Below, one piece after another: positions 1 through 24,656 of a stretch of DNA of 24,656 nt (within the stretch, counting starts at the first letter, position 1; the number at the start of each line of letters is the position of its first letter). This DNA is from Candidatus Dojkabacteria bacterium (GTDB taxonomy: Bacteria > Patescibacteriota > Dojkabacteria > CALFHW01). The position numbers and the translations under genes were made by a program. The notes beneath the pieces were generated by a model. It saw only the letters and a program-made list of their open reading frames with translations. It ran no database searches and was not told where the DNA came from. The stretch is from positions 1-24,656 of the forward strand of contig JBMCLZ010000001.1 in NCBI GenBank assembly GCA_048615025.1. Direction: 5' to 3'.

Positions 1-1131
1 GGCGTATTTCACTCTCAGTCTTATGTCTTCGGCCCTACACCCAGAGAAATATATTTTATTAATTTTGGTGTAATTAAAATCCTCTAGTTTGGAATCCCAT
101 AACCAAGAGACATCCCGTCCATCTGCGACATTGTCGTTAATTAATATTATTAAATTGAAATTTTTTGGCAACTCGTTCAATAGATCGATTGTAAGATCAA
201 AACCCACAGGGTTTTTTACAAGAAAGATTTTATAATTACTTGTACCCACTCGCATTAGCTCCCCTCTGCCAAATGCTGGTGTTGTGCTTTCAGCGCTTTC
301 GTATACTTTATCCTTGGAGTAATCTTCGACTAGCTTTTTTGTAGCGGCAACTGCGTAGAGCAAAGGATAGGCGTTATAGATTCCAGGTAGCTGAAGATAT
401 ACCTTTCGTTCGCTGGTAGTAACTACGGTTTCTAAATTGCTGCTTATAGAGACTTCTTCTGCGACTTCGCTAATGTATTCGCTTAAACTGTCTCTTAATT
501 GTTTTCTGTCCTCATGTGCTTCGTACTCTATATGCTTATCGATTCCTGCAATTGAAACAAGAGAGAGCCTCTCAGAGAATGTTTTAATGCAGTCTAGTAC
601 GTGAGGATCGTCGTAGTTTGCAATTACTTCTGTCTTTGGCCAAGCTGCAATCGCGTCTTCTACATGCTTTTTTGTGCGACTTATTTCTCCGTATGCGTCT
701 AACTGATCCCTAAAGAAATTAGTTACGATTGCAATATCTGCCTTTATTTCTTCTGTTATTCTTGGGTAAGTTGCTTCTTCCACTTCAAAAATCGCATAGT
801 CTATGCGCTTGCTACTAAATAATGGAAGTTGCTTAACCAATTCTGAAATAAGCCCACGCTTAAGGTTTGCACCTTTACTATTTACAATAATCTTTTCATT
901 GGCAGATGTCTGGTCCTGCAATACCCTTGCTAATAAAGTTTGTGTGGTTGTCTTTCCGTTGGTGCCTGTAACTACGACTAATTTTTTAATATAGCTGCTA
1001 CGCACTTTTCTTAAAAAGTTTGGGTCGATTTTTTCGACAATTAGCCCGGGTAGAGCTGTTCCTTCAGATCCACGCAAACGAAGGATTGCGGTTATAAATT
1101 TACCAACTAGCAAAGATAGGAAAAGCCTCAT
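1..1131 (-). CDS. murT: MurT-like Mur ligase family protein (lipid II isoglutaminyl synthase subunit, DUF1727 C-terminus); partial, runs off the window start
   Basis: Not in the ORF track. Manual translation from ATG at 1131 (TGATG overlap with the dnaE stop) stays open to position 1 (377 codons): MRLFLSLLVGK...GTALPGL...VVVTGTNGKTTT (P-loop)...KGANLKRGL...FEVEEA...TNFFRDQLDAYGE...LVKNPVGF...INDNVADGRDVSWLWD...GCRAEDIRLRVKYA. These are the characteristic MurT motifs. Confidence 0.9.
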   Translation of the reverse strand, partial: MRLFLSLLVGKFITAILRLRGSEGTALPGLIVEKIDPNFLRKVRSSYIKKLVVVTGTNGKTTTQTLLARVLQDQTSANEKIIVNSKGANLKRGLISELVKQLPLFSSKRIDYAIFEVEEATYPRITEEIKADIAIVTNFFRDQLDAYGEISRTKKHVEDAIAAWPKTEVIANYDDPHVLDCIKTFSERLSLVSIAGIDKHIEYEAHEDRKQLRDSLSEYISEVAEEVSISSNLETVVTTSERKVYLQLPGIYNAYPLLYAVAATKKLVEDYSKDKVYESAESTTPAFGRGELMRVGTSNYKIFLVKNPVGFDLTIDLLNELPKNFNLIILINDNVADGRDVSWLWDSKLEDFNYTKINKIYFSGCRAEDIRLRVKYA

Positions 1132-4100
1132 CAGATTGAATACTTTTCTAATTTAATTACCAAGTCTCTACTGTATTTTACTGTTGTCTGAAACTTTTTC
1201 GGTTGGGTCTCGCTACCATAAAATACTACAAGCTTAACATTACCACCATGGTTGTCTGCTATTAACTGGCGTACTTGTTGTATTTCCTCGACATCCTGAA
1301 CTTTGCATATGTCTATTTTAAGCTCATTCTTTGCTTCAACCGACTTTGCAGGATAAATATCTTCGACGATTAGGCTGAGTTTATCGTCTCGTTCATTTAG
1401 CTGCGCGAACACCAAAACAGCTTCACCTTCATTAAGTTTATCCTTAAGCTCCTCGTAGGCTTTTGGGAAAACTACAGCTTCAACCTGCCCCTCTTGGTCT
1501 TCTAAGGTAATTATTGCCATTGGCCTGCTTCCTGCCTTGGTTAATAAGTTTTTCTTTGCCGCAATCAATGCCAAAAACTTATACCTTTGGCCTTCCTTAA
1601 AACTTGTCTGGCTAATATTTGTTGCGGAGATTAGTTCACGAAGACTGAATATCTCTGGATTAAGTGTAATTTGGGAGTAGTAGTCGAGCGGGTGTGCAGT
1701 CACAAATGTGTTTAGAAGCTCCCTTTCCCAAGCGATTTTTTGCTTGTCGTCTATATCGTCGAGTTCAGGAAGTTTTGTTTTGTCGAAAACCCCTCTCTTA
1801 CCTTCACCTTTATCATCACTATCACCCCCAAATAGAGTGTTTTGCCCAATAGCTTCGTGGGCAAAAGACTTGGCTGCTTTTTCGTAAGCAGTTTCCAATA
1901 TTGCTATAAGCTGGTTTCTCTGGGCAAAAAGGTCGAACGCTCCAATCTTTATAAGACACTCGATAGCTTTTTTGGTAAACTTATACCCGATCGTACGCTT
2001 AAGAAAGTCGTCGAAATCTTCGTAGTTTCCATTTTCTTTGCGCTCTTTCAGTAACTGGTGAATCATTTTATCACCCACATTCTTAACAGCACCTAAGCCA
2101 AAGCGAATGTATCCTCCTTTTTCGATTGTGAAGTAGGAGTCAGACTTATTAATATCTGGAGGTAGTATTGTGAAATTCATTTTTCTTGCTTCACTCATAT
2201 CGATGGCAATCCTGTCGGGATCGTTAATATCTGAGTGCATCAGACCTGTCATAAATTCTATGGGGTAGTTGGCTTTAAGATATGCGCACCAATAGGCGAC
2301 CAAAGCATAGCTTGCACCATGAGCTTTGTTGAACCCATAGTCTGCAAAAGGCAGCAGGTACTCCCAAATTTTATCTGCAATATCCTGGTCGTAGCCTTTT
2401 GCCATCACCCCCTTTTTGAACCTTGGCTCCTCTTCGTTCATGATTTTGATTTTCTTTTTTCCCATGGCGCGTCTTAGTAAATCTGCGTGTCCCATACTGT
2501 AACCAGCGATGTCTACTGAAATTTTGATCACTTGCTCCTGATAAATTGCAAAACCATATGTTTTTTCTAATATTGATTTCATCTCTGGGATCAGATATTC
2601 TGGCTCTTTTCTCCCATGGCGACACTCGATATAGTCCGGGATGTATTTCATTGGCCCAGGCCTGTATGCAGAGACCATAAAACATAGATCTTCTAGGTTT
2701 TCTGGCTGCAGTTCTTTTAGATACTTTTGCATCGGTGGCGATTCAAACTGGAACACTCCGATAGTTTCACCCCTCCCAAATAGCGCAAATGTTTTTTCGT
2801 CGTCTAGTGGAATTTGTTTAGTGTCTATTCTAACTCCGTGGTACTTTTCGATTAGTTCAATCGTGTTTTTTATGATTGTAAGGTTTCTCAAGCCCAGAAA
2901 GTCGAATTTCATTAAGCCTAATTCTTCTATCCAAACTCCTTCTGCTTGAGTAATCACCTTCTCAGAGTTTTTCTTACTAGTTTCATATTGTACAGAAACA
3001 TAATTAGTTATTTCTTCTGGGGTGATTAGGTATCCGCAAGCATGCGTAGAGACGTGTCGTGCCATCCCCTCGATTTTCACAACGGTGTCTTTTAGTTTTT
3101 GCAGCTCTGGTGAAGAGTTTACCAGAGTTGCAAATTCTGGGTCGTCTTGCATCATCTTCGATATCGGTTTAACTTTCCCAAAAATTACGTGAACCATTTT
3201 CGAAAGCTTATCTGCTAGCTTTAGATCTATACCCATGACGCGCGCCACGTCTCTGATTGCAGCTTTTGTTTTCATTCTTCCTATTGCACAGATAGCAGCG
3301 ACATTCTCTCGACCATACTTCTCTTCTACATAAGCAATAACCTCGTCTCTTCTATCGTCTTGGAAGTCCATGTCGATATCAGGCGGGCTAGGTCGCTCTG
3401 GATTTAGAAAGCGCTCGAAGTATAACTCCCAGCCAAGCGGTTCAACATTAATAATATCTAGACAATAAGCCACAACACTCCCTGCAACAGAGCCTCGAAC
3501 ACCTACAACAATGCCTTGAGATCTTGCCCACTTTATAATATCTGAAACAACCAAAAAGTAGTCGTCATATCCTTTTTCGTGAATCACATCCAGTTCGTAC
3601 TCAATTCTCTCTTCCAACTTCTTGTCGACATCGTCGTACATGCTTTTTGCGCCTTCGTAAACTTGTTTTTTTAGCAGTTCCTGTGCACTTTTCCCTTTCT
3701 CGTCTGCTTTTGTGGCAATATAATGAGGCTGCACTCGGTCGTAACTAATATCGAACTGTTCGATTTTTTCGTTAATTTCGTTGGTCAGATCTAATACCTC
3801 AGGAATGTCTTGAAAATGTGCTTTCATTTCCTCTGGGGTTTTTACATAAGTGTCGAGGTATCCGATGCGGTGCTTCGGGTCGGTTAGTTCCCGACCATCT
3901 TTAATTGCCAGTATGACTTCCTGTGTAAGCTTATCTTCCTGATTAAGATAGTGTGCGTCTGTGGTTGTAATTAGCTTAATCCCACGCTCTGCAGACAGTT
4001 CTCTAAGCCTTTTGTTAACCTTCATTTGCCTCTTCATCGTGTCTATATGCTCCGCAATCACTCCCTTACCAAACTCTTCTTTCCACTCATCGCTATTATG

Positions 4101-4634
4101 AAACCCATTTCGTTGTATTTCTAGATAGAAGTCATCCCCATACGTGTCTAAGAAAAACTGGAGCCATTCTTCCATCTTCTCTGGCTCATCTCTGAGTATG
4201 TGCCTGGAAAGAGGACCTGCAAGACAAGCAGAAGTTGCAATTAGACCTTCCGAGTATTTTTTTAGAGTCTCTTTATCTACTCTAGGTTTATAGTACATTC
4301 CTTCTAGCTGCCCGACCGAAACAAGTTTGTTCAGGTTGCGGTAGCCAATGGCATTCTTGGCAAGGACAAGCAAATGATAATACTTTATTCCATCTACAGG
4401 TTGTCTTATTGTTCTTTTGTCTGGAGCAAGATATAGCTCACAACCTAAAATTGGCTTAATTCCAAAATCTTTCGCAGTGATCCAAAACTCACTAGCGCCA
4501 TACATCACTCCGTGGTCGGTAATTGCAACTGCTTCCATGCCAGTTTCTTTAACCTTTTCCATAAGAGGAACCGAGCGATTAAGCCCGTCTAGCAAGGAAT
4601 ATTCAGTGTGTAGATGCAGATGTGTAAAGCTCAT
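1131..4634 (-). CDS. dnaE: DNA polymerase III alpha subunit (DnaE type)
   Basis: 1167 aa. PHP domain (HLHLHTEYSLLDG, AITDHG, GCELY, TTDAHY), RGSVAGS, catalytic PDIDMDF, KFDFLGL, GVFQFES, YGFNKAH, clamp-binding QNTLF, C-terminal OB fold. No intein apparent. Confidence 0.98.
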   Translation of the reverse strand: MSFTHLHLHTEYSLLDGLNRSVPLMEKVKETGMEAVAITDHGVMYGASEFWITAKDFGIKPILGCELYLAPDKRTIRQPVDGIKYYHLLVLAKNAIGYRNLNKLVSVGQLEGMYYKPRVDKETLKKYSEGLIATSACLAGPLSRHILRDEPEKMEEWLQFFLDTYGDDFYLEIQRNGFHNSDEWKEEFGKGVIAEHIDTMKRQMKVNKRLRELSAERGIKLITTTDAHYLNQEDKLTQEVILAIKDGRELTDPKHRIGYLDTYVKTPEEMKAHFQDIPEVLDLTNEINEKIEQFDISYDRVQPHYIATKADEKGKSAQELLKKQVYEGAKSMYDDVDKKLEERIEYELDVIHEKGYDDYFLVVSDIIKWARSQGIVVGVRGSVAGSVVAYCLDIINVEPLGWELYFERFLNPERPSPPDIDMDFQDDRRDEVIAYVEEKYGRENVAAICAIGRMKTKAAIRDVARVMGIDLKLADKLSKMVHVIFGKVKPISKMMQDDPEFATLVNSSPELQKLKDTVVKIEGMARHVSTHACGYLITPEEITNYVSVQYETSKKNSEKVITQAEGVWIEELGLMKFDFLGLRNLTIIKNTIELIEKYHGVRIDTKQIPLDDEKTFALFGRGETIGVFQFESPPMQKYLKELQPENLEDLCFMVSAYRPGPMKYIPDYIECRHGRKEPEYLIPEMKSILEKTYGFAIYQEQVIKISVDIAGYSMGHADLLRRAMGKKKIKIMNEEEPRFKKGVMAKGYDQDIADKIWEYLLPFADYGFNKAHGASYALVAYWCAYLKANYPIEFMTGLMHSDINDPDRIAIDMSEARKMNFTILPPDINKSDSYFTIEKGGYIRFGLGAVKNVGDKMIHQLLKERKENGNYEDFDDFLKRTIGYKFTKKAIECLIKIGAFDLFAQRNQLIAILETAYEKAAKSFAHEAIGQNTLFGGDSDDKGEGKRGVFDKTKLPELDDIDDKQKIAWERELLNTFVTAHPLDYYSQITLNPEIFSLRELISATNISQTSFKEGQRYKFLALIAAKKNLLTKAGSRPMAIITLEDQEGQVEAVVFPKAYEELKDKLNEGEAVLVFAQLNERDDKLSLIVEDIYPAKSVEAKNELKIDICKVQDVEEIQQVRQLIADNHGGNVKLVVFYGSETQPKKFQTTVKYSRDLVIKLEKYSI

Positions 4635-5290
4635 AAACCATTATAGTACCTCTCCATTCTTTCGGAGTGATACGGATAGTTTACAATTCCATAAGCTTTA
4701 GCTAAGGCAGTAAAATTTGTGCCATAAACATTAGTATAATCCCGGGCAATTTTCGGTATGATATCTCTAAAAGCTGCTTCAAAACCAGAATATTGCACGC
4801 CGTTTAGGTATCCAAAGCAGTTATGTCTCTTATACGGGACTGCACAAAATCCAGACTCTACTCCCATAATTGCTACAATTGCTTTGTAGTCTGTATTGGA
4901 AGCTTCTGAGATCTCAATTATTAATGAAGCGTAGTAATCTGTCGCTACAGGTGATCCTTGATTTCTTAAATAAGACACCAGTTTATCCCTCTTTTCTTTT
5001 TTCTCCCTTGCTTTTGTAACTTCCTGCTCTAGGTTTCTGTAAAACTTGTCTATTTCGGCTTGTTTTTCACTCACTTTCTGCTCAATTGATGCAGTAGTAA
5101 TGGTTACTTCAGAATCAATTCCTAAAACATTGCCATAAGACTCTTGAGATGGCTCTAGCCTGATTCTTATTTCGCTTTCTTTTTGTTTTTGCGGGACTTC
5201 AGCAGCAATTATTAACTCCGTGGGAAGGAGGTAAAGACTAGTTATGGCAATAGCCACCAGACTAGCTATCTGCTTTATCTTTTGATTCAT
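4631..5290 (-). CDS. Secreted or membrane-anchored lysozyme-fold protein (glucosaminidase/SLT-like putative peptidoglycan hydrolase)
   Basis: Preferred start is the ATG at 5290 (MNQKIKQIASLVAIAITSLYLLP, a signal-like segment); the ORF track starts at 5341. A coiled-coil linker is followed by IVAIMGVESGFC...HNCFGY...YSGFEAAF, a lysozyme-like catalytic Glu motif. ATGA overlap with dnaE. Confidence 0.6.
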   Translation of the reverse strand: MNQKIKQIASLVAIAITSLYLLPTELIIAAEVPQKQKESEIRIRLEPSQESYGNVLGIDSEVTITTASIEQKVSEKQAEIDKFYRNLEQEVTKAREKKEKRDKLVSYLRNQGSPVATDYYASLIIEISEASNTDYKAIVAIMGVESGFCAVPYKRHNCFGYLNGVQYSGFEAAFRDIIPKIARDYTNVYGTNFTALAKAYGIVNYPYHSERMERYYNGL

Positions 5291-6764
5291 CGACCTCTTC
5301 ACTATCGGTTTCAGTCTTCCTAATATCTGTTTGATTTTCATTATACAGCTCTTTTTCTTCTTCGGTTAGTAAACCCTCCTCGTATTCTGGTGCATCTTTT
5401 TTATTAGTTTCTACCTGTTTTTCTGCCACAGTTTTCTTCTTTCTTTTTTTGTAGTAGAAATATGCTCCGACACTAGCTGTTGATGATATGCCTAAAAGAA
5501 TCACGATAATAAGCACAATAGTAAATGCATTTGAAGCCGAGTTATCTGAAGGTGCATCGTAGTCTATAGTTACATTATCTGTTGTAGTCTCACCGTTTGC
5601 TAAGCTTACTGTAAGGCGTAACTGGTTATCCCCTTCCTCTAGAGTTACGGTGTCCCTAACCACCCCATCTTCGTCTGGTGTAGAGCCAAAATCTATAACT
5701 TCACCACCATTCCTTAGCTCAATTTCAGCGTCTAAGTTGTCAACTCTAACTTCCAGCTCAATCTCGCTTTGTTTTATAGTGATTTCTGGGGTAACACTAC
5801 CCTCTTCATTACTTTCGAATAAGTAGTTACTTTTGTCCTCAGGATCGATTACAAGTAATTTCGCCCTTGGGACTAATGAATAGTTCGAAAATCCTGGCAC
5901 TGAAAAGCTAAGTACGTTGTCTTCGTAGTTTATTGTCTCTGGGCTAAAGGTTTCTCCTTCTCTTTCTATGAGTGCAATTTCTGCAAAATCTGCTTCAGTA
6001 TCTGCAACATCTGTTTCAGTCTCTGGCATCTCTTCTGCAAACTGGAACCCCTCTGCGAGGCGAATGCCGCTCATTTCTATTCTCGCAGGAGCATCAAATT
6101 TATCTAGCTCAGATGTATCGAAACTAACTTCACCTCTGGTTTCTAAGTCGATAAATTGCCCTATATTAGTAATATTCTCGTATTCTTCGAAGTTTTCTAG
6201 ATTCAACCCTTGGGTATAAACAATCCTATTTACTCCTGGGTTATCGAAGGTGAAATTTTGCACATTAGACAGCTGTTCTGGTGAAAGCTGCGAGATGATT
6301 GTAGTCGTACTACCAATTTTCGTGAGCTTATCTGGGAACTCGATAGACCTTATCGCCTCTAGATTCTCATCTACATCTGGAGGTCTTAGCTGTAGTTGGA
6401 AAACAACACTCTCCTGTTGATTACTTTCGCTTAGTTCGACTAGCCTACTCGAATTCACTCCAACAATTTCGTATTCGCTATTGCTTGAAAGTTTTAAAGT
6501 TACAGTAAACTGGCCTTCGTTTAAATCATCAAAAACTACTACTTCACCTTGTTCAGAAACAATAGCTTGTGGATTGCTATCCCCACCAATCTCAAATGTG
6601 ATCCCACCAATTATTTCCCCTCCAAATTCTGCACTAGCTCTTATTTCGTACTGCTCAGTAGTTGCCTGCTCTTCCTCCTCTTCCTGAACTCCGTTTTGCG
6701 AAAGTACTGGGGAGATCGTAATTAGAAATAGAAAAGTAAGCAAGAGTGTGAATATTTTCTTCAT
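5262..6764 (-). CDS. Acidic multidomain cell-surface protein: signal peptide, beta-sandwich/Ig-like domains, C-terminal TM anchor
   Basis: 500 aa. N-terminal signal peptide (MKKIFTLLLTFLFLITISPVLSQ), E/D-rich beta-strand patterns (SEQGEVVVFDDLNEGQFTVTL; LSFSVPGFSNY; VTLEEGDNQLRLTV), TM helix AFTIVLIIVILLGISSTASVGAYFYY followed by KKRKKK, and an acidic tail. Confidence 0.7.
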   Translation of the reverse strand: MKKIFTLLLTFLFLITISPVLSQNGVQEEEEEQATTEQYEIRASAEFGGEIIGGITFEIGGDSNPQAIVSEQGEVVVFDDLNEGQFTVTLKLSSNSEYEIVGVNSSRLVELSESNQQESVVFQLQLRPPDVDENLEAIRSIEFPDKLTKIGSTTTIISQLSPEQLSNVQNFTFDNPGVNRIVYTQGLNLENFEEYENITNIGQFIDLETRGEVSFDTSELDKFDAPARIEMSGIRLAEGFQFAEEMPETETDVADTEADFAEIALIEREGETFSPETINYEDNVLSFSVPGFSNYSLVPRAKLLVIDPEDKSNYLFESNEEGSVTPEITIKQSEIELEVRVDNLDAEIELRNGGEVIDFGSTPDEDGVVRDTVTLEEGDNQLRLTVSLANGETTTDNVTIDYDAPSDNSASNAFTIVLIIVILLGISSTASVGAYFYYKKRKKKTVAEKQVETNKKDAPEYEEGLLTEEEKELYNENQTDIRKTETDSEEVDESKDKADS

Positions 6765-8077
6765 TAATCTAGTTTAATATTTTTACTAATATTCAATATA
6801 ATACCAATTCCAACGGAACATGCAATAAACGAACTCCCCCCGTAGCTCATTAGCGGGAGCGTAATTCCTGTAAGTGGAATCAGACCCACATTCACTCCAA
6901 TATGCACGAGAGATTGGAAAAATATCCAGGCAGTGATTCCAACTAGAATTAGGTATTGATTCTTATTATCTGCAAATGATGCAATTTTTAGTGTTCTTGT
7001 GCTTAGGACAAAGTAGGCTGAAACGACTGCTAGGGAACCGATTAGACCGAACTCTTCTGCGATAACGGCAAAGATAGTGTCTGTAAAAGCTGTCTCCTGT
7101 AGGTAGAAGTATTTTTGTCTTGATTGCCCGAATCCGTAGCCATCGAGACCACCACTACCCACAGCTGTAAGGATTTGTGTTACCTGATAACCAGAACTAA
7201 GCGGGTTCTCTGTAGTTCCAGTTTCTAAAATCTGAAGATAGTTTTCTATACGTTCCATCCGGTAGCCCTCGCTCATTGTAAAAACCGCTCCCAAGAGTGT
7301 TGCTAGGAGAACCATTGCCACAAGAGTTATGTGATTATACTTATGATGATCTCCCATAAACATCATTACCAGAGTAATAACGGCAATAACTCCTGTAGCT
7401 GCTAAGTCTCCACCGACTAGAATTAGCACCATAAGCGGGAGTGCTATAACACCTGCGGGAATTAGCCTCTTTTCTAAGTAATCTTGGTATTTTTTGTATT
7501 CGATAGTTTTCGAAAGCAGTCCTGCAAGATAAAGAACTAGCACAGGCTTAGCGATCTCAGATGGTTGCAGGCTAAAAGGTCCAATAAGTATCCATTGTTT
7601 TGTTCCATTAATCTCCCCAGGTAAGAGCAAGACAATTACGAGCAAGGCAATTGCCACTCCGAGACCAGGAATTGCAAGTGAGTTTATTATCTTGATCGGC
7701 ATTCTGTAGAATATATAGCCAAGTAATCCGCCTAGTAGGATCCAAATACCTTGCATAATAAAGAAATGAAATGCATTTCCGTCGTGCAGAATGGTTCCAT
7801 CTCTTTGGCTAGCAACGTAAAACGAACCAGAGTAGATCATAATCCAGCCAAAAAAAGTAAGTATAAGAGCAGTAAATAGAACGATCTTGTCTGGGCCGTA
7901 GTTTTGGGATGATTCTCTTTTACTGCTTTTTCTTTCTCCTTTGCTCGCTATCTTAAAGCTGTCAAGCAGGCTCTTGAGACGAGCTTGCTTCCTCTTTTTC
8001 TGATGCTGCTTCGCTCTAGTGTTGCTCAATGCAAAATTAGAAGACGATTTTTGTTTCTTCTTACCCTTTCTTCCCAT
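6764..8077 (-). CDS. ftsW: SEDS-family peptidoglycan glycosyltransferase (FtsW/RodA), most like FtsW
   Basis: About 10 TM helices; GWIMIYSGS, INGTKQWI, SLQPSEIAK, SGYQVTQILTAVGSGGLDGYGFGQSRQKYFYL, TDTIFAVIAEEFG, TGITLPLMSYGGSS. FtsW versus RodA cannot be fully resolved by eye. Confidence 0.88.
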   Translation of the reverse strand: MGRKGKKKQKSSSNFALSNTRAKQHQKKRKQARLKSLLDSFKIASKGERKSSKRESSQNYGPDKIVLFTALILTFFGWIMIYSGSFYVASQRDGTILHDGNAFHFFIMQGIWILLGGLLGYIFYRMPIKIINSLAIPGLGVAIALLVIVLLLPGEINGTKQWILIGPFSLQPSEIAKPVLVLYLAGLLSKTIEYKKYQDYLEKRLIPAGVIALPLMVLILVGGDLAATGVIAVITLVMMFMGDHHKYNHITLVAMVLLATLLGAVFTMSEGYRMERIENYLQILETGTTENPLSSGYQVTQILTAVGSGGLDGYGFGQSRQKYFYLQETAFTDTIFAVIAEEFGLIGSLAVVSAYFVLSTRTLKIASFADNKNQYLILVGITAWIFFQSLVHIGVNVGLIPLTGITLPLMSYGGSSFIACSVGIGIILNISKNIKLD

Positions 8078-8134
8078 AGACAGTACAAATTTATAACATT
8101 CTAGCAGCTAGTTTTTCTATGAGGCGGTATGATG

Positions 8135-8140
8135 TATAAT
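8135..8140 (+). promoter_or_regulatory. Putative -10 box (TATAAT) for tRNA-Val
   Basis: Perfect TATAAT about 30 nt upstream of the tRNA 5' end. No clear -35. Confidence 0.5.
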
Positions 8141-8169
8141 TCTTCTTAGTTGATTGAATCAGTCTTGGC

Positions 8170-8242
8170 GGGCAGTTAGCTCAATTGGTAGAGCACTCGG
8201 CTTACATCCGAGCGGTTATAGGTTCAAGTCCTATACTGCCCA
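8170..8242 (+). tRNA. tRNA-Val (anticodon TAC), CCA not encoded
   Basis: Cloverleaf: acceptor GGGCAGT/ACTGCCC, D stem GCTC/GAGC, anticodon stem CTCGG/CCGAG with loop CT-TAC-AT, T arm ATAGG-TTCAAGT-CCTAT, discriminator A followed by TTC. Confidence 0.97.
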
Positions 8243-8265
8243 TTCTCCTAGAATCGTTTATTTTG

Positions 8266-8294
8266 TTGTAAAGATGACAGAATCTTAGTATATT
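8266..8294 (+). promoter_or_regulatory. Putative sigma70 promoter for the HD-domain gene (-35 TTGTAA, 17 bp spacer, -10 TATATT)
   Basis: TTGTAA 8266-8271, spacer 8272-8288, TATATT 8289-8294; predicted start site near 8301. Confidence 0.45.
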
Positions 8295-8303
8295 AATACT
8301 TCC

Positions 8304-8327
8304 TAGCTAATTTGTTAGCTAATTAGC
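8304..8327. repeat. Nested inverted repeats TAGCTAA-N4-TTAGCTA and palindrome GCTAATTAGC (possible operator or 5' UTR hairpin)
   Basis: TAGCTAA 8304-8310 and TTAGCTA 8315-8321 are exact reverse complements; 8318-8327 is a perfect 10-bp palindrome. Confidence 0.55.
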
Positions 8328-9281
8328 ATATCTGTACGAACAGCTGAGGCTGTATCTACTGCAACCCATCTCATCCATACGGAACTAAATACTCTCGGGG
8401 AAAAATACAAACTACCAACAATAGATGATCTAGATGCTAGGATCCAATCTTACAAATCATACCTCCCAGAAATATCTGACCCAGCTAAGAAAGAATTGGT
8501 AGATAAAGCTCTGGCAATCGCGATAACAGTTCACAATGGTAAGGTAAGGCGTGTGAGCGGTGCTCCAGTATTTGAGGAGCATATTATGGCAGTGGCAAAT
8601 CTTTCGCACCAGATTGCACTTTCGAAATGTGAGGCTGGGGCAGAAATCGATCCAGTAGATGCTCTTGTTGCCGGGTTGCTACACGATTGTGTCGAGGACT
8701 ACGCTTGGCAGCTTGGTGATCATGATGCAAGGAAAGAAGCGATGCAATCGATGTTTAAGCTCATCCAAGAACTCTTTCCAGAAGAAATCTCACGATCTGT
8801 TTACTGGCTCACAGTAAATCTTTGTGATAACCAGCAGTTATATTACCCTCCCTGGCTAGATGGATACCAGAAAACAATATTGGAGACAGAAATGTGGAAG
8901 ATAAAATTGCCAATTGCCTCTGAGCTCAGCAAGGTTGTAAAGCTAGCAGATCTAGCACTTAACACTCATGATATGAAGGTTGCTCCAGATGGTTCCCAGG
9001 TCAACGGACCGCTTCAGCTAAAGATAGCTCAACGAATGCAGATTGTCAGGATTATTTGCAATGTACACTATCAGGTTGCTCAATATGTGATGGACAATCT
9101 TATGGGCATAAATGAAGAGAGTCTAATAATTCTGTCTCTCAGTGAGCAAAACACTGTCTTGCAACAGATCATGAGAATAAATTCACATAAAACAGATAGA
9201 GACCACGGGTCACCTGTGATCACACCGCCTGGACATTTCGCTGGGGTTGTTTCTCTTCAAACTCAAGTGCAAGGGAGTTGA
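8328..9281 (+). CDS. Stand-alone RelA/SpoT-type HD-domain hydrolase (small alarmone hydrolase/Mesh1-like)
   Basis: Motifs VHNGKVRRVSGAPVFEEHIMAVA (cf. H..Q.RKSGEPY..H), AGLLHDCVED, VYWLT, VVKLADLALN. The ORF track starts at TTG 8496, but the frame is open back to 8319; a start at ATA 8328 is proposed and is uncertain. Confidence 0.7.
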   Translation: MSVRTAEAVSTATHLIHTELNTLGEKYKLPTIDDLDARIQSYKSYLPEISDPAKKELVDKALAIAITVHNGKVRRVSGAPVFEEHIMAVANLSHQIALSKCEAGAEIDPVDALVAGLLHDCVEDYAWQLGDHDARKEAMQSMFKLIQELFPEEISRSVYWLTVNLCDNQQLYYPPWLDGYQKTILETEMWKIKLPIASELSKVVKLADLALNTHDMKVAPDGSQVNGPLQLKIAQRMQIVRIICNVHYQVAQYVMDNLMGINEESLIILSLSEQNTVLQQIMRINSHKTDRDHGSPVITPPGHFAGVVSLQTQVQGS

Positions 9282-9624
9282 TGCAGTATCTTTGCCCTGT
9301 AGGTTGGGGACCGTCGTTGAACACATGCCCAAGGTGCGAGTCGCAATTTGCGCACCGTACTTCAATTCGTTTCATGCTAAGGGAGTTGTCTTCTAGAAGC
9401 TTTATTTTCTTAGAATCGACTGCTTCATAAAAAGATGGCCAGCCAGAGCTAGATTCGAATTTTGTTTCTGAAGAAAACAGCTCATTCCCACAAGCTGCGC
9501 ACTTATACATGCCGCTTTGCTTGTTGTTGAGCAACTCTCCAGAAAAAGCGGGCTCTGTGCCCGCTTCCCTTAAAATCTTGTAACGCTCAGGAGATAGTTT
9601 CTCCTTCCATTCATTTTCCTCCAT
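9220..9624 (-). CDS. msrB: Peptide-methionine (R)-S-oxide reductase MsrB (zinc-binding type)
   Basis: GTEPAFSG, CAAC and CANC zinc pairs, KFESSSGWPSF, SHLGHVFNDGP, catalytic RYCINS. No signal peptide. Confidence 0.97.
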   Translation of the reverse strand: MEENEWKEKLSPERYKILREAGTEPAFSGELLNNKQSGMYKCAACGNELFSSETKFESSSGWPSFYEAVDSKKIKLLEDNSLSMKRIEVRCANCDSHLGHVFNDGPQPTGQRYCINSLALEFEEKQPQRNVQAV

Positions 9625-10254
9625 CTACTCTACAAACGTTCCAACAACTGGAATACCATCAAAGATATCGTCGGTATGAGGAGAATCTATGTTTGTAATA
9701 TCTTGCCCACCGTCTACTCCCTTGTGGTTACATCCTTCCCAAGCTTGCTGGTCGCTTACATCGTATACTGTTCCTCTATAAGCTACATAGCAGTTTTCGT
9801 CTGAGCTATATCTTTCCAGCTGAGCAAGAGTAAATTCACTGCTAGTTTCTGAGTTACTCGTTTCTTCTAACTTGTATGGGATGAGTCTTGCGAAATCATC
9901 CCCATGTCCTTCTGCGAAAGTTTCACTCATGTCGTCACCACAATCGAAGATATCCCCACCTGGGTGCTGGTCTCTAAGTGGCTGGACGTCGTACTTTTCG
10001 CCATTCACAGTAATAATACAAGTCTGGGCAAGCTCGCCAGTATCCAATTCACTCAACTGAGATGTTTCTGCAGCACTTGAATCTGACTGCGAATTAGCAG
10101 CACTCGAGCTGTTATCAGACTCTTCGTCGTCGCCAAGCAGCACAACGGCTGCTGCTACTGAGCTAATCAGTAAAATAAGAACAATCACCCCAATTCCAAC
10201 ATAAAATGATATTTTCGTAGATTTTGGTTCACTAGTATTTGATGCTGGATTCAT
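9625..10254 (-). CDS. Membrane-anchored protein with two tandem cytochrome b5-like heme/steroid-binding domains
   Basis: N-terminal TM helix after basic residues, then a Ser/Ala-rich linker. Domain 1: IITVNGEKYDV...HPGG...EGHG. Domain 2: FTLAQLERY...CYVAYRGTVYDVS...WEGCNH...GQDIT...SPH. Each has two candidate His ligands. Start at ATG 10254 preferred; TTG 10266 is the alternative. Confidence 0.85.
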   Translation of the reverse strand: MNPASNTSEPKSTKISFYVGIGVIVLILLISSVAAAVVLLGDDEESDNSSSAANSQSDSSAAETSQLSELDTGELAQTCIITVNGEKYDVQPLRDQHPGGDIFDCGDDMSETFAEGHGDDFARLIPYKLEETSNSETSSEFTLAQLERYSSDENCYVAYRGTVYDVSDQQAWEGCNHKGVDGGQDITNIDSPHTDDIFDGIPVVGTFVE

Positions 10255-10315
10255 TTTATTAATCAAAAAAATTATATTAAGCTTAAGTAGTTAAATATAT
10301 TATAGATTTGGATTC

Positions 10316-11650
10316 ATGAGAAGGAAGTTGTCGCTGTTTGCAATCTTTGCTTGTCTTGTTATTACCTTTAACCTATTCGTTATCGCAGCTCCCAATATCG
10401 ACTTCTACATAGAGGAGTACACACTTGCCATTGCCAAACTTACAGGTCTTTGGGGGTTCGTGTTGCTTGGGATCACGTTCTTTTTGTCTGGCAGGTGGGC
10501 AGTTGTCGACTATGCTTTCGAGGGGCAAGATCAGTCGTATAAGTGGCATCATAACCTTGGGCGTTTTGCACTAGCGGTGACGCTCCTGCACCCCATTTTC
10601 CTGATCTACCGGGCTATCCCAAACTCCGATAGAGTCTTAGAGCTTCTGCTTCCAGTTGGCTCTTTAGATGTTTCGTTTGGGATACTGGCACTCTACGGAT
10701 TCATTTTCCTCATAACCCTAACAGTTTTAGTCTCCCTCCCCTACCGTCTCTGGAAGGCAACGCATATTTTTATGAGCTTCCCACTGCTGCTTGCAGGTCT
10801 TCATATATTTTTTGTAGATGGGATTGTGCGTCAGGACGCGGTTCTTTTTGCCTGGATGGCTTTCTTTTTTGCCTTGGGGATTTTTTCTCAGATTTTTAGA
10901 AGGTTGATCTACCCATTCCTTTACTCTCGCACTTACAAAGTGAAAACTATCGAGCACATAGAAAAAGGCGTTATCTGGGATATTTGGCTAGAAGCAACTG
11001 GCAGGGTGCATGTATTCGCTCCAGGCCAGTATTTTTTTGCAAAGTTCTATAGCAAGGGTCTTAAGCAAGACGAGCATCCGTTTAGTGTTGCTAATTTCGA
11101 CGCTAGTGGGAAGGTTGTACGGCTTGGGATTAAAAACCTAGGTGATTTTACCTCTAAGCTTAGCTCATTAAGTATTGGTGATTATGTAGAATTGATGGGC
11201 CCACACGGTGGTTTTGGAGATGCTTATCTAGAAAACCTTTTACGAGTTGAGCAAGGTAATGCGTCTTCTGAGCAAAAACATATGGTTCTTATCGGTGGTG
11301 GGATTGGTGTTACTCCGATTCTTTCTCTCTTAGACCATGCGAAGCAGAATGCTGTGCAAGCCCCCATTACTGTGTATTACTCTACAGTTAAAGCAGAGGA
11401 AGCTGTCTATGAGAAAGAGATCAAAGAAGCAATTTCTGCTCTTCCAAATGCAAGTTACATCCCCTTCCCTGAAGAGACAAAAGGCTTCTTAAGCGCAGAG
11501 CAAATCTTAGAAGACACAAAGGCAGATCCAAAAGACATTCTCGCCTTCATCTGCGGCCCCCCTGGAATGATGAGCGCGCTAAGGTCCCAGCTACTAGCCA
11601 AAGGCACCCCCTCAGCTCAGATCATCAGCGAGGATTTTGGGTTTAAGTAG
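10316..11650 (+). CDS. Ferric reductase/NOX-family flavocytochrome (TM bis-heme domain, FAD-binding domain, NAD(P)H-binding domain)
   Basis: About 6 TM helices with His pairs spaced 14 (WHHNLG...LLHP) and 13 (THIF...GLHI), as in NOX/FRD hemes. FAD motif EHPFS, GDFTSKL, GPHGGF; NAD(P)H motifs GGGIGVTP and CGPPGMM; terminal EDF. Confidence 0.9.
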   Translation: MRRKLSLFAIFACLVITFNLFVIAAPNIDFYIEEYTLAIAKLTGLWGFVLLGITFFLSGRWAVVDYAFEGQDQSYKWHHNLGRFALAVTLLHPIFLIYRAIPNSDRVLELLLPVGSLDVSFGILALYGFIFLITLTVLVSLPYRLWKATHIFMSFPLLLAGLHIFFVDGIVRQDAVLFAWMAFFFALGIFSQIFRRLIYPFLYSRTYKVKTIEHIEKGVIWDIWLEATGRVHVFAPGQYFFAKFYSKGLKQDEHPFSVANFDASGKVVRLGIKNLGDFTSKLSSLSIGDYVELMGPHGGFGDAYLENLLRVEQGNASSEQKHMVLIGGGIGVTPILSLLDHAKQNAVQAPITVYYSTVKAEEAVYEKEIKEAISALPNASYIPFPEETKGFLSAEQILEDTKADPKDILAFICGPPGMMSALRSQLLAKGTPSAQIISEDFGFK

Positions 11651-12859
11651 GGTACTTATCTTTTCTTGTTTTAGGTCTAGCTGGCTATGATTTTCGGCAA
11701 CTATCGTGACTTGTGCTAGTTTAGGAAATCCAAGTTCTGGAGGACCAACTATATCGCCTTCTCTTGCAAAAGGCTTTATTTCTTCAATCCCTTCAAGGTT
11801 ATCTGTTGCTCTGGTAAATGCAGTAAACTTACCTAGCTCATCTGCGTAGATATAGAATACCCGGACAAACCTCTTAGGCATATTTTCTCTACTTTTGAGA
11901 TTACTACCACTAATGGTGTTAACAATCCCTGTGATGTAATCAAATCCATAAGCATATTTATATAGAGTTTGCCTGAATCCTCCCATTCGTGGGTTTATCT
12001 CTATTACTCCAATTTTCTCATGCTCTTTATCATATTTAATTTCTATGTGTAATACACACATTTTTAGCTGAAACTCCTGTATTAGTTTTTCCACACTTTC
12101 TCTAATGTGCGCGACTGTTTGTTTGTCTGAACTAACTGGAGTTTGTGAAAAGTCTATAGCTAAGGAGCTTGCAATGGTTTTCTGCTCTACTAGTGGGTAT
12201 AGTTTAATTTTCCCCTCCCAGTCGACTATGGCGTCGATTGAAAACTGTTTTCCTTGAATATAATCTTCTACTAGCCATTCCGAGCTAGTCAGATTCGCAT
12301 TCTGCTTTATCTCTCTAACTGTTTTTCTTAGAGTGTCTATACTATCAATTAGAAATACTCCCTTACTCCCACTTTGATTACTTGGTTTTAAAATGAATGG
12401 CAGATCAAACTTATGTGAGATTCTTTCTAGCTCAGCTAAATTACTAATTGCTTCACTTTTGGTAATAAAATCACTATTTATCTCAGACAAGTGACCTCTA
12501 AGAGAAACCTTGTCCTTAAAAGGGGTTAATTTTTGCAATACATTTTTTGCCGGCCTTAGTGAGTATTTTTCAGCTATCTCTATCGAAGTTCTAAGATATT
12601 TCTCTTCTCTAGGTATGATTAGGCACGAGTTGGCATTAATCTCCTCAAAGAATTTTTCCAGGTTTTCTTGCTTGATAGTCAGCTCGGCTAGAGAAATGGC
12701 TTCGTATATATTTGCGGGAAAGTCAATTCTATCGAGTTTTTTGCTAGAACTTTTGTTGCTTTTATCGACGATTATATTTACTTTTATTCCTCGCTTAGCA
12801 ATTTCTCTTGCTAACTCCAGCTGGAAGTTCCCAATAAATAGTACGTGTTCAATTTTCAT
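11612..12859 (-). CDS. ATP-grasp ligase, L-amino-acid ligase / ATP-grasp_4-like
   Basis: 415 aa. FKDKVSLR, FILKPSNQSGSKGV, WLVEDYIQG, LHIEIK...GVIEINPRMGG, plus a C-terminal domain like that of L-amino-acid ligases. Confidence 0.82.
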   Translation of the reverse strand: MKIEHVLFIGNFQLELAREIAKRGIKVNIIVDKSNKSSSKKLDRIDFPANIYEAISLAELTIKQENLEKFFEEINANSCLIIPREEKYLRTSIEIAEKYSLRPAKNVLQKLTPFKDKVSLRGHLSEINSDFITKSEAISNLAELERISHKFDLPFILKPSNQSGSKGVFLIDSIDTLRKTVREIKQNANLTSSEWLVEDYIQGKQFSIDAIVDWEGKIKLYPLVEQKTIASSLAIDFSQTPVSSDKQTVAHIRESVEKLIQEFQLKMCVLHIEIKYDKEHEKIGVIEINPRMGGFRQTLYKYAYGFDYITGIVNTISGSNLKSRENMPKRFVRVFYIYADELGKFTAFTRATDNLEGIEEIKPFAREGDIVGPPELGFPKLAQVTIVAENHSQLDLKQEKISTLLKPKILADDLS

Positions 12860-12861
12860 GC

Positions 12862-13644
12862 TCAGAAGAGTAATTTTGCCGGGTTAGTTTGTGTAAGCTT
12901 AGTATAAGCGTTAAACTGCGGGCTTCTGTTGTATTCAATCAGATACAAACTGCCAGAAGTTGTTTTAGCAATATCTAGCCCGATCATTTCGTAGTTAATC
13001 CCGCTCTCTTCAGCAAGTTTTGTAAGCACCATAGTAAATTGCTTGAGTTCTGAGGAAACTTCAGTTGCATCAGTAACTGCTAGTTTATTATATTCTGCTT
13101 TACTTCTTTTTATCCCAGCCAGAGGGAGTACGTTACCGGCAACTATCATAACTCTATATTCAGTCTGGATATCTAATTTGTCTTGAATGATGTACCCACT
13201 CTCCGAGTGCGGTAGCTTCTCAGAACTAAAGTATATGCCTTTAGATCTCGAACTAATTCTCTCTTTAATTAGTTCCGACCCATTAATCGGTTCCCCTTCT
13301 TCTTGGTCGTAAATAGTTGTCTTTGGCATGTAATCCCGAAAAACTTGATATTGCCTCCACTTGTCTTCAAAAAATATATCCTCGGTTTTCTCTAAGTTGT
13401 CTATCACCTTGATATTTTTGCTAGCACTCAATTTTTGGAATATCTTCTCTATCGTTGTCCTCACTTCTTCTAGCGGTCTCCCTGTGTTGAAAGGGTCTCT
13501 TAGATAGAGAACATCATCGTCATCTATCTCGTGTTCTTGCTCGCCGAAATAACTTAACTTGAACTCATGGTTTTCTCTGATTGCTTTCTCAAGCAGACCT
13601 ATAGATAGATCTTCTTCTGTTGTAATTACATGGATCTTACTCAT
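12862..13644 (-). CDS. RimK/LysX-like ATP-grasp ligase
   Basis: 260 aa. EDKWRQ, IKERISSRSKGI, YIIQDKL, EYRVMIV, MIGLDI...LYLIEYNRSPQF (cf. RimK G.D...LEVN.SPG). ATGA overlap with the upstream gene and a 2-nt gap to the downstream gene. Confidence 0.78.
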   Translation of the reverse strand: MSKIHVITTEEDLSIGLLEKAIRENHEFKLSYFGEQEHEIDDDDVLYLRDPFNTGRPLEEVRTTIEKIFQKLSASKNIKVIDNLEKTEDIFFEDKWRQYQVFRDYMPKTTIYDQEEGEPINGSELIKERISSRSKGIYFSSEKLPHSESGYIIQDKLDIQTEYRVMIVAGNVLPLAGIKRSKAEYNKLAVTDATEVSSELKQFTMVLTKLAEESGINYEMIGLDIAKTTSGSLYLIEYNRSPQFNAYTKLTQTNPAKLLF

Positions 13645-14501
13645 AATAAATCATATTCAATTAGTTTTAATTCATTAATACCAAACTTACCAGTCATCAG
13701 ATCCTCAATGCTATGTTTTTCTAGTAGTTTATTCACAATTGCAAAACCGATCTTGTATGCAGATCCCTTTGGGTATGCTCCAGGCAATCGCCCATCTATG
13801 AAGCCTCTTTTCACTCTCATTGTTGTAATGAATAATTCATTAGGGCTAGTGTGGGGGTATTGCCCCCCCAAAAGATGAAATGTTTCGAGGAAAGAGTGCT
13901 TTTTTGCAGTTATGACTGCTAAGTGCCTTGATCTATATCTATCCCAGACTTCTTTACTTAGCAGACCTTCCTTCCATTCTGAGTATACTGCTAGTCCCTC
14001 TTCCAAGAGAATATAGTCTGGTAGGATTGCATTTTTGATTAATGGATTGTTGGAGTAATTTGCCTTTACGCTTCTTAATACATGTGTCCCGATTTCGTGG
14101 ACAAGTAGCCTTCTAAATTGCAGCTCTGTTCTTTTTACTTCAATTCCTACTTGAATGGCCTTGTTGTCTTGCGATACAAAGATGTTGTAGGGCCTTTTAT
14201 CTGATATGTCTGCCTTCCACCCCTCAAATCTATCATCATTTCTCAAAGCTTGATTAAATCTATCCTTAAGTTGCTGGGCATTTAGCATTGGGGAGTTTAT
14301 GTGTTTCTCAGAGGGGAGTTCGCTTAGATCCGGAAAGTATTTCTCTAATTCTTCTACAACATCTTCTGAGTAATCCCATCTGTAGTTAGCATCCATGATC
14401 TCCTGTGTTAGTTGCCCCGTACCATAAGTTTGGGAAAGTTTATAGCGTGATTTTGTTGTATCCAGAAGATCTATGAAATAACTCTCTAGATCTTCTGGCA
14501 A
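13641..14501 (-). CDS. DUF1704 / MATCAP-type (tyrosine/phenylalanine carboxypeptidase domain) zinc metallopeptidase
   Basis: LLVHEIGTHVLR (HExxxH), LLEEGLAVYSE (EGLA third-ligand motif), TMRVKRG, GAYPKGSAYKIG, LMTGKF. TTG start; the true N-terminus is uncertain (see findings). Confidence 0.85.
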   Translation of the reverse strand: MPEDLESYFIDLLDTTKSRYKLSQTYGTGQLTQEIMDANYRWDYSEDVVEELEKYFPDLSELPSEKHINSPMLNAQQLKDRFNQALRNDDRFEGWKADISDKRPYNIFVSQDNKAIQVGIEVKRTELQFRRLLVHEIGTHVLRSVKANYSNNPLIKNAILPDYILLEEGLAVYSEWKEGLLSKEVWDRYRSRHLAVITAKKHSFLETFHLLGGQYPHTSPNELFITTMRVKRGFIDGRLPGAYPKGSAYKIGFAIVNKLLEKHSIEDLMTGKFGINELKLIEYDLL

Positions 14502-14568
14502 GTTTACATATTCTTAACATGTCAGATATTTCTTCCGAAAGGTCGTAGATAGCTTGTTTTTGTGTCTC

Positions 14569-14577
14569 TGTTATACT
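14569..14577 (+). promoter_or_regulatory. Extended -10 element TGtTATACT, 8 nt upstream of the PRTase ATG
   Basis: TG at 14569-14570, TATACT at 14572-14577, ATG at 14586. No SD motif. Confidence 0.55.
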
Positions 14578-14585
14578 TTTAGTCA

Positions 14586-15008
14586 ATGAAGAATTATATC
14601 GAATTTTCGCAGATTAAGGCAGCGATTGCAGAATACGAGAAGTTAGAAGAGCTTAAGCAGTTCGAAAAGGTTATTGCTGTTACAAGAGGTGGGCTAGTTG
14701 TGGCTGGGGTATTGTCGCAACATTTAGAAACTCGCTGGTACGATGCGGCTTGTGTGAAAAGCTATAGGGGGGCAGACGATCAGGGAGAGTTGGAAATAAT
14801 CAGAGCAAACCCCACCGAAGAGAGAGTTTTGTTGGTTGAAGATGTTGTCGATACAGGCGAGACGATCCAATCTCTAAAAAAAATATATCCGAATTCGGCC
14901 GTATTTGCCCTGCATGTTAAAAAGGATAAATCAAAATTTATTCCTGACTTTTACCTATGGGAGGCAGCAGCAGATGAATGGCTTGTTTACCCATGGGAGC
15001 TAGAGTAG
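14586..15008 (+). CDS. Type I phosphoribosyltransferase, xanthine-guanine PRT (Gpt)-like
   Basis: VIAVTRGGLV, PRPP-binding VLLVEDVVDTGETI, C-terminal WLVYPWE. Confidence 0.88.
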   Translation: MKNYIEFSQIKAAIAEYEKLEELKQFEKVIAVTRGGLVVAGVLSQHLETRWYDAACVKSYRGADDQGELEIIRANPTEERVLLVEDVVDTGETIQSLKKIYPNSAVFALHVKKDKSKFIPDFYLWEAAADEWLVYPWELE

Positions 15009-15016
15009 AATTACCT

Positions 15017-15634
15017 ATGAAGTTTATTATATTTCGCCATGGACAGCGCGATAAACTACCAGGTACAGATTTCGAGATGGTACATTACCAGATTGGGCTA
15101 ACAGAGCAGGGGATTGGGGAAATCGAACTATTGGCAGAGGAGTTGAAGGCAAAATACAGGTTGAATTCAGAAAACACCCTTCTCTATTCTTCCCCAATGC
15201 CTAGAGCCGTGCAAAGTGCGGAGATCGTTAGGCAAAGATTAGGGCTTGCGAGGTTTTATCTTTCCAAGTCTTTCGAAGAAACATATATTGTGCGCGATTA
15301 CTCAGGCAGTATCGAGGAGAATATCGCCTTGGAGCATTATTACTACTCTCACCCAGACGAAGTCGATGAGCATTCAGGCTTTTCGTACAATATGCTTGTA
15401 GATCGCGTCTTTGCGCAGTTAAGAGAGATCGCCGAGCAAGAGATCGAAAATGTCCTTGTTTCTGCGCACGGCGGGGTTGTTCGGCATAGCGCGTTTAGAG
15501 TAAACCCGGAGATAAAGCCAGAAGTACACCCACCAACCTGGGACGACATCCCCACAGGAGCATATTCTGTGTTTAACTACGACAAGACTACAGATAACTT
15601 CACTCTCGAGGAGCATGCAATCAAGCCAGGGTAG
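15017..15634 (+). CDS. Histidine phosphatase superfamily protein
   Basis: MKFIIFRHG (ATG 15017 preferred over the track start at 14978), LYSSPMPRAVQSA, LVSAHGGVVR. Confidence 0.88.
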   Translation: MKFIIFRHGQRDKLPGTDFEMVHYQIGLTEQGIGEIELLAEELKAKYRLNSENTLLYSSPMPRAVQSAEIVRQRLGLARFYLSKSFEETYIVRDYSGSIEENIALEHYYYSHPDEVDEHSGFSYNMLVDRVFAQLREIAEQEIENVLVSAHGGVVRHSAFRVNPEIKPEVHPPTWDDIPTGAYSVFNYDKTTDNFTLEEHAIKPG

Positions 15635-16778
15635 GAAGGGAGCTGATAAGCTTAGGGTGCTAATGATTAACTACGAATTTCCTCCCGTTGGTGGGGGCGC
15701 AGGGAACGCATGCTACTACATGCTACGAGAGTATGCTCGGTATAAGAATCTAGAGATAGATCTTGTTACATTTTCGCCAGAGAACAGAGGTTACGTGGAA
15801 AATTTTTCAGACAATATCCGTGTGTTTTATGTAAAGGCTGGGGAGAAAAAGAATCTTCACTATTGGACCAATACCGAAATGTTACGTTGGCTTTTTGCTA
15901 GTTTAATTTTCACTAGAAAACATCTGAAAAGCAAGAGATACGATCTTATGCACTGTTGGTCTGGCTGGCCTGTAGGAGTTATTGGGCTTATACACCTTAA
16001 GAGCATGCCATATTTAGTTGCACTTCGTGGCAGTGATATTCCGGGTTATAGCCCTAGGACGAAGGCTCTAGATTGGCTTCTACTTAGATGGATTGCAAAG
16101 GTCGTTTGGGCAAGGGCTGCAGTGGTTACTGTTTTAAGTAAGGACTCTGCCAAGCTAGCTAAGAATACCAATTCGCATATAAATTTCGAAGTGATTTACA
16201 ACGGAATAGATACAACAGAATTCTACCCAGCGGAGTCGCCATTTGTCGGAGACAAGTTGCGAATGCTATTTGTGGGTAGGTTGATCCCTAGAAAAGGAAT
16301 TAGGGAGCTAGTCAGAGCATGTCAAGACTTAAAGGGGAACTTTGAGTTAAGCGTGATTGGTGCAGGTAAGCTGGAAGAAGAGATTAGTCAATTGGTAATT
16401 GATTTAAAAATGGCAGACAAAATTAAGCTTCTAGGCAGAATATCTCATGAAAAATTACCTGAAATATACCGCCAGCACGACGTTTTTGTAATGCCTTCTC
16501 ACAACGAGGCACTTGGTAATGTTACTCAGGAGGCGATTGCATCGGGGCTTGCTCTGGTCACCACAGATACAGGAGCCGCAGAGCTGTTAGATGGGAACGG
16601 AGTAATTATTGAGAAAGAAGATGTCCCTGATCTAGCTTCAAAACTTCAGGAGTTAGTAGATGACCACGAGTTGGTTAGTAAGTATAAACAGAAGTCTGCT
16701 AAATTGGGAAGGGAAATGCTATGGCATAAGTGTTGTAGTGAATACTACGAACAGTATCTTAAGATTATAAATAAATGA
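15615..16778 (+). CDS. Glycosyltransferase family 4 (GT-B fold)
   Basis: VLMINYEFPPVGGGA, VIYNGIDTTEF, LFVGRLIPRKG, DVFVMPS...EALGNVTQEAIASG (EX7E). Confidence 0.93.
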   Translation: MQSSQGRKGADKLRVLMINYEFPPVGGGAGNACYYMLREYARYKNLEIDLVTFSPENRGYVENFSDNIRVFYVKAGEKKNLHYWTNTEMLRWLFASLIFTRKHLKSKRYDLMHCWSGWPVGVIGLIHLKSMPYLVALRGSDIPGYSPRTKALDWLLLRWIAKVVWARAAVVTVLSKDSAKLAKNTNSHINFEVIYNGIDTTEFYPAESPFVGDKLRMLFVGRLIPRKGIRELVRACQDLKGNFELSVIGAGKLEEEISQLVIDLKMADKIKLLGRISHEKLPEIYRQHDVFVMPSHNEALGNVTQEAIASGLALVTTDTGAAELLDGNGVIIEKEDVPDLASKLQELVDDHELVSKYKQKSAKLGREMLWHKCCSEYYEQYLKIINK

Positions 16779-16794
16779 ATGTTTTAGTAATTTA

Positions 16795-17451
16795 ATGAGC
16801 AATCGAAGGAACATGTTTGAAACTCAAGTAGAAAAAGAGCACTATTTTAACGCAAAATACGATAAGCTTGAACGTTTTATTTCTTACTATTATCAGGCTC
16901 AAACAGCCATAAGTACTAATCCTAAAACTATACTAGAGATTGGAGTTGGAAATAAAACTGTAACAAACTACCTAAAGCAGTTTGGCTACAGAGTTACAAC
17001 AGCAGATTTCGACGAAAGTCTTGGAGTAGATTATGTTGCTGATGTGAGGGAATTGCCAATGAATAACAAAGAGTTTGATACTACGCTTATTTTCGAAGTC
17101 TTGGAACACATTCCTTTCGAAGATTTAGACAAGGCACTCTCTGAGCTAGCACGTGTAAGTAAGAATTATGTTGTTGTTTCTTTCCCCCATTCCTGCATAA
17201 ACCTCGAATTGGGTGCTAAGTTCTCACTCCAGTTCTGGAGCAAAAAGCATTTTGTTCCGATTCGGATACCTTATTTTTTTATTAAATCATCCGTAAAGCG
17301 GAATCATCAGCATTATTGGGAGATGGGGAGAATGGATCATTCAAAAAGAAAGGTGATGCGGAAGTTTAGGGAGTATTTCGAGGTAGAAAATACTTTTCAT
17401 CCGCCTCTGAATCAAAATCATTTTTTTATGGTACTTAGACCAAAAGAGTGA
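16795..17451 (+). CDS. Class I SAM-dependent methyltransferase
   Basis: ILEIGVG (motif I), VTTADFD, VADVRELP, FEVLEHIP, HYWEMG. Confidence 0.9.
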   Translation: MSNRRNMFETQVEKEHYFNAKYDKLERFISYYYQAQTAISTNPKTILEIGVGNKTVTNYLKQFGYRVTTADFDESLGVDYVADVRELPMNNKEFDTTLIFEVLEHIPFEDLDKALSELARVSKNYVVVSFPHSCINLELGAKFSLQFWSKKHFVPIRIPYFFIKSSVKRNHQHYWEMGRMDHSKRKVMRKFREYFEVENTFHPPLNQNHFFMVLRPKE

Positions 17452-18422
17452 TGACAGTAGGATTGAAGAACCCGCTCAAGTCTAAGACTCTCAGGTTTAT
17501 ATTTAAACTGATAATCTCCTGCTCGTTACTTATCCATATATTCCGCGATTTCTCTTTGGATCTTTCTAAGCTCGAACTAACTATTTATGGATTATTCTTA
17601 CTGGCGCTTGCTTTTCTGCTGAACTTAGCTAATGCGTATTTGTCTGCATTAAGACTAAAGGCGATTACTCCATACAATTTTTCAGTTTTCTATGCATTTA
17701 AGATCACGCTTATAGGGATATTTTTTAACAATTTTTTCCCGACAAACTTTGGAGGAGATATAATTAAGGCAGGGATATTTAAAGATAAAGCTGGTGATAT
17801 GGCTCATGCGGCAGGATACATCTTCCTAGATAGGGTTATAGGTCTTAGCACACTACTACTTATTGCAGTCTTGGGTCTAAGCTATTTCGCATACCTTGGA
17901 GAGTATTTTCCTTTATTTGCATACTTAATTGTTGCACTTTTCCTTATTGCATTAACTGTACTATCTTTGTTGGTATACTTCTCCCCTAGTTTAGCTAAAC
18001 TACTATCTAAATATCCCAAACTAATTAGTTTAGGCAGGTTAAGAAAAGTAATGCAAAAAAGTAATCTACCGCTCGCTCTTTTTTATGGGTTAATTTTCCA
18101 GCTAAATACTGGTTTTGTGATTTACATTCTTTCGTTATTTCTGGGGCTTAACATATCACTTCAATATTTCATTGTTTTGATTCCAGTCTCGAATTTGCTG
18201 CTTACTATTCCAATAACTTTTAACGGATTAGGGGTTCGTGATTATATATTTCTTAATTTTTTCGAGCCATTCGCTGGAGCTGGGAGCAATCTGCTATTGC
18301 TTGCACCGCTTAACTTCGCACTAAATCTGGCGAATGCAGTTTTTGGGGCGATTTTCTATCTGCTTAACAAGAAAGGGATCGAGTTAAGTCAGAAAGAAGT
18401 TAAAGTGTCAGATCTTCCTTAA
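17448..18422 (+). CDS. Lysylphosphatidylglycerol synthase TM / UPF0104 flippase-like membrane protein
   Basis: Multiple TM helices; FFNNFFPTNFGGDIIKA, FLDRVIGL, IPITFNGLGVRD. GTG 17448 or ATG 17451, coupled to the methyltransferase stop. Confidence 0.85.
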   Translation: MMTVGLKNPLKSKTLRFIFKLIISCSLLIHIFRDFSLDLSKLELTIYGLFLLALAFLLNLANAYLSALRLKAITPYNFSVFYAFKITLIGIFFNNFFPTNFGGDIIKAGIFKDKAGDMAHAAGYIFLDRVIGLSTLLLIAVLGLSYFAYLGEYFPLFAYLIVALFLIALTVLSLLVYFSPSLAKLLSKYPKLISLGRLRKVMQKSNLPLALFYGLIFQLNTGFVIYILSLFLGLNISLQYFIVLIPVSNLLLTIPITFNGLGVRDYIFLNFFEPFAGAGSNLLLLAPLNFALNLANAVFGAIFYLLNKKGIELSQKEVKVSDLP

Positions 18423-19353
18423 GTGTGTAAAGCGGCTCGCGTCCTGAGGCGTAGTAGTTTTTAATTACTAGATCGATAATTATCCCAAAGATGAACAGCT
18501 GAGTGCCTGTTATTACTAGGAATACTGCCATCAGTGGCCAGATAGAGGTAGATAAGGAGACTAGACCTAAAATTCTAAGGATTGCGAGGGTAAATAGCAT
18601 TACTGCGCCGAATAGGCCTAGAAAGACTCCAGTTACCCCAAATAGGTGCAGCGGTCTGTCGTAGTATTTTTTCCAGAACCAAATCTGCCACATGTCTACA
18701 AAACCACGAAACGCTTTACTCCAGTTGTATGAGCTTTTGCCGCTTGTTCTTGGTGCGTGCTCTATAACCATTTCTCCCACTTCGAAGCCACGCCACCTAA
18801 GAATTGCAACTAAGTAGCGGTGCATTTCTCCGCTCAGGTCTAGACCCTCGAAACACTCTCTGCGGTAAACTTTAAGAGTGCAGCCAAGATCGTGCACTCC
18901 TGGGTTTAGAACTTGTTTGCGCATCCAGCCACCAAACTTCGAAAGATTACGAATAATAACATTATCTTTCCTCTTTTTACGCCAGCCAGAAACAACGTCT
19001 AACCCTTCTTTTTCTAATTTTTCGACGAGTTTTGGGATTTCCTCTGGAGGGTTTTGTAGGTCTGAATCTATCGTAATTATAAGATCTCCCTTTGCTGCTT
19101 TGATGCCAGCATCGAGCGCAATAGACTGCGTAGTTCTGTATTGCATCATGGGAAGGCGCATTACTAGTACTCTGGCATTTTTTAGCTCTTTTAGTTTAGC
19201 CACCGTATTATCTTTAGAACGGTTTTCGACATAGATAATCTCGAAACTTTTCCCCATGTTTTTGAGAGTTTTAGTTAGCCTCTCGTGCAAAGTCACAATA
19301 TTGCCCTCTTCGTTATGAACTGGAGTAACAACCGAGATGTCTATATTTGCCAT
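18400..19353 (-). CDS. GT2 polyisoprenyl-phosphate glycosyltransferase (GtrB/ArnC/DPM-like) with two C-terminal TM helices
   Basis: Start at ATG 19353 (MANIDISVVTPVHNEEGN); IITIDSDLQNPPEEIP (DxD), DVVSGWRKKRKD, DLGCTLKVYR, EMHRYL, HAPRTSGKSSY, RPLHLFG followed by two TMs. Confidence 0.92.
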   Translation of the reverse strand: MANIDISVVTPVHNEEGNIVTLHERLTKTLKNMGKSFEIIYVENRSKDNTVAKLKELKNARVLVMRLPMMQYRTTQSIALDAGIKAAKGDLIITIDSDLQNPPEEIPKLVEKLEKEGLDVVSGWRKKRKDNVIIRNLSKFGGWMRKQVLNPGVHDLGCTLKVYRRECFEGLDLSGEMHRYLVAILRWRGFEVGEMVIEHAPRTSGKSSYNWSKAFRGFVDMWQIWFWKKYYDRPLHLFGVTGVFLGLFGAVMLFTLAILRILGLVSLSTSIWPLMAVFLVITGTQLFIFGIIIDLVIKNYYASGREPLYTLKEDLTL

Positions 19354-19387
19354 ACCCGAAGTATAGCAAATAATGTACAATTTCGTG
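19354..19387. promoter_or_regulatory. Bidirectional leaderless-type promoter region between the GT2 and GT-C genes
   Basis: Plus strand: TACAAT 19376-19381, 6 nt, ATG 19388. Minus strand: TG-c-TATACT 19368-19360, 6 nt, ATG 19353. Confidence 0.6.
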
Positions 19388-20845
19388 ATGAGTAAGAAAA
19401 ATTGGTTTGTAGTAAGCTTGTTAGCTCTAATAATTATTTTAGCAGGTATAGTCCGTGCTTGGGGAATAGATATGAGCTCGATGCAGATGGACGAGTATTT
19501 TCATATCGCAACAGCACAATCGATTCTAGAAGGTCATGGTGGAGAGGTATTTCGTGAAGGTCATCCTAGAATATATATGAGAGCGTTTTTACTTACGCTA
19601 ATTATCACGCCATTCCAGGCAGTCGCCCCTGAGTTTGCAGCAATTCCTTCTATTTTGTTTAGCCTTATTTCTATTGTTTTGATTTACCTAATCGGTAGCA
19701 AGTTCTCGAAATCTGTTGGGCTCATTGCAGCTTATGCGTTTGCTTTTTCTACACTAGCTGTAGCGATGGGCAGCTATATTCGTGGATACTCGCTATTTGT
19801 AATGATGCAACTTGCACTAGTTTACGCATTAATGCAAATCGATTGGAGCCTTAAGGGAAAATATTCTTACCCAGATAAGTGGTTTCGCGTAGCCACAATT
19901 CTCGCCTTACCTAGCCTATACTTTCTCGCAGATCCCAGAAGCACTTTTACAAGTACAATTGTAATTCTGCTTGCAGTCCCAGTATTTTTCGTTTGGCATA
20001 ACCTAAGGTGTCTGAAATATGTCTTGCCAATATCTGCTGCTATTCTAGCGATCGGATTCGCAATTGTAGGTACTGTTGGGCGCCTTGGCGGACAAGAGCA
20101 TGTTAATCTTTATCCAATTTATAACTCAGAATTCTTGGGCTATTTCTTTTCCGGCCTTCACACAATAGATATCCCCTGGATCTCGTTGCTGTTCACCCCA
20201 TTTTTTCTTTTGGGGATAGCTACACTCTTAAGAAGCAAAGATCAATCTCTAAAGCTAATTAGTGTTGTTACATTTACATTTTTAGTTTTCTACGGATTTT
20301 ACTTTAACCGATATTTCGAAGAGCGTTATATTTATTATCTGATTCCATTTGCCCTAATTACTTTCGCTGTTGGAGTGGAAAGTCTTGCAAAGAAAGTTGC
20401 TACTAATCGTTTAGCTACCGCTCTTATAATATTTCCAATCTTGATCCTAATGCTATTGCCTTTTTTTCCTAACCCAAGAGAGAACGCCACAGAAATCAAA
20501 CAAGAGAAGATAGAATTTCAAGAACCGTTTTTTACAATTCAGAATTATAATTTAAAGGTAGATGAGCAGACAGCATTTATTACATCTCACCAGTTCGTGC
20601 TAGCCTACTATTTTGACCTCTTCAAGAGTGACCGGCTATATTCTTTCGACCAAAGGGTGCCCGATTTCAGCGCGGACAACAGAAAAGTGCTGCAAGAGTA
20701 CGAACAGGGGTACGTCGTTGTTGAGCGAGCATGGAGGACTGATGCGGTTACAAAGGCTAATCCTGAGTTTAGTGGGGTGCAGTTGTGCGATATAGCCAGC
20801 GACTCGACCTATATTATTAAAGGTTGGGGAAGAAGTTGCGACTAA
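19388..20845 (+). CDS. GT-C fold membrane glycosyltransferase (ArnT/PMT-like, GT39/GT83 type)
   Basis: First TM followed by an external loop with MQMDEYFH (DE motif), YIRGYSL, about 11-13 TMs, EERYIYYLIP and a soluble C-terminal domain. ATG 19388 preferred over 19373. Confidence 0.85.
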   Translation: MSKKNWFVVSLLALIIILAGIVRAWGIDMSSMQMDEYFHIATAQSILEGHGGEVFREGHPRIYMRAFLLTLIITPFQAVAPEFAAIPSILFSLISIVLIYLIGSKFSKSVGLIAAYAFAFSTLAVAMGSYIRGYSLFVMMQLALVYALMQIDWSLKGKYSYPDKWFRVATILALPSLYFLADPRSTFTSTIVILLAVPVFFVWHNLRCLKYVLPISAAILAIGFAIVGTVGRLGGQEHVNLYPIYNSEFLGYFFSGLHTIDIPWISLLFTPFFLLGIATLLRSKDQSLKLISVVTFTFLVFYGFYFNRYFEERYIYYLIPFALITFAVGVESLAKKVATNRLATALIIFPILILMLLPFFPNPRENATEIKQEKIEFQEPFFTIQNYNLKVDEQTAFITSHQFVLAYYFDLFKSDRLYSFDQRVPDFSADNRKVLQEYEQGYVVVERAWRTDAVTKANPEFSGVQLCDIASDSTYIIKGWGRSCD

Positions 20846-20859
20846 TGCTAGAATTATCT

Positions 20860-21312
20860 ATGGAAAAATTCAGAAAGAAAAAAATAGTTAATTTTCTCGC
20901 TGTAGTTTTGGTTATTGCGTTGGTGGCTGCGGTTGCGGGTTTTATTGTTGGCCAGCAGGCAGAAGGCGATACATCGGAAAAAGATTCGGTCCAAGAGCAG
21001 CAGCAAGATACTTTTACTTTGGTCGTAGAAGCTGAAGGGCAAAAAGATAGATACGAGATAAAAACTAGAGAGGGAGAGACTTTGCTGCTTGCAATGAGCA
21101 GGTACGCAGAGGAAAACGATCAGTTTAGTTACAAGACAGAAACGTTCAGTTTTGGTGAATTTATTACAGTTATTAATGAGATAGATGGTAGCGAAGAAAG
21201 CGGTAACTATTGGGCTATCTCTCTAGATTCTGAACCTGCGCAGGTAGGTGTTTCAGAGCTTGTTCCAGAAACCGGGCAGGAAATTAGCTTTGTGCTCACT
21301 TCATTAGAGTAG
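20860..21312 (+). CDS. Membrane-anchored DUF4430 (transcobalamin C-terminal-like) protein
   Basis: Basic N-terminus and TM helix, then GETLLLAM...FGEFITVINEI...YWAISLDSEPAQVGVSELVPETGQEISF, the DUF4430 pattern. ATG 20860 follows TG-c-TAGAAT plus 5 nt; ATG 20845 (TAATG overlap) is the alternative. Confidence 0.78.
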   Translation: MEKFRKKKIVNFLAVVLVIALVAAVAGFIVGQQAEGDTSEKDSVQEQQQDTFTLVVEAEGQKDRYEIKTREGETLLLAMSRYAEENDQFSYKTETFSFGEFITVINEIDGSEESGNYWAISLDSEPAQVGVSELVPETGQEISFVLTSLE

Positions 21313-21314
21313 TT

Positions 21315-21881
21315 ATGCAAAAATCTTACACAATCGATCTGGCAATATTTATTGGTCTATTGTTGTTAGTTTTGCTAACCCGCACAAGCTTACACATTGC
21401 TCCAAATGTAGAGTTTGTAACTGCAGCTTCAGTTTTTGCCGCATGGGTGATGCGTAATAAGAAAATCGCACTGGCTTTTCCAGTGGCTGCGATGTTTGTT
21501 TCCGACCTAGTTATCGGTAACAGCTACATTTTTCTTTTTACCTGGTCTGGTTTTTTATTTCCTGCCGTTCTTGCTTTGGCAAATTTCTCTAAGCAGGAAG
21601 AAACTGTTGGTAAGAAATACTTTAAGTTCCTAGGATCTGGTTTTGTTGGGGTTCTTCTATTCTACTTTTGGACCAACTTCGGAGTTGTATTGCTTGGAAA
21701 TATGTATCCAAATAGCTTGGCAGGACTTATGCAAAGCTATGTAAACGCTCTTCCATTTTTAAGGAATCAGGTGTTGGGAAACATTTTTATTCTGCACATT
21801 TTTTTTGGTGCGTACCTAATTTTAGAAAATGTTAGTGAAAGATGGACGATCTTAAGCAAACTACACTCGCAGAGTACTTAA
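21315..21881 (+). CDS. DUF6580-like ECF S-component-type transporter (putative vitamin/corrinoid uptake)
   Basis: About 6 TMs; LTR...[37 protein letters not shown]...[26 protein letters not shown]. Confidence 0.75.
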
Positions 21882-22555
21882 GAGAAATTATATATGGAGG
21901 TAACGACGGAATCGTTACTACTTTCGCCGTAGTAGCTGGGTTTAGTGGGGCTGCTTTAACAGGGAACGAGGTTGTGGAGCTTTCTTTCTTAACAGTACTG
22001 TTGTTCGGGCTCGCAAACTTATTTGCAGATGCACTTTCGATGGGACTAGGGAACCTACTTTCGATCCGCGCTGAGCGAGATGTCTATGCTTCTGCGAAAG
22101 AAGATCAGCTTAGGTTTATCGAGGAGCAAAAAGAGCGGGAGATCGAAAGGACAGTTGCTGCTTTGGAGGAAAGTGGGTTTAGTAACGAAGACTCGAAAAA
22201 AGTTGCAGAGATCTATAAGCACAACGACAACTACTGGGCGGAGTGGATTATGAACCATGCTTATGGGATTCCAAACTCTGAAGGGGTGAATCCTTACTTT
22301 ACAGGGCTTGCTACTTTTTTGTCATTCTTAATCTTTGGAGCGATTCCACTTATTCCATTTGTGCTAGTTGGAGAAGACGCTGAGCTTGCGTTTATTTCCT
22401 CTAGTATTTCCACTTTGCTGGGCCTAGTGCTTTTAGGTGTTCTGCGCTGGAGAATAATCGGTGGAAAATTCTTGCGTAATGTTTTGGAAATAGTTCTTAT
22501 AGGCGGGACTGCAGCTGTTGTCGCATTTCTGGTAGGATTCTTATTCCGCGGGTAA
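21842..22555 (+). CDS. VIT1/CCC1 family Fe2+/Mn2+ transporter
   Basis: [41 protein letters not shown], acidic cytoplasmic metal-binding segment, [17 protein letters not shown]. Confidence 0.93.
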
Positions 22556-22621
22556 TTAGTCACTTAGTAACGCAATTTTAAACTTTTGGTTACTTTTTCT
22601 TCTATGTACATAGAATATTAG

Positions 22622-22906
22622 TTGTGGTATCTATTTATAAATAATGAGCGAAGACTAGACTATAAGCTTGGCGAAGAGTCATTAGCTTATGCTGCAAGGT
22701 TTTGGGCGCGATATGAGACAGAAGGTAAGGAAGTCTTTACTGTTGCAATGCGCACAGACCCCGCTCTGTTATCTGCAGGGAAGCGCAATACAAATTCAGA
22801 AACTATAAATGGGGTGATCCAACGACTTAAAACACACTACCCTAATCTTCTATTGCTACTCGTCGGGGATAAACCTCCAGATGCAGAGAATTTTTTGGAG
22901 CAATAA
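22622..22906 (+). CDS. Hypothetical protein (94 aa)
   Basis: The only sizeable plus-strand ORF in this gap. TTG start 5 nt after TAGAAT. No family recognised. Confidence 0.4.
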   Translation: MWYLFINNERRLDYKLGEESLAYAARFWARYETEGKEVFTVAMRTDPALLSAGKRNTNSETINGVIQRLKTHYPNLLLLLVGDKPPDAENFLEQ

Positions 22907-22907
22907 G

Positions 22908-22930
22908 GGCTTTTGCCCAGGGCAAAAGCC
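22908..22930. terminator. Perfect 11-bp inverted repeat GGCTTTTGCCC-A-GGGCAAAAGCC (hairpin, possible terminator without a U-tract)
   Basis: The arms at 22908-22918 and 22920-22930 are exact reverse complements and start 2 nt after the stop at 22906. No poly-T on either strand. Confidence 0.5.
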
Positions 22931-23011
22931 ACGGTCGTGGGTGAAGCAAGAGAAAACTCTCTCTCGATTAACTCCGGATATCACAGACATCTTACATTTT
23001 ATAAATAATTT

Positions 23012-23881
23012 ATGTATATTGAGCGAATGAAACAAATAGCTACAGATCCTAATAAAGTACCGTCTTTGCTAGACGTCGAAGATTTACAAGCAATGCTCGA
23101 CTCCATGACGGGTGGCTGGCAATCTCACATTTTACTAGTCTCACTTAGTGAATTCGGGGAAGAGTATAAGGGCAGGATTGGAGTATTTAAACAACTAGGC
23201 TTCGGAAAGGGTTTATCTGGCGAAGAAGTTGCAGATATTCGCTCTTGCTACGAGCTTTACACTAGAGAGCTAGATAGAATCGGGTTCCCTTATAACTCTG
23301 CACTTAAGACGCAAGCAGTTGCAGTAAGAAATTTTTCTGAGGATCTTACTGGCAACCCCATAGAGTGGCATGTCCATATGTTAGAGGAATTTAAGGGACC
23401 TGGCAGAGATATCAAACACGAACTTCTACATTTTCGTGCAACTGAGAAAGAAGGATACCAAGATATTTTCCTGAAAAGGTACCGCGACCTACTTGCTCTG
23501 CTCTATTCTGTTCCTGTTCGCGAAGACGGCAGATTAGAAGTGGCGATAGACTTTAAGCCAGATAACTTCGTCTGCGAGCCAGAAACCGGCTCGATCTTGA
23601 TGATCGACACCTACCCACCAAAGATATACGAAAAAGATGGTCTGTTACATCATTTCCCGAAACTAGACCCTAACTTCAGTAGAGAGTACATAACAGATCT
23701 ATGCACAGATCTCGTCTGGATGAGTGCGCGTATGCGCAAGGAATTTAGCAAGATAGATAGCGAAATGCTTGGGCAGATGGACGAAGTTATGCGGAAGATA
23801 GTTGTAGATAGTGTTCCTGCAGGTAAAAGTAAACAAATTTTAGCCGCGCTGGATTCAGAGTTTAAAGACCTAGATATTTAA
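23012..23881 (+). CDS. Atypical protein-kinase-like fold protein
   Basis: 289 aa. Gly-rich TGGWQS, beta3-like GVFKQ, catalytic loop IDFKPDNF (cf. D-x-K-P-x-N), metal-binding ILMIDTYP (DFG position). Confidence 0.6.
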   Translation: MYIERMKQIATDPNKVPSLLDVEDLQAMLDSMTGGWQSHILLVSLSEFGEEYKGRIGVFKQLGFGKGLSGEEVADIRSCYELYTRELDRIGFPYNSALKTQAVAVRNFSEDLTGNPIEWHVHMLEEFKGPGRDIKHELLHFRATEKEGYQDIFLKRYRDLLALLYSVPVREDGRLEVAIDFKPDNFVCEPETGSILMIDTYPPKIYEKDGLLHHFPKLDPNFSREYITDLCTDLVWMSARMRKEFSKIDSEMLGQMDEVMRKIVVDSVPAGKSKQILAALDSEFKDLDI

Positions 23882-23900
23882 CTTAACTAAATTAAGAACA

Positions 23901-24452
23901 ATGCCTAACTGGGACAAAGTCAAAACTAAGAATAATTACAAGGCAGACGAGATTATCTCGTTGTTGCAAAAAGCGATCCGCCGAGGAGAGGAGGAGCTTG
24001 CTGTGTTTGCTGCATACGAAATGCTCATAACATCTGACGAGCTTGCAGATAAGTGTTGGCAGCGACTACGTGTGATTGCGACAGAAGATATTGGGCTTGC
24101 TAACCCAGATGTAGTTCCACAGGTAATGGCAGCTCACGACTCCTACAAATTGCTCCATCCTAAAGAAGATAAAAATCTTCATGCGATCTTTGCAACAGTT
24201 TTGCTTGCAAGAAGCCCTAAGAGTCGCTACATAGACGAGCTCTACAACAACCTAAAGCAAAAGGTGTCGGAAGAGAAATACAGAGTCGAGATCCCAGATT
24301 ACGCTATCGATAAGCATACTGAAAAGGGGGAGGAACTCGGTCGAGGGCATAAACACTTTTGGGAGGTGGCAGCAAGACTTAAAAACGATATGAGCGAGCA
24401 CGAAAAGGGGCATCTAGCTGAGATCCTAGCTCGCCTAGAAGACGAGAAGTAG
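23901..24452 (+). CDS. Stand-alone RarA/MgsA C-terminal-domain-like protein (no AAA+ ATPase module)
   Basis: IISLLQKAIRRG...WQRLRVIATEDIGLANP matches the RarA ISA..KSIRG...RRL...ASEDIGLADP region. Only 183 aa, with no Walker A/B. Confidence 0.75.
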   Translation: MPNWDKVKTKNNYKADEIISLLQKAIRRGEEELAVFAAYEMLITSDELADKCWQRLRVIATEDIGLANPDVVPQVMAAHDSYKLLHPKEDKNLHAIFATVLLARSPKSRYIDELYNNLKQKVSEEKYRVEIPDYAIDKHTEKGEELGRGHKHFWEVAARLKNDMSEHEKGHLAEILARLEDEK

Positions 24453-24479
24453 AGCTTTAGTAGCCCCCATAAGGCGACA

Positions 24480-24509
24480 TTGCGCTATGAAGTATAAGTA
24501 GTAGCGCAA
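24480..24509. repeat. Inverted repeat TTGCGCTA-N14-TAGCGCAA between convergent genes (possible bidirectional terminator)
   Basis: Exact 8-bp arms at 24480-24487 and 24502-24509 in the 64-bp gap between the stops at 24452 and 24517. Confidence 0.45.
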
Positions 24510-24516
24510 AAATAGC

Positions 24517-24656
24517 TTACTGTAAGTGCCAATACTCTGTTTTTAGACCGCTATTACAGTTGTCCTTGTTCTCGCAGATAATTGCATATTTTGCCCCCGC
24601 TCCGTTACAAGGGAAAGCCCCCCTGTACCAAGAGCAGGCATTATCGTTTCCGTAAG
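24517..24656 (-). CDS. 3' end of a hypothetical Cys-rich, probably extracytoplasmic protein (partial)
   Basis: Manual translation: ...YGNDNACSWYRGAFPCNGAGAKYAIICENKDNCNSGLKTEYWHLQ* with the stop at 24519-24517. Four Cys in 45 aa. Confidence 0.5.
   Translation of the reverse strand, partial: YGNDNACSWYRGAFPCNGAGAKYAIICENKDNCNSGLKTEYWHLQ

Follow-up and report, generated by a model that had tools for sequence, protein, structure and literature searches.

A divergent gene pair for an SpNOX-type flavocytochrome and a membrane-anchored di-cytochrome-b5 protein in Dojkabacteria: a candidate haem-b route for electrons out of the cytoplasm

The closest described systems are the pFre/cytb5 clusters of CPR bacteria, in which a cytochrome b5 gene lies at most 10 kb from pFre. 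Such clusters were found in 185 of 1427 pFre-bearing CPR genomes, and none was reported outside CPR (Tamarit et al. 2021, bioRxiv 10.1101/2021.11.17.468889). The canonical cluster is a one-strand operon of genes for b5, cytb5MY, pFre, b5, a response regulator and a histidine kinase. Structures of bacterial NOX homologues have been solved; SpNOX consumes O2 in vitro and, because its loops are short, its outer haem lies exposed. For the flavinylation-associated 'MsrQ-like' systems, export of electrons from NAD(P)H has been proposed (Meheust et al., eLife 2021, PMC8238504). In E. coli, no dehydrogenase domain is fused to MsrQ, which works with a molybdoenzyme of the periplasm, MsrP.

The locus described here was found in a window of 24,656 nucleotides, the whole stretch of DNA analysed, from a Dojkabacteria genome that is 80% complete. 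Since CPR-specific co-localization of pFre and cytb5 is already known (Tamarit et al., section 3.5), this locus is a further member of that group: genes of the PF01794 and PF00173 families, for which the cluster criterion allows 10 kb in a CPR genome, stand only 61 bp apart. The two genes are transcribed head-to-head, and the distance between their ATG codons (61 bp, positions 10255 to 10315) agreed with that given in the first-pass annotation. This AT-rich intergenic region is presumed to hold both promoters. A promoter scan of 10255-10315 gave results no better than for shuffled sequence, and the short palindromes within it were not shared with the locus of the nearest relative.

The gene on the forward strand (10316 to 11650) encodes a protein of 444 residues. 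Its transmembrane haem domain (residues 1-203, nucleotides 10316-10924) was predicted from hydropathy and AF2 helices to form six transmembrane helices; the FAD/NAD(P)H dehydrogenase domain makes up the C-terminal part (residues 204-444, nucleotides 10925-11647). Pfam detected Ferric_reduct (PF01794, 4e-12), NAD_binding_1 (PF00175, 2.5e-11) and NAD_binding_6 (PF08030), in agreement with the complete NOX/FRD architecture proposed at first reading, every element of which was found. The histidines are located at 78/79, 92, 150 and 163, the pairs His78/His92 and His150/His163 being spaced by 14 and 13 residues; among 54 homologues, His78, His92 and His163 were invariant and His150 was conserved in at least 90%. 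The motifs HPFS(V) at 254, GGGIGVTP at 327 (GIGVTP at 329-334) and CGP at 413 precede a C-terminus that reads E439-D-F441-G-F-K. All the sequence criteria of the bacterial NOX family, as taken from Hajjar et al. (2017, PMC5676040), were found in this protein. The best sequence match in PDB was SpNOX (8qt6, 2e-17), and the AF2 model, with pLDDT of 93.7, gave a full-length superposition on the same structure in Foldseek (E 4.6e-23, TMq 0.79, TMt 0.88). The outer loops in the model are short, about 10, 16 and 8 residues as judged from AF2 secondary structure. The product of 10316-11650 is thus assigned, from its sequence and predicted fold, as an SpNOX-type flavocytochrome b.

The divergent gene on the reverse strand (9625 to 10254) encodes a predicted membrane-anchored di-cytochrome-b5 protein of 209 residues. 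Its open reading frame extends from 9625 to 10266; the likely start is the ATG at 10254, with a TTG at 10266 as the alternative. Pfam Cyt-b5 (PF00173) matched this protein in two stretches (2.9e-11), and no further PF00173 match was found in the genome. Hydropathy, flank charges and AF2 together placed a signal-anchor helix at about residues 17-40 (10135 to 10206, reverse strand): the single hydrophobic segment covers residues 21-39, its N-terminal and C-terminal flanks carry net charges of +1 and -6, respectively, and AF2 gave a helix at 14-40. An acidic, Ser-rich tether follows (residues 41-74, nucleotides 10033-10134, reverse strand), predicted to be disordered because of low AF2 confidence (pLDDT below 50 for residues 45-75). 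An N-terminal hydrophobic segment was detected in 133 of 148 representative b5 homologues, of which 124 followed the positive-inside rule. These observations, together with the conserved Cys pairs described below, support the N-in/C-out topology predicted for this protein, with both b5 domains outside the cell as the first-pass annotation had proposed.

The two b5 domains are of different types, as had also been noticed at first reading together with the Cys pair in each. The first domain, D1 (9862 to 10032, reverse strand; AF2 pLDDT about 82-94), is of the classical, clade-2-like b5 type: its profile matched flavocytochrome b2 (8e-6) and the haem domain of housefly b5 (2e-5), and in both cases the two His residues fell on the axial His. 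His97 (within HPGG), His117, Cys79 and Cys105 were all invariant in an alignment of 15 D1 sequences and conserved in at least 90% across 16 two-domain orthologues; the Cys pair was retained in 83 of 84 D1-type domains. Cys79 and Cys105 align with the two Cys of the periplasmic cytochrome b558 of Ectothiorhodospira vacuolata (1CXY), which we take to form a disulfide. The second domain, D2 (9628 to 9840, reverse strand), is of the cytb5M type, MAPR-related and His-ligated. Phmmer matched it to the cytb5M structures 6VZ6 (8e-15) and 6NZX (1e-9), and Foldseek superimposed it on such structures with TMt of 0.80-0.82 and rmsd of 1.5-1.8 A. His177 and His193 align with the axial ligands H42 and H61 named in the papers on 6VZ6 and 6NZX, and these two residues, together with Cys155 and Cys175, were invariant in the two-domain orthologues. 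Assignment of D2 to the Tyr-ligated cytb5MY was considered and rejected, since D2 carries W..C.H and PH in place of the Y..GG.YH of 14 aligned cytb5MY-type neighbours from other loci. From homology, both D1 and D2 are expected to bind haem.

The NOX/b5 pairing was found to be conserved in relatives. The same divergent pair is present in the nearest relative (L001/L002), and among 53 CPR loci retrieved through the b5 motif alone, a NOX-like gene lies directly beside b5 in 44; of the nine exceptions, four are truncated where the contig stops. In many CPR operons the D1-type and D2-type domains are encoded by separate genes flanking NOX, and their fusion at the Dojkabacteria locus is evidence, of the Rosetta-stone type, for joint action. 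The family E-values and this conserved synteny put the observed gene arrangement far beyond chance. The NOX-like gene is carried by 18 of 41 genomes of the class, usually in a single copy. In an unbiased sample of same-class genomes, three of 14 NOX-like genes had an adjoining b5 gene, four had ApbE and seven had neither, indicating that a b5 partner is not obligatory for this enzyme family; the same-family genomes G002 and G003 have no adjacent b5 gene. In G003, G012, G013 and G014, ApbE takes the place of b5 beside the NOX-like gene, and a small anchored protein is also encoded there in G003, G012 and G014. The ApbE-linked genes point to a single kind of exporter with interchangeable outer carriers, either b5 or ApbE-type.

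We consider, at a probability of roughly 60%, that the pair constitutes a two-protein route, using haem b alone, for electrons out of the cytoplasm of this member of CPR (Patescibacteria). NAD(P)H would be oxidized at the cytoplasmic dehydrogenase domain of the SpNOX-type flavocytochrome, and single electrons would then pass from FAD to the inner haem (His78/His150) and to the outer haem (His92/His163), which short loops alone would cover. The b5 protein, anchored by one N-terminal helix with a tether some 35 residues long, would expose its two bis-His domains outside, where they may accept electrons at the uncovered outer haem and deliver them to an extracellular acceptor. Both proteins would be loaded with scavenged haem. 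Haem binding and the transfer from NOX to b5 are inferred, as are the direction of the flow and its purpose. Of the electron wire proposed in the first-pass annotation, the core is supported by comparative evidence, namely the conserved pairing, the predicted topology, the bis-His sites and the Cys pairs; the part assigned to MsrB is not supported, as described below. As to the acceptor, ferric or other metal chelates, in the sense of assimilatory reduction, form the most likely candidate, at somewhat less than even odds, ahead of O2 and of acceptors on surfaces or on a host. The iron-assimilation version is weakened in that neither FTR1 nor a convincing FeoB, as importers of Fe2+, was detected in the 80%-complete genome.

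Membership of the organism in CPR was confirmed, and the need for scavenged haem that the first reading had attached to it agrees with the genome search: neither ALAD nor HemC nor ferrochelatase was detected in the 80%-complete genome, and none of the 41 genomes of the class gave ALAD, so haem has to be scavenged. Cytochrome bd and haem-copper oxidase were likewise not detected in the 80%-complete genome. A b-type haem requires no maturation machinery. It counts against the proposal that an organism unable to make haem, yet relying on it here, must also have a means of importing it.

The same lack of haem-synthesis genes would also fit a role in haem acquisition, in which the tethered b5 domains serve as surface haem receptors or relays and the NOX-like enzyme reduces Fe(III)-haem for release or import, export of electrons not being the purpose. 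Up to eight b5 repeats are mounted on one anchor in relatives, an arrangement reminiscent of the haem-receptor domains that occur in tandem in Gram-positive bacteria. In five loci a gene for TspO, which belongs to a family of tetrapyrrole-binding proteins, lies alongside, and the canonical CPR operon adds the Tyr-type cytb5MY, which was suggested to release haem upon reduction (Tamarit et al., bioRxiv 10.1101/2021.11.17.468889). At the Dojkabacteria locus, however, the Tyr-type cytb5MY is absent, no haem transporter is linked, and TspO was not found in the 80%-complete genome. Both b5 domains are predicted to be bis-His and six-coordinate, which is typical of electron carriers and not of haem-transfer proteins, and the ApbE/flavoprotein alternative in relatives fits electron transfer but not haem capture. 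We therefore regard haem acquisition as an unlikely purpose of the pair.

Reduction of O2 by the NOX-like protein alone, yielding superoxide or H2O2 or regenerating NAD(P)+ in a fermenter, with b5 separate or merely modulating, would agree with the full set of bacterial NOX sequence criteria, with the activity of SpNOX in vitro, and with the seven of 14 class NOX-like genes that have no recognized adjoining partner. The O2-reaction centre of eukaryotic NOX, defined as a non-ligand His and an Arg beside the outer haem (PMC11564096), is however absent: within residues 1-210 the only His are 78, 79, 92, 150 and 163, so that the outer half of the transmembrane domain has no non-ligand His, and the position +4 from His92 is Leu. 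SpNOX likewise is without the His/Arg centre, and its authors question whether O2 is its acceptor in nature (PMC11564096). In addition, Fe/Mn superoxide dismutase was not found in the 80%-complete genome, and the b5 linkage in 44 of 53 loci would be left unexplained. An autonomous oxidase is thus distinctly improbable.

The gene for methionine-R-sulfoxide reductase, msrB (9220 to 9624, reverse strand), immediately follows the b5 gene, as had been stated at first reading. It encodes a Zn-type protein of 134 residues with two CxxC motifs and the catalytic Cys114 (SelR 1e-51, TIGR00357 3e-55). The TAG stop codon of b5 abuts the ATG of msrB, indicating that the two genes are co-transcribed here. 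This junction, together with the MsrQ-MsrP precedent of a ferric-reductase-domain protein tied to methionine sulfoxide repair, would favour a three-part redox module, as first annotated, in which MsrB repairs the methionine oxidation caused by the NOX/b5 wire. The gene adjoins the pair in only one of 53 related loci, however, and is missing from that of the nearest relative, which marks it as a local passenger, and msrA is located on a different contig. No hydrophobic segment or export signal was found in the MsrB sequence, indicating a cytoplasmic enzyme that is separated from the outward haems. Participation of MsrB in the module is therefore very improbable; from its sequence and context, msrB is best taken as a co-transcribed local passenger, related to the pair at most loosely through oxidative stress. 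That the NOX and b5 genes are chance neighbours with unrelated functions, as their divergent, non-operonic order in a very compact genome might allow, was already disfavoured and is hardly credible, since the adjacency recurs in many CPR lineages and the NOX-like gene occurs in only 18 of 41 class genomes.

The preferred reading, a haem-b route for electron export, would offer in the linked outward-facing b5 protein a concrete candidate for the physiological acceptor of a bacterial NOX homologue. If true, it would reveal a way for ultra-small symbionts that cannot make haem to get rid of reducing power or to reduce extracellular metals. A far broader and quite speculative extension is that NOX-type exporters with tethered b5 carriers built from scavenged haem, interchangeable with flavinylated carriers, form a complete outward conduit and are the main NAD(P)H sink of CPR bacteria, organisms with neither respiratory chains nor haem synthesis, performing a respiration-like extracellular electron transfer, possibly to the host surface; this would supply the long-sought acceptor class of bacterial NOX homologues. 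This minimal version, two genes with a single fused di-b5 protein and without a regulator, lends itself to reconstitution.

Like the pFre/cytb5 clusters of Tamarit et al., the Dojkabacteria locus joins a PF01794 ferric-reductase-type flavocytochrome gene to a gene for an anchored cytochrome-b5-domain protein in CPR. Unlike the canonical cluster, it is minimal and divergent, D1 and cytb5M are fused, the Tyr-type cytb5MY is missing, and a two-component system is lacking, neither kinase nor response regulator being detected among the open reading frames of the window. With SpNOX (PDB 8QT6, 8QQ7) the flavocytochrome shares the six predicted helices, the 14/13 His spacings, the FAD and NAD(P)H motifs, the C-terminal aromatic residue, the short outer loops and the fold (TMt 0.88). 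The identity is, however, only 22-23%, and a candidate acceptor is genetically linked here, whereas SpNOX has no known protein partner. As in the 'MsrQ-like' systems (PMC8238504), a protein with PF01794 and PF00175 would link NAD(P)H in the cytosol with a carrier outside it, and that form itself was seen in the same-class relatives with ApbE. The proposed carrier at the Dojkabacteria locus is a haem b5 protein and not an ApbE-flavinylated one: neither ApbE (by tblastn) nor FMN_bind (PF04205) gave a match in the 80%-complete genome. E. coli MsrPQ, operating with Fre, resembles this locus in that a di-haem membrane protein with a ferric-reductase domain passes electrons to a protein outside the cytoplasm, and in its thematic tie to methionine sulfoxide repair; it differs in that the Msr enzyme here is a cytoplasmic SelR-type thiol MsrB, not conserved with the pair. 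For the b5 domains, D2 is 40-42% identical to the cytb5M of 6NZX and 6VZ6 with both axial His kept, and D1 has the b5 fold of cytochrome b558 of E. vacuolata (1CXY), shares its two His and carries its two Cys at the same places. Those structures and 1CXY are single soluble domains, whereas the Dojkabacteria protein joins the two types in one anchored and tethered chain.

We assign a probability of about 0.6 to the reading that the NOX-like flavocytochrome (the pFre of Tamarit et al.) and the divergently transcribed b5 protein form a path from NAD(P)H to an extracellular acceptor. Electrons would pass from NAD(P)H to FAD, through the inner and then the outer haem of the NOX-like protein, and on to the tethered b5 haems and the acceptor. 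The potentials of b5 domains are well above those of NOX haems, so that transfer from NOX to b5 would be downhill, and metal or protein acceptors would be favoured over one-electron reduction of O2. The pairing itself is already known (Tamarit et al., bioRxiv 2021), and the window's locus adds a minimal form. Open reading frames in the window confirmed the three tightly packed genes described in the first-pass annotation: the NOX-like gene at 10316-11650 of the plus strand (444 aa; Pfam Ferric_reduct, 4e-12, NAD_binding_1, 2.5e-11, NAD_binding_6 and a weak FAD_binding_6), and, on the minus strand, the b5 gene at 9625-10254 (209 aa; Pfam Cyt-b5 in two stretches, 2.9e-11; ATG start, with an in-frame TTG at 10266) and msrB at 9220-9624 (SelR, 1e-51; TIGR00357, 3e-55). 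The NOX-like and b5 genes stand head-to-head with 61 bp between their start codons, and the msrB start codon directly abuts the b5 stop codon in a TAG/ATG junction. Promoter and terminator scanning of 9100-11800 gave nothing better than shuffled sequence; none of the short palindromes in the 61-bp spacer was common to the locus of the nearest relative (L001), and no operator is therefore claimed. On the msrB side, an HD-domain ORF at 8496-9281 (weak match, 1.3e-5) runs towards msrB and shares 62 bp with its 3' end; one of these two ORFs has an uncertain end or start. On the other side, 11612-14501 of the minus strand carries first a gene for a MATCAP-like (DUF1704) carboxypeptidase and then two for ATP-grasp ligases (Pfam matches of 2.6e-18 and 7e-23, plus weak RimK/YheCD matches), and the last gene of this group overlaps the NOX-like gene by 39 bp, 3' end against 3' end.

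Every motif listed for the NOX-like protein in the first-pass annotation was found in its sequence: His78/79, His92, His150 and His163 with spacings of 14 and 13, HPFS at 254, GGGIGVTP at 327, CGP at 413 and a C-terminal E-D-F-G-F-K. By hydropathy and the AF2 model (mean pLDDT 93.7, pTM 0.89), six transmembrane helices are followed by a cytoplasmic dehydrogenase domain, and the outer loops in the model are short, with about 10, 16 and 8 residues. The best solved relatives are structures of SpNOX, the Streptococcus pneumoniae NADPH oxidase homologue, with 8qt6 matched at 2e-17 by sequence and over the full length by fold (TMq 0.79, TMt 0.88). In SpNOX, H69/H129 bind the inner haem and H83/H142 the outer haem (PMC11564096); by analogy, His78/His150 and His92/His163 are the predicted ligands of the inner and outer haems, respectively. 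In an alignment of 54 NOX-like homologues, H78, H92 and H163 were invariant and H150 was conserved in at least 90%.

The b5 protein has a single N-terminal hydrophobic helix (aa 17-40) as its anchor, flanked by a mildly basic N side (+1) and a strongly acidic C side (-6), and then a Ser/Asp/Glu-rich tether that is disordered in the AF2 model. The first domain (D1, aa 75-131) is a classical b5 in shortened form; a profile built from its orthologues (15 D1 domains) matched the haem domains of flavocytochrome b2 and housefly b5 (8e-6 and 2e-5), with His97 (in HPGG) and His117 aligned to their axial His. The second domain (D2, aa 139-209) is of cytb5M type, with 40-42% identity to archaeal 6VZ6 (8e-15) and 6NZX (1e-9) and Foldseek matches to cytb5M structures at TMt 0.80-0.82 and rmsd 1.5-1.8 A; its His177 and His193 align with H42/H61, the reported axial ligands of those structures. 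Comparison with the cytb5MY neighbours of other loci ruled out its assignment to that Tyr-ligated CPR subclass. Four His and four Cys were invariant or nearly so in 16 two-domain orthologues. The Cys pair of D1 aligns with both Cys of E. vacuolata periplasmic b558 (1CXY), which probably form a disulfide, a point on which our literature search gave nothing. An exhaustive search of representatives gave 1127 relatives at E ≤0.001, many with 2 to 8 b5 repeats. Among the matches listed, 148 representatives start with Met; an N-terminal hydrophobic segment was present in 133 of these, the positive-inside rule was followed by 124 of the 133, and both Cys were kept in 83 of 84 D1-type domains of the listed representatives. 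Anchor, flank charges and conserved Cys combined argue that the b5 domains would face outward, and the NOX outer haem would lie on the same side, given that the NAD(P)H domain has to be on the cytoplasmic side. Complex prediction for residues 1-210 of the NOX-like protein (transmembrane domain) and 70-209 of the b5 protein (b5 domains) with four haems, run without controls, scored 0.00 against a mark of 0.32, which speaks neither for nor against binding.

The supply of haem bears on both proteins. The host belongs to the Dojkabacteria (WS6) of the CPR. The host genome (788 kb in 118 contigs, 80% complete) was searched for hem genes, as the first-pass annotation had proposed, and ALAD, porphobilinogen deaminase and ferrochelatase were not found in this 80% of the genome; all 41 class genomes searched, including 33 of high quality, were negative for ALAD. 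Haem must therefore be scavenged. Searching of the same 80%-complete genome for cytochrome bd, haem-copper oxidase, TspO, FTR1 and Fe/Mn-SOD was likewise negative. That the b5 domains serve haem capture has a small but real chance of being right. In five loci of relatives (L033, 4307-4711, L053 and three more), the b5/NOX operon is immediately preceded by a gene for tetrapyrrole-binding TspO/MBR (Pfam 2e-32), a possible sign of a connection with tetrapyrrole handling. In the host genome, PF01794 matches only the NOX-like gene and PF00173 only the di-b5 gene. For the electron path, a b-type carrier would suit a haem scavenger, because it needs no maturation system.

We consider it unlikely that the NOX-like protein is an autonomous oxidase. 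The protein falls within all the sequence filters that define bacterial NOX (PMC5676040). The ligands and His79 are the only His of its membrane domain, which thus lacks, like SpNOX, the His/Arg O2 centre of eukaryotic NOX. The SpNOX outer haem was described as strikingly exposed by Dubach et al. (PMC11564096), who noted that the physiological acceptor may be other than O2.

For conservation of the locus, one genome per species was scanned with a D1 peptide pattern from a 6-row alignment, chosen regardless of NOX, and 53 loci were obtained. The informatively named records among them are CPR (WS6/Dojkabacteria, Saccharibacteria, Shapiro-, Nomura-, Woese-, Roizman-, Davies- and Collierbacteria, WWE3, Wirthbacteria and others). 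Participation of MsrB in the redox module, suggested by its immediate vicinity in the window, was not borne out: msrB lies within 8 kb in just one of the 53 loci and is replaced by a NUDIX gene in L001, and the MsrB-coupled module is quite improbable. The pairing of the NOX-like and b5 genes, in contrast to msrB, held up on the neighbourhood check. The b5 protein has a single close homologue (48% identity), encoded on L001, a 79-kb metagenome contig, in the same divergent arrangement with a 49% identical NOX-like gene, and a NOX-like gene is immediately beside the b5 gene in 44 of the 53 loci, four of the other nine ending at a contig end; coincidental neighbours are hardly credible. Tamarit et al. 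(bioRxiv 2021) found b5-domain genes within 10 kb of pFre in 185 of 1427 pFre-bearing CPR genomes and no such linkage outside CPR, and proposed a membrane complex of unknown function; our literature search found no functional work on pFre/b5 clusters after this preprint.

Clustering of neighbours in 55 loci (the 53, the window and L001) gave a canonical CPR operon of b5, cytb5MY, NOX, b5, response regulator and histidine kinase. Neighbours were b5 in 51, NOX in 46, cytb5MY in 31, histidine kinase in 21, response regulator in 20 and TspO in 5 of these loci. D1-type and D2-type domains are encoded by separate NOX-flanking genes in many operons and are fused in the window and L006-L009, which is Rosetta-stone-type evidence of joint action. 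In a Ca. Wirthbacteria locus (L016, 4970-9299), the module is tandemly duplicated as b5, NOX, b5, cytb5MY, NOX, b5 and a two-component system. CPR-type operons were also present in assemblies titled 'uncultured Gammaproteobacteria' or 'Pseudomonadales' (L017, L018, L020, L023, L024, L035, L042, L043, L047, L053, L055, L056, L057; one contig of 840 kb); in the tree, the NOX genes of these assemblies fall among named lineages of CPR, and the titles are probably wrong. In the window, three co-directional genes at 20824-22555 encode a DUF4430 protein, a DUF6580 (S-component-like) membrane protein and a VIT1-family iron transporter (Pfam 3e-8, 3e-33 and 1.6e-52, respectively). VIT1 was rejected as a module member, being about 10 kb from the NOX-like gene and near the pair in none of the other loci. 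FeoB_N matches in the host genome were partial, covering profile positions 2-48 in one and 32-156 in the other, which was below the cut-off, and resemble generic GTPases; this 80%-complete genome yielded no clear Fe2+ importer.

PF01794 is present in 18 of the 41 class genomes, and 14 NOX-like genes from an unbiased sample of these genomes were examined for partners. Genes for b5 adjoin three (host genome, G028 and G031), ApbE adjoins four with no b5 gene there (G003 of the host's family, G012, G013 and G014), and neither is beside the remaining seven. Next to the NOX-like and ApbE genes of G003 (L067, 4734-7668), G012 and G014 there is also a gene for a small protein with an N-terminal anchor; the other three ApbE-linked loci are L079, L080 and L081. 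The 175-aa protein of G003 gave no significant Pfam or PDB match and its G012 homologue a weak FMN_bind match below the cut-off (E 0.01); from sequence, it is a probable flavinylation substrate. In a quick maximum-likelihood tree, three ApbE-linked NOX-like genes group by themselves (SH-aLRT 100), and the G003 gene falls inside a mostly b5-linked group, with weak deep support and with the b5 label enriched by locus sampling. A 36% identical NOX-like gene without b5 neighbour, on an apparently archaeal contig (L004, 6001-7350; neighbours CGI-121, FtsZ and RIO1), groups with the G003 gene. In our reading, the b5-linked and the ApbE-linked genes would belong to a single kind of exporter with interchangeable outer carriers, b5 or flavin. 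'MsrQ-like' systems were proposed to supply an extracytosolic flavoprotein with electrons from NAD(P)H and, in some cases, to act in iron assimilation with VIT1 (PMC8238504). The ApbE-linked NOX-like loci match these flavinylation-associated systems, described by Meheust et al., and are the flavin-based counterpart of the b5 module.

Follow-up and report, generated by a model that had tools for sequence, protein, structure and literature searches.

Three tightly coupled minus-strand genes in a 24,656-nt stretch of DNA from a Candidatus Dojkabacteria bacterium (the whole stretch analysed, hereafter the window) encode a MATCAP/DUF1704-type zinc carboxypeptidase and two different ATP-grasp ligases, and probably constitute a module for attaching amino acids to the end of a peptide or protein and taking them off again. 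We put the probability that they form one operon for such an add-and-trim system, directed at a C-terminal carboxylate, at about 0.5. A bacterial relative of the human tubulin-tail-trimming MATCAP is here joined with two different ATP-dependent amino-acid ligases in a tiny-genome member of the Patescibacteria; no published description of the operon was found in the literature, nor any experimental test of the peptidase-ligase pairing.

We infer the reactions, their sequence and the nature of the substrate, a protein or peptide tail, as follows. The ATP-grasp pair would activate a carboxyl group as an acyl-phosphate using ATP and then couple it to an amino acid; for the 260-aa RimK/LysX-class enzyme the C-terminus of a peptide or protein is the most likely site, while the L-amino-acid-ligase (LAL)-like enzyme would make or extend a short alpha-peptide. 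The MATCAP-type enzyme would then trim C-terminal residues, by which tail length could be set, the modification reversed or the product released. The acceptor would be encoded outside the operon.

Organization and surroundings of the operon

The features on which the reading relies are the following:

13641-14501, minus strand: gene for a MATCAP/DUF1704-family HExxxH zinc carboxypeptidase (P0001; 286 aa, TTG start at 14501)
13641-13644, minus strand: ATGA stop/start overlap of the peptidase gene and the first ligase gene, read directly from the sequence
12862-13644, minus strand: gene for a RimK/LysX-class ATP-grasp amide ligase (P0002; 260 aa; family named P2fam here)
12860-12861, minus strand: 2-nt spacer (gc) between the TGA of the first ligase gene and the ATG of the second, read directly from the sequence
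11612-12859, minus strand: gene for a LAL-like ATP-grasp enzyme (P0003; 415 aa)
14502-14585, no strand: divergent intergenic region of 84 nt, between the peptidase TTG and a divergent gene at 14586

The tight coupling reported in a preliminary description is visible in the 4-nt overlap and the 2-nt gap, and argues for the add-and-trim reading. The 84-nt divergent region is the sole possible location of an operon promoter; a consensus scan found no minus-strand promoter-like site in it. At the other end, the 415-aa ligase gene overlaps a convergent NOX-like gene by 39 nt. Inspection of the neighbourhood agrees with the earlier statement that the operon contains no substrate or exporter gene; furthermore, no amidotransferase or tailoring enzyme was found among its genes, and no acceptor protein gene in or beside it. 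Neither a signal peptide nor a transmembrane segment was noticed when the three protein sequences were read by eye, and all three look cytoplasmic.

The peptidase and the two ligases

The assignment of the first protein to MATCAP/DUF1704, with its HEIGTH and EEGLA motifs, holds: a Pfam search matches it to PF08014 (E 2.6e-18; 66.6 bits vs a cut-off of 27), and the family profile searched against the PDB retrieves KIAA0895L at E 5e-38. Both motifs (residues 135-140 and 167-171, respectively) are intact, H135/E136/H140 and E167/E168/G169 being invariant across 42 homologues; in characterised MATCAP-family enzymes, activity is lost on mutation of the Glu of HExxxH or of the EEGLA-region Glu (PMC10499314). 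The AF2 model (pLDDT 87.7) is confident over its entire length, and human MATCAP (7z5g/7z6s; prob 1.0, TMq 0.62) is the sole significant match to its fold in the PDB. The score against TIGR02421 is 63.6 bits vs a cut-off of 338.65, and the protein is therefore no equivalog of that family.

The conserved N-terminal ~75-110 residues, kept in human MATCAP and in the orthologues of two genomes of the same family (G002 and G003), are missing, as is the N-terminal motif PxNxxxEKxxF..YNPQFxY, and the protein covers just positions 112-329 of the 365 of the PF08014 profile. With only 84 nt before the divergent gene, there is no space for the missing segment. An in-frame stop (14514-14516) lies 4 codons upstream of the TTG, which has no clear Shine-Dalgarno; an in-frame ATG further into the gene, at 14396, could serve instead and has AGGAG 3 nt before it. 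Because of this shortening, which counts against the add-and-trim reading, activity is less certain than was first assumed, and the peptidase may, judging from its sequence, be impaired. At the extreme, it would be a 5'-truncated relic of little or no activity in a decaying or rewired locus, its adjacency inherited and the ligases serving an unrelated substrate. Such a history, with which the lost segment, the upstream stop, the short remaining spacer and the poor start are consistent, has parallels in dead MATCAP-like paralogues (459-aa and 366-aa proteins of locus L115, both without HExxxH), but we regard it as quite improbable given that the 286-codon frame is unbroken and keeps all invariant catalytic residues, that the fold prediction is confident throughout, that residues 1-35 align with homologues and that the stop/start overlap with the next gene is retained.

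The 260-aa protein had been called a short RimK-like ATP-grasp, which is borne out by weak Pfam matches (RimK, YheCD and R2K ATP-grasp) and by an AF2 model (pLDDT 92.8) whose top folds are ArgX/LysX (TMq 0.73), then PsnB and RimK. It scores 23.5 bits against TIGR00768 (RimK family), far under the cut-off of 143.4. It is matched at E<1e-10 by 128 representative clusters, nearly all of ~260 aa, and P2fam is, on sequence grounds, a distinct RimK/LysX-class ATP-grasp family, with K95, K127, R129, E162, R164 and the Mg triad D224/E237/N239 invariant. Similarly, the 415-aa protein can be recognized as the longer, LAL-like ATP-grasp proposed initially, from ATP-grasp_4 (PF13535; E 7e-23, 81.4 bits), a weak LAL_C2 match (E 0.0056) and PDB sequence matches to 4dim (2e-8), BacD (2e-4) and the L-amino-acid ligases 3vot and 4wd3; K117, K158, E198, E273, E287 and R291 are invariant, and N289 nearly so. 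Catalytic residues being kept in all three proteins, and the folds of the peptidase and the 260-aa ligase being confidently predicted, the add-and-trim reading gains support.

A small-molecule product is favoured by the classical activity of LAL-type ligases, the joining of free amino acids, and a small-peptide pathway is a serious rival, even if we hold it to be on the unlikely side. The LAL-like enzyme would condense free amino acids, the RimK-class enzyme extend and the carboxypeptidase degrade or recycle the resulting free, non-protein short peptide (for example a di- or oligopeptide osmolyte, storage peptide or metabolite). The 415-aa protein resembles BacD, BL00235 and 4wd3, which use free amino acids; in metabolite synthesis, successive ligations are often the work of linked ATP-grasp ligases (PMC4431377), and RimK itself is described as producing free poly-alpha-glutamate in vitro (PMC10375531). 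Of the linked ligases in Dojkabacteria, two resemble cyanophycin synthetase and are matched by the N-acetylglutaminylglutamine synthetase model as well, and the missing acceptor gene points the same way. However, the closest folds of the 260-aa ligase act on protein or peptide carriers, the MATCAP-family enzymes characterised so far are carboxypeptidases of protein C-terminal tails (PMC10499314), both of which argue for add-and-trim, and the operon lacks any exporter, amidotransferase or tailoring enzyme.

Recurrence of the linkage and candidate targets

The preliminary description had made co-occurrence of the three genes in other genomes a test of its proposal, and the outcome does not refute it: pairing of the peptidase with ATP-grasp ligases recurs, sometimes as a fusion, but the exact trio is rare, being present on a 1.7-kb metagenome contig (L164) and, with extra genes in the cluster, in another Patescibacteria genome (G430). 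P2fam orthologues (E<1e-80) occur in 3 of 401 sampled Patescibacteria genomes, while orthologues of the LAL-like ligase adjoin the peptidase in G002, G003, G430 and L164. The third partner swaps between lineages: in G002 and G003 its place is taken by an uncharacterised, different 260-aa family, in other genomes by RloC-like or RimK-like ligases. Both the rarity of the trio and this interchangeability weigh against the add-and-trim reading, as does the finding that in DPANN archaea, Micromonospora and most cyanobacteria the MATCAP homologues lack an ATP-grasp neighbour.

By contrast, the theme of a MATCAP-like peptidase with several ATP-grasp ligases is strongly conserved, and its recurrence in several independent gene arrangements speaks for add-and-trim. 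A separate ATP-grasp gene lies within 3 kb at 53 of 80 peptidase loci, and at seven of the 80 single ORFs of ~785 aa have both ATPgrasp_ST-type and MATCAP-type matches. In other Patescibacteria an RloC-like ATP-grasp is fused with the peptidase as one protein; in L200, a 788-aa ORF from the ligase search, the fusion is confirmed by Pfam and NCBIfam, its halves matching TIGR02421 and TIGR02291. Seen from the ligase side, 16 close, non-redundant relatives of the 260-aa enzyme were compared: 8 lie within 3 kb of a MATCAP-like gene (chance expectation roughly 0.2% by our own estimate, for a gene occurring no more than once in a ~1 Mb genome), and 12 are accompanied by a further ATP-grasp.

At 51 of the 80 loci, nearly all from Dojkabacteria, the peptidase gene lies directly 3' of mreB, often overlapping it; 47 of these have an ATP-grasp gene within 3 kb, and in ~50 Dojkabacteria loci the mreB-peptidase pair faces four ATP-grasp genes. 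mreB also abuts the differently arranged modules L200 and L206. Since the window itself abounds in envelope genes, among them MurT, FtsW, several glycosyltransferases and an LPG_synthase_TM protein, and RloC-like ligases are linked to cell-morphology and osmotic phenotypes in Pseudomonas (PMC11957051), a peptide might be built or trimmed on a component of the wall or membrane (for example a peptidoglycan stem or teichuronopeptide-like polymer), or on a morphogenetic protein, for example MreB or an RloB-like 7TM protein; an RloB-like 7TM gene does overlap an RloC-like::retropepsin fusion on another contig (C25) of this genome. An envelope role of this kind nevertheless appears unlikely: the trio adjoins neither mreB nor the RloB/RloC pair here, the neighbouring envelope genes are not kept next to the peptidase in either G002 or G003, the three proteins look cytoplasmic, MreB C-termini have no acidic or Tyr tail, and the RloB-like protein ends ...ERDEN, not in Glu.

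No target candidate for the ligases or peptidase was found in the genome, which also counts against add-and-trim. A LysW-like acidic-tailed small protein was not found there, ribosomal protein S6 ends ...NEKDL and not in Glu-Glu, and no host link was found for the operon.

Relation to known ligase-peptidase systems

Closer bacterial precedents than those initially considered exist in RimK-RimB, RloABC and LysX-LysK. In the LysW pathway, to which ArgX/LysX belong, an amino acid is attached to the C-terminal Glu of a carrier protein and the product is later freed by a metallo-carboxypeptidase; the latter, LysK, is an M20 enzyme unrelated to MATCAP. Unlike in that pathway, no LysW-like carrier was found, nor any enzymes for the modifications in between. 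Among named bacterial families, those closest to the peptidase and to the ligase that usually accompanies it are TIGR02421 ("QEGLA motif protein") and TIGR02291 ("alpha-L-glutamate ligase-like protein"), both listed by NCBIfam as hypothetical equivalogs and found mostly in Proteobacteria, for which we know of no demonstrated biochemical function beyond the regulatory phenotype implied by the family name.

With eukaryotic MATCAP1/TMCP1 (KIAA0895L) and TMCP2 (KIAA0895), the peptidase has in common the family, the fold (PF08014, 7z5g) and the HEIGTH and EEGLA motifs, at ~19% identity to human MATCAP, and MATCAP and TTL/TTLL follow the same logic as that proposed for the operon, an ATP-grasp ligase adding C-terminal residues which a metallocarboxypeptidase removes. 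In contrast, the bacterial enzyme has no microtubule-binding regions, the organism has no tubulin, and the partner ligases are of the RimK/LysX and LAL classes, not TTL (PF03133, 15.1 bits vs a cut-off of 20.1), and are operon-linked.

The RimK-RimB (RimABK) system of Pseudomonas is likewise an operon in which a RimK-class writer is paired with an eraser peptidase for the C-terminal tail of a protein, RimK adding Glu to ribosomal protein S6 (RpsF) and RimB removing it (PMC11957051; see also PMC11957791 and PMC4741518), and this precedent supports the add-and-trim reading. RimB, however, is a retropepsin-like aspartic protease instead of a MATCAP-type zinc enzyme, the 260-aa ligase falls far below the RimK cut-off, S6 of this genome lacks the Glu-Glu end, and a second, LAL-like ligase is present here. 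RloABC of Pseudomonas aeruginosa, whose biochemical role is not established (PMC11957051), comprises a retropepsin (RloA), an inactive-transglutaminase 7TM protein (RloB) and an ATP-grasp (RloC). Although in Patescibacteria MATCAP-like peptidases are most often partnered by RloC-type ligases (TIGR02291/ATPgrasp_ST), the operon in the window has no RloC-type ligase, retropepsin or 7TM protein; it is a variant within the RimK-RimB/RloABC-like ligase-peptidase systems.

The operon and its predicted carboxypeptidase

The three genes lie on the minus strand, and both of their junctions can be read in the sequence as the preliminary description had them.

13641-14501, minus strand: peptidase P0001, 286 aa, TTG start
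12862-13644, minus strand: middle ATP-grasp ligase P0002, 260 aa
11612-12859, minus strand: last ATP-grasp ligase P0003, 415 aa

At the first junction of the operon (13641-13644, ttATGAgt), stop and start overlap by 4 nt, while at the second (12860-12861, TGA gc ATG) a gap of 2 nt is found. Upstream, 84 nt of intergenic sequence separate the operon from a divergent gene that runs from 14586 on the plus strand. Downstream, the L-amino-acid-ligase-like (LAL-like) gene on the minus strand and a convergent NOX-like flavocytochrome gene on the plus strand overlap at their 3' ends by 39 nt (11612-11650). A consensus scan gave no convincing promoter or terminator within the operon. Considering the 4-nt overlap, the 2-nt gap and the occupied flanks, the operon has no room for a precursor ORF; a RiPP/graspetide system was rejected, there being no adjacent precursor-peptide gene, as was an anti-phage defence system, since the three proteins have no PADLOC match.

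The other genes of the window are housekeeping and envelope genes, encoding MurT, DnaE, FtsW, MsrB, a cytochrome b5-domain protein and a NOX-like reductase. The divergent set resembles an envelope glycoconjugate pathway.

14586-20845, divergent from the operon: small phosphoribosyltransferase (PRTase), histidine phosphatase, GT4, methyltransferase, LPG_synthase_TM, GT2 and GT22/PMT-like membrane glycosyltransferase

A conserved tie to this PRTase/phosphatase/glycosyltransferase operon was rejected because that operon does not accompany the peptidase in G002 or G003, two genomes of the same family. No neighbour of the operon in the window is kept there in either genome, and the module is therefore taken as three genes only.

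Regarding the peptidase, the proposed assignment to DUF1704 holds: P0001 exceeds the gathering threshold of the MATCAP profile PF08014 (66.6 vs. 27 bits, E 2.6e-18), and the claimed HEIGTH and EEGLA motifs are present at residues 135-140 and 167-171, respectively. It is the one MATCAP copy found by a genome-wide search of the source assembly (788 kb in 118 contigs, about 80% complete). Against the QEGLA equivalog TIGR02421 it scores 63.6 bits, below the cut-off of 338.65. Across 42 homologues, H135, E136, H140, E167, E168, and G169 do not vary, and R229, K231, and R232 are nearly invariant. TMCP1 and TMCP2 are inactivated by mutating the equivalent residues, the Glu of HExxxH or the Glu ~35 residues downstream (PMC10499314). 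Searched against the PDB, the profile of the 42 homologues retrieves the human KIAA0895L/MATCAP structures (E 5e-38). The AlphaFold (AF2) model of P0001 (pLDDT 87.7, pTM 0.87) likewise has the predicted fold of the human MATCAP catalytic domain, in agreement with the likeness to MATCAP1 first put forward: 7z5g and 7z6s (human MATCAP) are its only Foldseek matches at E<0.001, with probability 1.0 and TMq 0.58-0.62. Taken on sequence and model, P0001 is a predicted C-terminal carboxypeptidase of the MATCAP/DUF1704 family, whose chemistry is the zinc-dependent removal of C-terminal residues.

P0001 covers only positions 112-329 of the 365 in PF08014, leaving positions 1-111 unmatched, and lacks the conserved N-terminal PxNxxxEKxxF..YNPQFxY segment that is present in its closest orthologues, the G002 and G003 peptidases, as well as in Dojkabacteria and human MATCAP. 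This N-terminal truncation is the reason for keeping the reading of P0001 as a relic peptidase, which is judged very unlikely. A lost N-terminus lying upstream or in another frame is ruled out by a stop at 14514-14516 and by the divergent gene 84 nt away. On sequence features, the true start is uncertain between the TTG at 14501, without an obvious Shine-Dalgarno, and an in-frame ATG at 14396 (Met36), with AGGAG 3 nt upstream (window 14394-14404).

The two ligases and the proposed chemistry

P0002 displays weak, C-terminal ATP-grasp matches in Pfam (YheCD, R2K_2/3, RimK). Its match to PF08443 is borderline (21.3 bits, cut-off 21) and limited to the C-terminal half, and its score against the RimK model TIGR00768 is 23.5 bits, below the cut-off of 143.4. 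It belongs to a ~260-aa family of its own (hereafter P2fam), outside RimK at family level. An exhaustive HMMER scan found 128 representative clusters of P2fam at E<1e-10, with K95, K127, R129, E162, R164, and the Mg-binding D224/E237/N239 as invariant residues. The predicted structure is a three-domain ATP-grasp fold (pLDDT 92.8), for which the best match is ArgX/LysX (TMq 0.73), followed by the graspetide cyclases PsnB and MdnB and then by RimK bound to RpsF. The RimK-like character ascribed to the short ligase is thus retrieved among its top predicted folds, after ArgX/LysX and PsnB/MdnB. All these enzymes have protein or peptide substrates.

P0003 matches ATP-grasp_4 with 81.4 bits (cut-off 27, E 7e-23) and keeps the catalytic K, E, and N residues. 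Its match to LAL_C2 is weak (17.4 bits, cut-off 29.4); the orthologue from another Patescibacteria genome, G430, is above that cut-off with 32.6 bits. In the PDB, its sequence matches are the PurD-like ATP-grasp 4dim and the L-amino-acid ligases BacD, BL00235, and 4wd3, BacD and the other LAL matches being weak (2e-4 to 2e-3). The TTL profile PF03133 gives 15.1 bits for P0003, below 20.1, and no match for P0002, and TTLL6 reaches the P2fam profile at E about 0.08-0.3 only. Among the profile relationships initially envisaged, ATP-grasp_4 therefore stands for P0003, whereas RimK for P0002 at family level and TTL for both ligases do not.

ATP-grasp enzymes activate a carboxylate as an acyl-phosphate, which then undergoes amine attack. 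In the best-supported model, to which a probability of about 0.5 can be given, the operon would encode an add-and-trim module that works on a C-terminal carboxylate and consists of one enzyme for trimming and two ligases that differ in specificity. A protein or peptide acceptor is favoured for this module because of the ArgX/LysX/RimK/PsnB-like predicted fold of P0002 and because characterised MATCAPs are specific for protein tails. Successive ligation by linked ATP-grasp ligases is a published principle (PMC4431377).

Linkage of peptidases and ligases in other genomes

As an exact set, the trio is rare. Orthologues of P0002 (E<1e-80) can be found in 3 of 401 sampled Patescibacteria genomes, and a metagenome search for relatives yielded 69 loci. 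Of 16 non-redundant clusters close to P0002, 8 carry a MATCAP-like ORF no more than 3 kb away, another ATP-grasp lies nearby in 12, and three have neither partner. For all locus counts given here, ORFs in fetched loci are our own stop-to-stop calls, neighbours were detected with our own query set and Pfam/NCBIfam spot checks, and many loci, being from related genomes, are not independent. A P2fam subgroup at greater distance stands alone, without conserved neighbours. In a 1.7-kb metagenomic contig (L164), a MATCAP fragment is followed by P2fam, facing a convergent P0003-like gene, and the cluster of G430 harbors P2fam, a RimK-like ligase, a divergent MATCAP-like protein and a P0003-like LAL. 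The locus L115 combines P2fam, a 459-aa MATCAP-like protein, a 364-aa MATCAP, a RimK-like ligase and a 366-aa MATCAP-like protein. The 459-aa protein (L115:3588-4967) matches the MATCAP profile with 97% hhalign probability and is homologous to the 366-aa one (L115:6996-8096). These two divergent paralogues flank the canonical MATCAP and the RimK-like gene; as HExxxH is missing in both, a role as pseudo-peptidases or substrate-binding subunits is possible for them.

From the peptidase side, a homologue is present in 23 of 61 related genomes. In two of the three other same-family genomes (G002 and G003), the peptidase adjoins a P0003-like ligase. There, and in a further genome (G049), a ~260-aa protein of another family takes the place of P0002 (L019:4498-5289, minus strand; L026:9912-10670, plus strand; L043:2149-2997, minus strand). 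The G002 and G003 ORFs were rejected as P0002 homologues, and this separate replacement family has no sequence match in Pfam, NCBIfam or the PDB. One genome per species was scanned, which gave 80 peptidase loci. In 53 of them a separate ATP-grasp gene lies no more than 3 kb away, and 47 of those 53 also have mreB immediately upstream. In the conserved block typical of Dojkabacteria (L034-L113, e.g., L021:2751-10138 and L105:6385-13772), mreB and, directly after it, the peptidase gene face four convergent ATP-grasp genes, and mreB and the MATCAP-like gene often overlap. One ligase of this six-gene block is RloC-like (ATPgrasp_ST, TIGR02291-like) and carries a retropepsin-like domain at its C-terminus; the other three are two cyanophycin-synthetase-like enzymes (332 and 571 aa) and one that resembles RimK/MptN. 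In L200 and L206 the arrangement is different and mreB still abuts the module.

Fusions can also be found. Single ORFs of ~785 aa with ATPgrasp_ST-type and MATCAP-type matches, called by phmmer and tblastn, occur in seven GTDB loci from Magasanikbacteria and Peribacteria (L042, L056, L067, L074, L087, L096, L103). A 788-aa fusion from the ligase search (L200:7546-9909, minus strand) was confirmed by Pfam and NCBIfam (ATPgrasp_ST/TIGR02291 with MATCAP/TIGR02421), and metagenomes contain fused ligase-peptidase proteins as well. That a peptidase recurs with multiple ATP-grasp enzymes, in several gene orders and also fused, argues strongly at the genomic level for a shared pathway. With regard to the conserved trio first suspected, it is the peptidase/ATP-grasp linkage that recurs, whereas the exact trio is restricted to L164 and, with extra genes, G430.

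Outside Patescibacteria, ligase linkage of MATCAP homologues is not general. In DPANN archaea (L051, L059, L104), the homologue is divergently paired with the gene of a CorA Mg2+ transporter, on whose far side ThrRS is encoded; Micromonospora homologues adjoin pentapeptide-repeat proteins. In cyanobacteria (L002, L003, L036, L040), the homologue directly follows a large AAA_16/TPR STAND NTPase, and the sole cyanobacterial case of linkage is Planktothrix, where a RimK-like ATP-grasp gene is convergent with the peptidase gene. The closest word-based matches of the peptidase were rejected as ligase-linked relatives, being cyanobacterial, with AAA_16/TPR STAND NTPase neighbours and no ATP-grasp.

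The cyanophycin-synthetase-like ligases linked in relatives, the LAL-like P0003 and the absence of an acceptor gene would each suit a pathway making a free oligopeptide, a reading that is less likely but a serious alternative. An envelope or morphogenesis role, suggested by the mreB linkage in relatives and the rlo phenotypes of Pseudomonas (PMC11957051), has no direct support from the window and is quite unlikely.

Candidate targets and known systems

For the add-and-trim module, ribosomal protein S6 was rejected as target: the S6 of the source genome (contig C81) ends ...IIINEKDL, with no C-terminal Glu-Glu. A crude genome-wide regex search for a LysW-like or acidic-tailed small carrier returned nothing convincing, and nothing supports a host-cell target. 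On contig C25, not that of the trio, an RloB-like 7TM_transglut gene and an RloC-like gene were observed (L208:6803-8856, minus strand). The former, cut by the contig end, overlaps by 7 nt the latter, in which an ATPgrasp_ST is joined to a retropepsin-like domain (PF05618). The RloB-like 7TM protein was rejected as target, as this copy ends ...ERDEN, not Glu, and lies on the other contig.

Since linkage to mreB recurs, MreB or one of its partners is a candidate substrate in a wider scheme, in which Patescibacteria would possess a reversible C-terminal "tail code", several ATP-grasp writers and a MATCAP-type eraser acting on a cytoskeletal or envelope protein. Such a code would be a prokaryotic antecedent of the tubulin tyrosination/glutamylation cycle, and the trio a lineage-specific re-assortment of it; this scheme is speculative and unlikely. 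No acidic or Tyr tail was found on about 50 Dojkabacteria MreBs. In the source genome, three MreB-like fragments lie at contig ends (C7:3-719, C75:3-887, C56:2-364), which suggests either the presence of multiple mreB paralogues or breaks of the assembly at this gene; an 801-aa ORF without Pfam match lies downstream of the C7 fragment.

To our knowledge, MATCAP-family enzymes are known only as tubulin-tail erasers, and no biochemistry is assigned to their relatives in bacteria. Among the papers searched, none linking DUF1704/MATCAP with ATP-grasp was found; an earlier bioinformatic mention is possible, e.g., by Iyer et al., whose 2009 survey in Mol Biosyst reportedly covers ATP-grasp/peptidase neighbourhoods. 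In many Patescibacteria (candidate phyla radiation) lineages, MATCAP-like peptidases are linked, and sometimes fused, to ATP-grasp amino-acid ligases. The trio offers an expressible set of three small soluble proteins for asking what bacterial MATCAP homologues cut and what the orphan ~260-aa ATP-grasp family makes. It bears on whether ligase/carboxypeptidase "writer-eraser" pairs predate eukaryotes, and on peptide building or regulation without ribosomes in ultra-small symbiotic bacteria.

Among known systems, RimK-RimB is a bacterial pair of ATP-grasp writer and peptidase eraser acting on RpsF (PMC11957051; see also PMC11957791 and PMC4741518). A pairing of ATP-grasp writer and peptidase eraser is proposed for the trio too, but it is no member of this system: its eraser is not a retropepsin, P0002 is below the RimK cut-off and S6 is without an acceptor tail. 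The trio operon has neither the retropepsin of RimABK and RloABC nor the 7TM inactive transglutaminase of RloABC; counterparts of both are found on C25. In eukaryotes, TTL/TTLL ligases are opposed by MATCAP; the trio does not belong to that system either, as neither of its ligases passes the TTL model, and the likeness lies in a ligase opposed by a MATCAP-type peptidase.
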